From the IMG/VR virus record IMGVR_UViG_3300042885_001472: 64,000 nucleotides of DNA. One strand, given 5' to 3'. The first letter of the stretch is position 1, and each line of letters starts with the position of its first letter. This document shows, in pieces, positions 1-64,000 of this stretch. The notes under the pieces are model-generated. The model was not told the DNA's origin. It did not search any database and saw nothing but the letters and a program-made list of their open reading frames with translations. This DNA is from a virus. Lineage: Duplodnaviria > Caudoviricetes. A program made the translations under genes and the position numbers.

Positions 1-86
1 ATGATTATTACTTCCAGGATCTATATGTTGAAAATAATGAAGTATATTGTGAGATACACTTGAACTAAACCCCCTTTTAAACAGAT

Positions 87-392
87 ATGAAAAAACTTAA
101 AATTACCATAGAACCAAATAACTCTAATAAATTATTGGAACGTACACATAACATCTCCGATAAGATGTTTTATCTTGTTACATTACCCCTACAAGAATGG
201 GGACCTGAAATGGATGATGTAAGTGAAAAAAATGTAGTAAGACTTCATGATCCAATGTTCCAAGTTAGTGATATTGTTATGGAATTATGGATTGAAGAAA
301 CCTATGGTATTGAAAGAAAGGAATACTCTTTGGTGGATCTTGATGTTGACCCCACCAACGGGATAATAGAATACGATATAAAGATGAAATAA
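87..392 (+). CDS. hypothetical protein
   Basis: ORF track; C-terminus (DLDVDPTNGIIEY) resembles the next ORF. Confidence 0.6.
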   Translation: MKKLKITIEPNNSNKLLERTHNISDKMFYLVTLPLQEWGPEMDDVSEKNVVRLHDPMFQVSDIVMELWIEETYGIERKEYSLVDLDVDPTNGIIEYDIKMK

Positions 393-697
393 TGAAGGGG
401 TTAAGATTAATAGTAGTTAAAGGTGATAAGAGTGTTATGAATATTCCAATCCGGATAGAGGATCAGGTATTTACTTTATTAACATTAGATTGGGGTGTAC
501 CCAGTGTTGTGAGTGTTAAAGATTATGATAAGATTGAAGATTGTTTATATAGTATAAGAGATACTATAAGCCAATCTTATATTAAACACCACTTAGATTT
601 AGATTACCCCACAGATTATAAACACATTGATGTGGATATAAATAACGGAATGACCGAGGTTATGATAGAAATATTTATAAATGAAACAATTAATTAA
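392..697 (+). CDS. hypothetical protein, probable tandem paralog of 87..392
   Basis: Same length (101 aa); similar C-terminus HIDVDINNGMTEV; stop/start overlap. Confidence 0.6.
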   Translation: MKGLRLIVVKGDKSVMNIPIRIEDQVFTLLTLDWGVPSVVSVKDYDKIEDCLYSIRDTISQSYIKHHLDLDYPTDYKHIDVDINNGMTEVMIEIFINETIN

Positions 698-708
698 AAT
701 AGTTTATT

Positions 709-1437
709 ATGGCGGGAATAGTAAGAGAAAACATTGATAGGTGGTACGACCTTAATTTGGATGTGGATAATAGAACATTGTTTATGGGATCAGTAGGTTC
801 TGATAGTGAGGGTTCTGAAACCGGAGTGGATAACTTTATGGCTGAATACTTCATCAAGGGTATTCACGTATTGGAATCAAAGAATGATAAACCCATCACC
901 ATCATTATGAATAATCCTGGGGGTGACTGGTATCACGGAATGGCCATCTATGATTCGATCAATACATCCAAGTGTCATTGTACCATTAAGGTATATGGTC
1001 ACGCGATGTCAATGGGATCAATAATCTTACAGGCCGCGGATAAAAGAATAATGTTACCCAGTTCAAGGTTCATGATCCACTATGGTTATGATGGGAAGTA
1101 TGGTCACGCCAAGATGGTGGAGAAGTGGGCGGAGGAATGTAAAAGACTTAACCATAGTATGGAAAACATATACCTGGATAAACTAATGAAGAAGGAACTG
1201 GAACAAGGTATACCTTATATGGTTAATACATTTCAATCCATAATGAATAAACAAAAGGAATTTGATTACCCCACCAATAAGATCGGGGGAGTTAAGTATA
1301 CATTCTCCAGGAAGAATGATATTAGGAGAGAAGAATATAGAACCATACTAAAAGAAATGTTAAACTTTGATACCATACTCTCACCGGAAGAAACTATCTC
1401 ATTGGGATTCGCTGATGAAATATATCTACCCCTATAA
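709..1437 (+). CDS. clpP: ClpP-like protease (S14 family)
   Basis: INNPGG-like motif (MNNPGGDW), catalytic Ser context AMSMGSIIL, His motif RFMIH, C-terminal LSPEETISLGFADEI. Confidence 0.9.
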   Translation: MAGIVRENIDRWYDLNLDVDNRTLFMGSVGSDSEGSETGVDNFMAEYFIKGIHVLESKNDKPITIIMNNPGGDWYHGMAIYDSINTSKCHCTIKVYGHAMSMGSIILQAADKRIMLPSSRFMIHYGYDGKYGHAKMVEKWAEECKRLNHSMENIYLDKLMKKELEQGIPYMVNTFQSIMNKQKEFDYPTNKIGGVKYTFSRKNDIRREEYRTILKEMLNFDTILSPEETISLGFADEIYLPL

Positions 1438-1466
1438 AAAATAATTAATTATTTAACAAATAAAAG

Positions 1467-1497
1467 TTGTTTTTTAATTTTATTATATATATATTTG
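1467..1497 (+). promoter_or_regulatory. Bacteroidota-type housekeeping promoter
   Basis: TTG at 1467, TATATTTG at 1490-1497 (TAnnTTTG consensus), 22 nt before the ATG at 1520. Confidence 0.6.
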
Positions 1498-1519
1498 TAA
1501 CTTAAAACAATATAACTAT

Positions 1520-1699
1520 ATGAAAAAAATGATCATGATCTTGTCAATCGCCTTAGTAGGTTTGACATCATGTGGGTCTGGACCGGAAGGAACTGTTACA
1601 GCTGTAGATTCTACAGTAGTAGTAGTTGATACTCTTACAGTAGACACCACAGCGGTATCAACAACCACAACAACGGGCGTAGATACCACAAAGAAGTAG
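1520..1699 (+). CDS. small lipoprotein (59 aa), Thr/Val-rich
   Basis: Manual translation MKKMIMILSIALVGLTSCGSGPEGTVTAVDSTVVVVDTLTVDTTAVSTTTTTGVDTTKK; lipobox LTSC; below the ORF-track length cutoff. Confidence 0.8.
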   Translation: MKKMIMILSIALVGLTSCGSGPEGTVTAVDSTVVVVDTLTVDTTAVSTTTTTGVDTTKK

Positions 1700-2040
1700 T
1701 AGGGACACTTGTGGGGAGGGAAAGGGCTTAAACCCCTCCCTCCCCCCCTAAGCGCTCTCCTCCTATGGGGGTCCCCCCAGTATCCCCTCTCCTGGTGGGC
1801 GGGTTTTTAGGGGTAGTATGTGGGGGGTGATGGTGTGAGAAAATTTTCTGGGAATTTTTCATTTTACATTTTAGGACCTTTTCATTTTACAAATTATAAA
1901 ACAAATCTTGTTCAATATTATTCCGCGTTCGTGATTATTGAACAAACTAAAGATATTAAGATTTTATAAAGTCGACCCCCTTCTAAAAGGTGAGGGGATT
2001 TTTTAAAAATTTTTTTGGAAAATTTTAAGTTTCAAAAGTT
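1700..2040. other. non-coding island of G/C homopolymer tracts, a hairpin and AAAATTTT tracts
   Basis: GGGGAGGG..CTTAAA..CCCTCCCC hairpin, several C/G runs and GAAAATTTT elements, in an otherwise very AT-rich genome. Confidence 0.7.
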
Positions 2041-2069
2041 TGGAGTATTAATTAATAAAATATATAATA

Positions 2070-2297
2070 ATGACACAAATTAAAAAAGAACACTTAGTTT
2101 ATATGGATGATTACATCTATACACCAATATATTATAAAGGGGTACAGATAAAAGAGCCATTCTTTGAGGGTAAGGGTAATCATTCAGTTCATCAACTGGA
2201 GGAGTTATGTGAACAATTTAAAGATTATTGTCACCAACAAGCCATCATCAAACAAAATTGTATGAAACATATTATTGAGTTAAAGTTTGGGGGTTGA
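2070..2297 (+). CDS. hypothetical protein
   Basis: ORF track. Confidence 0.55.
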   Translation: MTQIKKEHLVYMDDYIYTPIYYKGVQIKEPFFEGKGNHSVHQLEELCEQFKDYCHQQAIIKQNCMKHIIELKFGG

Positions 2298-2314
2298 ATT
2301 TAAAGATTAGTATA

Positions 2315-2351
2315 CCCCCCCCCCCATCCACAAGAATTAAACTACCCCCCC
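2315..2351. repeat. poly-C tracts (C11 and C7)
   Basis: C run at 2315-2325 and at 2345-2351. Confidence 0.85.
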
Positions 2352-2439
2352 TTCCATCACCAGTTAATCAATCCACCTATCCCAGGATAAAATAATTTTT
2401 TAACCTCCCTAGACCATATTTATATAAAAACATAATAGT

Positions 2440-2757
2440 ATGAAAAACGTAATTAGGGAACAAATAAATAAAGTTAAGAATTTTGAAAAACTTATTAATG
2501 AGAATGTTGGGGATAAAAATAGTAAGTCAATTATTAATTTGATTTTTTCAGAAAATGAAATTGAAGAAATATATAGGATAAAAGATGATATAGCGTCAAA
2601 TTATTTAGATTCCCTAGATGTTGATCCCTTCACAAATGAAGATGATAGTGAGTTAGTAAATTTTGTTAAAAACACGATGACTAACAAAGGGGTTGAAGTA
2701 AGTGATGAAGAATTAAAAATTGTATTAGATTTAATTAATAGAAATATTTTAATTTAA
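2440..2757 (+). CDS. hypothetical late protein with a leader ending in LINE
   Basis: ATATTTAT at 2416-2423; N-terminus MKNVIREQINKVKNFEKLINE. Confidence 0.65.
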   Translation: MKNVIREQINKVKNFEKLINENVGDKNSKSIINLIFSENEIEEIYRIKDDIASNYLDSLDVDPFTNEDDSELVNFVKNTMTNKGVEVSDEELKIVLDLINRNILI

Positions 2758-2790
2758 AACTCCCCCTATCTCCAGATATATTTATACCAT

Positions 2791-3162
2791 ATGAAAGATT
2801 TAATTAAGAAGATACTAAAGGAAGAATTTAACCCCATTAATTACTACACAACATCAGGTCCAATGACAATGGATGATTTTATAGATATTGAGGTTGAGGA
2901 ACGGGAGAATTATGATCTTGATGATGTTAATGAGTGGATTGAAAAATATGACATTAAATCAAATGACGATATCATATGGGTGGCGTTAGAACCACACATC
3001 GCGGCGCGATATCAAATGAACAGTGGGGATTGGGATAACGCGAAAGAAGTTTATGATAGTAACCCCCATGATTTTGATGTTAAGGTTATAAATTCAAGTA
3101 AGGGATTTTTAATACCTGAAACGGATGATGGGGATGAGGGTTTCATATTTGTTTTTAGATAG
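2791..3162 (+). CDS. hypothetical late protein with an MKDLIKKILKE leader
   Basis: ATATTTAT at 2778-2785; acidic body. Confidence 0.7.
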   Translation: MKDLIKKILKEEFNPINYYTTSGPMTMDDFIDIEVEERENYDLDDVNEWIEKYDIKSNDDIIWVALEPHIAARYQMNSGDWDNAKEVYDSNPHDFDVKVINSSKGFLIPETDDGDEGFIFVFR

Positions 3163-3172
3163 TATTATTTAC

Positions 3173-3204
3173 TCCCCTATCCTTTATTGTGTAGGGGGCT
3201 TTTT
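3173..3204 (+). terminator. probable intrinsic terminator
   Basis: CCCCTA..TAGGGG stem followed by a T run after the 2791..3162 stop. Confidence 0.55.
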
Positions 3205-3276
3205 ATTGTCCATTAGAAACATACCAACTTTTTTTCTTTTTCAACCCCAAACCCCTTTATTCACATATTTATTGTT

Positions 3277-4455
3277 ATGAAAACCTTAAACGAACAAATT
3301 GAAAGAATTAATCAATTATCCAACTATGAGGTTGGTGTATTACTATCTGAACAAGATGTGGTTAATGATAAAGAAATGGTAATTAAAGGTGAAAGTTTTT
3401 TTGGTGATGGTAAATGGAAGAATTTATCAAAAGAAGGGTTAAATCATTTATTCAACGAATTAAAAAAAATGAGAACTTTTATTATTAACAATAAAAGTGG
3501 TGTTGTTTATATTAAAATTATCGCTGGTGAATCTCAAGTGACAAATTATGATTCTGAGGTAACCCCAAAAATCCCTGTAGAACCACGTTATTTATCATTA
3601 CATAGAGCGGATACGGTAAAAAAAGTTTTAACTAAATGGTTTAAAGATAGAAAAGATGAAGGTTTAATTAATGAAGTACCAATTTTTGAAGCTCCTGAAG
3701 TGGTTATAGGTAACAACTCTTATGTTAAAGGTGTAGATAACCCAGATGATAAAAAATATGTTCCAGAACGTTTTGTTAAAGTTGAGGTTAAAATTAAATC
3801 CCCATATGAATGTATTGTTGGATTAACGGTTGAGGTTATGTATAATAAAACTTATGACCCTAAATTTCCTTGTCGTGGTGGACATACTTGTAATGAGGCC
3901 AAATTTCAAGTAAATCTTAATGGTGTGTCAATTGGTATCGCTGATTTAAATAATGGTAGTTCACCAGATAGTGGTGGTAATAGAACTAGTGGTAAACTTA
4001 TTGTGGATGATTCAAAAGCCAAATCAATTATTGGTAATAAGAGTAAAAATATAATTATAAGTTTAAAATGTCTTTCTGGGGGTAATTGTCATTCTAGTAC
4101 ACCGGAAGTTAGAATATCTAAAGGAAATACAATCATTTATCATCAATGTTCACCATCAATAAATGATAGAGGTGAAACCCAGGAAAAAACTATTTTAGTT
4201 TTAGATAATTGTGGTAATTTATTACAAAAATCTAACCTACCGGCTGAAGAACAAAAAAAGGGGGATGATAAAAAAGATGTGAGTACCGTACCCCAAAAAA
4301 CATTAAAATCGTTAGATAATGATATTAAATTAATTACTGATTTAGTCACTAATAAAACTATAACTGGTAAGGGTAATTATTTTATTGTGAATAAAATGTT
4401 TAATCATAAAGGAACTCAATTTAATGTGAATGATACAATTTTGAATAAACCTTAG
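3277..4455 (+). CDS. hypothetical late protein with an MKTLNEQIERINQLS leader
   Basis: ATATTTAT at 3265-3272; 26-aa leader shared with 6399..7337; several Cys. Confidence 0.75.
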   Translation: MKTLNEQIERINQLSNYEVGVLLSEQDVVNDKEMVIKGESFFGDGKWKNLSKEGLNHLFNELKKMRTFIINNKSGVVYIKIIAGESQVTNYDSEVTPKIPVEPRYLSLHRADTVKKVLTKWFKDRKDEGLINEVPIFEAPEVVIGNNSYVKGVDNPDDKKYVPERFVKVEVKIKSPYECIVGLTVEVMYNKTYDPKFPCRGGHTCNEAKFQVNLNGVSIGIADLNNGSSPDSGGNRTSGKLIVDDSKAKSIIGNKSKNIIISLKCLSGGNCHSSTPEVRISKGNTIIYHQCSPSINDRGETQEKTILVLDNCGNLLQKSNLPAEEQKKGDDKKDVSTVPQKTLKSLDNDIKLITDLVTNKTITGKGNYFIVNKMFNHKGTQFNVNDTILNKP

Positions 4456-4670
4456 TTACCAATAACATTTGTAGTGTCAACAGACATTCCCATAATTATA
4501 TCCCTATCGTCTTTTGAAAGTTCTTTAAGACACTTTTTAAGTCCTCTCATCATCATACGATCAGCCTTTCTTTCTGTAATTTTTTTACCATTAGTTAATG
4601 TTATAGTTTTTTTACTAACACAAGATGTTATTAAAAGGATTGATACGAGTACTAAGATTAATTTTTTCAT
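4452..4670 (-). CDS. small lipoprotein
   Basis: Signal peptide MKKLILVLVSILLITSC with lipobox. Confidence 0.75.
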   Translation of the reverse strand: MKKLILVLVSILLITSCVSKKTITLTNGKKITERKADRMMMRGLKKCLKELSKDDRDIIMGMSVDTTNVIGN

Positions 4671-4863
4671 AACTTTAAATTTTAATTGTTAATAATAGTT
4701 TAATTACTGTAAAGATATGGTTTTATTTTCATATAAACAAATTATTTTAATATTTTTACATAAAATATTGATAATCAATTAAATAAAATATAAATTTTAT
4801 GAACTAAAATACCCATACCGATTATTTAAATCCAAAAACCCCTTCATTAAGATATTTATCCTT

Positions 4864-5451
4864 ATGATAAAAATATTATATATATTCCTAATACTTTACC
4901 CCACCATATTATTTTCTCAATTAAGAGATTCCGTTAAAATTAAAACCCCTATCTTTGAGATTATATATAGTGAAATTAAAGAAAGTCCCCTATTGGTGAA
5001 ATACCATGTTGAATGTCCTATGGGAACTATTCCAAGAACTGGTATGAATTTCTATGGTAATGATTCAATCCATACATCTGACGATTTAGATTACATTAAT
5101 AATGTTTACGATAAAGGACATATGGCCCCAGCGGCTGATTTTAATTGTACCAAGGAACTATTAAAACAAACATTTACCTATTTAAATTGTGTACTACAAA
5201 ACCAGTATTTAAATCGAGGTGTTTGGAAAATGTTGGAGATACAAGAAAGATTGTGGGCGAAGAATGATGATGTTGATGTAACTATTGAAATTAAATTTAA
5301 TAAAACTTGTAAAAAATTGGTCTCCGGAGCTGCAATCCCATTAGGATTTTATAAAACAATTAAATTAAAGAAAAAAAATAAAGTTTATAAGTACTATTTC
5401 CCAAATATAAAACCGGTAAAGGATAAATTTTTATATTATCAAATTAAATAG
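4864..5451 (+). CDS. secreted DNA/RNA non-specific endonuclease (NucA-like)
   Basis: YDKGHMAPAADF (DRGH-type) motif, QNQYLNRGVWKMLE, N-terminal signal peptide. Confidence 0.9.
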   Translation: MIKILYIFLILYPTILFSQLRDSVKIKTPIFEIIYSEIKESPLLVKYHVECPMGTIPRTGMNFYGNDSIHTSDDLDYINNVYDKGHMAPAADFNCTKELLKQTFTYLNCVLQNQYLNRGVWKMLEIQERLWAKNDDVDVTIEIKFNKTCKKLVSGAAIPLGFYKTIKLKKKNKVYKYYFPNIKPVKDKFLYYQIK

Positions 5452-5463
5452 ATATTTATTGTT

Positions 5464-6366
5464 ATGAAAATTATCATTACAGAATCTCAATATGAATTAC
5501 TAAACGAACAATTAGCTAAATACATTGGTAAAGGTATTGGTAAATTATTTAAATCAACACCAAAGGTTATTAAGTCAATTACACCGGAAATTAAAACATT
5601 AAATAGTGAATTATATAGAGTAATTCCACCTCAATATTTAAAAAACGAAAAAGAAGTTTCTTTATATATTTCCAGATTAAAAAGTCTTAATCAAGATTTA
5701 AATAAAATAAATGTGGATTACATAAAAAAATATGGACAAAAAGCGTATGATGATATTTTAATAAATTTTATTCTTGGTGGTTCTAACGAGAAAACTTTTT
5801 TAAATACATTAAAGAATGTGAAAAACCCAAATATAAGATTAAAACCCATTTTAGGTTTAGGTCGAGAACATTATGTATTTGAATCGGTATTATACCCTAA
5901 TAAAATTATTAAAGTTGAATCATCTCCTGGTACTATTAATAAATGGTATAGTATTTTTAAAAGTAGACCTGATATTTTTCCAGTAATGTTTAAAACTTTA
6001 AAAGTAACTGGTAAGGAAGGTGAAAAATTAATGGGTGTTGTTTTGGAAAGATTAGATACTTCAAAATTCATAAAATTATGGGGTGAAATTGAATCTGAAA
6101 TGTATCCACTTTTTAAAAATTTACCAATATCAGAAAGAGAAGTTTCATTGGAAGGTATTGTCAAATATATTAAAACCCCTAAAGTGAGAAAACAATGGGT
6201 AGAACTTTTAAATTTTACAAAAAAAGAAAAGCCTAATTTAACTCGAAGTATTGATGAGTTTTCAAAGATGGTGAATGAATTATATAAAATAACACCAAAT
6301 CCTGACATTAGAAAATTTAATTTTGGTTATGATGATAAAGGTGTTTTAAAATGTTTAGATATTTAA
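5464..6366 (+). CDS. protein kinase-like protein with an MKIIITESQ leader
   Basis: Gly-loop ILGLGREHYVF, IIKV lysine, GVVLERL hinge, catalytic loop PDIRKFN, terminal LDI. Confidence 0.65.
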   Translation: MKIIITESQYELLNEQLAKYIGKGIGKLFKSTPKVIKSITPEIKTLNSELYRVIPPQYLKNEKEVSLYISRLKSLNQDLNKINVDYIKKYGQKAYDDILINFILGGSNEKTFLNTLKNVKNPNIRLKPILGLGREHYVFESVLYPNKIIKVESSPGTINKWYSIFKSRPDIFPVMFKTLKVTGKEGEKLMGVVLERLDTSKFIKLWGEIESEMYPLFKNLPISEREVSLEGIVKYIKTPKVRKQWVELLNFTKKEKPNLTRSIDEFSKMVNELYKITPNPDIRKFNFGYDDKGVLKCLDI

Positions 6367-6398
6367 GTTATTAACCCTTCATCAATATATTTATTATT

Positions 6399-7337
6399 AT
6401 GAAAAACTTAAATGAACAAATAGAAAGGATTAATCAATTATCCGAATATAAGGTTGGTGTTGTTATTAATGAACAATCATCAACTGGGTGTAATTATTCT
6501 GATTATCAAAATGGTGATGGTATTAAAAAACCAAAAATTACGGTCACTAAATCACCGACTGGTGTTGATTTAACATATGAGGGTCCGGAAACTGGTTTTT
6601 GTATACAACATTCAAAAGGTTCTACCGGTGATAGTATTCACCAATTAGCTGGTGTGACTCGTGTAATTGTTTCACAATATCTAAAAGAATTATATAAACA
6701 AGGAACATTTGTTTATCCAGATTTAAAAAATATTGGTATGACTAAAAAAGATAAATTTTTTAGTATTAATGTACCATTTGTTAAAACTACTGAAAGTAAG
6801 GCTATCACAAATTTCAATGAACGTGGTGGTTGGGGACATACCGGTAACGATTCATTTAACGATTTTCTATCCACAATATCTGATACCACAAAATATGGTT
6901 TAGTTACTAAAGAAACTAAAGTGGCTTCTGGTGGTAATTCACCTGACATTACTGAAAATTGGGTATCATTTAGAGATCTTGAAAAATTTCCTATTATGAC
7001 ATCAACTGAAGGTGTGGATGAGTCTAATGAAAAAATTGAAAAAATTGAACATAATAATAATCCAAATATTTTAAGAGAAAGGTTAAAAAAGTTGGGTGTT
7101 ATAATCAATCCAAGTGTCAAATATGTGGGTACTAATAATGGGTATGTTGAAGTAAAATACTTAACAAATTGTCCTAATGAAGGAAAATGTGATAAAGTAA
7201 ATTTAAGTTATGTTTTTTCTGATAGTGGTGAAGAAGATACTGTATTAGAAAAAGTTAAAATTAAAAATACTATTGTAGATGAAATTGATTATTCTATGAA
7301 AGGTGTTAAAGGATATATTATTACTATCCAACAATAA
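6399..7337 (+). CDS. hypothetical late protein with an MKNLNEQIERINQLS leader
   Basis: ATATTTAT at 6387-6394; leader shared with 3277..4455. Confidence 0.75.
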   Translation: MKNLNEQIERINQLSEYKVGVVINEQSSTGCNYSDYQNGDGIKKPKITVTKSPTGVDLTYEGPETGFCIQHSKGSTGDSIHQLAGVTRVIVSQYLKELYKQGTFVYPDLKNIGMTKKDKFFSINVPFVKTTESKAITNFNERGGWGHTGNDSFNDFLSTISDTTKYGLVTKETKVASGGNSPDITENWVSFRDLEKFPIMTSTEGVDESNEKIEKIEHNNNPNILRERLKKLGVIINPSVKYVGTNNGYVEVKYLTNCPNEGKCDKVNLSYVFSDSGEEDTVLEKVKIKNTIVDEIDYSMKGVKGYIITIQQ

Positions 7338-7343
7338 TTAAAT

Positions 7344-7814
7344 ATGAAACTATTAATTAAAAAAATCTTAAAGGAAAATATTGATGATAAAATATTTGAT
7401 TTTGTTTTAACTAACATTGAAAGGGGAATTATTAAACCACCCTACGTTAAAACTTTGTCTGAAGATTTTGATTTACCTAATGATCAAATTAAAAGTATAT
7501 TGAAAAAAATTATTGGTGGTAAAGTTACTATGTATAAAAATGGTGATACACTGGTTATTGATCGTAGGGAAAACCGTTTATATGAAGAACATAAAGATGG
7601 TTGGTGGATTAAACAACTTTTTGATGAAAGGGATAATTTAATTTATAGTGAAACTCACGATGGTTGGGCTAAATGGGAATATGATGGGAATCGGAATCTG
7701 ACATACTATGAAAATGATGAAGGTACTTGGGAAAAGATAATGTATGATAAGTGGTCTAATAAAATAATTTATAATGAAACATCTGATGAAGGTGTAGTTA
7801 AAGATCTTAGATGA
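7344..7814 (+). CDS. hypothetical protein with an MKLLIKKILKE leader and short beta-repeat C-terminus
   Basis: Repeats of the type WAKWEYDGNRNLTYYENDEG. Confidence 0.7.
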   Translation: MKLLIKKILKENIDDKIFDFVLTNIERGIIKPPYVKTLSEDFDLPNDQIKSILKKIIGGKVTMYKNGDTLVIDRRENRLYEEHKDGWWIKQLFDERDNLIYSETHDGWAKWEYDGNRNLTYYENDEGTWEKIMYDKWSNKIIYNETSDEGVVKDLR

Positions 7815-8308
7815 AAAATTTAATTAGGAAAATATTAAAAGAATCAGTTGATAATAGAGTTATAGGTCTTATCAATAAAATGAATTTATCAACTTTTAGT
7901 GAAATTGATAACTTTTTAGAAGAGGTTGGGTATAGTGATGATGAAATTATTGAAATTTATCACAATTACTTTAAAACTATTAGTGGTTTAGAATTAAATC
8001 CTACAAACTGGATGGACTTTTACTTTAGTCCTGATCAATTGGAAATTTTTGAAGATAATAATTATCCCAATACATTATTTATCAAAAAAAATGGTAAGGT
8101 TGTAATGGAAAAAGATAAAAATTTTGAGGAAAATAAATATAAGATTATTTTTATAGATTATCGTTTAATTTGGTCTGTACTTAATAACTTATTTTTTATG
8201 AAAGATACGGAAGTAACTAATTTTTTAAATGAATGGTTGGAAGAAAATTTTAAAATAAAAAACTACAAACCTGTTTATCAATCGTTATCAACATACGGAA
8301 GTAACTAA
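7811..8308 (+). CDS. hypothetical protein with an MKNLIRKILKE leader
   Basis: ORF track; ATGA overlap with the upstream gene. Confidence 0.7.
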   Translation: MKNLIRKILKESVDNRVIGLINKMNLSTFSEIDNFLEEVGYSDDEIIEIYHNYFKTISGLELNPTNWMDFYFSPDQLEIFEDNNYPNTLFIKKNGKVVMEKDKNFEENKYKIIFIDYRLIWSVLNNLFFMKDTEVTNFLNEWLEENFKIKNYKPVYQSLSTYGSN

Positions 8309-8378
8309 TTTTTTAACTGGTTGGTTAAAAGAAAATTTTAATATAGAGGGTTATAGACCTATTTATCAATCGTTATAA
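8205..8378 (+). repeat. diverged tandem duplication (88-nt period) of a gene 3' end
   Basis: ATACGGAAGTAACTAATTTTTTAA at 8205 and 8293; 14 mismatches over 81 aligned nt. Confidence 0.85.
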
Positions 8379-8429
8379 ATTATATAAAGTTAAAAATTAC
8401 TTTTTAAACTTTAATTGATATTTATACAT

Positions 8430-9713
8430 ATGAAATTGTATATGAATTTAAGTAAAATAATTAAAGAAGTTATTAATGAGTCGATTTTAACTGAAGCTTT
8501 TACTATTGAAGATTTAAAGGATAAATTCGTTAATAAAGGAACTATTGATGAAGAAACTTTTGAAGAAATAATTGGGTTTAATTTAAAAATAAATTACACT
8601 AGTTGGTTACTAAAAATGGTAAACACTAATTTAATCCCCTCAGAAGATGTCTATCAATTTATCCATTATTTAGAAGTTTTTAATAAATTTAAAAATCTTT
8701 ACCCTATTAAAGATATTAATCGTATCAATAAAAATGAGGAAATTGAAGAATTCATCAAAACATCAATTAAAATAATTGAACAAAGTAGTACTAGTGGTCA
8801 AGAAACGAAGGGTGATAAGAATTATGTTACACCAACAGAAATTTCAAGGTTAGATAGGGTTGGTATAAGTTTTTTAGGTACGATTAGTAGATACCAAGTC
8901 TTTAAAATACCTTACACCATTAATCCTGAAGCGACCTGGAAAGAATATAGAGAAATATTAGGTAGATGTTCTGGTAGAGGTAGTGGTTTATTAGACCCTG
9001 ATGGTGAACCAGTGGCTGTTAAATTTTGTACTATAGCTACACTACCACGTTTTAAACAATACACAGAAGATGGTCCAATGTATGTATTTTTTAATACAGC
9101 TGATCATTTAAGTCCTTATCAATTTCACTATGAAAGTAGTCAGTATAAAGACAGAAGAAATCTAAACATATTTACGGGTGTAAAAATAGGTAGTAAAGAA
9201 TTTAAAATTTATAATTCATTTTTTAACTTTTTATTTGAAAAAGAAGGGAGGGTTATACCTAAAGATGTGTTTGATATTTATATGAAACCAGAATCCAATG
9301 GAATAATAAGTCCTAAAAATATAAAATTATTTGCCCAAGAATTTGGTATAAATACGATACCAACAGAATATTTAGATTCATTACGTGAAAGTTATATTAG
9401 AACAATTAATAATAGTTTAAAAAAATCAAAAATTAATACCATTCCTTTAGAATTTTATGTAAACATACAAAATATATTTAACCCAAAAAATTCAAAATAT
9501 GTTTTAGATTTTTTAAAAAGTAATAGTATTAAAGCACCACAAGAATTGATTGATTTGTCTGAACGTAAGATTAATAAATTTTCAACTATGAGTGACACTG
9601 AATTAAAACAATACCCTAAAGGAATTGGGGGGAGTAAAAATGTTGACTGGTATGAAAGTACTGAATTTGATGAGTGGGAAAAAGAGATAGAACTTAGAAA
9701 TTTTTTTAAATAA
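8430..9713 (+). CDS. hypothetical late protein (FCT..YQFHYESSQ domain)
   Basis: ATATTTAT at 8418-8425 favors the ATG at 8430 or 8442; domain shared with 16584..18074. Confidence 0.7.
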   Translation: MKLYMNLSKIIKEVINESILTEAFTIEDLKDKFVNKGTIDEETFEEIIGFNLKINYTSWLLKMVNTNLIPSEDVYQFIHYLEVFNKFKNLYPIKDINRINKNEEIEEFIKTSIKIIEQSSTSGQETKGDKNYVTPTEISRLDRVGISFLGTISRYQVFKIPYTINPEATWKEYREILGRCSGRGSGLLDPDGEPVAVKFCTIATLPRFKQYTEDGPMYVFFNTADHLSPYQFHYESSQYKDRRNLNIFTGVKIGSKEFKIYNSFFNFLFEKEGRVIPKDVFDIYMKPESNGIISPKNIKLFAQEFGINTIPTEYLDSLRESYIRTINNSLKKSKINTIPLEFYVNIQNIFNPKNSKYVLDFLKSNSIKAPQELIDLSERKINKFSTMSDTELKQYPKGIGGSKNVDWYESTEFDEWEKEIELRNFFK

Positions 9714-9715
9714 AT

Positions 9716-10396
9716 ATGAGAAAAAAAATTATACAATTAACGGAATCAGATCTTAGAGAATTAGTCCGTAAAATAATGGTTGAGGTTGAGTTACCTACGG
9801 AAGAAGTATCTGATCCGGTAATAGATTCAATAAGAGATAGGGTTATTGATCATGAGGGTAAACGAAATACGGTTTATAAAGATTCTCGTGGAATACCCAC
9901 AATAGGTGTTGGTTTTAATTTAAATAGACAAGATTCAAACGCTTTATTAACACAAGTTGGGGCTAATCCTGGACAAATAAAACGAGGACAAAGTAAACTT
10001 AGTAATAAACAAATTAATACATTATTAAATAAAGACCTTAAAAAATCTAAAGAAGACGCTAAACAATTAGTTAAAAACTTTACAGGATTACCATCAGAAA
10101 TACAAGGTGTACTTATTGAAATGGTATTTAATTTAGGTAAGTTTGGTTTAGCTAAATTTAAGAAATTTTTAGATTACATTAATAAAAAAGATTGGAAAAA
10201 AGCTTCAATTGAAATGTTAGATTCTGATTGGTCTAAACAAGTTGGTAGACGTTCTAAAACACTTTCAAATATAATCGCGTTACAAGGTTCATATGGTGAT
10301 TTATCTAACGCTAAAAATGTTTATGATAAACTTAACCAAACTGATGTTTTTATGGGTAAACAATTTGATAAAAATACTGGTTTAAAGATTAATTAA
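9716..10396 (+). CDS. T4-lysozyme-like muramidase (GH24-like) with an N-terminal leader
   Basis: HEGKRNTVYKDSRGIPTIGVGFNL gives the T4L Glu/Asp/Thr triad spacing; MVFNLG; SDWSKQVGRR. Confidence 0.9.
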   Translation: MRKKIIQLTESDLRELVRKIMVEVELPTEEVSDPVIDSIRDRVIDHEGKRNTVYKDSRGIPTIGVGFNLNRQDSNALLTQVGANPGQIKRGQSKLSNKQINTLLNKDLKKSKEDAKQLVKNFTGLPSEIQGVLIEMVFNLGKFGLAKFKKFLDYINKKDWKKASIEMLDSDWSKQVGRRSKTLSNIIALQGSYGDLSNAKNVYDKLNQTDVFMGKQFDKNTGLKIN

Positions 10397-10428
10397 TTAT
10401 CCTTAATGGAAAAAATTCTCCAATTATC

Positions 10429-10501
10429 TTGTTTTAGTGGAAAATATTTGTAGATTATACCATTTTTTATTGTTTTAGTGGAAAATATTCCTTAAATTTA
10501 C
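10429..10501 (+). promoter_or_regulatory. tandem duplicated promoter-like elements
   Basis: 20-nt direct repeat TTGTTTTAGTGGAAAATATT at 10429-10448 and 10470-10489, each followed by a TA-rich -7-like box. Confidence 0.55.
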
Positions 10502-10540
10502 CACACAATAACCCCAGTTATAAAAAAAATAAATTAAAAA

Positions 10541-10909
10541 ATGGAAACAACTATGTATTTTATTTTAGGTATCCTCACGATTATTGTACCAATATTCATT
10601 GGTATGATTATTATGGGTTTAGTTAAGATTAACAGACAACAAAAACAAATAAAAGATCTTATTGAACAAATTAATTTTCAAGGGAGAGATTTTAATAACA
10701 CATTCTTAGACATTCGTAGGTCAAAAGAAAATGATACTCGTAATATGTATGAAGAATTACGAGAGTTAGAAAAAAGAGTACAAAATCATTTAGATGATTT
10801 TAAAAGAGAAACAAAATCGTATACCGATTCTAGGGTTGATAAATTAATTGACACCTATTTTGAATATAAAAAAATAAGTAAAGATAGTAAGGAACTATTA
10901 AAGGACTAA
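10541..10909 (+). CDS. membrane-anchored coiled-coil protein
   Basis: N-terminal hydrophobic helix followed by a charged helical region. Confidence 0.7.
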   Translation: METTMYFILGILTIIVPIFIGMIIMGLVKINRQQKQIKDLIEQINFQGRDFNNTFLDIRRSKENDTRNMYEELRELEKRVQNHLDDFKRETKSYTDSRVDKLIDTYFEYKKISKDSKELLKD

Positions 10910-10959
10910 AATAAAAACTGGGGTTATTTTAAACTAAAATTAATTTAATTATAAAGAAT

Positions 10960-11220
10960 ATGCCAAGATTTTCAGAAGAAGTAGATTTCAACATTAGTGT
11001 TGAGGAATTTTTATCAAAATGTTCACCAAAAAATATTAAAGACTTAATACAATTATTAGAAGATGATAATCACATCAACCAATATAATAATAGAGTGTTA
11101 AACTTTATGGAGGAGAAGTATGTTAATCATTGTAATCATTTAAAAAATTCTTACTTACAGATTAGTAAAGAAGATTATGAGATAATAGAAAATTTATCTA
11201 AAAAATATGGTGGTTACTAA
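10960..11220 (+). CDS. hypothetical protein
   Basis: ORF track. Confidence 0.6.
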   Translation: MPRFSEEVDFNISVEEFLSKCSPKNIKDLIQLLEDDNHINQYNNRVLNFMEEKYVNHCNHLKNSYLQISKEDYEIIENLSKKYGGY

Positions 11221-11242
11221 TATTTATTAGTAAAAAAACCCA

Positions 11243-12346
11243 ATGAAAAATTATTTTAAATCTTTATTTCTATTTTTTTCAATAATTTGTACTTTACATA
11301 GTAATTCTCAGACAATATGTCCAACGACAATTCTTTATGATTATATGGAAACATATACCTGGTTTGGTAATTGGAGTACACCCACTAATACTGGATTTTA
11401 TTTAAACGCTTCGGTAACACCCTCAGTTAGTGGAGTAATATTTGGATCAGGTAATGGTTCATCGGGGATTGAAACGGCTATATACACTTTACCAAATGTA
11501 ACTGGTTTAAATAGTCTTTATAATTATAAATTTAGATTTAGACTAGCTTCATATAGATTTTCTAATCCAACCACTGCGACAGCTGGTGTTGATAACCCTG
11601 ATTACATTGATGTAAGATATTCAATAAACAATGGAACTTCATACACAACTGAAATGAGGATTACTGGTAACGCTAACGCTTATTGGGATTACAACATTTT
11701 AGGTGTGATCACTAAAACAGCTACTGGTATTATGACAACATATTCACCATTAGGTGGGGGTAATCGAACAACCACCGGAGATGGGTATTCAGTACTTGAA
11801 TTAACATTACCAGTTGGTATTACACAATTAATGTTTCAAATAAGTTGTAGAGTTAATTCTGCTGGAGAAGAGTGGTGGTTAGATAATGTTGAATTGATTG
11901 AAATGACTCCTTGTTCAATATTACCAATAGAATTAGTTAGTTTTGATGGTTTTAACCATATAAATTATAATTATTTAACTTGGGTATCAGCTACTGAGGT
12001 AAATAATGATTATTATTTGTTAGAACGAAGTGTTGATGGTATTAATTGGGTTGAAATAACTAAAAAATATAGTATTGGTACATTAAATACACCCACTTTT
12101 TATGATTATTCTGATCATACCTATATAAATGGTGAAATTAACTATTATCGTCTATCACAAGTAGATTATGATGGTAAAAAAGTATATTTTAACATAATTA
12201 GTTTAGAATCAAAAAATTCCTTAAATAACTGTCTTTATGAGTATTTTAACTTAAATGGACAAGAAATTGATATCCAAAATGTAAGTTCTGGACTTTATTT
12301 AAGGAAATGTGGTAATAAATTTGAAAAAATTCTTAAAATTGAATAA
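11243..12346 (+). CDS. secreted protein resembling Bacteroidota T9SS cargo
   Basis: Signal peptide; LPIELVSF..WVSATEVNNDYYLLERSVDG module; C-terminal YFNLNGQ..GLYL..KILK like a type A CTD. Confidence 0.7.
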   Translation: MKNYFKSLFLFFSIICTLHSNSQTICPTTILYDYMETYTWFGNWSTPTNTGFYLNASVTPSVSGVIFGSGNGSSGIETAIYTLPNVTGLNSLYNYKFRFRLASYRFSNPTTATAGVDNPDYIDVRYSINNGTSYTTEMRITGNANAYWDYNILGVITKTATGIMTTYSPLGGGNRTTTGDGYSVLELTLPVGITQLMFQISCRVNSAGEEWWLDNVELIEMTPCSILPIELVSFDGFNHINYNYLTWVSATEVNNDYYLLERSVDGINWVEITKKYSIGTLNTPTFYDYSDHTYINGEINYYRLSQVDYDGKKVYFNIISLESKNSLNNCLYEYFNLNGQEIDIQNVSSGLYLRKCGNKFEKILKIE

Positions 12347-12384
12347 TTTTCATAAAAAAATTAGGTTAATTAAAATTAAATTTT

Positions 12385-12392
12385 TACATTTG
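12385..12392 (+). promoter_or_regulatory. TAnnTTTG -7 element
   Basis: TACATTTG 33 nt upstream of 12426. Confidence 0.55.
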
Positions 12393-12425
12393 TATTAGAT
12401 AATTAACTATAAAAAAATTAAAGTT

Positions 12426-12680
12426 ATGGAAACTACTAAAACATATACAAAAAACGAAAATGGGTTCTACACTAATTACACTACAGAAGATGTGGTTAGA
12501 GAAATGAATGAACTTAAAGATAGTAATACTTGTCCTATGACTAACCCAGAATTTTATGAGTTATGGAAATGGGATAACCCAACTAAAGTTGATGATGAAG
12601 AAACTAAAAGACTTAAGAGAGAAAGATATTTAAAAGTTAGGGAACAAGTTAGAAATAATTTGTATAAACATAGAAGATAA
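12426..12680 (+). CDS. hypothetical protein
   Basis: ORF track; bounded by a promoter and a terminator. Confidence 0.7.
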   Translation: METTKTYTKNENGFYTNYTTEDVVREMNELKDSNTCPMTNPEFYELWKWDNPTKVDDEETKRLKRERYLKVREQVRNNLYKHRR

Positions 12681-12681
12681 T

Positions 12682-12710
12682 AAAAAAGACCATAGTATGG
12701 TCTTTTTTTT
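12682..12710 (+). terminator. intrinsic terminator
   Basis: AAAAAAGACCA-TAGTA-TGGTCTTTTTTTTT. Confidence 0.85.
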
Positions 12711-12730
12711 TATACCTAATATTTATAATT

Positions 12731-13408
12731 ATGAAATATTTAATAAAAAAAATACTAAACGAAATTGTATTCAATCCTGATAGAGAAAAATTTAAATGGA
12801 GAGATATTGGTTCATTAAATGTTAATGGTAAAAAAATACATACTAGTACTTTTAGGACTCCAACTTATAAATATATAGTAAACGCTGAGGAATATCCAAA
12901 TCATTTTTATTTAATTTCATTTTATCCTTCACTAAATACTGATTTTTTTGTGAAACAATTTTTGAAACAAGAAAGGGGTCGTACTTATTATGATAAGTAT
13001 AGTTATAGAACAAATGAAAAAGTTATATCACCAGAAGATCAGGTGAGATTATCTAAAATGGGTGGTAAAGAAAGAAGGGAAGAACTTAATAAATTACCTT
13101 CAATGGCCTATAAAGTTTTTGCCTTAATAATGGAATATATGGATGAAATATTAAAAAAAGATCCATTAGCTTCATTCGGATATTTTGGTGCTGCGGATTC
13201 AAAAGGATCTGAAAATCCTGATGATGATATAATTGACACTAAAAGATTTAGAGTTTATAGATTAATGTTAGATGATCGTTTTAAAAATACACATACACCA
13301 TACCATAAAGAATCATTTAGTGGATCACTATATATTAATAATGAAGCTGAGAATAATTTCCCTAATATTATTGAGTTTGCCAATAAAATTTTACAGAGTC
13401 ACCTATAA
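12731..13408 (+). CDS. hypothetical late protein with an MKYLIKKILNE leader
   Basis: ATATTTAT at 12719-12726. Confidence 0.7.
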   Translation: MKYLIKKILNEIVFNPDREKFKWRDIGSLNVNGKKIHTSTFRTPTYKYIVNAEEYPNHFYLISFYPSLNTDFFVKQFLKQERGRTYYDKYSYRTNEKVISPEDQVRLSKMGGKERREELNKLPSMAYKVFALIMEYMDEILKKDPLASFGYFGAADSKGSENPDDDIIDTKRFRVYRLMLDDRFKNTHTPYHKESFSGSLYINNEAENNFPNIIEFANKILQSHL

Positions 13409-13512
13409 TTTTGTTAAAATTTACTTTTTTTACCTTCACCTATTGTTTTATTGAAAATAATTAATTAACTTAGCGTTATAATTCAATTAGTAATAATTTA
13501 AAAAAACAAAAA

Positions 13513-13812
13513 ATGAAAAACAGTAAAAAAAAGGAAAACTTGAAAGACATTAAAAATGTGTCAACAAAAAATGTTAAATCAAATTTAAATGAGACTAAAA
13601 AAGTTTCAACAAAAAATGTTGTATCAAACACAACAAAAAACGTTAAATCAAATTCAGTTCCCACTTACACACCAGTAAGTAAACACATTTATAATACCGG
13701 TGTTAGTTACCGTGTACGTGTATATGTTAAAGGTAAAATGGTTTCTATCACAACTCCAACCAAAAAAGAAGCGTTTCGTGTTAGAAAAGAATTGTTAGGT
13801 TTACGAGGTTAA
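13513..13812 (+). CDS. basic protein, putative DNA-binding (AP2-like beta-sheet C-terminus)
   Basis: Lys-rich repeats, then HIYNTGVSYRVRVYVKGK..KKEAFRVRKEL. Confidence 0.55.
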   Translation: MKNSKKKENLKDIKNVSTKNVKSNLNETKKVSTKNVVSNTTKNVKSNSVPTYTPVSKHIYNTGVSYRVRVYVKGKMVSITTPTKKEAFRVRKELLGLRG

Positions 13813-13834
13813 TAAACTTCAACGAATAAAAGTG

Positions 13835-13863
13835 AAAAGGAGGTGTTAAAATCTCCTTTTTTT
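13835..13863 (+). terminator. intrinsic terminator
   Basis: AAAAGGAG..CTCCTTTTTTT. Confidence 0.75.
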
Positions 13864-13880
13864 ATTAAAAAAAATAAGAT

Positions 13881-14153
13881 ATGAAATATACAAAAATTAA
13901 AGAATTTTTATTATTCTTTTTAATACAATTAGTTTTATACCTTTTACTGGTAGTTAATTATAGGTGTGTTGTTAACATCAATTATGTTGGAACTACATTA
14001 ACTGACTTCATAATAGGATCATTTAATTTCTTTATAGTTAGGAAAATAGCCAAAAGTGAGGATTCATTACACCAGTGGGCTGGTTATTCAATTGGAGGAG
14101 CTATTGGGGATGTTTTGGGATTATATATATCTAAAATACTTTTAGAGGTTTAA
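13881..14153 (+). CDS. small multi-pass membrane protein
   Basis: Three hydrophobic segments; GYSIGGAIGDVLG. Confidence 0.7.
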   Translation: MKYTKIKEFLLFFLIQLVLYLLLVVNYRCVVNINYVGTTLTDFIIGSFNFFIVRKIAKSEDSLHQWAGYSIGGAIGDVLGLYISKILLEV

Positions 14154-14194
14154 ATTAAACCTAATACTTTCTATTATTTAAGATATTTATCACT

Positions 14195-14740
14195 ATGGAA
14201 CATATAATTAAAAAATTATTAGTGGAAATGATTTCAAATGAAGAATTACCATTAAATAAACTTGAAATACTTGCGTTAAAATTTTTAACAAAAACCAATT
14301 TAACTCCAAAAACAAATCAAAATATTATAATTAAAAAATTGATGTCTGAGTTAGATTTTACGCGTGAAGAAGCCGTTAAAATTTACTTTTTATTTCTGAG
14401 TAATTACCGAAAAGATTCTGATTATGAGAGTATTATTACTCCAAATAGATCTTCATTCACTAAAAGTACTAGTACATCCAATAAAAGAGGTAGAGATTTT
14501 GTGATAAATAGAATTCCGTTTACCGGTTCAAATACAATGGGAAAATATGTTGGTGGGGTTTATGTTGTAACTTCATATAATTGGTACCCAATCTTTGTTT
14601 TTAAAAATGGTCAATGGTATGAAAATGAAAGTGGTTATAGTATGAGTACTAAAAAACAAATTAGTCAATTAAGACCTAATGGTGAGAATATTATAAAATT
14701 AAAAGTGGATGAGTTGAAGGATTTGTATTCTTCTTACTAA
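14195..14740 (+). CDS. hypothetical late protein with an MEHIIKKLLVE leader
   Basis: ATATTTAT at 14183-14190. Confidence 0.7.
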   Translation: MEHIIKKLLVEMISNEELPLNKLEILALKFLTKTNLTPKTNQNIIIKKLMSELDFTREEAVKIYFLFLSNYRKDSDYESIITPNRSSFTKSTSTSNKRGRDFVINRIPFTGSNTMGKYVGGVYVVTSYNWYPIFVFKNGQWYENESGYSMSTKKQISQLRPNGENIIKLKVDELKDLYSSY

Positions 14741-15193
14741 TTACTTTAAATGGTTGATCAGATCTGAGAGATTACTCTCATTTTCTCTCATTATTTCTTC
14801 TTCCATTTTACTAGTCACCCTTTTTAATTCCTTATATAATTTAGATACTAATATCTTACCAACAGTGTCTGGTATTATAACATCATGGATATTTTTACCA
14901 TTGATTACTAAATCAGGTGAAAAATTTTTACTGATAATCACCAATCTATATCCTTCTCTACTCTTATTAATAGTAATAAATATGGTTACATTACCATCCT
15001 CAAATTTTTTGATATAATGTTTATCATCCAGAGGACTGGTATAAAGTTTAGTGTTAGGATCTTTCAATATTTTAGAAAAAATATCTATAACTTTTTTTTG
15101 TGAGATAGTTAATTCAGTGCTATTGGAACGTTCTAACCAAAGTGCCAACTTCTTGTACTTATAAGATAAACTATTTTTTATTTTTCTTATCAT
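14741..15193 (-). CDS. hypothetical protein
   Basis: ORF track; convergent with 14195..14740. Confidence 0.6.
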   Translation of the reverse strand: MIRKIKNSLSYKYKKLALWLERSNSTELTISQKKVIDIFSKILKDPNTKLYTSPLDDKHYIKKFEDGNVTIFITINKSREGYRLVIISKNFSPDLVINGKNIHDVIIPDTVGKILVSKLYKELKRVTSKMEEEIMRENESNLSDLINHLK

Positions 15194-15377
15194 TTTTTTG
15201 TATTAACTTGTTTAATTCAACTAATTTACCATGTTTTAGTAATGTGAAATATTTAGAAGATTTTGAATCTAAAAATATTATGGAATCAGTTCTTAATAAT
15301 TTATTAATATCATCATTATGATACATTTCTAAAAATACTTCTTCATCCAGATATAGTTTATTGAAAGACATATTCAA
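15171..15377 (-). CDS. hypothetical protein
   Basis: ORF track. Confidence 0.5.
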   Translation of the reverse strand: MNMSFNKLYLDEEVFLEMYHNDDINKLLRTDSIIFLDSKSSKYFTLLKHGKLVELNKLIQKNDKKNKK

Positions 15378-15421
15378 ATATCGTTTATTTTATTCAATAA
15401 ATCAATATATAAAGGTATATT

Positions 15422-15811
15422 TTATAAAATATTTTTTAAATAATTTTCATCCACTTTACAACCTTTCTTATAATTCTCTTCCCAGGGTATAAATTGTAAG
15501 TTTTTAATATTACCCATTTTTTCCGGTGAAATTTTATTCTTCCAACCATAAGAAATCGGTATAATATGGTCTAAATGGTTTCCTCTAAAAGATCTCAATT
15601 CAAACCCCTCTAACATATGGATTGGTTGTGATTCTGTTATAAACCAAACCTTAGCGTAATATAGTTTTTTATCAACATCCTTAAGATTTTTTATCTTTTT
15701 AGTTATTTTAGGTGTCTTCTTACAAATTTCCCTAATCAACTTTAATTTTTTTAATCTATTAGAGGTAGGATTTTTTGTAACTTTTTTACGTGATGGTAGT
15801 TTTCTTAACAT
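15422..15811 (-). CDS. HNH-motif protein
   Basis: HLDHIIPIS..NLQFIPWEENYKKG. Confidence 0.65.
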   Translation of the reverse strand: MLRKLPSRKKVTKNPTSNRLKKLKLIREICKKTPKITKKIKNLKDVDKKLYYAKVWFITESQPIHMLEGFELRSFRGNHLDHIIPISYGWKNKISPEKMGNIKNLQFIPWEENYKKGCKVDENYLKNIL

Positions 15812-15831
15812 ATTGATAAGTATTTATAGAT

Positions 15832-16176
15832 ATGAATATATTAATAAATGGTAGAGAATATCCGTTAGAAGTTAAATTAACACAAAAATCTAAATCCAAG
15901 GGGATGATGGGTAGAAATAATCTAAATGGTGGAATGATATTTATATTTGATAAACCACAAACACACTCTTTCTGGATGAAAGATTGTTTAATACCCTTAG
16001 ATATCATTTTTTTAAGGGGTAATACGATTACAACCATACATCATTCATGTAAACCTTGTGATAAAGATGAATGTGAACGTTATGAAGGTATTGGTGACTC
16101 AGTATTAGAGTTTTTAGGGGGTTTTTGTAAAGATAATGAACTTAGTGTGGGTGACCATGTTGAATTTGTTCATTAA
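15832..16176 (+). CDS. DUF192 family protein
   Basis: KGMMGR..GGMIFIF..SFWMKDCLIPLDIIF..SVLEF. Confidence 0.85.
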   Translation: MNILINGREYPLEVKLTQKSKSKGMMGRNNLNGGMIFIFDKPQTHSFWMKDCLIPLDIIFLRGNTITTIHHSCKPCDKDECERYEGIGDSVLEFLGGFCKDNELSVGDHVEFVH

Positions 16177-16477
16177 TAGTTAAATTAAGTTGATTTAGTA
16201 TCTTTATCTCAATAATTCTGAGTTCTTTATTCTTTTTTTTAATTTTATTTAACACTTCAGTCACTACTTTTATTGGTACTTCATTATCACTAACCCTATA
16301 TCTAATTTCATCAATATGTTTATCATCACTTAATCTTCTCAATTCATTCACTAATGAATCATATAAATTCCATTCATCCTTACTTTCATTAAACAATGAT
16401 CTACCATAAATCATTCTTTTACGGTAATCTGTTTTCAACAAAGATTCTTTTAATATCTTTTTTAATTTTTTTCTCAT
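16142..16477 (-). CDS. hypothetical late protein with an MRKKLKKILKE leader
   Basis: ATATTTAT on the minus strand at 16483-16490. Confidence 0.65.
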   Translation of the reverse strand: MRKKLKKILKESLLKTDYRKRMIYGRSLFNESKDEWNLYDSLVNELRRLSDDKHIDEIRYRVSDNEVPIKVVTEVLNKIKKKNKELRIIEIKILNQLNLTINEQIQHGHPH

Positions 16478-16583
16478 TTATAATAAATATTTTATTATAT
16501 TTGTAACCACTAAATAAATTATAACTTTTTTTAGTAAAAGTAGATATTTAATAATAGGTTAAAATCATTAATAACGTTAAACT

Positions 16584-18074
16584 ATGGGTAAAGTAAAAGT
16601 TAAAATAACAGAATCTCAAATGAATTATTTATTTGAGAATAGTAGAATTGATTATTTAAAAAATCAATTTGGTGTAATAAGTAATACGGAATTTGAAGAA
16701 CTTTCAAAAGCTGAAAGAACAAAAGGAAGGGGTAGAAAACCAAAAGACGTAACACCTTCAGATGTTGAAGGTACTGAGACACCAAAAGAAAAGAATTATA
16801 CATTAACTCCAATTAAAACACCAGAAGGTGGGTTAATCGCTTTAATCTTAACGGATGAGAAGGGTAAAAGTAAAGTTAGAATTTCAGAAGAAACTTTTAA
16901 TAATATAGTTAACGCTGATCCAACAAATAATAAAATTTATGTTCAATGGTTATTAAAAATTTTAATTGAGTTCATCAAACATAAAGATTTTGAAGAAGCG
17001 GCCAGATTTGTTGATGAAGATTTACCACAATTAAGTCAAACATTAGTGGTTTTTGATGAAGTCAAAAATCTTAATAAGTTTAAAACTTACGCGGCAAATG
17101 AACCTGGATTACCTAGTAACCCTTCAAATATTTTAAGTTATACTTCAATAACACAACTTTATTTGGCTATTGAACCTTATATTGAAAAATCTGATGCTAG
17201 TGATTTAGAAAAAGCGTTAAATAAATTTATTAAATTAAAGGAAGCTAAAATTGTTTATGAAGATAGTAAATGGTTAGTTTATGAACCATTAACAAGAGAA
17301 GCTAACTGTGCTTTACCAAATCCTGGTTTAGTTAAATTTTGTACTGCTAACCCTGGAAATAGTTACTTTCAAAGATACACCTCAGAAGGTGGTAACTTAG
17401 GTCCTGGTGGAGAAAAATCAAGAATTTACGATATTATAAATAAAAAAGTGTTGACTGGTGAAAGTGGAGAAGTTTATCAATTCCATTTTGAAAGTGAACA
17501 ATGGAAGGACGCTAGTAATGGACCTAATATAAATCTTGTAAATTTTTTTAGTGCTAATCCAGGATTAGGTCAATTTTTTAGTGACATCTTAAAAGACTTA
17601 GCTAAAAGACTTAACGTTAATGACTTAGAAAGAAATAAATATTTAAGAATTTTATCACAAATTGGTGAAATTGATAATATTTTAGAATATTTTGATGTTG
17701 ATTCTGAATCAATAGATCTTAAAAGTTATAGACTTAAAAATTTATCTTCTGATATTAGTAATTTTAAAAATTTATACTCTTTATCACTTAATAATGCTGG
17801 TTTAAAATCATTCCCAAATGAGATAACTAAACTTAGTAATTTAGCGATATTATTTGCACCAAATAATAATATTAAAGAACTACCTAAAGATTTTGGGGAT
17901 TTAAAAGAGTTACACGTACTTAATCTTGAAGGTAACCCACTTAAAGAATTGCCGGAATCTATTTCTAAATTGAATGGTAATTTCTTAAAAATTAAACTTC
18001 CTAAAGAGATGTCTGAGGAGGCTAAAAGTAGAGCCACAAAATTATTATCAAAAACGACAATTACTTGGGTATAA
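16584..18074 (+). CDS. leucine-rich repeat protein with a KITESQ leader
   Basis: C-terminal LRRs (LYSLSLNNAGLKSFP, LHVLNLEGNPLKELP); central FCTA..YQFHFESEQ domain. Confidence 0.8.
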   Translation: MGKVKVKITESQMNYLFENSRIDYLKNQFGVISNTEFEELSKAERTKGRGRKPKDVTPSDVEGTETPKEKNYTLTPIKTPEGGLIALILTDEKGKSKVRISEETFNNIVNADPTNNKIYVQWLLKILIEFIKHKDFEEAARFVDEDLPQLSQTLVVFDEVKNLNKFKTYAANEPGLPSNPSNILSYTSITQLYLAIEPYIEKSDASDLEKALNKFIKLKEAKIVYEDSKWLVYEPLTREANCALPNPGLVKFCTANPGNSYFQRYTSEGGNLGPGGEKSRIYDIINKKVLTGESGEVYQFHFESEQWKDASNGPNINLVNFFSANPGLGQFFSDILKDLAKRLNVNDLERNKYLRILSQIGEIDNILEYFDVDSESIDLKSYRLKNLSSDISNFKNLYSLSLNNAGLKSFPNEITKLSNLAILFAPNNNIKELPKDFGDLKELHVLNLEGNPLKELPESISKLNGNFLKIKLPKEMSEEAKSRATKLLSKTTITWV

Positions 18075-18162
18075 ATAATTTTAGATAAAGATTAACTTTT
18101 CATTTATCAACCATATTTATAGTTATAATACTAGTATAACAATTTAATAAAAAAACTAAAAA

Positions 18163-18306
18163 ATGGGTAAAAAAATTAGATTAACTGAATCAGAATTAAT
18201 CAATCTTCTTGAAAGAATCGTAACAGAACATAAAAAAGAAGAAAAGATGAATAAAATTAATGAAAGTAGAAGAGAAAAACTTCAAAATCGTAGAAGATTA
18301 AAATAA
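18163..18306 (+). CDS. 47-aa protein that is mostly leader peptide plus a basic tail
   Basis: Manual translation MGKKIRLTESELINLLERIVTEHKKEEKMNKINESRREKLQNRRRLK; ATATTTAT at 18113-18120. Confidence 0.7.
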   Translation: MGKKIRLTESELINLLERIVTEHKKEEKMNKINESRREKLQNRRRLK

Positions 18307-18334
18307 AAAAAGGGGATTTAATCCCCTTTTTTTT
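18305..18334. terminator. bidirectional intrinsic terminator
   Basis: AAAAAAGGGGA-TTTAA-TCCCCTTTTTTT between convergent genes. Confidence 0.85.
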
Positions 18335-18336
18335 TG

Positions 18337-19596
18337 TTACTTACCTATTTTTATTACAATCTTATCTTTAACCTTATCAAATGTTATTTTAATAACAGTA
18401 TTTTCTTTATCTTCATTCCTTAAAATCTCTTCTGAAATAGGATCTTCAATAAACTTTTGAATAGCTCTATTTAAAGGTCTAGCCCCAAATTTCTCATCAT
18501 ATCCTTCTTTACCTAAATATTCTTTAACTGAAGAATTAATTTTTAACGTATAACCAATTTCTTTACTACGTTTTTCTAGTTTTTTAAGTTCAATTTCCAC
18601 AATTTTATGAATATCTTCTTGTCTAAGTGAATTAAAGATAATGATATCATCTAACCTATTAATAAACTCTGGCGCGAATTTCTTTTTTAACTCCTTATCA
18701 ATAATTGATTTTTTTTCTTCCTCAATAACCACACTTTTACTTTGTGTTGAGAATCCAATACCAGTACCAAAATCTTCTAAATGTCTAACACCAATATTAG
18801 ATGTCATAATGATCAAACAATTTTTAAAATTAATTTTTCTACCTAAACCATCAGTCATTTGACCATCATCTAACATTTGTAATAAAATGTTAAAGGTATC
18901 TGGATGAGCTTTTTCAATTTCATCAAAAAGGATAACACTATATGGTTTTCTTCTAACCTTTTCAGTTAATTGTCCACCATCTTCATGTCCCACATATCCC
19001 GGAGGGGCTCCGACTAATCTTGATATCGCGTGTTTCTCCATATATTCACTCATATCAATTCTAATTAAAGAATCTTCTGAATCAAACATATATTCAGCCA
19101 ATAATTTCGCTAAATAAGTGTTGTGTGATAAAATACCATTAGTATAATATCTACGATTAGAACCTTCTTTTAATTCAAGGTCATACATTACTTCTTCATA
19201 ACCTAAATTGGTTAATTGTGTAACCATTGAATTTAGAGGTTCACCATTATCATTATATTGTGTTATAATTATATCACCTAATTTTAAATCTTTAACAAAA
19301 ACTTCATCAAAATTAATTGGATTAACTTCATTGTGTTTAAACACAATATGATTATCAGCACATTTAAGCTCTTTTCCATCACTTAATTTAAGATGATATA
19401 CTTCATAGGGTATTGTTTTATGTAAAGCTTCTATGTCAACAAAACCATCATCAGTTAATACTTCGTAATCATTAATTTTGGTTGTTTTAGTAATCTTTTT
19501 TAAAGATTCTAATTCATGTTTATCAAATAATAAAACATTATCTAATTTCTCAAGTCTTTTTTGTATTTCCTCTACCCTACTCATTTTATTTTCCAT
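18337..19596 (-). CDS. clpC: ClpC fragment 3: IntC of split intein 2 fused to NBD2 from the Walker A Thr onward
   Basis: ..YYTNGILSHN|TYLAKLLAE..RIDMSEYMEKH..GAPPGYVG..LFDEIEKAHPD..GIGF..GARPL. Confidence 0.93.
   Translation of the reverse strand: MENKMSRVEEIQKRLEKLDNVLLFDKHELESLKKITKTTKINDYEVLTDDGFVDIEALHKTIPYEVYHLKLSDGKELKCADNHIVFKHNEVNPINFDEVFVKDLKLGDIIITQYNDNGEPLNSMVTQLTNLGYEEVMYDLELKEGSNRRYYTNGILSHNTYLAKLLAEYMFDSEDSLIRIDMSEYMEKHAISRLVGAPPGYVGHEDGGQLTEKVRRKPYSVILFDEIEKAHPDTFNILLQMLDDGQMTDGLGRKINFKNCLIIMTSNIGVRHLEDFGTGIGFSTQSKSVVIEEEKKSIIDKELKKKFAPEFINRLDDIIIFNSLRQEDIHKIVEIELKKLEKRSKEIGYTLKINSSVKEYLGKEGYDEKFGARPLNRAIQKFIEDPISEEILRNEDKENTVIKITFDKVKDKIVIKIGK
19120..19596 (-). mobile_element. 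split intein 2, C-half (159 aa)
   Basis: Block B CADNH; block F VMYDLEL; block G ILSHN followed by Thr+1. Confidence 0.9.
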
Positions 19597-19608
19597 ATTT
19601 TATTTTTA

Positions 19609-19640
19609 CAAATATACTATTTTTCATTTAGAAAAACAAT
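19609..19640 (-). promoter_or_regulatory. Bacteroidota-type promoter for ClpC fragment 3
   Basis: Minus-strand TTG at 19637-19639, 20 nt spacer, TATATTTG at 19609-19616, 12 nt before the ATG. Confidence 0.6.
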
Positions 19641-21098
19641 GCATTTATTTATTATTTCTTGTTTATTATTTTTATAATCATATTCACTAATATGTAATAC
19701 TTGATAACCAGATTCTAATATCATTTTATCTCTTTTTTCTTCTCTTAATGAATTTTCTGGTGTTGACCTATGATAGTAAGTACCATCAAACTCAATAATT
19801 TTTCCCTTAACTAAATCAATAAAATCTGGTAATATTACACCATTTAACAATGATAATCGATATTCATTATTTTTACCACTATCATCAATGTCACCTTTAT
19901 TAAATGTCGCAAAGAATATATTATCGTTTTTAATACTTGGTTCTGTTTCTAATATACCCCAAAATAACTGTTGTGATATTTTACTAAAATTAGTTCTTTT
20001 ATAATTAGTTAACCACTTATTTTGTCTTTCATTAAATCTTTTTAATCCGTCTTTTTCACCATATTTCTGGAGACAAATTTCTAAACTAAATGTTGTTTGT
20101 CTTTCAGTTACTTTTTCTTTAGATTGTTGATACGTGAATCCTCTATTAACCCAATAACTTATATTAGATGGTAATAACCTACTTTCATAATCAATATGTT
20201 TTAAAGCATTTAATTGATTGTTTACTACCATAATTTTAGCATCTTCTTCAGAGTATCCTTTATCCACCCAAAACTTAACCTGGGATGGTGTTTGACATAT
20301 TTTATTAATCTCTTCTTCAGAATAACCCAATTTTTGTAAATTATCTTTAGAAACTACAAACCTATCTTTAACCATCATAGAATTTTTACTTTGTATTTTT
20401 GAAATATTACTTTTAGCTTCTTCTTCAGAGTAACCTTTACTAACCCAACTATCAACACATAATCTATTAGACTTGACTATAACATCACTCAATTCTTTTA
20501 GTTTAACTTCAGCTATGTCTTTAGGTAGATACGCATTATATAAATTAGATTTAGAATATCCTTTAGTTTCACAAAATTTATTTGAACACCCAGTAATTTT
20601 ATAATAAAATAAATCTGATATATTTTTTATATTCTTTTTAGTTAATATTAAGTCTTCACCACAAATATTACATTTTGGGCGTCTGTTAGATATAAATTCA
20701 CCACCTTTAAATATTATTTTAATACTTTCATTAAATTCAATTTTATTTTTTTCATTAAGTTTGGTTTTTACACCAATATTAGACCTTTCTTTAGTTATGT
20801 TTGAAATCTTGTTTTTACCATATTCTTTAGACCAACCGCGTTCTAACCAAAAATCAAGTGTTAATAGATTAGATTTTTTAAACCCAAACTTACTCGGTAA
20901 CCATCTATTAAATCTAACCCATTTTATAAGACCATCTTGTGTCAACATATCTTGATAAATTAAATTTATTTTTTCAGTTATTAATTGACTTTCAAAATTA
21001 ATTTTATTGTTAATATTGACCAAATATTCTGTGAACTCATTAGATGTTTTAAAAACTTCTTTAACTTCTTGCCTTTTTCTATCTTTTAAAAATTGCAT
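19617..21098 (-). CDS. free-standing homing endonuclease, Vsr/DUF559-like C-terminal nuclease
   Basis: LPDF..KIIEFDGTYYH..KRD..GYQVLHISE; N-terminal W..kGySeeea repeats; lies between IntN2 and IntC2. Confidence 0.8.
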   Translation of the reverse strand: MQFLKDRKRQEVKEVFKTSNEFTEYLVNINNKINFESQLITEKINLIYQDMLTQDGLIKWVRFNRWLPSKFGFKKSNLLTLDFWLERGWSKEYGKNKISNITKERSNIGVKTKLNEKNKIEFNESIKIIFKGGEFISNRRPKCNICGEDLILTKKNIKNISDLFYYKITGCSNKFCETKGYSKSNLYNAYLPKDIAEVKLKELSDVIVKSNRLCVDSWVSKGYSEEEAKSNISKIQSKNSMMVKDRFVVSKDNLQKLGYSEEEINKICQTPSQVKFWVDKGYSEEDAKIMVVNNQLNALKHIDYESRLLPSNISYWVNRGFTYQQSKEKVTERQTTFSLEICLQKYGEKDGLKRFNERQNKWLTNYKRTNFSKISQQLFWGILETEPSIKNDNIFFATFNKGDIDDSGKNNEYRLSLLNGVILPDFIDLVKGKIIEFDGTYYHRSTPENSLREEKRDKMILESGYQVLHISEYDYKNNKQEIINKCIVFLNEK

Positions 21099-21183
21099 AT
21101 TTATTATGTTTAATAATAAATATCACGAAGTTTTGAAAAAGACCTATTTGTTGGAAAATATTTTTAGGGTGAAGTGGGATGAG

Positions 21184-21282
21184 TTAGTGTTTTATCCTAT
21201 CTATTAATTCATTAATATCAATTTTTTCAACTAAATTAGTACTTTTATTTCTTATAACTATCTGAGTATGAGATGTAAAACA
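21184..21282 (-). mobile_element. split intein 2, N-half (32 aa)
   Basis: Block A CFTSHTQIVIR directly after the Walker A Lys, then a stop codon. Confidence 0.88.
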
Positions 21283-22662
21283 TTTACCAACTCCTGTTGG
21301 ACCAAGGAAGATGAAGCTTCCTATAGGCCTTTTTGGGTTCTTAATACCCACCCTATTCCTTCTAAGAGCTTTCGCAATTTTCTCTACCGCTTCGTTTTGA
21401 CCGATAACTTTATCACCCAATTCTTTTCCCATATCTAAAAGTCTTAACCCCTCTTTAGTTGAAACTTTATTAAGTGGGATACCGGTCATCATAGAAACAA
21501 CTTCCGTTATTGATGATTCATCAACAAGACTTCTTTTATGGTTTAATTGTACCTCCCATAATTTTTTAGTTTTTTCTAAATCTTCATTTAGGATTCTTTC
21601 CTGATCTCTCAGTAAAGCGGCCTTTTCAAATTCTTGTGTCTTAACAACTGTGAGTTTTTTCTCCTTTAATTCAACAAGTTTCTTTTCTAATTCAACAATT
21701 TCTTTTGGTGGTTTAACAACAACTTGAGCTCTAGCTCCAGCTTCATCCAAAATATCAATCGCTTTATCTGGGAATTCTCGATCTGTAATATACCTTTCAG
21801 CTAACTTAACACATTCTTCAATAGCTTCTTTAGAATACTCAACTTTATGGTAATCTTCATACTTACCCTTAATATTATTTAAAATTGTTATAGTATCTTC
21901 TGGGGATGTTGGGTTAACCATAACTTGTTGAAATCTTCTAGTTAAAGCCCCATCTTTTTCAATGTTCTCTCTAAATTCATCTAATGTAGTCGCCCCAATA
22001 ATTTGGAGATCTCCTCTAGCCATCGCTGGTTTAAAAATATTTGACGCGTCAAGTGATCCGGAACTATTTCCAGCTCCAACAATTGTATGTAATTCATCAA
22101 TGAATAAAATTACATCTCTATTACCAACTAATTCGTCAAGAATACTTTTCATTCGTTCTTCAAACTGACCACGATATTTTGTACCGGCCACTAATGAAGA
22201 AAGATCTAAAGAAACAATTCTTTTACCTATTAATGTTCTTGGGGCTTTACCCTCTTTAATTTTTAACGCTAAACCCTCAATAATTGATGTATTGTGTGAT
22301 AAAATACCATTAGTGTAGTAACGTCTATTTGAATTTTCTGTTAATTCAAAGTCATACATAACTTCTTCATAACGTAAATCATTGATTTCAGAAATAACGC
22401 TAACAATAATTTGACCATTACCATCATCGGTTAAAATTTCATCACCAATATTTAAATCCTTAACAAAAACTTCCACAAAATCTTTATAGAAAACAATATG
22501 GTTATCAGCACATTTTAATTCTTTACCATCAGATAATTTAAGATGATACACTTGATATGGAATTGTTTTATGTAACTTTTCCAATTTTTTAAACCCATTA
22601 TCAGTTAAGATACTGAAGTTACTCATATCAAATGATTTTGTAAATTTTTTTAATTCTTTCAT
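21184..22662 (-). CDS. clpC: ClpC fragment 2: IntC1 + NBD1/M-domain/start of NBD2 + IntN2
   Basis: ILSHN|TSIIEG..AGTKYRGQFEER..FIDELH..GATT..RRFQ..FPDKAID..UVR-like M domain..GPTGVGK|CFTSHT. Confidence 0.93.
   Translation of the reverse strand: MKELKKFTKSFDMSNFSILTDNGFKKLEKLHKTIPYQVYHLKLSDGKELKCADNHIVFYKDFVEVFVKDLNIGDEILTDDGNGQIIVSVISEINDLRYEEVMYDFELTENSNRRYYTNGILSHNTSIIEGLALKIKEGKAPRTLIGKRIVSLDLSSLVAGTKYRGQFEERMKSILDELVGNRDVILFIDELHTIVGAGNSSGSLDASNIFKPAMARGDLQIIGATTLDEFRENIEKDGALTRRFQQVMVNPTSPEDTITILNNIKGKYEDYHKVEYSKEAIEECVKLAERYITDREFPDKAIDILDEAGARAQVVVKPPKEIVELEKKLVELKEKKLTVVKTQEFEKAALLRDQERILNEDLEKTKKLWEVQLNHKRSLVDESSITEVVSMMTGIPLNKVSTKEGLRLLDMGKELGDKVIGQNEAVEKIAKALRRNRVGIKNPKRPIGSFIFLGPTGVGKCFTSHTQIVIRNKSTNLVEKIDINELIDRIKH
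22291..22662 (-). mobile_element. split intein 1, C-half (124 aa)
   Basis: CADNH, VMYDFEL, ILSHN followed by Thr+1. Confidence 0.9.
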
Positions 22663-22719
22663 ATATTTTATTTTTTAGATTCGTTTTTTCCCTTTTATTA
22701 TAAATGGTAACGTATTTAA

Positions 22720-22821
22720 TTAGGGATTAGATAATGTTTTCAATAATTCTTCAATAGTAGTTTTTATCACTTCACCTGTTAAATCATTTCTCATAACAAC
22801 CTCAGTATCAGAACAAATACA
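22720..22821 (-). mobile_element. split intein 1, N-half (33 aa)
   Basis: Block [12 protein letters not shown] after the Walker A Lys, then a stop codon. Confidence 0.88.
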
Positions 22822-23544
22822 CTTACCAACACCCGGGTCGCCTATCAAAACGGGATTATTTTTCTTACGTCTACTCAAAATTTGAGCAACTCTTTGAATC
22901 TCATCATCTCTACCAATAACTGGATCAATTTTACCTTCTTCAGCTGATACCGTAATATCTTTAGAAAAATTATCTAAAATTGGTGTTTTACTACTAGTTT
23001 TAGTGTACTTCTTTTTTTCTGGTTCAATTGGACTACTTTCTTGTTCGTCACCTTCATAACTCGCCATAATACTTAATTCTTTAATTTTTTGTTTAAAACT
23101 ATTATAATCAACCTCAAAATCATTTAATAAAGAAGCTATGTCAGATTTAGAATTTAACATAGACAAAATCAAATGATTTAAATCAATAAACTCTGACTTT
23201 AGACTTACCGCCTCATTATCTGAATTATTAATTATTTCTGTACTATCCTTATTTAGGGGTAATATGTTATACTTTTTTTGTACTCTAGGTACGATATTTT
23301 GTTGACAATTAAATTGTAACTTAACTATCAATTTTTTAGTATCAACATTCATACTCACTAATGTTTTAACCCCCATATTATTATTATCTCTAAGTATTGA
23401 TAATAAGATATGTTCAGGTCTCACATTCACATCATTAAATTCTTTCGCGGTATCAAACGAAGAGTTCATAATTTGTTTCACTTTAGGTATTACTCTTTTC
23501 ATATTGATTAAGTTTAGTATTTTTTTTCTTAAAAGTCCAATCAT
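22720..23544 (-). CDS. clpC: ClpC fragment 1: Clp N-domain + start of NBD1 + IntN1
   Basis: [35 protein letters not shown]|CICSDT; real start may be the ATG at 23502. Confidence 0.93.
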
Positions 23545-23629
23545 TATATAAATATCTTCATAAAATTGTTACTTTTTTTAAAATGAAAAAAAATATGTTA
23601 AAAAACTTTTTTTATTAGAAAATAAGTTA

Positions 23630-23637
23630 TACATTTG
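23630..23637 (+). promoter_or_regulatory. TAnnTTTG -7 element opening the small-gene region
   Basis: TACATTTG; divergent from clpC fragment 1. Confidence 0.55.
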
Positions 23638-23642
23638 TGATT

Positions 23643-23960
23643 ATGTATAATACAGCTCCAAAATATAGAAAAATTGAGATTCTACTAAACAAATCTGGTG
23701 AATCAAAATATAATACCCCCATTCAAGGTGAGAAAAAAGATAAACCAAATAGTATTGGTATTAATAAAGTAACAGATACATCTTTTTCTACAAGAGAGAA
23801 ATGTGTTTTTGAAGATGTGGCTTTAGTAGTAACCGGTGGTTATATTTTAATAACCCAAGAAAATGGTGGTGATGATCTGGGTTCTGAAAGAAGTACTATT
23901 GGTAGGATTTTTGATTTAAAGGATGTATATTCTTATAAAGCGTATTTTGAAGAACGATAA
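23643..23960 (+). CDS. hypothetical protein
   Basis: ORF track (start moved to the ATG downstream of the promoter). Confidence 0.6.
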   Translation: MYNTAPKYRKIEILLNKSGESKYNTPIQGEKKDKPNSIGINKVTDTSFSTREKCVFEDVALVVTGGYILITQENGGDDLGSERSTIGRIFDLKDVYSYKAYFEER

Positions 23961-23983
23961 AAATAATAAATAAATAAAGTAAT

Positions 23984-24283
23984 ATGGTAATATCAAAACA
24001 AATGGAAGGATCAGTAGTTCAGTCACTATATGATTCAAGTAATGTGATAGCTTCACAATTTAATACTGACACTAAAAATTTAGTGATTATATTCAGTAAA
24101 GGTAATCAATATCTTTACGAGAATGTTGAATACTCTGATTACACAAAATTTGAAGTCTCTAAAAGTCAGGGTAAGTCATTTAATGAATTCATTAAAAAGT
24201 ATTCCGGTAAAAAATTAGGTGAAGTGGATGTTACTTCAATAAAAGAAGATATACGATTAATTAAAGAAAGTCATGGAAAATAA
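23984..24283 (+). CDS. KTSC domain protein
   Basis: SSNVIASQFN..LVIIF..YLYENV..SQGKSFNEFIK. Confidence 0.85.
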   Translation: MVISKQMEGSVVQSLYDSSNVIASQFNTDTKNLVIIFSKGNQYLYENVEYSDYTKFEVSKSQGKSFNEFIKKYSGKKLGEVDVTSIKEDIRLIKESHGK

Positions 24284-24548
24284 TTTAGACAGTGAATATA
24301 CGGCCACACACATAGGTGAAGGTAAATTTGAAGTTAAAATGTCTAATGGTGATATTAAGAATAGTGGTCCTAATATGGAAGGTATGATACGATACACATA
24401 TTTTGAAGATTATGAATTACCACCAATAGGTTGGAATATTACTAGAGATCAATTAATAAAAGATTATTTTCCAAAGTTAATGAAAGATGTACAAGAAGGT
24501 AAAATTGATTTAAATAAACTAAAACCAGATGAAAAAACTAACAAGTAA
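24273..24548 (+). CDS. hypothetical protein
   Basis: ORF track; overlapping operon. Confidence 0.6.
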   Translation: MENNLDSEYTATHIGEGKFEVKMSNGDIKNSGPNMEGMIRYTYFEDYELPPIGWNITRDQLIKDYFPKLMKDVQEGKIDLNKLKPDEKTNK

Positions 24549-24786
24549 AAATATAACGAATATAGTTAATCAGTTTCCGGTAAAATATGAATATGGTTTT
24601 ATGGCTTCTGAAATAAATTCTTTGTTAACTGAATATGATATTAATGAAGATTCTTTTTATAAGTCTCTTGGTGTTAACACTTGTATGGTTATTGAAGGTC
24701 AAACCATCACATATCATTGTGATATTGAGAAGGCTTTATTTTGTGTGGTAGAAAATAGGGGTGAAGATCTTTGGGAATGGGATTAA
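24529..24786 (+). CDS. hypothetical protein
   Basis: ORF track. Confidence 0.6.
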   Translation: MKKLTSKNITNIVNQFPVKYEYGFMASEINSLLTEYDINEDSFYKSLGVNTCMVIEGQTITYHCDIEKALFCVVENRGEDLWEWD

Positions 24787-24804
24787 TATTAAATAAACAG
24801 TATA

Positions 24805-25041
24805 ATGGGTAAAGAAGAATTTTATAAATATGGAGAATCATTAGGTATTAGTATCAATGATTTACAAAGACTTAGAATGTTGAATAATCAAGATGTGTCA
24901 GACATTTCAAAAGTAACAAGGTTTGAAGTTATAGATGAAAGTGGTAGAAGTTATACTAGACATAATTCTAATGTAGAACTATCTTATCAAGATGATGGGA
25001 GAACATTAAAAGTATTCATAAACAAAGAAGAAAATGGGTAA
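24805..25041 (+). CDS. hypothetical protein
   Basis: ORF track. Confidence 0.6.
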   Translation: MGKEEFYKYGESLGISINDLQRLRMLNNQDVSDISKVTRFEVIDESGRSYTRHNSNVELSYQDDGRTLKVFINKEENG

Positions 25042-25171
25042 AATAGTATACTACACTTGGATAGGAATTGGAATTATTATAGGTTTACCCATAGTTCTAG
25101 TTCTTCTATTAGGGTTATGGGTACATGATAAGTATCATAAATTAACATGTAAAATGTGTAAAATAAAATAA
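25034..25171 (+). CDS. small single-pass membrane protein (45 aa)
   Basis: Manual translation MGKIVYYTWIGIGIIIGLPIVLVLLLGLWVHDKYHKLTCKMCKIK. Confidence 0.55.
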   Translation: MGKIVYYTWIGIGIIIGLPIVLVLLLGLWVHDKYHKLTCKMCKIK

Positions 25172-25172
25172 A

Positions 25173-25493
25173 ATGACAAAATACAAAAAACCAAAATGGA
25201 CTTTCCAGTTCTACAAACCATTCTACTTTGAATGGAAACCAATTTACAGAAGTTTACCAGAACTAATGTGGAAAGATAAATTTGATTCACCACGTTGTGA
25301 ACTAGAACCATATTATAAATTTGAATGGTTATGGTTTGGGGTCAGAGCTCAACAAGGAACTGATGATGAATGGTGTCAGTGGTTGTGGGTATATGAATAC
25401 AATGATGGTGATGTAGAGAAAGCGAAAAATAGTTGGGGATGGATAGATTATAATACTAAAAAATCAACTTGGAACGATGGATATGGAAAATAA
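25173..25493 (+). CDS. hypothetical Trp-rich protein
   Basis: ORF track. Confidence 0.65.
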   Translation: MTKYKKPKWTFQFYKPFYFEWKPIYRSLPELMWKDKFDSPRCELEPYYKFEWLWFGVRAQQGTDDEWCQWLWVYEYNDGDVEKAKNSWGWIDYNTKKSTWNDGYGK

Positions 25494-26025
25494 AAAAAGA
25501 GAAGAAGGTATCATTGGTAGTGTAGTAACTACTTTATTATTTTTAATTTGGAATTTAAGTTTCTTATTTATTTTAATAGACTTTGGATTTGATCCGGTAG
25601 GATTTGTTCTTTACTCTGTAGTTACATTTATTTTAGGTTTAATGTCTTTTGAATATTGTTTTGGTCTTGAAAAAATAAGAACTTTAGGTTTTACCATTTT
25701 TGAATTTGAGATGTGGGATAAAGATAATAGAGAATATGTTAAAAGATATGATTGGGGTATTGAGGAGTTACACGCTAAATATTTTTTCCATAAACAAACA
25801 TCTACAATGTTAACATCAACAAAAATTGAAGATATTAAAGAACGAGCTTTAAGTTGTAGTTATTCACCAACAAAAGATAAAACAATGGTTATGAAAGTAA
25901 TATTAGGTTATGTTGAATCAATAATTAAAAATCGTGAATCAATTGAAAATGTTAAAATAAAAAATATTGTGACTTTAGAAAGTCATTCATTAGATGAATT
26001 AATTAAACTTGTAAATGGAAAATAA
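25483..26025 (+). CDS. membrane protein (two N-terminal TM helices)
   Basis: Hydrophobic segments; MENK start. Confidence 0.65.
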   Translation: MENKKREEGIIGSVVTTLLFLIWNLSFLFILIDFGFDPVGFVLYSVVTFILGLMSFEYCFGLEKIRTLGFTIFEFEMWDKDNREYVKRYDWGIEELHAKYFFHKQTSTMLTSTKIEDIKERALSCSYSPTKDKTMVMKVILGYVESIIKNRESIENVKIKNIVTLESHSLDELIKLVNGK

Positions 26026-26239
26026 AATACCAACAACAGAGGATGTTATGATTCCTTATTTTTTATATGATAATGAAGATAAGGATCTAATTAAATCGGC
26101 GATGATTGAATTCGCTAAACTACATGTTGAAGCCGCTTTGAAAGGTTGTTTAAATAAATATCATCACGCTTCAGAAGAAAACTATGTTTTTGGAAGTAGT
26201 GAAATTATGAACGCTTACTCACTAACTAATATAAAATAA
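26015..26239 (+). CDS. hypothetical protein
   Basis: ORF track. Confidence 0.6.
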   Translation: MENKIPTTEDVMIPYFLYDNEDKDLIKSAMIEFAKLHVEAALKGCLNKYHHASEENYVFGSSEIMNAYSLTNIK

Positions 26240-27361
26240 ATGGAAAATAATAACTCAGTATCTTATGTAGCTCGTATTAACGAGATTAAAGAAATCCCTG
26301 GTGCGGATAATATCGAACAAGGTATTATTGGTGGGTGGAATTGTATTATAAAAAAGGGTGACTATAAAGTAGATGATTTAGTCGTAGTGACAACTACAGA
26401 CGCTGTCATACCTGAAGAATTATCTGAAAAATTAGGTGTAACTAATTACTTACGTAAAGGTAATCGTGTTAGAACTGTTAAATTAAGAGGTGTATACTCT
26501 GAATGTTTAATTATTCCAATCACTTACATCCAAGGTGTTAAACGTGTTGAGGGTGTTGATTGTATGGAATTACTGGGGATATTCAAATACGAACCACCGG
26601 TTAAACAAATTCAATTAGCGTCTGGTAAAAAGATTAAGTATAAAGATAATCCTAACTTCCAAGTTTATTATAAATTCCCTAACTTAAAAAATGTTAAAGG
26701 AATGTTTACTGAAGAAGATGTTGTTGAAATTACTAGAAAAATCCATGGTACAAATGCCCGTTATGGTATTGTTAAGAAAACTAAATTAAAGTTTTTAGAT
26801 AAAGTTAAAAAGTTTTTTGGTTTGGTTGATAAATGGGTTGATTATGAATTTGTTTATGGATCACATAATGTAGAGAAGGGTTCTGATTCACAAGGATACT
26901 ATAGTACAGACGTATGGTCAACTATCATTGAAAAATATGATATTAAAAATAAACTTTGGAAATTCTTTAAAGAAAATAATCAATTAATGGGATGGGAAAA
27001 CCTTATCATTTATGGGGAAATATATGGTCCAGGTATTCAAAAGAATTATGATTATAAATTAGATGAAATTAAATTTGCTGGGTTTGATTCAACAATAAAT
27101 GGAGTATATGAAAGTACTGAAGGATCGTGTCTCACATTTGGATTTTTAGATATACCTTATGTACCTACATTATATCGAGGAAATTGGTCTCAAGAAGTAC
27201 AAGACAAATATACATTTAATAACTTTATTGAAGGGACTAAAGTACCACACGAAGGTATTGTAATTAAACATGAGTCCGGTAATAGACATAAGGTTGCTAA
27301 GGTTATAAATCCCGAATATTTAATTTATGGAGAAAAATATGATGTAGGAGATTCACACTAA
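26240..27361 (+). CDS. ATP-dependent RNA ligase (DRB0094-like)
   Basis: N-terminal EIPGADNIE..RVRTVKLRGVYSE; motif I TRKIHGTN; YGEIYGPGIQ; EGIVIK; KVINPEYL. Confidence 0.9.
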   Translation: MENNNSVSYVARINEIKEIPGADNIEQGIIGGWNCIIKKGDYKVDDLVVVTTTDAVIPEELSEKLGVTNYLRKGNRVRTVKLRGVYSECLIIPITYIQGVKRVEGVDCMELLGIFKYEPPVKQIQLASGKKIKYKDNPNFQVYYKFPNLKNVKGMFTEEDVVEITRKIHGTNARYGIVKKTKLKFLDKVKKFFGLVDKWVDYEFVYGSHNVEKGSDSQGYYSTDVWSTIIEKYDIKNKLWKFFKENNQLMGWENLIIYGEIYGPGIQKNYDYKLDEIKFAGFDSTINGVYESTEGSCLTFGFLDIPYVPTLYRGNWSQEVQDKYTFNNFIEGTKVPHEGIVIKHESGNRHKVAKVINPEYLIYGEKYDVGDSH

Positions 27362-27371
27362 AAATAAAGAT

Positions 27372-27815
27372 ATGGAAAATAACAAACTAATAGCTGAGTT
27401 TATGGAAACCGTAGGAAATGTAGATTTCCATGATGGTAAAGGATTCGTTCCAATTTATTGGTATGAAGGAATAAATGGTGGTAAAACACCATACAAAGAA
27501 GATGAACTAGAATACCATAAATCATGGGACTGGTTAATACCAGTAGTAGAAAAGATTGAATCGCTAGATTTAAAGGAGTATGGATATAAGTGGGAAGGAA
27601 TAGATGGAGAAACTGAATATAACAATGGTTCTATTTGTGTTGAGATAGAACAAAATAGATGTTGGATTTATATGAATTTACAATTAGATCCATTTCATAC
27701 ATTTAATGAAAAAACACATAGACAAAAATTTGATACCAAAATAGAAGCAGTATATGCTGCTGTAGTAGAGTTTATTGAATACTATAACATACTAATAAAA
27801 AACCAAGACAAATGA
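27372..27815 (+). CDS. hypothetical phage protein
   Basis: NKLIAEFM..YHKSWDWLIPVVEKIE..AVYAAVVEFI pattern. Confidence 0.7.
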   Translation: MENNKLIAEFMETVGNVDFHDGKGFVPIYWYEGINGGKTPYKEDELEYHKSWDWLIPVVEKIESLDLKEYGYKWEGIDGETEYNNGSICVEIEQNRCWIYMNLQLDPFHTFNEKTHRQKFDTKIEAVYAAVVEFIEYYNILIKNQDK

Positions 27816-28228
27816 GAAAAATATACTTAGATGATGTAAGAACTCCAGAAGATCCTACCTGGACAGTAGTCCGAAATTATAACGAATTTACTGATGTAAT
27901 AGAAGAATTTGGTTTAGATACAATCGATCAAATCTCTTTAGATCACGATTTAGGTGATAGCGCAATGAAAGAGTACTTCAATAACGTACATCCTAATTAT
28001 TGTTTGAATTATGACAACATCACCGAAAAGACTGGTATGGATTGTGTTAAATGGTTGGTTGAGCTGTGTTTAGATAACAACCTCACTCTACCTTTAATAA
28101 CTGTACATTCAGCAAATCCTATAGGAAGTGCTAATATGATGGGTTACATCAATAACTTCTTTATGAATACAAAACGTCCTCAAAACTGCGTAAGAGTTAA
28201 AATTCCACATACAATAAAAAGAGACTAA
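27812..28228 (+). CDS. cyclic-phosphate-processing receiver (REC) domain protein
   Basis: IYLDDVRTP, ISLDHDLG, TGMD, VHSANPIG. Confidence 0.85.
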   Translation: MRKIYLDDVRTPEDPTWTVVRNYNEFTDVIEEFGLDTIDQISLDHDLGDSAMKEYFNNVHPNYCLNYDNITEKTGMDCVKWLVELCLDNNLTLPLITVHSANPIGSANMMGYINNFFMNTKRPQNCVRVKIPHTIKRD

Positions 28229-28229
28229 T

Positions 28230-28559
28230 ATGGAAGAAATAATTTTAGGGGGAGGTTACACTTGTAGCGTATGTGGTCAATACCAAAGAACCTCCGCTTT
28301 ATGTTATCATAATAATAATTTAATACCGGAAGATGTGGACATTGATAATACTAATACGGAACAAACAGCGATAGAATGGTTTACTGAAATAACAACACAA
28401 CTTGGTTACGTATCAACAGATATACTTGAACAAGCCAAAGAAATGGAAAAACAACATCTTTGTAAAATGTACATTCAAGGGAGAAAAGACAATCACTTAG
28501 ATTACTATCCAGAAAAACACGCTAACGAAACCTATAACGAAATGTTTAAAAAAGACTAA
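28230..28559 (+). CDS. hypothetical protein
   Basis: ORF track; N-terminal CxxC. Confidence 0.6.
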   Translation: MEEIILGGGYTCSVCGQYQRTSALCYHNNNLIPEDVDIDNTNTEQTAIEWFTEITTQLGYVSTDILEQAKEMEKQHLCKMYIQGRKDNHLDYYPEKHANETYNEMFKKD

Positions 28560-28560
28560 T

Positions 28561-28896
28561 ATGAAAACATACATATTAAATATGACACTCTCATCACCAA
28601 AAAACATTGAGGAAAGTGAAATCTTAGACAAATTAGTTCAATTTGCGGAAGATAATAATTACCTATTAGGAGGAGGACTTCAATTGGTGGATGAGATTAA
28701 TCCCAAAGACCATTGTAATTATAGTGGTTTACCTTCACCATCAGCTTACGATAAGACTAATATGGAAGAAGAAGTAATTTGTCCAAATTGTGATAATAAA
28801 GAAAATTTTCATTTTAATTATGATTATAATGATGTTAACTTACCAATTATAGATATATTATGTAATACATGTGGGACTTTTTTTAAAATAAATTAA
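28561..28896 (+). CDS. hypothetical protein, apparent fusion with a C-terminal Zn ribbon
   Basis: Internal MEEEVICPNC..CNTC after a repeated AGACTAATATG junction. Confidence 0.6.
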   Translation: MKTYILNMTLSSPKNIEESEILDKLVQFAEDNNYLLGGGLQLVDEINPKDHCNYSGLPSPSAYDKTNMEEEVICPNCDNKENFHFNYDYNDVNLPIIDILCNTCGTFFKIN

Positions 28897-28897
28897 T

Positions 28898-29104
28898 ATG
28901 GAAACAACGATGAAAAATCATTTAGAATGGTTAAAGGGTAGAATGGTGGTAACCCCACAAATGGAAGAGGAACTACTTGAACAAGAAAAACGACAGATTA
29001 TTGACGCTTATAGTCAAGGTTTAAATGATTGGATTACTACAGATATGAGTATCAAAACAATTAATAAAGTGTCAGAACAATATTATAACGAAACATTTAA
29101 ATAA
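28898..29104 (+). CDS. hypothetical protein
   Basis: ORF track. Confidence 0.6.
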   Translation: METTMKNHLEWLKGRMVVTPQMEEELLEQEKRQIIDAYSQGLNDWITTDMSIKTINKVSEQYYNETFK

Positions 29105-29111
29105 GATTAGT

Positions 29112-29357
29112 ATGGAAGATAAACCAAAATTAGAATCCGCGTCATTTGATTTTTCTCAAGGTGGTAATTGTGTATCAAGTAGTGATGAGGCTGAATTTTT
29201 AACTATACAATGTGAATCATCTTTAGGTATAGATCGGGATGGTGGGTGTTTTTTTATTTTAAAAACAGAAAAATGGTCAGTTGATTGTGAACAAGATTTA
29301 AAAGAACTATTTGATAGGATTAATACAATTGTTAAAAAAAATGAAAATGAAATATGA
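29112..29357 (+). CDS. hypothetical protein
   Basis: ORF track. Confidence 0.6.
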   Translation: MEDKPKLESASFDFSQGGNCVSSSDEAEFLTIQCESSLGIDRDGGCFFILKTEKWSVDCEQDLKELFDRINTIVKKNENEI

Positions 29358-29602
29358 AAAAAACTAAATTATCTTTAATCAATCACGAAGGAGATTGTCT
29401 TTGGGCGATACGTTCCGGTGATGATGTGGTTGTTTATGATCAATGGGAAGATCTTGTTGAGATTTTAAATGTAGAAAAATTCTGTTTATGGTTGGATGGT
29501 GAAACCGGCCTTACCGATTCACACGGAAAAACCTGGTACTGGACAAAAGAAAGTAGAGAGGCTAAACCAAGTATGTGGAAATTGATTAATTTTTTGAAAT
29601 AA
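29354..29602 (+). CDS. hypothetical protein
   Basis: ORF track. Confidence 0.6.
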   Translation: MKKTKLSLINHEGDCLWAIRSGDDVVVYDQWEDLVEILNVEKFCLWLDGETGLTDSHGKTWYWTKESREAKPSMWKLINFLK

Positions 29603-29604
29603 TT

Positions 29605-29635
29605 TTTGTTTTATAATTAATAATTCTTATATTTG
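29605..29635 (+). promoter_or_regulatory. consensus Bacteroidota housekeeping promoter
   Basis: TTTG (29605-29608)-N19-TATATTTG (29628-29635). Confidence 0.75.
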
Positions 29636-29639
29636 TAAA

Positions 29640-29813
29640 ATGAATAAAGAAAAAGAGTTTGAAGTTATGTATGATAAAATTGTTGAGGAATCTAAAGGAA
29701 ACTTAACAAATCAAGAATATAGGGAATTAATTACATTAGAATATGTTGTCAGTCAAGGTTATGATAAACCAGGTGATACTGAACGATATATGGAGTTAAG
29801 TAAAAGAAGATAA
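29640..29813 (+). CDS. hypothetical protein (57 aa)
   Basis: Manual translation MNKEKEFEVMYDKI.. Confidence 0.55.
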   Translation: MNKEKEFEVMYDKIVEESKGNLTNQEYRELITLEYVVSQGYDKPGDTERYMELSKRR

Positions 29814-29814
29814 G

Positions 29815-30240
29815 ATGAATAAAGACCAAGAAGAATTATTGGATGAGGTTTATGAATCTTTTATGTTACAAAATGGATTCAAATACGAAAATGGACTATT
29901 GGTGGGTAAAATTGGTGGATTAAATCAACTAAATGTCACTTATTGGTTAACAAAGGAAGTGTTCATCAATAAATGTAAAACTAACCCAGAGTTCTCTGAA
30001 ACGTTGGATCTAAAGATTGAAGAACGAGAGTTAACTTTTGAAGAGAGATGGGAATTATCAAAAAAATATGGATACATAAAAAGCGATTGTGAAATACCTT
30101 CACCAGATTCGGTTTATATGGGGATTAATGAGAGAGAAACAATGATTGGTATCTGGAATGATCCAATAGTAAATAGTAATATCCCAACAAAATTAATCAC
30201 AATAACATATAACGATAAAACAATAGAAAGTTGTGAATAA
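29815..30240 (+). CDS. hypothetical protein
   Basis: ORF track. Confidence 0.65.
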   Translation: MNKDQEELLDEVYESFMLQNGFKYENGLLVGKIGGLNQLNVTYWLTKEVFINKCKTNPEFSETLDLKIEERELTFEERWELSKKYGYIKSDCEIPSPDSVYMGINERETMIGIWNDPIVNSNIPTKLITITYNDKTIESCE

Positions 30241-30409
30241 AGAATTAATATCTAAATTATTAAGGGCGTCTCAAGAGATTGATAGAACACCTAAAGCTGA
30301 ATATATTCATCTTTCCGAAGACTTTATACAAAAACAAGCTGACGAAAAGAACATATCATTTGATGAAATGGTAAAGATTATTGAAAACGAACTAAACCCA
30401 AAAAAATAG
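30233..30409 (+). CDS. hypothetical protein (58 aa)
   Basis: Manual translation from GTG: (M)NKELISKLLRASQEI.. Confidence 0.5.
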   Translation: MNKELISKLLRASQEIDRTPKAEYIHLSEDFIQKQADEKNISFDEMVKIIENELNPKK

Positions 30410-30415
30410 AAAGTT

Positions 30416-30562
30416 ATGAATAAAGAAGAAGCAAAAGACGAGCTAATCAAAGTATTAGAATCTCAAGTAATGGACTTATCAATGATGTCTAAAATTGAAT
30501 TAGGTGATGATGTAATCGCTGAACTTAAACGATTAAAAGAGATTATAAATGAAAAGGTTTAA
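30416..30562 (+). CDS. hypothetical protein (48 aa)
   Basis: Manual translation MNKEEAKDELIKVLESQ.. Confidence 0.55.
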   Translation: MNKEEAKDELIKVLESQVMDLSMMSKIELGDDVIAELKRLKEIINEKV

Positions 30563-30692
30563 TGACTTGGATGTGAGAATTCAAATGTTAATCATAGTAG
30601 GGCCTTTGATTGCTCTTTTAATATTTTCACACTACCAACATAGAAATTACCCTTATTGGATGGAAACAAGATATGTAAAAGTTATAAAATGA
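30549..30692 (+). CDS. small membrane protein, copy 1 (47 aa)
   Basis: MKRFNDLDVRIQMLIIVGPLIALLIFSHYQHRNYPYWMETRYVKVIK; duplicated at 31836. Confidence 0.65.
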   Translation: MKRFNDLDVRIQMLIIVGPLIALLIFSHYQHRNYPYWMETRYVKVIK

Positions 30693-30886
30693 ACAGACTC
30701 ATTAAAACACAAGAAGAACTTGAAGTATATCAAAAAGAAGTTCGAAACAGACAATATGAAACAAATCCTGTAACGGTTAGTTTTAGTGATGATTGGGATA
30801 ATATGGAACCTTATAATTTTGATATTGAGTATATAAAAGTTACAAGAACCGATAATCACGAAATTATAGAACGAGTAAAATATTAA
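30689..30886 (+). CDS. hypothetical protein
   Basis: ORF-track frame; start moved to the ATGA overlap at 30689. Confidence 0.55.
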   Translation: MNRLIKTQEELEVYQKEVRNRQYETNPVTVSFSDDWDNMEPYNFDIEYIKVTRTDNHEIIERVKY

Positions 30887-30887
30887 A

Positions 30888-31292
30888 ATGAAAGTAATAC
30901 AAGTATATAAGCCATTACAAGATAGTAATACCGAGTTAGAAAAATTGGAACTTGTTGAGTATATTACAAAGACAGAGGATGATTTTAAAAATCCCGGTAC
31001 TATAACAACAAGTGTACATAAAAGAATCCCTTACTGGTGTGTTAAATCAGAAATGTTAAAACCAAATGAAACTTATCAAGAATGGTTAAAAAGAAAAAAA
31101 GAAGCTATTGAATACGCAAAAGAACATTCAACCTCAATTAAAGATGTTGAAGGAATTTATTTCTATGATATACAAGCAATAGGTCTAATAGTAGATGGAT
31201 GGGATGAAAATAATGAAATAAAAATATCTAAGGATAAATTTGGTATGATGGTTAGATATGATTACATTTATAGAGATAATTTAAAAAAATGA
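30888..31292 (+). CDS. hypothetical protein
   Basis: ORF track. Confidence 0.6.
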   Translation: MKVIQVYKPLQDSNTELEKLELVEYITKTEDDFKNPGTITTSVHKRIPYWCVKSEMLKPNETYQEWLKRKKEAIEYAKEHSTSIKDVEGIYFYDIQAIGLIVDGWDENNEIKISKDKFGMMVRYDYIYRDNLKK

Positions 31293-31453
31293 ACAAACTA
31301 GATAACACATATTCAATACCACTATATGAAAATGGTATTAAAACTGAATGGACTATAGATGGTATAGTTGGAGATGAAAAATATCAAAAATTAATATCAA
31401 CAGAAGGTAATCTACCTGTGTTAGTTAATGTTACTACAAAACAAGCAAAATGA
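31289..31453 (+). CDS. hypothetical protein (54 aa) with a thyA-like start MNKLDN
   Basis: Manual translation; ATGA overlaps at both ends. Confidence 0.6.
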   Translation: MNKLDNTYSIPLYENGIKTEWTIDGIVGDEKYQKLISTEGNLPVLVNVTTKQAK

Positions 31454-31596
31454 ACAACCTAGATAAACTGACAATAGATAAAGTGGATAAATTTCTTAAA
31501 GAATTGTCTGAGGCGAATGTTGGTATAAGAAGAAAGTTATTAGCTATGAAAAAATTTTTAGAGAAAGAAACTATATTATTAGATAAAAAATTGTAA
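31450..31596 (+). CDS. hypothetical protein (48 aa) with a thyA-like start MNNLDK
   Basis: Manual translation. Confidence 0.6.
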   Translation: MNNLDKLTIDKVDKFLKELSEANVGIRRKLLAMKKFLEKETILLDKKL

Positions 31597-31618
31597 TAAT
31601 GAACAACCTATATAAACA

Positions 31619-31849
31619 ATGAAAATCACATACGATAAAAGAACTTATAATATTGAAGATGGTGATAAGAAATATGAAGTTGTTCATATTGTAAAACACC
31701 CAAACAAAGAGTATGATACAGACACTTATTATTTCTATGAATATAGAGAAAGTGATATCCCAGATGCTTCTGGTACTTGGCATTTTGAACCATCTGAAGA
31801 ATTAGTAAATAAAATAAAAGATTATATTAGAGAATATGAAAAGGTTTAA
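31619..31849 (+). CDS. hypothetical protein
   Basis: ORF track; preceded by the 7-codon minigene MNNLYKQ (31599..31622). Confidence 0.6.
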   Translation: MKITYDKRTYNIEDGDKKYEVVHIVKHPNKEYDTDTYYFYEYRESDIPDASGTWHFEPSEELVNKIKDYIREYEKV

Positions 31850-31979
31850 TGACTTAGATGTGAGAATTCAAATGGTAATTATAGTACTACCTTTGATTGC
31901 TCTTTTTATATTTGCACACTACCAACATAGAAATGAACCTTATTGGATGGAAACAAGATACGTAAAAATTATAAAATGA
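31836..31979 (+). CDS. small membrane protein, copy 2 (47 aa)
   Basis: 12 mismatches in 144 nt versus 30549..30692. Confidence 0.65.
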   Translation: MKRFNDLDVRIQMVIIVLPLIALFIFAHYQHRNEPYWMETRYVKIIK

Positions 31980-32122
31980 ACAACCTAGATAAACACCTAT
32001 TACCAAAAGACATTGAACCTTTATTTGGACTTTAGGTGATATTTGAACTTAAAAAAATGTCAAAGAGTTATCAATCCAAAGTACTTAATGAAATTAAAAA
32101 CGGAATATATCCAAAAAAATGA
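31976..32122 (+). pseudogene. small ORF with an MNNLDK start, interrupted by an in-frame TAG
   Basis: TAG at 32033-32035; the frame then stays open to a TGA overlapping the next ATG. Confidence 0.45.
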
Positions 32123-32328
32123 ACAAACTAAATAAAGAACTAATAACACTAACAAAAAGTGATGTAATGTTTCTTATAGCAAGTGCTATGGGTTATGGAT
32201 GGAACGCGTCTGGTGGATATCGAGATGGAGAATTTGAAAAAATTCAAAAACGAAAAGAATTAGAAAAAGAAAATTTACTTAAATGGGCAACAACTATAAG
32301 TCAAAACAAATATGAACAACCTAGATAA
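32119..32328 (+). CDS. hypothetical protein with an MNKLNK start
   Basis: ORF track. Confidence 0.6.
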   Translation: MNKLNKELITLTKSDVMFLIASAMGYGWNASGGYRDGEFEKIQKRKELEKENLLKWATTISQNKYEQPR

Positions 32329-33523
32329 AAGTTACACAGACCTACTCCAAGACATCTTAGATAATGGAGTAACAAAAGATGACCGTACAGGTACAGGAAC
32401 AATCTCAGTATTCGGAAGACAAATACGTCATAAAATGAGTGATGGGTTTCCATTGATTACTACGAAACGAATTCCTTTTAGATTAGTGGTTACTGAACTT
32501 TTATGGTTCTTACGTGGTGATACTTCAATAGAGTATCTTTTAAAGAATGACTGCAATATATGGACAGGAGACGCTTATAAGAATTATATATTTAATTCAG
32601 AGTGGTTTCCAATTTCAAGTGTAACTGGTGGATTTATTGGAACTAAATCTGATAGTGATGAAATAATGACTCAAGATTTATTCATCAACAAAATCAAAAC
32701 AGATGATGAGTTTGCTAAGAAGTGGGGCGATTTAGGTCCTGTGTATGGTAAGCAATGGAGAAGTTGGGGTCCTATGATGAGAGATATTATTCCGTTAGAG
32801 ACTGGAGGATACGTCTATAAAGGACCAATAGACCAAATAGCAAACCTAATCAACGACCTTAAAACAAATCCTGATTCAAGACGCTTAATGGTTAACGCTT
32901 GGAATGTTGGCGAATTAGACCAAATGGTTCTTCCACCTTGTCATTATGGGTTCCAGCTTTACACAAGAGAGTTAACTGAACGTGAAAGAAATTCACATTC
33001 AATAGCATGTGATGTTAGAGGACAATTTCGTACAATGTTTTCCGAAGAAGAATTAAATGAATTTAATGTACCCAAAAGAGTAATCTCCCTAATGTTTAAT
33101 ATGAGAAGTACCGATGTTGGACTTGGCCTTGGATTCAATTTGGCCTCATACGGATTATTATTGATGATGATTGCTAAACAAGTTAATATGGTTCCTAACG
33201 AACTGATTTATAATGGAGGTGATGTACATTTATATTCAAATCATATTGAACAAGCAAAGGAACAGATTGGTAGAGAAATGAATCACGATGAAAAAGTTAA
33301 ATACGCTCGTTCATTGTATGGGGATAAAGATTGGTGGAATATCAATGATGATAGAGTTTTAGAGATATTACATTCTAACAAAAGAACAAGAGAACCATAT
33401 CCGTTACCAACAGTAAAATTATCTGATAGAGTTGTGAATGATATTTCAGAATATACTTTGGATGATATTGTTTTAGAAAATTATCAATCACATCCATCCA
33501 TAAAAATGCCGTTATCTAATTAA
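32312..33523 (+). CDS. thyA: thymidylate synthase ThyA with insertions
   Basis: DRTGTGT, ELLWFLRG, LGPVYGKQWR, PDSRR, LPPCH, RSTDVGLGLGFN, GDVHLYSNH. Confidence 0.97.
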   Translation: MNNLDKSYTDLLQDILDNGVTKDDRTGTGTISVFGRQIRHKMSDGFPLITTKRIPFRLVVTELLWFLRGDTSIEYLLKNDCNIWTGDAYKNYIFNSEWFPISSVTGGFIGTKSDSDEIMTQDLFINKIKTDDEFAKKWGDLGPVYGKQWRSWGPMMRDIIPLETGGYVYKGPIDQIANLINDLKTNPDSRRLMVNAWNVGELDQMVLPPCHYGFQLYTRELTERERNSHSIACDVRGQFRTMFSEEELNEFNVPKRVISLMFNMRSTDVGLGLGFNLASYGLLLMMIAKQVNMVPNELIYNGGDVHLYSNHIEQAKEQIGREMNHDEKVKYARSLYGDKDWWNINDDRVLEILHSNKRTREPYPLPTVKLSDRVVNDISEYTLDDIVLENYQSHPSIKMPLSN

Positions 33524-33578
33524 TTTTTTCAAAATTTCCGATACTTATATTAAAGGATAAACCTTAAAGTAAATCAAT

Positions 33579-34412
33579 ATGAAGAAGTTTTTAGTGTATG
33601 AAATCAAAAACAATATAAACGGTAAATCTTATATCGGGCAATATAGTGGATTATCATTTGAGAAATATTTTGGGAGTGGAAAGTTGATTAAGTTAGCAAT
33701 AAAAAAATACGGATTAGAAAATTTCTCTAAAACTATTTTAGAGGAGTGTTCTAATAAAGACGAGTTGAATGAAAAAGAAATTTTTTGGATTGATAAACTC
33801 AAAACAATTGAGAACGGTTATAATTTAACAGAAGGTGGCACTGGTGGAGACCTATCTGAATTTATTAAGTATGATGAGAGTTGGGTTGAAAACCAAAGAC
33901 TCTCAACAAAAAAGTATTGGGACAATATAAATGATGATGAAAGAAAAATAAGAAGTGAAAATGTGTTTGGTGAGAAAAATGGGATGTATGGTAAAGACGG
34001 ATTTTGGAAGGGTAAAAAAATACCTAAAGAAATCGTTAAAAAGTCATTAGATAATAGAAGAAGTTATAAAAAAGAACTGAACCCAAATTGGAAAGGGGGT
34101 TTAACTTACGTCTATTGTGAATGTGGTAAAAGAATAGGTTACGGACACACTCATTGTAATAAGTGTAGACACCGAAGTGAAAATAATAATCCATTCTTTG
34201 GTAAAAAACATACTGAAACATATAAGAAAAAATCGTCAGATAGAATGATGGGTGTTTATAATGGAAAAAAAAACATACCAATAATAATTGATGGTGTTGA
34301 GTTCAGGTCGGCAGGAGAGGCGTCAAAAGTTCTAAATATTCCTATGGTAACTATAAGGTGGAGAGTTAAAAGTAAAAATAAAAAATTTGACAATTACAAA
34401 TATAAAGATTAA
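33579..34412 (+). CDS. free-standing GIY-YIG homing endonuclease (Seg-like) with NUMOD3-type motifs
   Basis: VYEIKN..KSYIGQ..YFGSG..E..WI..GYNL; NGMYGK, NPFFGKKHTE; ATACTTAT late-motif variant at 33541. Confidence 0.9.
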   Translation: MKKFLVYEIKNNINGKSYIGQYSGLSFEKYFGSGKLIKLAIKKYGLENFSKTILEECSNKDELNEKEIFWIDKLKTIENGYNLTEGGTGGDLSEFIKYDESWVENQRLSTKKYWDNINDDERKIRSENVFGEKNGMYGKDGFWKGKKIPKEIVKKSLDNRRSYKKELNPNWKGGLTYVYCECGKRIGYGHTHCNKCRHRSENNNPFFGKKHTETYKKKSSDRMMGVYNGKKNIPIIIDGVEFRSAGEASKVLNIPMVTIRWRVKSKNKKFDNYKYKD

Positions 34413-34420
34413 ATTAATAT

Positions 34421-34630
34421 ATGATTAGATTAAAATTAGTAAATCCAGTTGGTGACATCATTAAAGATATTGAATTGTTAGAATGGACAGATATTGAAAG
34501 TTTCATAGCGAGTCATAGATTTATATTAGAATCTAATGATGGTTCAATATTTAATTATTCATCAAAAGAATGGATGGAATTACCCCCCTCTGAATCTCAC
34601 CCCACCATTAAACCCCCCCTATCTAATTAA
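34421..34630 (+). CDS. hypothetical protein ending in a copy of the ThyA C-terminus
   Basis: Ends ESHPTIKPPLSN versus ThyA QSHPSIKMPLSN. Confidence 0.65.
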   Translation: MIRLKLVNPVGDIIKDIELLEWTDIESFIASHRFILESNDGSIFNYSSKEWMELPPSESHPTIKPPLSN

Positions 34631-34642
34631 AAATATAAAATT

Positions 34643-34792
34643 ATGTGGAATATTGAAATGATAAAACAAGTAGATAACTATTATATAGTTATGACACCGG
34701 ATGGGGAAACTCATTGTATTGATAACACAACTTTTGAACTATTTAAAAAACAAAATAGAATTATTGGGGTTATTAATGAAGTTGACATTTAA
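34643..34792 (+). CDS. hypothetical protein (49 aa)
   Basis: Manual translation MWNIEMIKQVDNYYIVM.. Confidence 0.5.
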   Translation: MWNIEMIKQVDNYYIVMTPDGETHCIDNTTFELFKKQNRIIGVINEVDI

Positions 34793-34816
34793 AAATATTT
34801 TAACTATATTTATTTT

Positions 34817-35017
34817 ATGAAAGAAAGGATATTTGAATGGTTAAAAATTATATTATTTTTTATGGTCGCCATTTTAGTGATTGGATTTTTACAAAGTTTA
34901 GGTACTGAAGATCCCCACGAAATAACCATAGATGGTAAAAAATATATTCGATCAAAAGAATATGTTGGTGATGGTCATTATCAAATAATAATTACACCCA
35001 AAGATTCCACAAAATGA
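34817..35017 (+). CDS. small membrane-anchored protein
   Basis: N-terminal TM helix. Confidence 0.6.
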   Translation: MKERIFEWLKIILFFMVAILVIGFLQSLGTEDPHEITIDGKKYIRSKEYVGDGHYQIIITPKDSTK

Positions 35018-35322
35018 TAGAAGTTAAAATACAGTCTGATGTTGAATTATATTCATACTACGTTGTAAGGGATAACACTTTATTTAAGACAAAGAATTTA
35101 AATGATGTTAATGTGAATGAAGAGTTTTGTCATACATTCACCACACCATCAACACCCCCAGATGTAGCCTTATTAGTTGAAAGAAAAACTAATGAGACTA
35201 TTAAGTGGCTTAATTCTTATATTAAAGAAGTTATTAATATGGATTATTTAACTCCGGAAGGGATTAAAAATTTCTTATTGGGTATTGGTGAATTTAAAAA
35301 TTGGTGGGAAATAAAAAATTAA
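35014..35322 (+). CDS. hypothetical protein
   Basis: ORF track. Confidence 0.6.
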   Translation: MIEVKIQSDVELYSYYVVRDNTLFKTKNLNDVNVNEEFCHTFTTPSTPPDVALLVERKTNETIKWLNSYIKEVINMDYLTPEGIKNFLLGIGEFKNWWEIKN

Positions 35323-35333
35323 AAAATTAAATT

Positions 35334-35933
35334 ATGGAAGTAACATTTACAGATGGTTTTAGTAAATCATTAAAAAGATTGATTTGGCACGAAAGCCGAT
35401 TATATAAAACATATTCTTTATTTAGATATGATTTACCAAGATTTTTTGGTAATATTTGGAGATTTAGAAAAGGTCTATGGAATCATTACTGGTGGGATCA
35501 TCATGGTGTATTAAAATTTATGGACGCTGGTTTAACCCATATGGCGGATAATCTTGAAAAGAAAGGTCTTGAAATTGAGGGACCCAGAGAGAAGAAAGTT
35601 AAATCAATACGTAGAGCTGTTGAATTAATTAGAAATTATGATCAGGATCTTTATACCGATATGGCCGAAAAAGAACTTGGGGAACTAATTCACCATCCAT
35701 TTGAATTTGAAGATGTACCGGATAAACCTGGATTTAGTAGATTGGTTGATAATGATAATGAAGAAGAACGTGAACACAATAGTAAGGTCTATGAAAGAAG
35801 TCGTGATATCCAGGAGTCTGAATGGAATGAACTTTGGGATACATTAAAAGGTCAAGACTATAGAAAATTTGATTATGATAAAGAATGGTATGACCAATTT
35901 GATGGTACTGGGTTAAGAGGTTGGTGGGATTAA
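35334..35933 (+). CDS. hypothetical protein
   Basis: ORF track; ends GLRGWWD. Confidence 0.7.
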   Translation: MEVTFTDGFSKSLKRLIWHESRLYKTYSLFRYDLPRFFGNIWRFRKGLWNHYWWDHHGVLKFMDAGLTHMADNLEKKGLEIEGPREKKVKSIRRAVELIRNYDQDLYTDMAEKELGELIHHPFEFEDVPDKPGFSRLVDNDNEEEREHNSKVYERSRDIQESEWNELWDTLKGQDYRKFDYDKEWYDQFDGTGLRGWWD

Positions 35934-36011
35934 TATACCAACTTATTGTATAATAATAAATTATTTTAGTATCCTCATAGAAAAATCAATCTATGGGGAT
36001 ATTTATTTTAG

Positions 36012-36785
36012 ATGAACAATTTTAAAATGAAAAAAATTAACGAATTAGTTAAACCAGATGATATCAATTTATCATCTTTTAAAGTTAGAGACGAATTAAA
36101 CCCTAAGTTTTGGGTTAAGTTAGAAAATGGTGATTATAAATTAAAATCTAAGATAAAAAATAGACTTTTAATGATTTCTGATGATTTTTTTGAAACATTG
36201 GATATCCCTTGGGTTGACGTTGAGGATATTATTTTAACCGGTAGTATTTCTAATTTTAACTGGTCTAAGTTTTCTGATGTTGATTTACATGTCGTTATAC
36301 CTTATACTGAGGTAGATGATAATATGGACTTAGTTAAGGAATATCTTACAGCTAAAAAAACTGTATGGAATAATAAACATAATATTAAAATATATGGTCA
36401 CGATGTTGAATTATACGCTCAGGATACTGAAGAACCTCATTACTCTACTGGTGTTTATTCACTAATGTTAGATAAATGGATCATTAAACCTGAAACTGGA
36501 AAACCTAAGATTAATCATGAAAAGATAAAAGATAAATCATCTAACATAATGAACATTACTGATAGTATTGAATCAATGTATAAAGATGGTGAATACGATA
36601 AGGTTATTAGAAGAGTGAATGGGTTGATTGAAAAAATAAAAAATATGAGATCCGCTGGGTTAGAGAAGGATGGTGAATATTCATCAGAAAATTTAACGTT
36701 CAAAGTTTTACGTAGAAATGGTTACATTGAAAAATTAATGAACTTAAAAGATATTTCTTATGATAAATCTTTAACTTTAAATTAA
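36012..36785 (+). CDS. Pol-beta-superfamily nucleotidyltransferase-like protein
   Basis: LTGSISNFNWSKFSDVDLH (GS..DxD), third acidic residue in VELY; ATATTTAT at 35999-36006. Confidence 0.75.
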   Translation: MNNFKMKKINELVKPDDINLSSFKVRDELNPKFWVKLENGDYKLKSKIKNRLLMISDDFFETLDIPWVDVEDIILTGSISNFNWSKFSDVDLHVVIPYTEVDDNMDLVKEYLTAKKTVWNNKHNIKIYGHDVELYAQDTEEPHYSTGVYSLMLDKWIIKPETGKPKINHEKIKDKSSNIMNITDSIESMYKDGEYDKVIRRVNGLIEKIKNMRSAGLEKDGEYSSENLTFKVLRRNGYIEKLMNLKDISYDKSLTLN

Positions 36786-36828
36786 TTTTACATATTTAGA
36801 TTATATTTATTAAGAAATACATAATAAA

Positions 36829-36993
36829 ATGACTGGTACAACTGAACAATTATTAATACAACTAATAAACCTATCTGGACCTTGTCCTAGCGTTTGTGAT
36901 GGAACAAAACAAATTGGTGGACCTGAAGGAACTAGTGACATTAATATTATCACTGGATGGCCTATAGATAATTCACCTTCTGGTGGTAGATAA
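36829..36993 (+). CDS. small late protein (54 aa)
   Basis: Manual translation MTGTTEQLLIQLINLSGPCPSVCDG..; ATATTTAT at 36803-36810. Confidence 0.55.
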   Translation: MTGTTEQLLIQLINLSGPCPSVCDGTKQIGGPEGTSDINIITGWPIDNSPSGGR

Positions 36994-37024
36994 GATAAAA
37001 TAAAAATAAAATAAATCAATTAAT

Positions 37025-38725
37025 ATGAATATAAAACCAACAGGATTAAAGGGTGGAGATAAAATCCAAAGAATCCAAAATTTAATGACTAAATTAAGTC
37101 CATTAAATGAATCAACAACTAATTCTTCTTTAGAACATATAAAATATGGTCCGGATGAGACTGTTTATGGTATCATTAGAGAAAACCATACATATTTTAT
37201 TAAAACCGCTAACAAAACAAATGATAAATTAACATCAGGAGATTTTGAATATATTGGTGGACTTCAAAATAAAATGGATGAATCATATAGATCATATGAA
37301 GACGCACTTAGACATTTAAATATGAAGTTTAAAGATTTAAATGAATCTTATGGTATTAGAGAAAATATTAATTTATTTAAATCAGATTTCTTATTAGAAA
37401 CTACTAAAAAGAAAACTATTAAAAATGAACAAGATGAAGAAACAACTTTTAAATTAAAAGTTGACGCACCAGAAGCTACTCCTACACCAATGGATACTAC
37501 AACACCGGATATGGGTGAAGTACCAACTGATGATATGTCAACTGATGTACCAACAGATTTACCAACTGATGATATGGAAATGGGTGATGAAACAGATGTA
37601 CCTGATGATACTGAAGGAGATGAAGATACTGGTGATCTTGAAAAAGATATTCAAAGATTGACTGGTAAAATTGGTCAAAAAATGAGAGAATTAGATGAAC
37701 CTGACGCTGAGTTAGAAAAGTATGTATTAAACTCTATTATGTCTGCGTTAAATCTTGATGATATGGATGAAGATTTTAAAGAAGATTTAATTTCTAAATT
37801 AGAGGGTGAAACTGAAGAAACTTCTGACGAAACTGATACTGAAGAAGTTCCAGAAGAACCTATTGATGATGAAGAAGTTCCAATGGAAGAACCTACTGAT
37901 ACTGAAGAAGTTCCAGAAGAAACTCCAATGAAAGCTGAAGGTAGAGTAATTTCTAAAAAAACTTTACTTGAAAATCTTAAAAATAAAAAATCATTAGAGA
38001 TTAAATTAAAGAAAACTGTTAAGGAATCTGATGAATTTGATTACAGAAGAGACTTTTTAGGTAATAAGGAAAAACCTGAATTTGATTACAGAAGAGACTT
38101 TTTAGGTAATAAGGAAAAAGATGAATTTGATTACAGAAGAGACTTTTTAGGTAATAAGGAAGAAGAAAAATTCGTTAGAGGTGGAAGACCTAGTAAATTT
38201 TTAAAAAATCCTAATTTACCAGATGATGATGATTTTTTAGAAGAAGAAGAAACTATAACCAATTATAAGGATGTAAATGATTTTAAAACTAATAATCCTA
38301 AATTAGCACCTAAATCAAAATTTAGTGTTACTGGTGTTGAAGGTAATTTTATGAAGGAAATGAATGAAGATGAAACTATCTATGAAATTGAATTAGATGA
38401 AGATTCAATGGAAGAAGGTAACGCTTTCACTCGTATGTTATCTAAAACTAAAAAAGGTGAAAAATTTAACTTAGGTGGTAGAAGTTATACTGATAAATCA
38501 GATTATGATGAATTAGATGAGTCAGATATAGAAGAATATTATTCACCTGATGAAGATAAAGAATATCCTAAGAGTTATTATGAACCTGGAACTAGATATA
38601 AAAGTCCAAATTATGATAAAGGTATTGATATTGAGTTTAATGATGAAAAGGCGACTGATGAAAAAGAAGTTACTGAAACTAGACAAAGAAGATTTAAACC
38701 TTTTCAACCAAAAAGAAGTAGATAG
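37025..38725 (+). CDS. acidic head-associated/scaffold-like protein
   Basis: Long D/E-rich low-complexity tracts; YEIELDE motif shared with the scaffold; many L/I-x-E sites. Confidence 0.6.
   Translation: MNIKPTGLKGGDKIQRIQNLMTKLSPLNESTTNSSLEHIKYGPDETVYGIIRENHTYFIKTANKTNDKLTSGDFEYIGGLQNKMDESYRSYEDALRHLNMKFKDLNESYGIRENINLFKSDFLLETTKKKTIKNEQDEETTFKLKVDAPEATPTPMDTTTPDMGEVPTDDMSTDVPTDLPTDDMEMGDETDVPDDTEGDEDTGDLEKDIQRLTGKIGQKMRELDEPDAELEKYVLNSIMSALNLDDMDEDFKEDLISKLEGETEETSDETDTEEVPEEPIDDEEVPMEEPTDTEEVPEETPMKAEGRVISKKTLLENLKNKKSLEIKLKKTVKESDEFDYRRDFLGNKEKPEFDYRRDFLGNKEKDEFDYRRDFLGNKEEEKFVRGGRPSKFLKNPNLPDDDDFLEEEETITNYKDVNDFKTNNPKLAPKSKFSVTGVEGNFMKEMNEDETIYEIELDEDSMEEGNAFTRMLSKTKKGEKFNLGGRSYTDKSDYDELDESDIEEYYSPDEDKEYPKSYYEPGTRYKSPNYDKGIDIEFNDEKATDEKEVTETRQRRFKPFQPKRSR
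38033..38161 (+). repeat. 3 x 45-nt in-frame tandem repeat (EFDYRRDFLGNKE)
   Basis: GAATTTGATTACAGAAGAGACTTTTTAGGTAATAAGGAA at 38033, 38078 and 38123. Confidence 0.95.
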
Positions 38726-38727
38726 TA

Positions 38728-39153
38728 ATGGAATTATTTATAATCTATATAAATAAAATAGGTAAAAATTGGAAAGATGAATTTATGTATGAATTCATCT
38801 TTTCAAATTCTATAGAAAATATTGATGGTGATGAGTGGGATAGTTATCCAGCTTCTGGAAACCCAGGACCACCAAATCACGAATTCATAAAAAAAGTTGG
38901 TACATTAACCACTAACATCAATTTAGATGTTATCCAAAATAGTGAGTCTTTTGCGATTTGGGATGCGGTGGATGGTGTAATTTCAATGGCTTGGGAAAAT
39001 TTAGATGGGTATGAAGAATACCCTGAAACTAGATTATTTTTTAAGTTTGGTGAACAAATAAACTCTGTCGAAGATAAATTATATGAGAGAGATATGGTAT
39101 TAAAATACGATGAAAAAAATGAAAAGAAAAGTAATAAAACTGAAAGAGTCTGA
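38728..39153 (+). CDS. hypothetical protein
   Basis: ORF track. Confidence 0.7.
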   Translation: MELFIIYINKIGKNWKDEFMYEFIFSNSIENIDGDEWDSYPASGNPGPPNHEFIKKVGTLTTNINLDVIQNSESFAIWDAVDGVISMAWENLDGYEEYPETRLFFKFGEQINSVEDKLYERDMVLKYDEKNEKKSNKTERV

Positions 39154-39610
39154 TTTAGAAAAATTAGTTAAGAAAATTTTAAAAGAAGATATGGGTGGTA
39201 TGGATGATACACATCCAACATTTGGTAATTTAAATTTATCAAGAATTAGTGACGAAGAAATTATGTCTTTATTAAATAGAAATATGGGTGAAATTAAAAC
39301 TGATGGTGATGATGATTTAGAACACGGAACTTTTGATGATGAAGCTATTCATAATTATGTTTCATATAACTTAACTAATAATATGGTCCATATATTTGAT
39401 ACGATTGGACATAATATGCCTAGAGAGTTAGAAGGTAATGAATATGAAGAAACTATGGATAATGCTTATGATGACGCTTTCAAACATTTTAAAAAATTTC
39501 CAGAAACTATGACTAATAGATTTGATAGAAAATTTAATCGTTTTGATGAATCAAGTAAAAAATCTATGAGTTATAAACAAATATTATCAAATAAAAGATT
39601 AAGAAAATAA
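39110..39610 (+). CDS. hypothetical protein with a KLKESDLEKLVKKILKE leader
   Basis: Leader motif. Confidence 0.7.
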   Translation: MKKMKRKVIKLKESDLEKLVKKILKEDMGGMDDTHPTFGNLNLSRISDEEIMSLLNRNMGEIKTDGDDDLEHGTFDDEAIHNYVSYNLTNNMVHIFDTIGHNMPRELEGNEYEETMDNAYDDAFKHFKKFPETMTNRFDRKFNRFDESSKKSMSYKQILSNKRLRK

Positions 39611-39623
39611 ATCATTAACGATA

Positions 39624-39989
39624 ATGGCGAAAAAAATGAAATTGTTATACGATGAATATTCACAAATGATGGATGAATTGTATAGTGCGGTTAAAGAAAA
39701 ACCAATAGAAGAAAAATTTGTCTCTAAAGACCAACAAAAATATTTTTATTGGAAAGCTGGTCAAAAGGGTAAAAAGGGTGAGGAATGGAAAAAAATGGCT
39801 GATGAATTTTCTAATACTATGACTAAAAAAGATTGGGAAAAATTACCAAAAAAGGTAACTAATGAATCGGTTAAGAATTTAAACCCTAAAATTAATAAAA
39901 AGTCTTTAATTGAATATGTTATAAAACAAAATGTACCGGTTAAGGTTACTAAAAAAGAAATTGTTAAACAAATAAAAAGAAATGACTAA
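39624..39989 (+). CDS. hypothetical protein
   Basis: ORF track. Confidence 0.65.
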   Translation: MAKKMKLLYDEYSQMMDELYSAVKEKPIEEKFVSKDQQKYFYWKAGQKGKKGEEWKKMADEFSNTMTKKDWEKLPKKVTNESVKNLNPKINKKSLIEYVIKQNVPVKVTKKEIVKQIKRND

Positions 39990-41199
39990 AATTCGTAGAA
40001 ATATCTCACTTAAACTTTTTGAACAGTATAAACGAGATTTAGGTGTTGTTGATGGGATTGAATATGATTTAAACCATTCAGAAATGATACATCCAGATAT
40101 TGAGAAAAAACTTAAAAATGGTAACCATCATTTAGGTACTCATCCATCATTCCCAGAACTTGATTCAAACCAAAATTTTGGTGAAAAATTAGCTTCAAAA
40201 AGTTTTAAAGATATTGTTAAAAAAGTTAAGAAATATTCTGGAGTTAAAGATATTACCGAAAAACAAGTTATGGAGATGAGAGATCTTTTAGAAGAAATTA
40301 TCTCAATTGAAAAAAATGAAAGAAACCTTTTAGAAAAATTAGCTATAGATATCGTAAAAAAAGAATTTGGTATTACCGATCAATTATTATTTGACGCTAA
40401 ATTAGTTGATGCTGGTAACATTAATTTTGATGAAAATGTAAGTAAAAATGATGAAATTTTTATTGATTTTGATAATGCCGCGGAGGAAGAAACTATAGTT
40501 TCTGAAGTTGAAAAACAAAAATTACTTAATGGTTTAGCTCAAGGAGCTGCCAAAAAAGGACATTATATGTTTCATAGAATTGAAGATGAATTAGATAAGA
40601 TTGACACATCTTTGAGTAATCTTTATGGTAAATTAATGTCAATTAGTGATTTCACTTACTGGATTACACCAGATGAAGCTATGATGATTATGGTTGGTGG
40701 TGATGAAAATTTAGTTGGTGGTGAAAATATTGATTTAAATACGACACCCCCTACAATAAAGGCTAAAGCTTTAACTTTTCCAATATTAGTACAAGAATTA
40801 ATTACCGGTATAATGAAAATTATGTCTATGGACGCTTTACCAGGTGATGAAAACATTAAAAAATATGTTGATAATAAATGTAAATTTGTAACTTCAGAAT
40901 TTTGGGATGTACGTTTAGGTCCAGGTTTATGGGATAGATTTAAAGAAGTTATTGGAACTAATGATCAAGATTTAAAATATTATCTTTACAATGAGATATC
41001 ATTAATACCGGCCAAAGAGTTCAATTCATTTATGAATGACTTATTTAAGGGTGATGAAACAGCTAAACAAAAATTAGTTGATATGGCGAATAACATTAGA
41101 GAGGAAATGAAAGAAGATAATTATACAGAATTAATTGGTTATTATGATAACGATAATAAAGTTGAAGATGATATTGACATCATAGACCTTTTTAGATAG
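39982..41199 (+). CDS. hypothetical protein, probably virion-associated
   Basis: 405-aa ORF in the late operon upstream of terminase. Confidence 0.65.
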   Translation: MTKIRRNISLKLFEQYKRDLGVVDGIEYDLNHSEMIHPDIEKKLKNGNHHLGTHPSFPELDSNQNFGEKLASKSFKDIVKKVKKYSGVKDITEKQVMEMRDLLEEIISIEKNERNLLEKLAIDIVKKEFGITDQLLFDAKLVDAGNINFDENVSKNDEIFIDFDNAAEEETIVSEVEKQKLLNGLAQGAAKKGHYMFHRIEDELDKIDTSLSNLYGKLMSISDFTYWITPDEAMMIMVGGDENLVGGENIDLNTTPPTIKAKALTFPILVQELITGIMKIMSMDALPGDENIKKYVDNKCKFVTSEFWDVRLGPGLWDRFKEVIGTNDQDLKYYLYNEISLIPAKEFNSFMNDLFKGDETAKQKLVDMANNIREEMKEDNYTELIGYYDNDNKVEDDIDIIDLFR

Positions 41200-41216
41200 T
41201 AGGGATATTTATCAAT

Positions 41217-42260
41217 ATGTTGAAGAAAATTACCCATAAATTATTAAAAGAAGAAATTACTGATAGGGAAATAAAATTTGTTAATAATTTCGCCACTAAA
41301 AGACCAGAACTTGATTGGGAAGGTGTTAGAGATGAGTTAATTGAGATGGGTTATACTAATGAGGAATCTATGTTATTAATTTTAAAGACGATTTCTTCTG
41401 AAGATACTGAATGGGTTGAAGATCCTTTAGAATTATTTGATCTTGGTCATTGGTTTTCGGCTTTTGGTAAAGATACACTAGAAATACTTAAAGAATATGG
41501 ACATGAAGTAGAATTTGATTTCAGTGATACATATAAAGTCGGTGATAAAGTATATTTAAGTACTGATGGTTGGTGTGATTTTAAACCATTTTTTGATCGT
41601 CATGATGGGAGTATTTTTGAATCATATTTTTGTGATGAAGACCATTTTAGGATGTACGATTTGAATAGATCATTTGATGAGGCTTGGGATTCATTAAATA
41701 AAAAATGTATTGACTATATTAAAGATTATTTAAAAGAAAAATTTTTAAACACAAAAGTTACTTTAAGTAATGATGGAAGTCTTGAAGATTATTTAGATTC
41801 TGATGTAGATTCTACTATCACATTATCTTCAGATCTTATTAATAAATTAACTGATGATGAGTTAAAAGATTTGATTAAAAATTCACCAGAACTTGATGAT
41901 TTGGAACATGAAATTGAAATGTCTTTAGAGGGAGCTTATAATACCGTTTCAGAAAGAGAGATCAGTGAAAAATTTATGGATGAAATAACTGATTTATTTG
42001 GTAAAGGTAAATGGGATTCAGTAGTCAGAAAAGATGGGATTCGTAAAGATAAGTTAATTTTTGAAATTACTGATCTATTTAATGGAACTACTGAAAATTA
42101 TATCTTAGATAGTGGTGATAACCCTAGTGATGTTTATAATTACTTTCTTACTTTGATACAAGATCGTATGGATAGTTCATTAAACCCTGGTAACCTTAGT
42201 TATTATGAACCATATATTACCGGTTATGATATGTATGAAGAATTAACAAATAGATTTTAA
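41217..42260 (+). CDS. acidic hypothetical late protein with an MLKKITHKLLKE leader
   Basis: ATATTTAT at 41205-41212. Confidence 0.7.
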   Translation: MLKKITHKLLKEEITDREIKFVNNFATKRPELDWEGVRDELIEMGYTNEESMLLILKTISSEDTEWVEDPLELFDLGHWFSAFGKDTLEILKEYGHEVEFDFSDTYKVGDKVYLSTDGWCDFKPFFDRHDGSIFESYFCDEDHFRMYDLNRSFDEAWDSLNKKCIDYIKDYLKEKFLNTKVTLSNDGSLEDYLDSDVDSTITLSSDLINKLTDDELKDLIKNSPELDDLEHEIEMSLEGAYNTVSEREISEKFMDEITDLFGKGKWDSVVRKDGIRKDKLIFEITDLFNGTTENYILDSGDNPSDVYNYFLTLIQDRMDSSLNPGNLSYYEPYITGYDMYEELTNRF

Positions 42261-42319
42261 AAAGAAATTACTGTTTTTAAATCGTTTACATACTATTTAA
42301 ATGAATAGAACTAATAATT

Positions 42320-44053
42320 ATGAATCGTTCAGAACAGTTACAAGAATACGCCAAATGTTTGGCTGATCCCGTTTACGCGGTAGAAACATATTTAGAAACA
42401 TTTGATCAAACCCAGAGTGGGTATGTACCATTTCAATTATTTCCAAAACAAAAGGAATTAGTACATAGTATTTTTGATAATCGATTCACAATCGTTACAA
42501 AACCAAGACAAGCTGGTATTACCACTACAACAGCCGCTTGTATGGCGATAAAGGTTTCTTTCTATGGTGACGCGAGTATTCCAGATAAGATTCTTATATT
42601 AGCGAATAGACAAGAGATAGCTCAAGAATTTTTAAAAAAAATTAAAGAATTTTTAGAACAAATACCAAGATGGGTATGGGGTATTGAATATGTTGAAGAC
42701 CCTAAAAAATCTATCTTCTTAACTGATTCTAAAAAACATATTATATTACCAACTAAATGTGAAGTTAAAGCTTTAGCGACATCAAAAGACGCGTTAAGGG
42801 GTTTTACCCCAACCACATTAGTAATGGATGAGGCGGCCTATATTGAGAATGGTTCTGATGTTTATGGAGCGGCCTTACCTTCTTTAGGTACAGGTGGAAA
42901 ATCAATTTTAATTTCAACACCAAATGGATATGACGATTTATATTATAAAATTTATGATGGGGCGGTAAATAAACGGAATAAATATAATGTGGTTGAAATG
43001 AGATGGTATCAAGATTTACGCTACAATAAAGGGTTACGCTGGCTTAAAGGTGAAGAAGTTGTTATAGAAGAAATGTATAACCTTGAAAGTTATAATAAAA
43101 TGGTTAGTGAAGGTTATAAACCAACATCTCAATGGTATGAAGATATGTGTGCGGAATACAATGGTGATACGAGAAAAATCGCCCAAGAGTTAGATGTTTC
43201 GTTTTTAGGTTCTGGTGGTAATGTGATTGATGATGAATATGTTGAAGCTCAAAATAAAGAGAATGTGATGTTACCCATTAGAACTGAAGGACATGATAAT
43301 GGTGTTTGGATTTGGAAAGATCCGGAATTAAACCATCAATATATTATGGGCTCGGATGTCAGCCGCGGAGACAGTGAAGATTTTTCTAGTATAGAGATTA
43401 TTGATTTTGAGACTAAAGAACAAGTATTAGAATATCAAGGTAAAATACCCCCAGATGTATTAGCGGAATTGGTACAACATTATGGTGACTTATATAAAGC
43501 CTACACTGTAGTTGATATCACTGGTGGTATGGGTGTTACTACCGTATTAAAATTGGAGGAGATGGAATATAAACGACTTCATTATGATGACGCTAAAAGT
43601 AAAATATTATCCGCTAGAAAAGATATTAGTAAGTATAAAAAATACGATAATAAAATACCTGGGTTTAATGTTGGAGCTAATAGATTACCTATGGTGGCTG
43701 AATTTGAAAGGTCTGTTAGACAAAATGATTTAATTGTAAGATCTAGTAGATTAATTTCTGAGATGAAAACTTTTGTTTATAAAAATGGTAGACCTGATCA
43801 TATGGATGGTTACCATGATGATTTATTAATGGCCGTAGCGATGTGTTTATGGGTATTACAAACATCATTTAAAAATCTTGAAAAAGTTAATGAACAAACT
43901 AAAGCGATATTAAATAGTTGGGTTACCAGTACTAATTTAAACACCGTAACCAATGTAAATGTAACTACAACCACCACTACAGTGACACAAACACCAGTGC
44001 CATCTAATATACCCAATGGTGAACATATGTGGTTATTAGGGGGTATGAGATAA
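42320..44053 (+). CDS. gp17: terminase large subunit (T4 gp17-like)
   Basis: KPRQAGITT Walker A, VMDEAAYI Walker B, ISTPNG, nuclease motifs GSDVSRG and HDDLLMA. Confidence 0.95.
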   Translation: MNRSEQLQEYAKCLADPVYAVETYLETFDQTQSGYVPFQLFPKQKELVHSIFDNRFTIVTKPRQAGITTTTAACMAIKVSFYGDASIPDKILILANRQEIAQEFLKKIKEFLEQIPRWVWGIEYVEDPKKSIFLTDSKKHIILPTKCEVKALATSKDALRGFTPTTLVMDEAAYIENGSDVYGAALPSLGTGGKSILISTPNGYDDLYYKIYDGAVNKRNKYNVVEMRWYQDLRYNKGLRWLKGEEVVIEEMYNLESYNKMVSEGYKPTSQWYEDMCAEYNGDTRKIAQELDVSFLGSGGNVIDDEYVEAQNKENVMLPIRTEGHDNGVWIWKDPELNHQYIMGSDVSRGDSEDFSSIEIIDFETKEQVLEYQGKIPPDVLAELVQHYGDLYKAYTVVDITGGMGVTTVLKLEEMEYKRLHYDDAKSKILSARKDISKYKKYDNKIPGFNVGANRLPMVAEFERSVRQNDLIVRSSRLISEMKTFVYKNGRPDHMDGYHDDLLMAVAMCLWVLQTSFKNLEKVNEQTKAILNSWVTSTNLNTVTNVNVTTTTTTVTQTPVPSNIPNGEHMWLLGGMR

Positions 44054-44055
44054 AT

Positions 44056-44547
44056 TTAATTTATATTACTGAAATAAAGTTTTAAATCATCTCCCAAATA
44101 TAAATCAACACCTTTTAATTGTTTTCCACTATTGGTTAACTGATTTTCAAATTGATATGAATGATCAAAAAATCCAGCACCATGACCATTCCTTGTTAAC
44201 CAAATATCCATACCTAACTGGAATGTCCCATTATCATCTAAAGCTTCAGAAATCGCTTGTTCTCCGGCCATATTAATAAATTTTTTAATATCAATATAAG
44301 CTTGAATTTTAGAATTATCATCCAAATCATCAACACCTAAAGAACCTAAATCAATATCTTCAGAATAATCAAACATACTTTCATACTCAGCGGTTAATTG
44401 TTCTTCCTCAGTCCATAGGGCGGATTCTAAATAACCTTTTAATATTTCAAGTAATTCCTCATCACTTACATAAAAATCATTAGATGGGGATTCCTTTATC
44501 AGTTTTAATTGATTTACCGAGTTTTTAATATGTTGTTTAATATTCAT
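44056..44547 (-). CDS. hypothetical late protein
   Basis: DIWLTRNGHGAGFFD motif; minus-strand ATATTTAT at 44560-44567. Confidence 0.7.
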   Translation of the reverse strand: MNIKQHIKNSVNQLKLIKESPSNDFYVSDEELLEILKGYLESALWTEEEQLTAEYESMFDYSEDIDLGSLGVDDLDDNSKIQAYIDIKKFINMAGEQAISEALDDNGTFQLGMDIWLTRNGHGAGFFDHSYQFENQLTNSGKQLKGVDLYLGDDLKLYFSNIN

Positions 44548-44575
44548 ATATTTTTATTTATAAATATCATATTGT

Positions 44576-44794
44576 TTAAAAAACTTGATTTTGTTGGAAA
44601 CCTTTCCAATGAGATAAAACCCTTTCATCAGCGAATGGTCTACAATATTTACCTTCATTACTAACCATATGATTACCTGTTTTATTACTTAACATCCACC
44701 ATTCATAGTTAGATTCATTAAGAACCACATACATTTCACATCCATTACTTTTTGACCAAAGAAGACCTTTTTGTTTAATTTCTTGATTCATCAT
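44576..44794 (-). CDS. hypothetical protein
   Basis: ORF-track frame; minus-strand TTTG-N19-TATATTTG promoter at 44819-44849 favors the downstream ATG. Confidence 0.55.
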   Translation of the reverse strand: MMNQEIKQKGLLWSKSNGCEMYVVLNESNYEWWMLSNKTGNHMVSNEGKYCRPFADERVLSHWKGFQQNQVF

Positions 44795-44879
44795 AATTTT
44801 ATGTTTAAGTTTATTCCACAAATATATAAATTTATTTTTGATTTACAAACATTACTTTAAAATTTATTATAATAATATG

Positions 44880-44887
44880 ATATTTAT
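44880..44887 (+). promoter_or_regulatory. putative late promoter ATATTTAT (representative copy)
   Basis: 12 nt upstream of 44900; same motif precedes about 20 late genes. Confidence 0.6.
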
Positions 44888-44899
44888 AGGTAAACTAAT

Positions 44900-45148
44900 A
44901 TGGCTTTAGGAAGTAAAAAGGGACCTTTTTATAGGTTACCAAATGAAAAATTCATATATAAATGGTCACCACAACCTTATGATGTAAAAACAAAAACTAA
45001 AAGTGGTAGTAATAAAAAAGTACTTTGTGACGCACCTCCGGGATCACAAGGGGAGGATTTTAATACAACTTATGTATATAAATTAAGTTATATACCTAAT
45101 AATGTTGAACATAGATACGCTTATGTTGAGTGTGATTATGTGATATAA
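44900..45148 (+). CDS. hypothetical late protein
   Basis: ORF track. Confidence 0.65.
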   Translation: MALGSKKGPFYRLPNEKFIYKWSPQPYDVKTKTKSGSNKKVLCDAPPGSQGEDFNTTYVYKLSYIPNNVEHRYAYVECDYVI

Positions 45149-45198
45149 CATATTTACTTTTAATAAAAGTTTATTAACTTAAAATAAATAATTAAAAA

Positions 45199-48100
45199 AT
45201 GGCTGATAATAAAAATTTAACGGTTTGGCAGAAACTGGGGGTTCTATTTGGACCTGATAAAAAACCTATAATAGGACCAACCAAATCATATTCAATTGAT
45301 TCAAAAGAACTATTAAGAACAAAGTCTAAAGAAGAGTTTAGTACTGAGAAATTACAAAAACAACAAAATTTATATTTAAATAATCAATGGGAGAAGGTTG
45401 ATAATACATTGTACCAACAAGCGATGTTTTATGAAACAACTAGAATTTCATCTTATACCGATTTTGAGTCTATGGAATTTTTCCCAGAGATTTCAGCGGC
45501 TTTAGATATTCTAATGGAAGAATCTACAACACAAGATAGTAAGGGTAATATTTTACAAATCCATTCCGAATCTGATAGGGTTAAAAAAGTTTTAACTGAT
45601 TTATTTCATAATAGATTAGATATCCATACAACATTACCAATGTGGACAAGGAACGTTTGTAAATATGGCGATAATTTCATATATTTAGATATTGATGATG
45701 AAAATGGTATTACTAATTGTAAACAATTACCCAATATTGAGATTGAAAGACATGAAGGTGATGTTTATAATTCAATAAATGGTGTCATTGATATTAACAG
45801 AAATAAGAAAAAGGGTGATGATCTAAAATTTGTTTGGAAAAACAGAGAGTTTGAATTTAATTCTTGGCAAATAGGTCATTTTAGATTACTTGGTGATGAT
45901 AGAAGATTACCATATGGTACTTCAGTATTAGAAAAAGCTAGAAGGATTTATAAACAATTAATGTTATCTGAAGATGCTATGTTAATTTATAGAATTACCA
46001 GAGCTCCAGAACGAAGAATATTTAAAATATTCGTGGGTAATATTGATGACAAAGATGTTGAACCATATGTACAACAAATTGCGAATAAATTTAAAAGGTC
46101 ACCGGTAGTTGATCCTAAGACTGGACAAATTGATTTAAGATATAATCAAATGGCCAATGATCAGGATTTTTTCATCCCGGTTAGAGATCAAGCAGCGACA
46201 AATCCAATTGAAACATTAGCTGGTGCGTGTATATCGTTAGATAGTAGAATTCCATTATTGGATGGTAGAACACTTACATTAAATGAAATTATTAATGAAT
46301 GGGATAATGGTAATAGAAATTTATGGGTATACTCTTGTGATCCCAAAACTGGTGAATTTACCCCTGGAATAATTACTTGGGCTGGTGTTACTAGAAAAAA
46401 TACTGAAGTAATGAAAATTACATTGGATAACGGTGAAGAGATTACCGCAACGCCTGATCATAAATTTGTTCACAGAACTAATGGCTTTGTGGCGGCTAAT
46501 GAATTAAATGTTGGTGATTCGTTAATGCCTTTTTATAGTAAAAAATCAATTTATTATAAACATTATGATTATCAACAAATATTTGATAATAAAACTCAAA
46601 AATGGGTTTGGGTACATAAAGAAGTTACTAAGTTCCATAAAAATAATTTAGTGAATGAGACAACATTTTTAGAGGAATATAAAGACCAAAATCATTCTAC
46701 TATACATCATATTAATTTTAATAGGTTTGACAATTCACCAACTAATTTAACATTTATGAATAGTAAAGACCACTTTAAATTACATTGTAAAAATCAACAA
46801 ATAGGGAGTAAAGCTTTTTCCGAGAAGTATAAAAATAACCCTAATTTCGCTAAAAGAGTAAGAAAACATTTAAATGAGTGTAATAAAATATTTCACGATA
46901 AAAGAAATTCTGATCCAGAATATAAAGAATTCATTAGAAGTAAACAAAAAGAATCTATTAATAAATTTTTTAATGAATTATCGGTAGAAGAATTAAAAAA
47001 ATGGTGTGAAAGGATTAATAACCCAATAACTAAAGCTAAAACCACAAAAAAATTATTAAAATGGTGTGAGAACCCAGACAATTTAAAATTAAAAGGTCAG
47101 ATAATTAGTACCGTTAAATCAACCCCAGAAGCTAAAGAAAAAATGAGTAAGATGTCTAAAAGTATTTGGGTGAGAGAAGGATATAAAGAGTCAGTATTTA
47201 GTAAAAAACAAACTTTAATTTTCAATGATAAACTTTACAATATGTTTATTAATGAATTTGAAAAACATTTACGTTCAGATTTAACTTTACAAGTTTTAAA
47301 TAGAAGTTCTAACTTTATGTTTGAGTTTAATTCTATTAATAAAGATATTAGGAGTTCATTAACTAATTTAAATACATTCACCCATAATCATTTAGAAAAA
47401 ATGATTAAAGAAAAAGGATTTAAAAATTTTAGGGAGTGGAAAAAAGAGGAAATTATTAAAAGAGGTTTCATCAATTTACGTCAATGGCAATATTATCTCG
47501 ATAAAGAGAATGGTAAATATGGTAGTAAAGAAAGGGGTAAGTCAATTAATCAATTCTATAATCATAAAATTGTAAAAATAGAATATCTAGAACAGAGAAT
47601 TGATACGGGCACTATCACAGTAGATGGTAATGAAATGTATCATAATCATCACACATTCGCCTTAGAATCAGGTATTTATATCAAAAATTCTAATTTGTCT
47701 GAAATTGCAGATATTGAATATCTTCAAAAGAAATTATTCGCAGCACTTAGAGTTCCTAAACCATTTTTAGGTTTTGAATCAGCTGTAGGTGATGGTAAAA
47801 ATTTAGCATTACAAGACATACGTTTCACAAGAACTGTTAATAGAATTCAACAATCTATGTTACAAGAATTAAATAAAATCGCTATTATTCATTTATTCAT
47901 ATTGGGGTTAGATGAAGAATTAAGTAATTTTACTTTAACTTTAAATAACCCTTCTACACAAGCAGAAATGTTACGCACAGAACAAATGCAGGTGAAGATG
48001 CAATTATATAAAGATTCTGTTTCTGATGCCGGTAATGGGTTTGCTGCGATGTCTATGACTAGAGCTAAGAAAGAAATATTAAACTTTTCTAATGATGAAA

Positions 48101-48609
48101 TACGTCTTGATATTGAACAACAAAGACTTGAAAAAGCAGCCGCAGCTGAATTAGCTAATACATCCGCGGTAATTAAAAAGACTGGTTTATTTGATAAGAT
48201 AGATAACATTTATGGTGATACTACTGGTGAAGCTGTCACTGAAGGTGGTGGTGATGTAACACCTCCAGCTGGTGGGCCTGAAATGGGTGGTGAAGAAATG
48301 GGTGGTGCACCTCCAGAACCAACAACACCAGAAACAACAGAACCAACACCGCCTACAATGGAGTCTGGGGTTAAAAATTTAGATAAGTTATTATTAGAAA
48401 GAAAAGAATTTTTAATGAAATCGTATGATAGTAAACAAAAAAAACATAAGGCTAATTATATTAACAAATTGATTGAAAGTATTGAAATACGAGAAGAATA
48501 CAAGGTAAATATTAATGAGAGTAAAAATAATGTTTCGGATAGTAACAATAGACACAATAATGATATAACAAATATGGTTGATAATATTAATAATTTATTA
48601 AATAAATAA
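45199..48609 (+). CDS. gp20: portal protein (T4 gp20-like) containing a cis intein
   Basis: MLSEDAMLIYRITRAPERRIFKI..DFFIPVR..ETLAGA|intein|SNLSEIADIEY..ALRVPK. Confidence 0.93.
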   Translation: MADNKNLTVWQKLGVLFGPDKKPIIGPTKSYSIDSKELLRTKSKEEFSTEKLQKQQNLYLNNQWEKVDNTLYQQAMFYETTRISSYTDFESMEFFPEISAALDILMEESTTQDSKGNILQIHSESDRVKKVLTDLFHNRLDIHTTLPMWTRNVCKYGDNFIYLDIDDENGITNCKQLPNIEIERHEGDVYNSINGVIDINRNKKKGDDLKFVWKNREFEFNSWQIGHFRLLGDDRRLPYGTSVLEKARRIYKQLMLSEDAMLIYRITRAPERRIFKIFVGNIDDKDVEPYVQQIANKFKRSPVVDPKTGQIDLRYNQMANDQDFFIPVRDQAATNPIETLAGACISLDSRIPLLDGRTLTLNEIINEWDNGNRNLWVYSCDPKTGEFTPGIITWAGVTRKNTEVMKITLDNGEEITATPDHKFVHRTNGFVAANELNVGDSLMPFYSKKSIYYKHYDYQQIFDNKTQKWVWVHKEVTKFHKNNLVNETTFLEEYKDQNHSTIHHINFNRFDNSPTNLTFMNSKDHFKLHCKNQQIGSKAFSEKYKNNPNFAKRVRKHLNECNKIFHDKRNSDPEYKEFIRSKQKESINKFFNELSVEELKKWCERINNPITKAKTTKKLLKWCENPDNLKLKGQIISTVKSTPEAKEKMSKMSKSIWVREGYKESVFSKKQTLIFNDKLYNMFINEFEKHLRSDLTLQVLNRSSNFMFEFNSINKDIRSSLTNLNTFTHNHLEKMIKEKGFKNFREWKKEEIIKRGFINLRQWQYYLDKENGKYGSKERGKSINQFYNHKIVKIEYLEQRIDTGTITVDGNEMYHNHHTFALESGIYIKNSNLSEIADIEYLQKKLFAALRVPKPFLGFESAVGDGKNLALQDIRFTRTVNRIQQSMLQELNKIAIIHLFILGLDEELSNFTLTLNNPSTQAEMLRTEQMQVKMQLYKDSVSDAGNGFAAMSMTRAKKEILNFSNDEIRLDIEQQRLEKAAAAELANTSAVIKKTGLFDKIDNIYGDTTGEAVTEGGGDVTPPAGGPEMGGEEMGGAPPEPTTPETTEPTPPTMESGVKNLDKLLLERKEFLMKSYDSKQKKHKANYINKLIESIEIREEYKVNINESKNNVSDSNNRHNNDITNMVDNINNLLNK
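46228..47688 (+). mobile_element. cis intein (487 aa) with an HNH endonuclease
   Basis: Starts CISLDSRI; TPDHKF block B; IHHINFNRFDNSPTNL HNH; ends GIYIKN followed by Ser+1. Confidence 0.92.
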
Positions 48610-48648
48610 TTTTTTTTAAAATTCAACATATTTATAAATTATACTAAT

Positions 48649-49422
48649 ATGCACAATTTCGGTAACATAAAAAATACATTCAATAAAGTCCTATCTGAAT
48701 CCATTATACAAAAGGATAGAGGTAGAAAAACTATCTTTAAAGAGTACTTAAAAACATTAAGAGAGAGTACAATTTTAAAATCTCAATTCATTGTTTTAAC
48801 TAATATTGAATCTAAATTTATTGAAGATCCATATTTAGCTGGAGAATATGTTAAAGAAAATATTGATTCTCTAAGAAAATTTGGTCAAAAAAAGATTCTT
48901 ATAGAAAACTCTAAATTGATTAGTTTAGTTGAAAAAAATAAATTAACTCTTTCCACTGATGTTAACAAATTATATGAATCTTTAAATGATTTAATCATTT
49001 TAAAAAGAGATAGTAAAAATATTGATAGAATACAAGAATCTTTTGAATATGTTCGTACATTTGTTATGAAACCAAAGATAAATGAAAGTTCTACAACGCC
49101 TACCATATCATTACCCCCTAGTATCCTTACAAGTTTAATGACTTCTAAATTTAACGCTAAGTATGAGAATGTATCTGAATCAGAAAAAAAAGTTATTAGA
49201 GTATCATTAAATGGTGATGATAAAGAAAAAGAATCTTTATTTACTGAAATGATCCGTGAAACCATAGACATCCTTAATGTTAAATTAGAAACTAGTAATG
49301 TAGATTTAAAAGATAAATTATTAAAAACAAAAGATAAGTTACTTAGAACAGAATATAAAAGTGAAACGTTTACGAAAGATATTACTAAAATATTTTCACT
49401 TAAAGATGATTTAACTAAATAA
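48649..49422 (+). CDS. hypothetical head-module protein
   Basis: ATATTTAT at 48628-48635. Confidence 0.7.
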   Translation: MHNFGNIKNTFNKVLSESIIQKDRGRKTIFKEYLKTLRESTILKSQFIVLTNIESKFIEDPYLAGEYVKENIDSLRKFGQKKILIENSKLISLVEKNKLTLSTDVNKLYESLNDLIILKRDSKNIDRIQESFEYVRTFVMKPKINESSTTPTISLPPSILTSLMTSKFNAKYENVSESEKKVIRVSLNGDDKEKESLFTEMIRETIDILNVKLETSNVDLKDKLLKTKDKLLRTEYKSETFTKDITKIFSLKDDLTK

Positions 49423-49943
49423 TGAAAAATTTCTTCAATTACATTGTTACTAATTTTGGGTTTACAAATAGTTCTGACTTCATTTGTTCCTTCTTACATA
49501 TCAATTTATTGACAATAACATTACCATTAACCGGAATCTCAGTGGGATTAGAAAAATATTTTGGGTTAGGGTATCTAACTATCATATCATTTGGTTTATT
49601 AATTTTCTTAGAATTAGTGACTGGATTACTATCCTCAAAGGTGAGAAAAGTAAAAATTGAATCCAAAAAATTTAGTAGGTTTGGTTTAAAAGTATTAATA
49701 TGGTTTTCACTAATATTCATAACAAAATCATTAATGATGGAATATAAACAATATACTGATACCGCTGGAGTATTAGCTTATTCAATGTTTAATTGGTTAC
49801 ATACATTCATATTCATTTATATTAATATGGAATATCTAATATCAGTACTTGAAAACTTAGGTGTTATTACTGGTAATAAGAAAGGTAGTGATACTTTAAT
49901 AAAAGTTATTAAAGATAAATTAATTTCTTTTTTAAAAAAATAG
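49422..49943 (+). CDS. holin-like membrane protein
   Basis: Three TM segments; LELVTG..IESKK..E..SVLENL pattern. Confidence 0.75.
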   Translation: MKNFFNYIVTNFGFTNSSDFICSFLHINLLTITLPLTGISVGLEKYFGLGYLTIISFGLLIFLELVTGLLSSKVRKVKIESKKFSRFGLKVLIWFSLIFITKSLMMEYKQYTDTAGVLAYSMFNWLHTFIFIYINMEYLISVLENLGVITGNKKGSDTLIKVIKDKLISFLKK

Positions 49944-50029
49944 TATTATTCCTTCCACCCTATTGTTATCTCATTTTATTTTTACTATATTTTAGTATAA
50001 ATAACAAGATTACATTATGAAACACTTTA

Positions 50030-50461
50030 ATGAAAAGAGGTAAGGAAATAACCATTGAATCAAATTCTAACTATACAGTTTATTCTGGTACTATAGATAA
50101 TAAAAAGGCTAAAACCATTTATCTTAACATATCTTCTTGGGGGAATCCAATAAAAGAAACTGGATTGAACTATGAGAGAATAATTAAAAATTTACGTAAA
50201 AGTGTATTACAATACACATACAACATACTTTGTGAAAGTAATTTTAAGGAAGGAAACACTATTGTTGATTTAGATATGAGATCATCCGGAGTTCATTACG
50301 GTAAAAAAAGTTTTATGTCTTGTGAGTTAACTCTATTCCAAAAAGAATATAATCAAGTTAATTCAGATATAGTAGTAGAATCAATGAAAGATATTTCAAA
50401 ATCTATTATAGAGAATGTATTAGATACAAACGAATACTTTATATTCAGTAAAACAAAATAA
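50030..50461 (+). CDS. hypothetical protein
   Basis: ORF track. Confidence 0.7.
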   Translation: MKRGKEITIESNSNYTVYSGTIDNKKAKTIYLNISSWGNPIKETGLNYERIIKNLRKSVLQYTYNILCESNFKEGNTIVDLDMRSSGVHYGKKSFMSCELTLFQKEYNQVNSDIVVESMKDISKSIIENVLDTNEYFIFSKTK

Positions 50462-50507
50462 ATATTTTTTTCTTTAATTCCTCAATATTTATATTGAAAG
50501 GATTAAT

Positions 50508-51191
50508 ATGATTAAAATATTGAAACCAGGTGAGATTGGTCATGGTGTACTAATTGAAACCGATTCAGGATATATTTCACCAAAAGATAATCAAAAATTC
50601 ATAAACGAAATTAAAAAACTTGATTCCGGACAAAGAATTATTGAAGAACCATTAATACTTTACGCTGTATTACAAAAGTGTGGTGTAGAGAATAAAAATG
50701 GTCGTATATACCCAAGAGAAATTCTTGAAAGAGAAGCGAGGAATTATCAAAAAGTTATTCAAGAAGGTAGAGCTCTTGGTGAAGCCGATCACCCAGAGTC
50801 TTCTATTATATCAGTTGATAGAGTATCTCATAATATAACTGAGATATGGTGGGAAGGTAATACCTTATTAGGTAAACTAGAAGTCCTAATGTCACCAGGG
50901 TTTGTTAATCAAGGAATTATTTCATGTAAAGGTGATCAAGTAGCCAATCTAATTAGAAAGGGTATTATGATTGGTGTATCATCAAGGGGTGTAGGTTCTT
51001 TAGATAAGAAGGAGGGTAAAAATTATGTACAAGAAGATTTTGAATTAATTTGTTGGGATGTTGTTACATCACCTTCAACACCGGGTTCTTGGATATTTAA
51101 TAGAAAAGAAGAATCAGCTCCATTTGTGGAATCAACACAAAGTAAAAAACCATTAATAATAGACACATTAGATAATTATTTAAACGACTAA
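50508..51191 (+). CDS. gp21: prohead core protease (T4 gp21-like)
   Basis: NKNGRIYP, GEADHP, VSHNI, GVSSRGVGS, DVVTSPS. Confidence 0.95.
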   Translation: MIKILKPGEIGHGVLIETDSGYISPKDNQKFINEIKKLDSGQRIIEEPLILYAVLQKCGVENKNGRIYPREILEREARNYQKVIQEGRALGEADHPESSIISVDRVSHNITEIWWEGNTLLGKLEVLMSPGFVNQGIISCKGDQVANLIRKGIMIGVSSRGVGSLDKKEGKNYVQEDFELICWDVVTSPSTPGSWIFNRKEESAPFVESTQSKKPLIIDTLDNYLND

Positions 51192-51194
51192 ATT

Positions 51195-51482
51195 ATGAAA
51201 TTAAAAGTAAAAATTACTGAATCTCAACTAGAAGAATTGAGAAGTAAATATTCAACACTTAAATCAATTGACTCTAATAAAAATCCATACATTAAAAAAG
51301 GATTTTTATTTATAAAATTAGATTCAACAAAATCAGTACCTGAAGACTCGTACAACTTTTCAGACGAGGAAGCTAAAGAACTTAATAAAATGGGTCACGA
51401 GTTAGAGGCTTTAAAAGCTTCTTATGAAGAAAAATTAAAATCACTAACTGGTGGTAATAAAGTTAAAAAAGAAAAAGAATAA
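51195..51482 (+). CDS. hypothetical protein with an MKLKVKITESQL leader
   Basis: Leader motif; lies between protease and scaffold. Confidence 0.65.
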   Translation: MKLKVKITESQLEELRSKYSTLKSIDSNKNPYIKKGFLFIKLDSTKSVPEDSYNFSDEEAKELNKMGHELEALKASYEEKLKSLTGGNKVKKEKE

Positions 51483-51596
51483 AAAAATTATTTTTATTAA
51501 AAAAGTAACTTTTTATAAAGTATAGATACTTATTGAATAATAAACAATATTGTTACAATATTTTTATAACATCACAATAAAAAAAAATAACAAAAA

Positions 51597-52805
51597 ATGA
51601 CAAAATCAATAATTGAAGAAGCTCTTCTTGAAGCTGAAAAGATTCAAGAGTCCCTTAAGAAAAACACAAAAGAAATACTTGCCGCTACTATGAGACAAGA
51701 AATTGATAACATCGTTAAAGAGTCATTCTTATCTGAACAAGATGAAGACATGGATGTAACAGATGTTGTGGGCAACGAAGAGCTTGAAAATGTAGAAGTT
51801 CCCGAAGATGAATCTGGGGAAGAAACTAGTGATGATGAATTTGAAGAAACTTCTGAAGAAGGATCTGAAGATGACGCTAGTATGGATATGGATGTTCCTG
51901 AAATGGAAGATGAAATTTCTGATGACGAAGTATCTGATATGGATATGGATATGGGTGATGATGAATCACACGAAATCGATTTAACTAATGGTCCAATCCA
52001 AAATGTTATAAAAGTTTTCAAAAACATGAGTGACGAAGACGAAATTGAAATCGTTAAGGACGGTAAAAATGTTAATTTGAAAGATAATAAAACTGGTGCT
52101 GAATACCAAATCCAACTTGATGAATCTACTGAACCTATGTATGAAATCGAATTAGATGAAGAAGAAGGTGTATGTAATGAGTGTGACTCAAATATGTATG
52201 GCGAATCTGATGAACCTATGTATGAAATCGAATTAGATGAAGAAGATACTATGGTTGATGGTGAAGAAGACGAAGAGGAATCTGAGGTTCGTGAGAATAA
52301 ACAACACATCAGATATAATCGTAGTTCTACTTTTGGTAATAATATGAAAACTGGTGGTAAAATGGAAGAATCTTATAAAACCAAAATGAATCAATTGATT
52401 GGTGAAAACAAGAATCTTAAAGTTTTAGTGAAAGAGTATGAAAGTAAACAAGGTGAATATAAAAACGCTTTAAAAATTTTCAGAGATAAATTAAATGAAA
52501 TCGCTCTATTCAATACTAACTTAACATACGCCACTAAATTGTTTACTGAACATTCAACTACTAAACAAGAAAAGGCTAACATTTTGAAGAGATTTGATTC
52601 TGTAGTAGATCTTAAAGAATCTAAAAATCTTCATAAGTCAATTTCAGATGAATTAGTTACTAAAACTCCAATTAACGAATCTATAGATAAAAAAGTTAAT
52701 AAAACTGTTTCTAAAGGTTCTGTGATTAAAGAATCTACTGTTTATGTAGATCCTCAAATCAAAAACATTCAAAATTTAATGGATAAGTTAGATAATAGAG
52801 TGTAA
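51597..52805 (+). CDS. prohead scaffolding protein (gp22-like)
   Basis: Acidic middle, coiled-coil C-terminus, position upstream of the capsid gene; 35-nt internal repeat at 52131 and 52212. Confidence 0.8.
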   Translation: MTKSIIEEALLEAEKIQESLKKNTKEILAATMRQEIDNIVKESFLSEQDEDMDVTDVVGNEELENVEVPEDESGEETSDDEFEETSEEGSEDDASMDMDVPEMEDEISDDEVSDMDMDMGDDESHEIDLTNGPIQNVIKVFKNMSDEDEIEIVKDGKNVNLKDNKTGAEYQIQLDESTEPMYEIELDEEEGVCNECDSNMYGESDEPMYEIELDEEDTMVDGEEDEEESEVRENKQHIRYNRSSTFGNNMKTGGKMEESYKTKMNQLIGENKNLKVLVKEYESKQGEYKNALKIFRDKLNEIALFNTNLTYATKLFTEHSTTKQEKANILKRFDSVVDLKESKNLHKSISDELVTKTPINESIDKKVNKTVSKGSVIKESTVYVDPQIKNIQNLMDKLDNRV

Positions 52806-52849
52806 TAAAATAATAATAACAAAAAAAACAAAAACAAAAAGATAAAAAA

Positions 52850-54664
52850 ATGGGACATCTTTTAAATTCAGGCGAGGTTGGTAACATAGGGTTAGAACAC
52901 CTTAAACAAATCCGCGTAAAAACAATCAATAAATGGGACGAATTAGGCTTCTTAAAAGGTCTTAAAGGTCACGTTAGAGAAAACATCGCTCAGTTATATG
53001 AGAATCAAGCTTCTCACTTATTAAATGAGTCTACAACTGCAGGTGACGCATCAGGTTCTTTTGAAACTGTTGTATTTCCAATCGTAAGACGTGTATTCTC
53101 TAAATTATTAGCAAATGATATCGTTTCAGTTCAAGCGATGAATATGCCAATCGGTAAATTATTCTTCTTCGTACCAGTTACGTCTGACAGAAATAACTCT
53201 GGTGAATGGCAAGACATCCCTACAAGCTCAACGGCTCAAGGTGCTACATCTAAAAACCCGATCATTAGTGGTCAATTACCTGAGTGTGTAACAGGATTTA
53301 ACTGTTCAGTTGCAACTTTCTCAGTATGTGCTAAGTCATTATATGACCGATTTTATAATGATGGTTTATTCGATCATTCTAAAGGTACAGCAACAATTAA
53401 CATTGCAACTGGTACTCCGGTAGTATGGACAGCTTGTACAACTGGTAGTGAATTTACTCCTGGTACTACAGCAACTGCTTTTGATAGTTCAGTTAGAAAA
53501 CAAATTCTTGAAGTTGAAGGTTTCAACGGTGCTAATGCTGGAAGAATGGGTAACAATTCACCTGGTTCTGATTCTCCTAACGGAAACGAAATGGATTCTG
53601 AAGAATTTTTAGCTTCTTTATCTGTAGTAGCAGCTACTGCTATTTATGATAATGATGGTAAAATGGTTCTTAACTCTGGTGATGAAGTTCCATTCCGTGT
53701 GGTAACTCAAAAATACGGTAAAGGTATCGTAGCATATAACGACATTTGTGATGCTGTAGGTAAATTATACATTGAGGTTGATTTAACTCACCCTGCTTGT
53801 GTATCTTGTGGTACAAACACAATTGATGGTTATACTGGTGCTGAATCTGGTTGGACAGCGTCTACTGATTCATTCGTAGTTGGATGGAGACAATACAGTT
53901 CATTAGAACTTTCTACTGAAATGGGTGAGGTTTCTTTCCGTTTAGATGAGGTTGTAGTTTCTGTAACTGAAAGAAAGTTAAGAGCTAGCTGGTCTCCAGA
54001 ATTAGCACAAGACGTTTCAGCGTTCCATAACATTGATGCTGAAGCTGAATTAACAGCTTTATTATCTGAGCAAGTTGCTGCTGAAATTGATCGTGAGATT
54101 TTACGTGATTTACGTAAAGGTGCTGCTTGGCAATTACGTTGGGATTATAATGGTTGGAAACGTGTTGCAACTGTTGCGACTCCATATACTCAAAAAGAAT
54201 GGAATCAAACATTAATCACTAAATTAAATCAATTATCTGCTCAGATTCACAAATCTACTTTAAGAGGTGGTGCTAACTTTATCGTTGTATCTTCTGAAGT
54301 ATCTGCGATTTTTGATGATTTAGAATATTTCCACGTATCTAATGCTAATCCTGAACAAGATCAGTATAACATGGGTATTGAGAGAATTGGTAGTTTAGGT
54401 GGTCGTTACACAGTGTATCGTGATCCTTATGCTCCAGCTAACTCAATCATCATTGGTCACAAAGGTAAATCATTGTTAGACACTGGTTATATCTACGCAC
54501 CATATGTACCATTACAATTAACTCCAACGATGTATAATCCATTTAACTTCGCGCCAGTGAAGGGTATTATGACTCGTTACGCTAAGAAAATGGTAAATAA
54601 CCGTTTCTACGGACATGTTAGAGTTGACGGTATCCAAACATTTGATACAAGAGAATTACGATAG
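52850..54664 (+). CDS. gp23: major capsid protein (T4 gp23-like)
   Basis: VFPIVRRVF, VQAMNMPIG, RKLRASWSPELAQD, EIDREI, YAPYVPL, GIMTRYA. Confidence 0.97.
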   Translation: MGHLLNSGEVGNIGLEHLKQIRVKTINKWDELGFLKGLKGHVRENIAQLYENQASHLLNESTTAGDASGSFETVVFPIVRRVFSKLLANDIVSVQAMNMPIGKLFFFVPVTSDRNNSGEWQDIPTSSTAQGATSKNPIISGQLPECVTGFNCSVATFSVCAKSLYDRFYNDGLFDHSKGTATINIATGTPVVWTACTTGSEFTPGTTATAFDSSVRKQILEVEGFNGANAGRMGNNSPGSDSPNGNEMDSEEFLASLSVVAATAIYDNDGKMVLNSGDEVPFRVVTQKYGKGIVAYNDICDAVGKLYIEVDLTHPACVSCGTNTIDGYTGAESGWTASTDSFVVGWRQYSSLELSTEMGEVSFRLDEVVVSVTERKLRASWSPELAQDVSAFHNIDAEAELTALLSEQVAAEIDREILRDLRKGAAWQLRWDYNGWKRVATVATPYTQKEWNQTLITKLNQLSAQIHKSTLRGGANFIVVSSEVSAIFDDLEYFHVSNANPEQDQYNMGIERIGSLGGRYTVYRDPYAPANSIIIGHKGKSLLDTGYIYAPYVPLQLTPTMYNPFNFAPVKGIMTRYAKKMVNNRFYGHVRVDGIQTFDTRELR

Positions 54665-54687
54665 TCGTAATTAACAATAACAAATAT

Positions 54688-54717
54688 AAAAAGGGTGATT
54701 AATAGTCACCCTTTTTT
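54688..54717 (+). terminator. intrinsic terminator after the capsid gene
   Basis: AAAAAGGGTGA-TTAATAG-TCACCCTTTTTT. Confidence 0.9.
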
Positions 54718-54739
54718 ATTTTAACGAATATTTATTCAT

Positions 54740-55489
54740 ATGGGAAAATATCAAAAATTTATATTAGAAGCTTTAGTAATTGACACTATTTCTAACATAT
54801 CGGAAGAAGATAAAAAATTGTTAAATTTACTACATAAATTATATGGTAAAAAAAGTTCTTGGATGTTAGATGTAAATGAAATTGTCAATTTTATTGAAGA
54901 AATTGGTTTTAGTTACACTAAATCTTTAAAATTAACTACTTACTACATTAAAAATAGAGATTTATTATTTACAGAATATTCCGATGTAAGTGGTAGTATT
55001 CACACATCAAAAATTTTATATAAATTTTTAGAAAAATATTTAGCGGATGATAGAATTAATAAATGGGGTGATTTGGTCAAAGAAAAAGTTGATAATAGTG
55101 AAGAATTTAAAAAATATGAAGATAAAGTAAAAATTAGTACCACATTATGGCAACATTATGGTGATCAAATTAGTTTCTTTATTTTTAATTATATAGACTA
55201 CCAAAATCCTTTAAATTGGAGTTGTTTAATAACGTATAGTTTTAAAGATTTAGAAAAAATGGATACGAATATTGATAGAATACCATTAAAAGTAAGTATA
55301 AAAAATATTGAAGGTAATTTTCCAGTTCCAGAATTGGAAGGGTCTTTTGATATGATTGACATACCAATAGATTTTGATGTTGAAGATATAAGTAAAAAAG
55401 ATATTCATAAAATCTTATTAGGTGATAAGAATTCTATAACATCAGATTTAGAAGAAAGATTAGGTCAAATAATGTCTTTTATTGACTAA
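54740..55489 (+). CDS. hypothetical late protein
   Basis: ATATTTAT at 54728-54735; leader ending in FILE. Confidence 0.7.
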   Translation: MGKYQKFILEALVIDTISNISEEDKKLLNLLHKLYGKKSSWMLDVNEIVNFIEEIGFSYTKSLKLTTYYIKNRDLLFTEYSDVSGSIHTSKILYKFLEKYLADDRINKWGDLVKEKVDNSEEFKKYEDKVKISTTLWQHYGDQISFFIFNYIDYQNPLNWSCLITYSFKDLEKMDTNIDRIPLKVSIKNIEGNFPVPELEGSFDMIDIPIDFDVEDISKKDIHKILLGDKNSITSDLEERLGQIMSFID

Positions 55490-56891
55490 CAACTTCTTCA
55501 TTAACTATTAAAAATTTCATAGTATCCTTTAATACAGACACTTCTCTATTATTAACTAATTTAATATCTAAATAATATGTATTAGGTATCATCCAGGATG
55601 TATCTAACATAAAGAAATTGTGGTTAAACGCCTTATTAACGTTATCCCAATCAATCACAGTTACTTCAGCTGTACCCTCTTTAATGTATAACCTATAGTA
55701 TAACCCATTGATAATATCTGTTTGAGATATATCGTATGGTACTTTAGATGTTACCATTACTTTCCTAATATCCCCACGTAAAATTCTTTCATCTCGTTTA
55801 ATACCATAAATGGCGAATGAGTAGTTAATTGGAAGGTATTCGTTAGTACCTAAATTATACCAAGAATCATCATTAACTAAAGCGAATTCTAATTCAACAT
55901 CCGGTCTATTAATACCATTTATTGAAATATTTTTCCATACATCAGTGAATGTAACACAATCAGTATAACCACTGGATGGTACTATAGTTTTAACACAATA
56001 TACACCTTCCATCACTTGATTAACATCTGATGGTGATATGATAGTGAATAAATTATCATTATTATCGTATATCTCCACCGTAGGGACATTATCTAAGTTT
56101 GTTGGTCTATTACCTAGGTTAACATATAAACAAAGGTCGTTGACCTTATCTAAGTAAAATTTAGATCTATCATCGTTTATAATCCCATTATATTTAGTTT
56201 CAAGGAATGGTTCAAAATATGTTTGTGTCTGTTTAGTAAAAAACCCTACATAATTGTAATTTGGTGTTTGTAATAATTCAACATTAGAAGGAAAAGCTAA
56301 ACCAAAACCATAATTAATTGTAGTACCGGTAATCAAATCATTAATTGTACTAGTAATATCCATACATAAATTTTCATTACCAAAATCAAAATGTTGTGTT
56401 ACTATTGTTAACCCACTACTACTACCAGAATATACTCCAGGTATATTCCAATTATCTATACCTTGACTATAATACCAATTACTTGGGGTTATGTTATCCC
56501 CACCACAATCTGGTGAACAATTAACACAATTCTCACAATTATATGTGAATCCACAACCCTCATCCCAATCTTGTGGTATTGGGAATAGTATTAAATCAAA
56601 TGAACAAGCTCTTTGTTTTCCATCGGAAGTTTGTTTCCCAATTAGATCAGTATTTAACGCTGATGTATTAGTCATTTTAAGTGTGTGAACAACCTCACTT
56701 AAATTACCTAAATTCCCTAAACTATATTGTTCTTTTAATTTTTGAACATCAAAATACAATAAATGTCTACTAAATTTATTACTTTTACCCTCACCACCGT
56801 AAAATAATTCGGCCACAGGGTTTCTACCAGTGTTAATTTCACTACCACCAATGATAGTATTATCCTTTTCTATGTATGTCCTTATAATCAT
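55479..56891 (-). CDS. putative virion structural protein
   Basis: Beta-rich, SRHLLYF motif; minus-strand ATATTTAT at 56906-56913. Confidence 0.6.
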   Translation of the reverse strand: MIIRTYIEKDNTIIGGSEINTGRNPVAELFYGGEGKSNKFSRHLLYFDVQKLKEQYSLGNLGNLSEVVHTLKMTNTSALNTDLIGKQTSDGKQRACSFDLILFPIPQDWDEGCGFTYNCENCVNCSPDCGGDNITPSNWYYSQGIDNWNIPGVYSGSSSGLTIVTQHFDFGNENLCMDITSTINDLITGTTINYGFGLAFPSNVELLQTPNYNYVGFFTKQTQTYFEPFLETKYNGIINDDRSKFYLDKVNDLCLYVNLGNRPTNLDNVPTVEIYDNNDNLFTIISPSDVNQVMEGVYCVKTIVPSSGYTDCVTFTDVWKNISINGINRPDVELEFALVNDDSWYNLGTNEYLPINYSFAIYGIKRDERILRGDIRKVMVTSKVPYDISQTDIINGLYYRLYIKEGTAEVTVIDWDNVNKAFNHNFFMLDTSWMIPNTYYLDIKLVNNREVSVLKDTMKFLIVNEEVVSQ

Positions 56892-56923
56892 TACTAATTT
56901 ATTATATAAATATTAGTAATTAA

Positions 56924-57835
56924 TTAATTAGTCCTTACATTATTGTTTAAAATACTATTTAAATCAAAATTTAATAAGTTATTTAAATTTTCTTCCGGAT
57001 CTGACACCATCGCGTGATAAGGGTGAATATGTGTTGACGCGAAATTTTTAATTAATTGTAAAAAATCAACTAAAATGTCACCAAATGGTATGGGGTGTGT
57101 ATTCATATTGATATATGATTGATCTTTATTGGTAATCATATCTGTACGATTTGTTAAAACAAATTTACTGGATGTATTCCCCCTATGACTTAATAAATTA
57201 ATATAATTACTAACGACATTAATATTACTACCAATCGTATTACTATCCGGTGTGACATCAAGATCTTCGGTGGTTAGATAACGTAGTTGAATGTATGATG
57301 GGTCTTTACCGTTAAATTGTGTGGGTTTATTTGGTATAAACTTACCAGCTCTAAGTATTACCTCTTTATTTTTTAAAGTAATGTCAGTATTATTCCTACC
57401 TTGTATGGAAATAAACTCTTTACTAGGATAAATACCGGTAGCGTCAGCTTTAGCGTCAATACTGGTATCTAAAGCGATATAACCTGTTGGTAAATCTGAA
57501 AATGAACTGGTGTAATCACTACCCTTTAATACTTGTGGTTGTGGTATCCATGGTCCAATCCAAAATCTTGTCGCACTATTAGATGATTGGTTACCATTAG
57601 AAATAGCTGTAACTAATACGGTAACCCGTTCATTAATTTTGGGGTAAATATTTAAATACTTTGGTAATAATGGTAAAGCTATCGGTAATTCCTCATCTGG
57701 GATATTACCATCAATATCTAACCTAACTTTAATTTGACCAGTGTTATAATCATCTTTTAATGATACAACTCTACCATCAAACAATATTTGTGTTTTAAAA
57801 TTTCTTATAGAATTTTCACCAAGACCGTTTATCAT
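56924..57835 (-). CDS. baseplate hub/spike-like protein (gp5 N-terminal OB-fold-like)
   Basis: DDYNTGQIKVR..PLLP..YPKINERV..RFWIGP; C-terminal HIHPYH metal-binding tip motif. Confidence 0.7.
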   Translation of the reverse strand: MINGLGENSIRNFKTQILFDGRVVSLKDDYNTGQIKVRLDIDGNIPDEELPIALPLLPKYLNIYPKINERVTVLVTAISNGNQSSNSATRFWIGPWIPQPQVLKGSDYTSSFSDLPTGYIALDTSIDAKADATGIYPSKEFISIQGRNNTDITLKNKEVILRAGKFIPNKPTQFNGKDPSYIQLRYLTTEDLDVTPDSNTIGSNINVVSNYINLLSHRGNTSSKFVLTNRTDMITNKDQSYINMNTHPIPFGDILVDFLQLIKNFASTHIHPYHAMVSDPEENLNNLLNFDLNSILNNNVRTN

Positions 57836-58044
57836 TCAATACCTCTTTTTTTAAGTTCTTCTTTACCTTTGTTATAAACTTTTTCTAAAATTTCTAATTT
57901 ATCACAAATTTTTATTATTTCTTCTTTTAAGAAATCGTATTCTATTTTTATCTCCTTAATCTTAACATTAATACTAGTGTTAGATAAGTCATTAAAATCA
58001 TTATTGTATAATTCCATAACCTTGTGTATAATTTGTTGTAACAC
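57832..58044 (-). CDS. small coiled-coil protein
   Basis: ORF track. Confidence 0.6.
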   Translation of the reverse strand: MLQQIIHKVMELYNNDFNDLSNTSINVKIKEIKIEYDFLKEEIIKICDKLEILEKVYNKGKEELKKRGIE

Positions 58045-58393
58045 CCTGACTTATAACAGGACCACCGGCATTACCACCAACAGCTGTTATTGGTGTTCCA
58101 GCGGGAATTACTACCGTTATTTTAGCTTCACTTATTAACGCGTTTACAATTTCTTCAATTCGTACTCGTTCCATTTTCTCATCAACACTTTCAGCGCCAG
58201 ATGGTAAATTACCAATAGGAGCACCAGCTTCACTTTTTCTTGTGATAATTCTGGTTGTAATCATCCTAGCGTTCATACCAGGTCGTTGACCTCCACCCAC
58301 TAAAATTAATGGTGGTGGTATTGTTGGTACAATAGTAATACTTGTTTTCAACAACGCACCAATTACGTCTAATACTGATGTTAAATTTTTCAT
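58001..58393 (-). CDS. hypothetical protein, probably baseplate-associated
   Basis: Gly/Pro-rich beta C-terminus; in operon with the gp5-like gene. Confidence 0.55.
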   Translation of the reverse strand: MKNLTSVLDVIGALLKTSITIVPTIPPPLILVGGGQRPGMNARMITTRIITRKSEAGAPIGNLPSGAESVDEKMERVRIEEIVNALISEAKITVVIPAGTPITAVGGNAGGPVISQGVTTNYTQGYGIIQ

Positions 58394-59817
58394 ATCCCTA
58401 TACCTAAAGAAGCTATTTTATTTATCAATTCTATTTGATCAAATTTAGCTTTACCAGATAATCCGGCTAAACTAAGTTGATATTGTTTTTGTGTTTGTTT
58501 AAGATTTTTAGTGAAGTTACAAATTATCAATTCTTTTAACACATTGAATAAAAAAGATAATAATGTTTTTTGTATAGTATCAATAATAATCTTTTTAACC
58601 ATATCAAGATAAAACTTTAAATTAGTTTTAATGAATTCTTTTAAATCGTTAAAGTTTAATGTATTATAAGCCAACTTCAAATAGATACAAAATATTAATA
58701 TCATAGCTGGCCCTGCGATTGATTTTAAAATAACTAAAACTAACCCTTTAATTAAATTTAAGAAAAATGTTAACTCACCAAGTTTTTTATTTTCATCACC
58801 AACATTTTCAGTTGATTCATCAGCTAATATTTTTAAATGTTTTGTTAGTATAGTTTTTCTTTCACCTGAAGTAGTAGCGCCACTAAGAGAAACTAATAAA
58901 TCTTGAATAGAACTAAGGTTAACTTTAGATGGGGCGTATTCACATTCTTTTAAAATAACAGTCCCATTCTGTAACTCTAAAGCTCTTTCTTCTATTTTAA
59001 AACGTTCTTCATTTGAAAACTCTATGAATGTATTATCTAACTCAACTTGAGTATCATCATAATTTGATAAAATTTTATTCATTAATGTTTCAAATTCAGC
59101 ATCTTGTTTTAATGTAATGAAATTTTTTCCAGCCACACTTGATATTGTACCGAACACAGTGTTAATAATATTTGGGACTGTATTTGCTTCCGGTAAAAAT
59201 CTTATTGAATCAATAAATTTATTTAAAAATGTGAATACACTTTTATTAGTATACGATGGATCTATTTTAATATTAATTACATCATTTTTTACCTCACCAT
59301 CAACAATACCTGTTGGTGAATAAGTCACAATTAATAAATTTTTCCAATTATTTGGTGTACCTAATTCTACCGTATCACTTAAAAAATAATTAAAATCTTT
59401 ATTTGGATCACCGAATAAAATTGATCCTTCAACGGAATCCGGATTAACCTTAAGTATGTTGAAAAAATCAATTCTACTTAAATCAACATCAATACCAGTA
59501 GTGATTAAATCCATTGGTATTGTTGGACTAATACTACAAGAAAAAACTTCTTTAATTAAAGTTTTTAATACTTTTTTAATAGCTAATTCAAACCCCTCCA
59601 TTTCATAACTTAACATATTAATTAACTTATCTTTTAAAGCTTCTAAACCAACTACACTCTTAATTAAATCCATTAAAAAAGCGATAACATCTAAAAGTTT
59701 ATTTATTGATGGTAATGAATTGGATAATTTTAAATTAGGGAATCCATCACAACTAGCTTTAAAGGCCAATATCTCCTGTACAACTTTTAGTTTACCTTTT
59801 ACCGCGTCTTTTTTCAT
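58390..59817 (-). CDS. hypothetical protein
   Basis: 475-aa ORF with hydrophobic C-terminal helices. Confidence 0.7.
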   Translation of the reverse strand: MKKDAVKGKLKVVQEILAFKASCDGFPNLKLSNSLPSINKLLDVIAFLMDLIKSVVGLEALKDKLINMLSYEMEGFELAIKKVLKTLIKEVFSCSISPTIPMDLITTGIDVDLSRIDFFNILKVNPDSVEGSILFGDPNKDFNYFLSDTVELGTPNNWKNLLIVTYSPTGIVDGEVKNDVINIKIDPSYTNKSVFTFLNKFIDSIRFLPEANTVPNIINTVFGTISSVAGKNFITLKQDAEFETLMNKILSNYDDTQVELDNTFIEFSNEERFKIEERALELQNGTVILKECEYAPSKVNLSSIQDLLVSLSGATTSGERKTILTKHLKILADESTENVGDENKKLGELTFFLNLIKGLVLVILKSIAGPAMILIFCIYLKLAYNTLNFNDLKEFIKTNLKFYLDMVKKIIIDTIQKTLLSFLFNVLKELIICNFTKNLKQTQKQYQLSLAGLSGKAKFDQIELINKIASLGIGI

Positions 59818-59821
59818 GGGT

Positions 59822-60205
59822 TTATTCTAATTCAAAATCAACATCTTTTTTTATTTTTTGTTCCTTCATCATATCTCTAAGTAATTTTTTATCATCATCT
59901 GTTAAAGCTTTTGGTGAATTAACTTTTTCTTCACTTTGATTATTATTCATTAATATTTGAGCCTGTAATTTAGCCAATGTTAATTTTTTATCAATAGCTG
60001 AGTCAATAATTTTCAAAGATTCATTATTCACTTTACCAAGTTGATACATATCATTTGAATCTTCAATTTTGAGTTGAGTTTTTCGTTCAGTAATATCCCC
60101 TTGGGCTTTTCTTTGTACGGAGACACAGTCATTATAAATTTCCTGCATCAAACCAGACATACTATCTACATCTAATTTTATTTTGGTTTTTTTAGGTCTT
60201 GGCAT
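59822..60205 (-). CDS. hypothetical late protein
   Basis: Minus-strand ATATTTAT at 60222-60229. Confidence 0.7.
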   Translation of the reverse strand: MPRPKKTKIKLDVDSMSGLMQEIYNDCVSVQRKAQGDITERKTQLKIEDSNDMYQLGKVNNESLKIIDSAIDKKLTLAKLQAQILMNNNQSEEKVNSPKALTDDDKKLLRDMMKEQKIKKDVDFELE

Positions 60206-60241
60206 ATCATTTCTATTTATAATAAATATATAATTAATGAT

Positions 60242-60973
60242 TTATAATAAACCTTTTTCTAATCTATCGTTTTTTATGAATTTATATAACTCTTTATATT
60301 TTTTCATAGCTATTCTGATATCTTTCGTATTCAATAATGTATATTCCCGGATATGTGATAAAATACGATTTTTATTGAATTTAGAACTACCTGAGATGTT
60401 ATCATCCAGTATGTTTTCCCAACTATTCAATAATTCAAGTAAGGCTTCCCCCACTTTTATCTCATTTTCAGACATCTTCTTATCACCATTAATCCTACCT
60501 CTAATTTTATTAGATATTTCCTTAAAAAATTCCTCAATACTACCATTAGGGTTATCTATAGTATAACTATAACTTTCATTCTCATCTATATTAGTATGTA
60601 AATCTTCATAGGATGAAAATTGTCGAATATCTTTATCATACTTAATAATTTTACCTAATAAATAGTTTTTAACGATAGTTCCATAGTAAGAATAAGCTTT
60701 CTTATTCTCACCTGGATCAAATTTATCGAATTTAGTCATTAAGAAAGATAAGGTATCACTATGTAAATCCTCAAAAGACATATCTTTTGAATATAATTTA
60801 TATCTTCTGATAATACTTTCAATCATCGTATTTAATGGTTTCCTTAAATAGGAATCATAAATCTTTGATTTTTTAACCTGATCTGTTTCTTCTATGAATT
60901 TAACTACCGCTTTTTCTTGTTCAACACCAAAATATGGAGTTCCAGAAGATACTTTTTTTTGGGGTTCTAACAT
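60242..60973 (-). CDS. sigma-factor-like protein (gp55-type late sigma candidate)
   Basis: Sigma region-2-like EDL..KFDKFDP..KAYSYYGTIVKNYL. Confidence 0.65.
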   Translation of the reverse strand: MLEPQKKVSSGTPYFGVEQEKAVVKFIEETDQVKKSKIYDSYLRKPLNTMIESIIRRYKLYSKDMSFEDLHSDTLSFLMTKFDKFDPGENKKAYSYYGTIVKNYLLGKIIKYDKDIRQFSSYEDLHTNIDENESYSYTIDNPNGSIEEFFKEISNKIRGRINGDKKMSENEIKVGEALLELLNSWENILDDNISGSSKFNKNRILSHIREYTLLNTKDIRIAMKKYKELYKFIKNDRLEKGLL

Positions 60974-60982
60974 CTTTCACCA

Positions 60983-61774
60983 TTAAATTAGGGGACTATA
61001 TGTTATGTTTCTATCTTGATTAAAGAAATATTCTTTTTTGGCTAAATTCATCCAAAATCTGGCTTCATCTGGGTTAATAAAATCTTTATAACCTTTAAAT
61101 AATGAACCATCTCTTTGGTTAGTATGTTTATAACCTAATTTAGGAATAACCATAGTGCCACAACTATTATGTGTCATTCTTAATAAGAATTCATAAATAA
61201 AACTTAATTTCATTGAAGCTTTATAACCACCACATTCTTTATATTTTTCTGTTTTAATAACCATACCACTAGTATTGAAATTAGGGTAAGCTTGAATTGT
61301 ATTCTCATCTAAGAAACCAATTTCTTCAGAGAAATCTTTAGCCCAAACCGGTTCATTGGTGAAGGATAAGAAATTACCATTAGGATCTGTCTCAACAACT
61401 AACGGTAAGAAAAGATCATTATTAGGATAAGCTCCAATGTATTCTTGGACATTCTTAAACCAAATTTTAGAATATTCATCATCAGCTTCTAAAACACTGA
61501 AAAATTCAGTATCAATATTTTCAACACCAAAATTAACTTGTGATGCGAAATCTTCTTTACCAGTTGTATTTTCAACAACTTTAACCATATCTTTAATAGT
61601 TCCAAAATCAATAGATTCTATTTGAGTTTTTAACTCTTCATTTGGTGTTCTAACAATTAATACCATGTCAGGTTTTACAACCTGATTTTCTACACTCTTA
61701 ATTGCGTTTTTTAACCAATTAACCAAATTATTTTCGGTTGTATGGATTGGGATTATTACACTTACTTTACTCAT
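60983..61774 (-). CDS. glycosyltransferase family 2
   Basis: KVSVIIP, SVENQ, EADD (DxD-like). Confidence 0.8.
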   Translation of the reverse strand: MSKVSVIIPIHTTENNLVNWLKNAIKSVENQVVKPDMVLIVRTPNEELKTQIESIDFGTIKDMVKVVENTTGKEDFASQVNFGVENIDTEFFSVLEADDEYSKIWFKNVQEYIGAYPNNDLFLPLVVETDPNGNFLSFTNEPVWAKDFSEEIGFLDENTIQAYPNFNTSGMVIKTEKYKECGGYKASMKLSFIYEFLLRMTHNSCGTMVIPKLGYKHTNQRDGSLFKGYKDFINPDEARFWMNLAKKEYFFNQDRNITYSPLI

Positions 61775-61775
61775 C

Positions 61776-62870
61776 TTAGTTTACGTTTGTTACATTATTA
61801 TTTGTCATTAATGAAATTAGTTCCATTTTTCTTTTTTGAATTAAATTACCATAGGTGGCTTCAATACCTTTAACTTGTTCTTCAGTTGTATATTTACCTT
61901 CAATAGAAGCGTCAATTTTTTCATACAATTCAGCTGGGATATTATCTTCTAACCATAATCTAATATATGTTGCGATTAGGTCTGAAATCTTTAAGAAGTC
62001 ATTTGTCCAAATACCATTATCTTTAATAACTAAATTATTTTCACCATCATTTTCTTCCATCCATTCTGGTAACATATTAGGTATTTTACCAATAACTGGT
62101 ACACCACATTTCATAGATTCAATTGGGAAAGTACCAAATGAAGAAATATCGTCAACCCATACAGAAACACAAGATTCTGATAATGTCTTAGCGAAATTCT
62201 TTTTAGGGATTCCTCTTAAATCTCTAAATGTAACCCATTTAAATAAAGGATTTTTTAAGTAAAAAGTTTTAACAATTTTTAACATATCCTCTTGTTTACG
62301 AGTACTAATCGCAACAATTGGTTTTTGTGGTTTACTTGATTTAGCGAAATATTCTGGGATACTCACCGGGACTACATCAATATTCATTGATGGGAATAAA
62401 GACGCGATATATGATTTTTGTTTTTCAGTTGTAGTAATAACATCTGTAATACCATAATCACTCCAACTAGAACCTAAGTTAAGTATTTCTAAAATATAGT
62501 CATAACATTGTGACAATACAATTCGTTTACAAGGCATCTTAGATGTTTGTTCCATCATATTAGCGAAAATTTCTGGTATGATTAAAAAATCAGCTGGTGA
62601 AACTTTTAATTCTTGTGATTCAATTGAGATGTGTGGTAATGACGCGTATTCTTCACCTAACCAAGTACCTACACTTGAATATTCATTTTTTTCATGTAAG
62701 ATATAAGATTTATATCCTAAATCATTTAATACTTTAGCGTGTTCATAAACATTCGCTACCCATCCAACTGGATTATTTTTTGTGTCCATTACAAAAAAGT
62801 AAAAACCGAAGTTTTTATCGTCTAACTTTTTTAAGTTTTCTTGTGCTTGTTGATTTACTGTGTTTTCCAT
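61776..62870 (-). CDS. glycosyltransferase, GT-B fold
   Basis: LIIPEIF; FGTFPIESMKCGVPVIG nucleotide-sugar binding motif. Confidence 0.75.
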   Translation of the reverse strand: MENTVNQQAQENLKKLDDKNFGFYFFVMDTKNNPVGWVANVYEHAKVLNDLGYKSYILHEKNEYSSVGTWLGEEYASLPHISIESQELKVSPADFLIIPEIFANMMEQTSKMPCKRIVLSQCYDYILEILNLGSSWSDYGITDVITTTEKQKSYIASLFPSMNIDVVPVSIPEYFAKSSKPQKPIVAISTRKQEDMLKIVKTFYLKNPLFKWVTFRDLRGIPKKNFAKTLSESCVSVWVDDISSFGTFPIESMKCGVPVIGKIPNMLPEWMEENDGENNLVIKDNGIWTNDFLKISDLIATYIRLWLEDNIPAELYEKIDASIEGKYTTEEQVKGIEATYGNLIQKRKMELISLMTNNNVTNVN

Positions 62871-62890
62871 ATTATTATTTATTTTTATTA

Positions 62891-63301
62891 TTATTCTTCT
62901 TCTTGTAATATATCGTATTTTAATAATGTATTAAAAGCGATTTTAAATGGTATTGTTGTGTTATTATTTAAACCCGCTAATCCTAACTTATCATCAATTT
63001 CAGTGTGAGTATTCATAATAGTTTCAATCATCATCCTTAACACTTCCCATTTAGAAATGTCCACTTGGATACTTGAACCCGTGTCTGGTAAGAATAACAT
63101 ATCCTCACCCATTAGTATTTCTGGTTCTACAACCTTTTTACTTTTACTCTTTTTTACAGGAACCGGTGGTGGTAAGACTTCCATCATAGGTATCTCATTT
63201 TCGATTGGATCAATTCTAATCACTTCAATAATTGAAGCCATATTGACGTAAAATACATTACCACCAAACTCTAAATATGGTTTATCTTTCTTTCTATTCA
63301 T
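62891..63301 (-). CDS. hypothetical protein
   Basis: ORF track. Confidence 0.65.
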   Translation of the reverse strand: MNRKKDKPYLEFGGNVFYVNMASIIEVIRIDPIENEIPMMEVLPPPVPVKKSKSKKVVEPEILMGEDMLFLPDTGSSIQVDISKWEVLRMMIETIMNTHTEIDDKLGLAGLNNNTTIPFKIAFNTLLKYDILQEEE

Positions 63302-63893
63302 CTATATCGGTATATTCTATTGTTATACTTGTTGTTAATTTTTCAATAAGATTTTGATCAATAATATCTTTAATTTTTTCAATACTATAATCAGATTTAA
63401 TTTCAGTATTATATTGACAATCCACTTTAATACTTACTTTATCATTTGGTTTTGAATTTAATACACTTGGGTTGGCTGTAATAATGATATCACTTTCAGA
63501 CCACATATCACTTGGTTTTGAAACAAATCTAATACGATCTACTTTACAACCAGTTTTACTTAAGAAAAATAGTGTGGCTGGTTTACTATTACCCATTTCA
63601 ACGCTAACGATTTCTAATTTATGACCTAAGTCTTTAATGGTATCATTTAAATTATTTAAATGAGAAATGGTATTAACTCTTAATTCATCCGCGTGACCAA
63701 ATATTTCTAAAGACGCTTCATCATATAAAAAACTTTCTATTGTTTCACCATCTTCTTCAAAAATAAAATAACGTTCTAATTCTAAACTATCTATTGGTTC
63801 AATAGGATCTAGTTCTGTATATTTAGTATACGTTTTTTTAAGTTTATTTAAGAAATCCCTTAAGACTTCATTTATATCTACTGAAATTGTCAT
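63294..63893 (-). CDS. HAD-superfamily 5'(3')-deoxyribonucleotidase-like protein
   Basis: ISVDINEVLRDF HAD motif I variant; K..TLFFL. Confidence 0.65.
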   Translation of the reverse strand: MTISVDINEVLRDFLNKLKKTYTKYTELDPIEPIDSLELERYFIFEEDGETIESFLYDEASLEIFGHADELRVNTISHLNNLNDTIKDLGHKLEIVSVEMGNSKPATLFFLSKTGCKVDRIRFVSKPSDMWSESDIIITANPSVLNSKPNDKVSIKVDCQYNTEIKSDYSIEKIKDIIDQNLIEKLTTSITIEYTDIDE

Positions 63894-64000
63894 AAATAAT
63901 TTTATGAAATAATCTGTTATTGTAAATGGTAAATAATTATTTTTTTACATTATTATTTTTAACTTCTTCTAATCCGTCAAAAATATCTTCTATAATTTTA

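Follow-up and report, generated by a model that had tools for sequence, protein, structure and literature searches.

Our analysis of an uncultured freshwater giant phage (contig of about 295 kb, 28% GC; closest named relative Flavobacterium phage immuto) points to an array of small genes in which the 5′ end of thyA has probably been duplicated repeatedly by microhomology joins and reused as both a recombination linker and a translation start. The window, that is, the whole 64-kb stretch of DNA analysed here, contains this array between a conserved gene for an 81-aa protein (29112–29357) and thyA (Table 1). The interval is a hyperplastic accessory-gene region whose genes are tightly packed without intergenic DNA and are probably transcribed from about position 29630 as one operon. 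Pfam and PHROGs searches with ten array proteins returned no credible family, the sole match (NuA4) lying below the cutoff, and tblastn searches with F13 and F0 gave no match among cultured phages. The array is not an assembly artefact, since it recurs in nine or more contigs of independent samples (JGI, ENA, Logan), which show 100% identity wherever they overlap positions 29600–33600, three of them covering the entire interval.

Table 1. Coordinates of the array and of its flanking features in the window
Feature	Position	Strand	Remarks
Promoter-like ATATTTGT	29629–29636	+	4 nt before the first array gene
Proximal, better-conserved part of the array	29640–30562	+	Four ORFs, all with the second linker family, ATGAATAAAGA or GTGAATAAAGA
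Proximal ORF	29640–29813	+	
Proximal ORF F0	29815–30240	+	
Proximal ORF F23	30233–30409	+	GTG start
Proximal ORF F1	30416–30562	+	
47-aa membrane-like gene (MKRFNDL), copy 1	30549–30692	+	Inserted at the F1/F13 ATGA junction
F13, 65 aa (MNRLIKTQ)	30689–30886	+	Degenerate repeat 30689–30706; 95% identical to a gene of L100
134-aa ORFan	30888–31292	+	Stop overlaps the first repeat as ATGA
Cassette 1, F4 core, 54 aa	31289–31453	+	Start repeat 31289–31305
Cassette 2, 48-aa ORFan	31450–31596	+	Exact 18-mer 31450–31467
thyA-start remnant MNNLYKQ-stop, 7 codons	31599–31622	+	TGA overlaps the next gene's ATG (31619)
Cassette F46, 76 aa	31619–31849	+	31599–31840 97.9% identical to L038; 31618–31976 98% identical to L125/L126
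47-aa gene (MKRFNDL), copy 2	31836–31979	+	Direct repeat with copy 1 continues through the next start to 31993
Cassette MNNLDKHLLPKD	31976–32122	+	Exact 18-mer 31976–31993; broken by TAG 32033–32035
Cassette F47, 69 aa	32119–32328	+	Start repeat 32119–32135; ends at TAA inside the thyA start
thyA, 403 aa	32312–33523	+	PF00303, E = 3e-92; source of the repeated start
I-TevI-like GIY-YIG homing endonuclease	33579–34412	+	Directly 3′ of thyA
69-aa ORF	34421–34630	+	Last 16 residues duplicate the ThyA C-terminus

Copies of the thyA start

The sequence ATGAACAAMCTADATAA matches exactly at 31289, 31450, 31599, 31976, 32119 and 32312 on the + strand, each time at a gene start, and the 18-mer ATGAACAACCTAGATAAA is exact at three of these positions (31450, 31976 and 32312). 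The repeat extends from about −5 to +18 relative to the ATG, with genes overlapping as ATGA: this overlap with the preceding stop is found at 31289, 31450, 31976 and 32119, while TAATA precedes the start at 31599 and the thyA start is overlapped by 17 nt in a different frame. Exact pattern matching reproduced the six shared starts, three 18-mers and four ATGA overlaps reported in a first-pass annotation, together with its 7-codon minigene MNNLYKQ, and BLASTP bears out its statement that the array gene bodies are mutually unrelated, the duplicated 47-aa gene forming the single paralog pair. Overlooked at that stage were a seventh, degenerate copy at 30689 (ATGAACAGACTCATTAAA) and a second start family just upstream, with ATGAATAAAGA at 29640, 29815 and 30416 and GTGAATAAAGA at 30233. 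All thyA-start copies of the window are confined to 30689–32329. From nearest to farthest from thyA they carry 2, 0, 1, 0, 2 and 5 mismatches; a simple age gradient along the array was rejected, as mismatches do not rise steadily with distance. The 18-mer contains stops in both other frames (TGA, TAG, TAA), and therefore any ORF entering it ends there.

Six matches to ATGAACAAMCTADATAA in the 64-kb window compare with a shuffled mean of 0.67 and maximum of 3, and no other match with up to two mismatches is present on either strand. Similar starts are thus not equally frequent elsewhere in the window; equal frequency would, according to the first-pass annotation, have refuted its reading. It had also proposed a look at the N-terminal codon background: AAC encodes 20% of the Asn residues here and CTA 6% of the Leu residues, which gives AAC-AAC-CTA a probability of only 0.0024 where a protein reads N-N-L. 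Because these codons are rare, the start copies are DNA-level duplicates rather than an effect of codon usage. An origin by chance or paralogy, with an AT-rich genome favouring MNK/MNN N-termini or with tandem duplicates that have since diverged, is extremely improbable and already contradicted by the match statistics, the breakpoints and the rare codons. Many window genes do start with MK or MN, and first codons agree slightly better between adjacent genes than between random pairs, also outside the array (6.79 versus 6.26 of 15 nt, p = 0.004). However, the six matches all fall within 1 kb and have rare codons in common, the gene bodies are unrelated, and orthologous cassettes occur in other contexts with breakpoints at the repeat.

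MNNLDK is found at the N-terminus of ThyA in immuto and in dozens of IMG/VR phages; it is the native N-terminus of this thyA clade, and thyA is the source of the repeats. Copies of the thyA start lie within 1.5 kb upstream at 16 of 56 distinct thyA loci, a share inflated by the contig sample having been gathered partly by the exact 18-mer, and their density of 0.29 per kb is about 50-fold that of controls (0.006 per kb). These loci contain about 20 different junctions. The thyA-derived prefixes range from 18 to 57 nt, so that there is no fixed crossover point, and the bases at the junctions differ from one junction to another. In 14 of about 22 junctions the prefix is fused in frame to an ORF of at least 48 aa; short remnants run up to the following ATG or overlap it. 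None of the junctions requires a recombinase.

Mosaic relationships with other phages

Relatives were drawn from IMG/VR and metagenomes, their loci being labelled L plus a number. The backbone order F1–F13–...–thyA is conserved and cassettes with thyA-like starts always adjoin thyA; the gene content between the 81-aa gene and thyA differs greatly. The first-pass annotation had suggested aligning the locus across related phages, and the alignment shows cassette gene content that differs, with breakpoints at the repeated starts. Single cassettes are 95–98% identical to cassettes of phages whose thyA is only 67–84% identical. On the same contig, cassette and thyA identities are 97.9% versus 80–84% for L038, 98.2% versus 74% for L122, 96.9% versus 70–73% for L101, 95.1% versus 69% for L100, and 98% and 97% versus 74% for L125/L126. 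Every one of the 12 ends of these high-identity blocks falls between −17 and +19 nt from a start codon; several coincide exactly with the point where a repeat copy stops (31468, 32136) or with ATGAA (31840).

Individual cassettes illustrate this mosaicism. The body of cassette 1 (31307–31468) is 96.9% identical to L101/L060, where F4 stands immediately before thyA with an N-terminus 15 codons longer; a metagenome scan for the F4 end plus the 18-mer returned a single match, on the contig already known as L060. The region 31971–32136, with cassette MNNLDKHLLPKD, is 98.2% identical to L122, and in three phages this cassette is followed by F47, by an 84-aa ORF or by thyA, each behind the same repeat. 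F47 is a shortened version of a 140-aa gene of L038 and L129. Cassette proteins are conserved between phages except at their N- and C-termini, which change according to the adjacent gene. The MNNLYKQ-type structure recurs in L038, with similar remnants of 6–11 codons in L100, L070, L097 and L128; since its TGA overlaps the next ATG, the remnant is probably a coupling mini-cistron.

The in-frame TAG of cassette MNNLDKHLLPKD, which had escaped the first-pass annotation, is TGG in L122 and L125, where the 48-aa gene is intact. This nonsense codon counts against the use of the copied start in translation.

The two copies of the 47-aa gene form a direct repeat (30549–30706 and 31836–31993; 158 nt, 89% identical) that ends in the seventh repeat copy and was likewise missed at first. 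Each of the two copies in the window lies precisely at an ATGA stop/start overlap that is unbroken in relatives, as the F1–F13 junction is in L122, L101 and L060. Elsewhere the gene has six different right and three different left neighbours, and in L124 it directly precedes thyA; two exact-pattern scans of IMG/VR for it gave no match. Because this gene enters other ATGA junctions, exchange is not limited to the thyA start, contrary to what the first-pass annotation had supposed. The proposal of that annotation that small genes were inserted at the thyA start, each duplicating it, holds in so far as genes inserted immediately upstream of thyA in many other phages are preceded by or fused to a copy of thyA codons 1–6 up to 1–19; the direction of the events, insertion versus deletion, and their order cannot be read from present-day arrangements.

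In assembled contigs, where rare forms are invisible, neither circles or other excision products nor deletion variants came to light. When the contigs from four lake metagenome runs are aligned to 29000–35000, they present the array without differences, one of them spanning 29000–32416, and the joints listed in them have short sides (21–46 nt), none linking two repeat copies; as contigs cannot show rare forms, this result is uninformative on excision. Exact-protein look-ups with three cassettes yielded only contigs 100% identical to the window and no structural variants. The array is invariant among near-identical genomes of many samples, and in the explanation we favour, gene-shuffling events are rare on ecological time scales.

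Expression of the array

A scan for sigma-70-type promoters found 34 sites versus 38.3 expected, none linked to the repeats, and the only terminator-like site in 6 kb lies within a gene body. No promoter-like motif is present inside the array; the phage's own ATATTTRT stands on the + strand only in front of the whole array, where ATATTTGT, a putative promoter, is the sole + strand copy between about 27.3 and 34.8 kb. Matches to TANNTTTG-N8-ATG occur at chance level. The in-frame fusions and the missing promoter motif within the array make it plausible that cassettes inherit the thyA expression signal, as the first-pass annotation had surmised.

The shared sequence might alternatively be kept mainly for its function, small genes needing it for expression in a host without Shine–Dalgarno pairing. 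It would then be a translation initiation region, or an operator bound by a translational regulator that these genes have in common with thyA, and recombination would be incidental. Such a role would fit the fully unstructured RNA at the exact copies (minimum free energy of 0 kcal/mol over 50 nt), the predominance of in-frame fusions and of remnants that touch the next ATG, and the lack of promoters belonging to the cassettes. We nevertheless consider it unlikely: other gene starts are unstructured to an equal degree, the motif is missing from all other genes of the window, the prefix length varies, and the homology breakpoints indicate copying by descent. Synonymous sites in thyA codons 2–5 are also only mildly more conserved than later ones (identity of 0.49–0.78 versus 0.3–0.6), and conservation of the 18-mer nucleotides beyond the needs of the peptide was rejected.

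A homing endonuclease beside thyA

The protein encoded directly behind thyA has GIY-YIG, I-TevI zinc-finger and DNA-binding domains, and the thyA genes of relatives are likewise flanked or split by GIY-YIG endonucleases. A GIY-YIG/NUMOD3 gene separates a 19-codon remnant of thyA from a differently starting thyA allele in L007/L041; in L097 an endonuclease gene is located upstream of thyA, and in L038 thyA is split by one. An Rfam search of three relatives with split thyA detected no group I intron, only tRNAs. The copy of the ThyA C-terminus in the 69-aa ORF mirrors at the 3′ end the pattern seen at the 5′ end.

Double-strand breaks near thyA could come from the window endonuclease. Taken further, break repair might be the main driver of the array: a free-standing GIY-YIG enzyme encoded next to thyA would cut sensitive thyA alleles within about the first 60 nt, the right end would copy donor thyA together with its upstream DNA, and the left end, with no homology other than the few thyA codons still attached to it, would be rejoined at microhomology, leaving a remnant of 6–19 codons before the imported genes. 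The positions of the endonuclease genes in the window and in L007/L041, L097 and L038 speak for this scheme, as do the duplicated thyA 3′ end, 5′ remnants that never exceed 57 nt, and the mosaicism of the endonuclease itself, which is 92.8% identical to copies adjoining thyA genes of only 69% identity. However, an endonuclease gene is found at the insertion in only 3 of about 20 junctions and is lacking near most of them, and the 47-aa cassette also moves to junctions other than thyA. The absence of remnants longer than 19 codons could moreover reflect selection against longer ThyA fragments rather than mechanism. We therefore hold break repair as the main driver to be rather doubtful, if more credible than maintenance of the start for function.

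Comparison with known systems

Integrons combine the integrase IntI, an attI site, attC cassettes and a Pc promoter. The array resembles them in its promoter-less single-gene cassettes, held in one orientation at one place and apparently dependent on a shared upstream signal, and the first-pass annotation had called it an integron-like hotspot. We retain the term as an analogy only, since the array has neither attC-like hairpins nor a fixed crossover point, and its junctions lie at variable positions inside coding sequence. No consistent inverted repeats or attC-like hairpins were found at or near the repeated starts, and an attC-like hairpin model for the repeats was rejected on this ground; a non-exhaustive scan of the window revealed no tyrosine recombinase (IntI) gene near the array. 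Site-specific capture by a tyrosine recombinase acting on the thyA-start motif as an attI/attC-like site would account for promoter-less cassettes in one orientation. It is nevertheless very unlikely given the missing hairpins, the lack of a conserved core at junctions with prefixes of 18–57 nt, the recurrence of the same structures in many contigs found via thyA alone, and the joining of the 47-aa gene at plain ATGA overlaps.

Phage mosaicism is attributed to illegitimate recombination filtered at gene boundaries, and morons are small added genes, as described by Hendrix, Juhala and co-workers. The array likewise joins unrelated sequences at gene boundaries and adds small accessory genes between genes. 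Morons carry their own promoter and terminator, whereas the genes added here have neither; instead, they adopt the first codons of a neighbour, and the same junction sequence recurs many times.

T4-type phages harbour free-standing homing endonucleases (SegF, SegG, MobE) that spread by intronless homing, and nrdA of Aeh1 is a known case of genes in pieces. Here too, a GIY-YIG gene lies beside or inside a conserved nucleotide-metabolism gene with mosaic flanks and adjoining partial duplicates of the target gene. In contrast, most cassettes encode no endonuclease, and six start copies exceed the single insertion scars described for homing.

In T4-type phages, promoter-early stem-loops (PeSLs) shuffle the genes of hyperplastic regions (Arbiol et al. 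2010, PMC2839356; Comeau et al. 2014, PMC4122927). They are intergenic, conserved over about 100 bp and composed of a sigma-70 promoter, a stem-loop terminator, a Shine–Dalgarno sequence and a start codon, and mini-circles have been shown for them (PMC2839356, PMC4122927). As with PeSLs, short repeats flank small ORFans in our array, relatives differ by indels and replacements with breakpoints in the repeats, and the repeat would also supply the expression signal of the downstream gene. The repeat itself is different, being an 18–23 nt coding sequence (ATG plus five codons) from a conserved metabolic gene, with no promoter, hairpin or intergenic DNA. The locus works like PeSL shuffling, yet it belongs to neither the PeSLs nor the integrons.

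A short conserved motif at the starts of many unrelated non-structural genes is also typical of the SAS/ESAS elements of Cluster K mycobacteriophages, in which a 13-bp motif with a Shine–Dalgarno core lies 3–7 bp upstream of the start and recurs over half the genome (Pope et al. 2011, PMC3203893). SAS is not known to act as a recombination joint (PMC3203893). In contrast, the motif described here begins at the ATG, is restricted to one array, derives from thyA and marks homology breakpoints, which sets it apart from SAS.

Proposed mechanism and significance

We propose the following two-step scenario for the repeated duplication of the thyA 5′ end. In the first step, joins within the first 18–57 nt of thyA, formed by microhomology or without homology, would connect the thyA start of one phage to DNA upstream of the thyA of a co-infecting phage, with the homing endonucleases beside thyA plausibly providing the breaks. 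The outcome would be an incoming gene preceded by a copy of the thyA 5′ end and followed by an intact thyA. Such a copy may become an in-frame part of the new gene (start capture) or persist as a mini-ORF of 6–23 codons that lies against the ATG belonging to the new gene or overlaps it. In the second step, cassettes would be exchanged, inserted or deleted between phages at short homologous linkers, a role filled by the duplicated starts and also by the A-rich ATGA overlaps, which are ubiquitous. If starts and overlaps act in this way, a cassette would move as gene body plus linker and need no promoter of its own. As 18 nt are short for efficient homologous recombination, the arrangements could also be independent illegitimate joins filtered by selection.

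Morons, PeSL cassettes and integrons are the known routes by which phages acquire and try out new small genes, a matter that is still open. The locus suggests another route for phages with non-Shine–Dalgarno hosts and spacer-free genes, in which the first codons of a conserved gene may be both the recombination seam and the translation start of the newcomer. With the pattern present in at least 16 distinct metagenomic phage lineages, the roughly 20 separate junctions constitute a natural data set for the rules of microhomology length, reading frame and remnant length. For annotators, identical N-termini on unrelated small phage proteins may be recombination scars and not signal peptides or signs of paralogy. 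More tentatively, and with less confidence than the scenario above, the thyA 5′ end may serve a large group of freshwater Bacteroidota phages as a general docking site. Promoterless and startless gene bodies would circulate among them with the 18-nt start linker, perhaps in the form of mini-circles or through the repair of breaks, dock at the first thyA codons without a site-specific recombinase, and be expressed from the copied initiation region. If so, the thyA 5′ end would amount to a functional analogue of integrons that needs no recombinase and relies on a housekeeping gene's start codon.

The thyA start is repeated within one gene array

The degenerate 17-mer ATGAACAAMCTADATAA, which covers the first codons of thyA, has six exact matches in the window, all on the plus strand (31289, 31450, 31599, 31976, 32119 and, at thyA itself, 32312), against a chance level of mean 0.67 and maximum 3 in dinucleotide-preserving shuffles. 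This confirms the six-fold array of thyA-like starts described in the first-pass annotation, including its details: three copies carry the exact 18-mer, four overlap the preceding stop as ATGA, and a 7-codon ORF starts from the copy at 31599. The TGA ending this minigene shares bases with the ATG of the gene that follows. Similarity between copies spans approximately −5 nt of the ATG to +18 and ends there, and BLASTP found no relatedness among the gene bodies behind the repeats, as had been claimed. Similar starts at equal frequency genome-wide, considered there an argument against accretion, were not seen at the scale of the window: when up to two mismatches are tolerated, ATGAACAAMCTADATAA still has no extra match in the 64 kb on either strand. 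The codon background agrees, since in this window (28% GC) AAC accounts for 20% of Asn and CTA for 6% of Leu codons (joint probability of AAC-AAC-CTA, 0.0024); because these codons are rare here, the repeats are copies by descent rather than convergent peptides. Three further features escaped the first-pass annotation. A seventh, degenerate copy lies at 30689, and a 158-nt direct repeat (89% identical) doubles a gene for a membrane-like 47-aa protein plus the following start. An in-frame TAG interrupts the cassette starting at 31976, leaving 19 + 28 codons; it is either a fresh pseudogene mutation or a read-through site. The equivalent codon is TGG in the relatives' loci L122 and L125, where the cassette is intact (48 aa). 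The window contains no tRNA genes. The array is not an assembly artefact, as independent samples from JGI, ENA and Logan yielded contigs that agree at 100% identity in their overlaps with 29600-33600, three of them covering the whole stretch.

Between 29640 and thyA the genes follow one another without spacers. No site in the array stands out as promoter-like or terminator-like, and the recurrent phage motif ATATTTRT has its single plus-strand copy in the array region at 29629, directly before the first gene. On these grounds, we infer that the genes from 29640 to thyA probably form a single operon. In Pfam and PHROGs searches, all ten array proteins queried were ORFans. Elsewhere in the window, ATATTTAT stands at a fixed 4-6 nt upstream of many ATGs (e.g. 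4852, 5452, 6387, 8418, 12719, 14183, 41205, 54728), which points to a class of phage promoters whose leaders are very short or absent.

Other starts are also shared. A second start-linker family, AATAGAAAGTT(A/G)TGAATAAAGAA, opens four neighbouring genes (30217-30244, 30400-30427; also 29640 and 29815), and in lake contigs foreign sequence is joined to the 29815 gene exactly at this linker. Two more local clusters exist: the start ATGGAAAATAA is found four times (24273, 26015, 26240, 27372), as are (G/A)ACTAATATG(G/A)AA-type junctions (28217-28235, 28548-28566, 28885-28903, 29093-29119). Across the window with the thyA array excluded, neighbouring non-paralogous genes are more alike in their first 15 coding nt than random pairs (p = 0.004).

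Features of the array region, with the best relatives of its shared blocks
Feature	Position	Best relative	Block identity	Same-contig thyA identity
Block	30681-30886	L100	95.1%	69%
Block	31307-31468	L101/L060	96.9%	70-73%
Block	31599-31840	L038	97.9%	80-84%
Block	31971-32136	L122	98.2%	74%
Two blocks	31618-31976 + 31971-32136	L125/L126	98% + 97%	74%
47-aa gene, copy 1	30549-30692
47-aa gene, copy 2	31836-31979
158-nt direct repeat	30549-30706 / 31836-31993
In-frame TAG	32033-32035
Homing endonuclease gene	33579-34412
thyA 3'-end copies	33486-33523 / 34593-34630
LTKEVFINKCKTNPEFSE / MTQDLFINKIKTDDEFAK	29947-30003 / 32666-32722

Relatives carry the same cassettes in other contexts

The window belongs to an uncultured freshwater phage; contigs carrying its proteins reach 294,686 nt. 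Among named phages, Flavobacterium phage immuto is the closest (thyA DNA approximately 72% identical). Its ThyA begins with MSMNNLDKQY, while the four small genes between its conserved 81-aa gene (homolog of 29112-29357) and thyA are unlike those of the window and lack the repeat. The MNNLDK N-terminus is thus native to thyA, and the stretch from the 81-aa gene to thyA (1.1 kb in immuto versus 2.95 kb in the window) is a variable slot, since its genes differ between the two phages.

Approximately 120 IMG/VR loci were gathered by protein-based and exact 18-mer searches. Dozens of phages with a ThyA only approximately 50-55% identical to that of the window begin thyA with this 18-mer, and the shared start reflects a conserved peptide with one common allele. 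Unusual synonymous-site conservation as its cause was rejected by synonymous-site comparison. Alignment across relatives agrees with the predicted cassette gain or loss with breakpoints in the repeat. Gene content is not fixed: it is highly variable upstream of thyA among 57 distinct loci, which keep a loose backbone (families F1, F13, ... thyA) with the thyA-like-start cassettes always on the thyA side. Block homology ends at gene starts: at ATGAA at 31840, just past the repeat at 31307, and exactly past it at 31468 and 32136. Behind the cassette 31971-32136 the window has gene family F47 (32119-32328), L122 an 84-aa ORF and L125 thyA itself, with the same start sequence before each. The F4 cassette (31289-31453) lies five genes from thyA in the window and immediately before thyA in L101/L060, where it has 15 additional N-terminal codons. 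In the window form, GATAAC runs directly into ACATAT; the counterpart in thyA alleles is GATAAA-ACATAC, a comparison that suggests a join at 5-6-nt microhomology.

The 47-aa gene provides a test case. Its first copy separates F1 (30416-30562) and F13 (30689-30886), neighbours in L122, L101 and L060; the second, with the following cassette, separates F46 (31619-31849) and F47, neighbours in L038; and the breaks around both coincide with a stop/start overlap, ATGA or ATGAA. Homologs were found in five other metagenomic contexts, with F1, F46 or a radical-SAM gene on the left and thyA (L124), an 11-codon MNKLNKE mini-ORF (L128) or F47 (L129) on the right. In L124 thyA's start comes right behind this gene, which accounts for the extension of the window's direct repeat into the 18-mer. 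In L125-L127, the right neighbour is the end of F13: the ATGA stop of the 47-aa gene has been lost, and an in-frame fusion adds the last 14 residues of F13 to make a 61-aa protein (L125:975-1160); one source names it as the competence factor ComK, probably a mis-annotation.

At least one extra thyA-start copy lies upstream, on the strand of thyA and no more than 1.5 kb away, in 16 of 56 distinct thyA loci, a somewhat biased sample because part was collected with the 18-mer, and the window has the highest count (five extra copies). Such copies number 24 in 81.6 kb of upstream sequence versus 2 in 347.7 kb of control sequence. Approximately 20 different junctions have a thyA-derived prefix of 18-57 nt (6 to 19 codons): approximately 14 fuse the prefix in frame to an ORF of 48-140 aa, and approximately 8 are short remnants of 6-23 codons stopping at or just short of the next ATG. 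Upstream of thyA, these loci showed no thyA 5' fragment exceeding 19 codons. The end of F3, the gene before thyA in many relatives, resembles an old out-of-frame thyA start (approximately 16/21 nt), 30 nt before thyA in L046, L066, L075, L113, L117 and L070; a GTG-started NKLDKQ-stop remnant lies at the same distance in L019/L044.

Endonucleases around thyA

An I-TevI-like GIY-YIG homing endonuclease gene lies directly 3' of thyA, and the small ORF after it ends in a copy of ThyA's C-terminus; the two thyA 3'-end copies bracketing the endonuclease gene (38 nt, 74% identical) agree in 10/16 last residues. In L038, the closest relative having the upstream region, the endonuclease after thyA is missing; thyA is followed there by 73 nt that match the 3' end of the endonuclease gene plus the start of the gene after it (94.5% identical). 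The thyA of L038 (4900-6888) is itself divided into two ORFs (106 aa and 304 aa) around a 242-aa GIY-YIG-like gene (5259-5987); as an Rfam search of this split gene returned no group I intron, it resembles a 'gene in pieces'. L007/L041 carry a GIY-YIG/NUMOD3 endonuclease as the inserted gene, followed by a thyA with a different start allele. Several relatives carry diverged ThyA-like C-terminal ORFs (84-104 aa) downstream of thyA, and the 106-aa first piece also occurs in several others. An 18-residue stretch of the F0 protein (29815-30240), LTKEVFINKCKTNPEFSE, resembles MTQDLFINKIKTDDEFAK of ThyA (pairwise E-value 6e-4); in L038, the thyA-splitting endonuclease lies just upstream of the stretch matching MTQDLFINKIKTDDEFAK.

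Proposed mechanism

We propose the following scenario as the most likely one, in which (i) rare joining within thyA's first codons, with microhomology or with no homology at all, would duplicate the start and leave foreign DNA between the copy and intact thyA; and (ii) exchange would follow at the short repeats so formed, as well as at the A-rich ATGA overlaps common to nearly every array gene. Breaks made by endonucleases close to thyA could plausibly trigger this, on circumstantial grounds. Accretion at the thyA start, as originally suggested, is supported in substance by the relatives' loci; its integron-like character holds only as a functional analogy, since the array lacks the attC-type hairpins and the fixed crossover point of integrons. 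Junctions that vary in position, array repeats without hairpins and plain ATGA joins speak against a site-specific reaction of the integron type and fit two layers of ordinary recombination.

In the promoter-early stem-loops (PeSLs) of T4-type phages, repeats flank ORFans, contain the breakpoints and bring an expression signal (PMC2839356, PMC4122927). The array resembles this modular shuffling, its repeats likewise flanking ORFans, holding breakpoints and apparently supplying an expression signal. However, it fails every structural criterion of a PeSL, having no promoter, stem-loop or intergenic sequence of approximately 100 bp. The 13-bp start-associated sequences of Cluster K mycobacteriophages lie upstream of starts genome-wide (PMC3203893); in contrast, the array motif runs from approximately −5 to +18 of the ATG and, within the window, is confined to the array. 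The 18-mer has stops in both other frames, so that an upstream ORF is terminated and the next begun; together with its unstructured RNA context, this would make it a serviceable initiation region. Shuffling is slow: many samples, dated 2016-2024, share one unchanged genotype, and a nonsense codon has led to the decay of one cassette. The locus is best classed as a variant of the recombination-linker shuffling known from phage hyperplastic regions.
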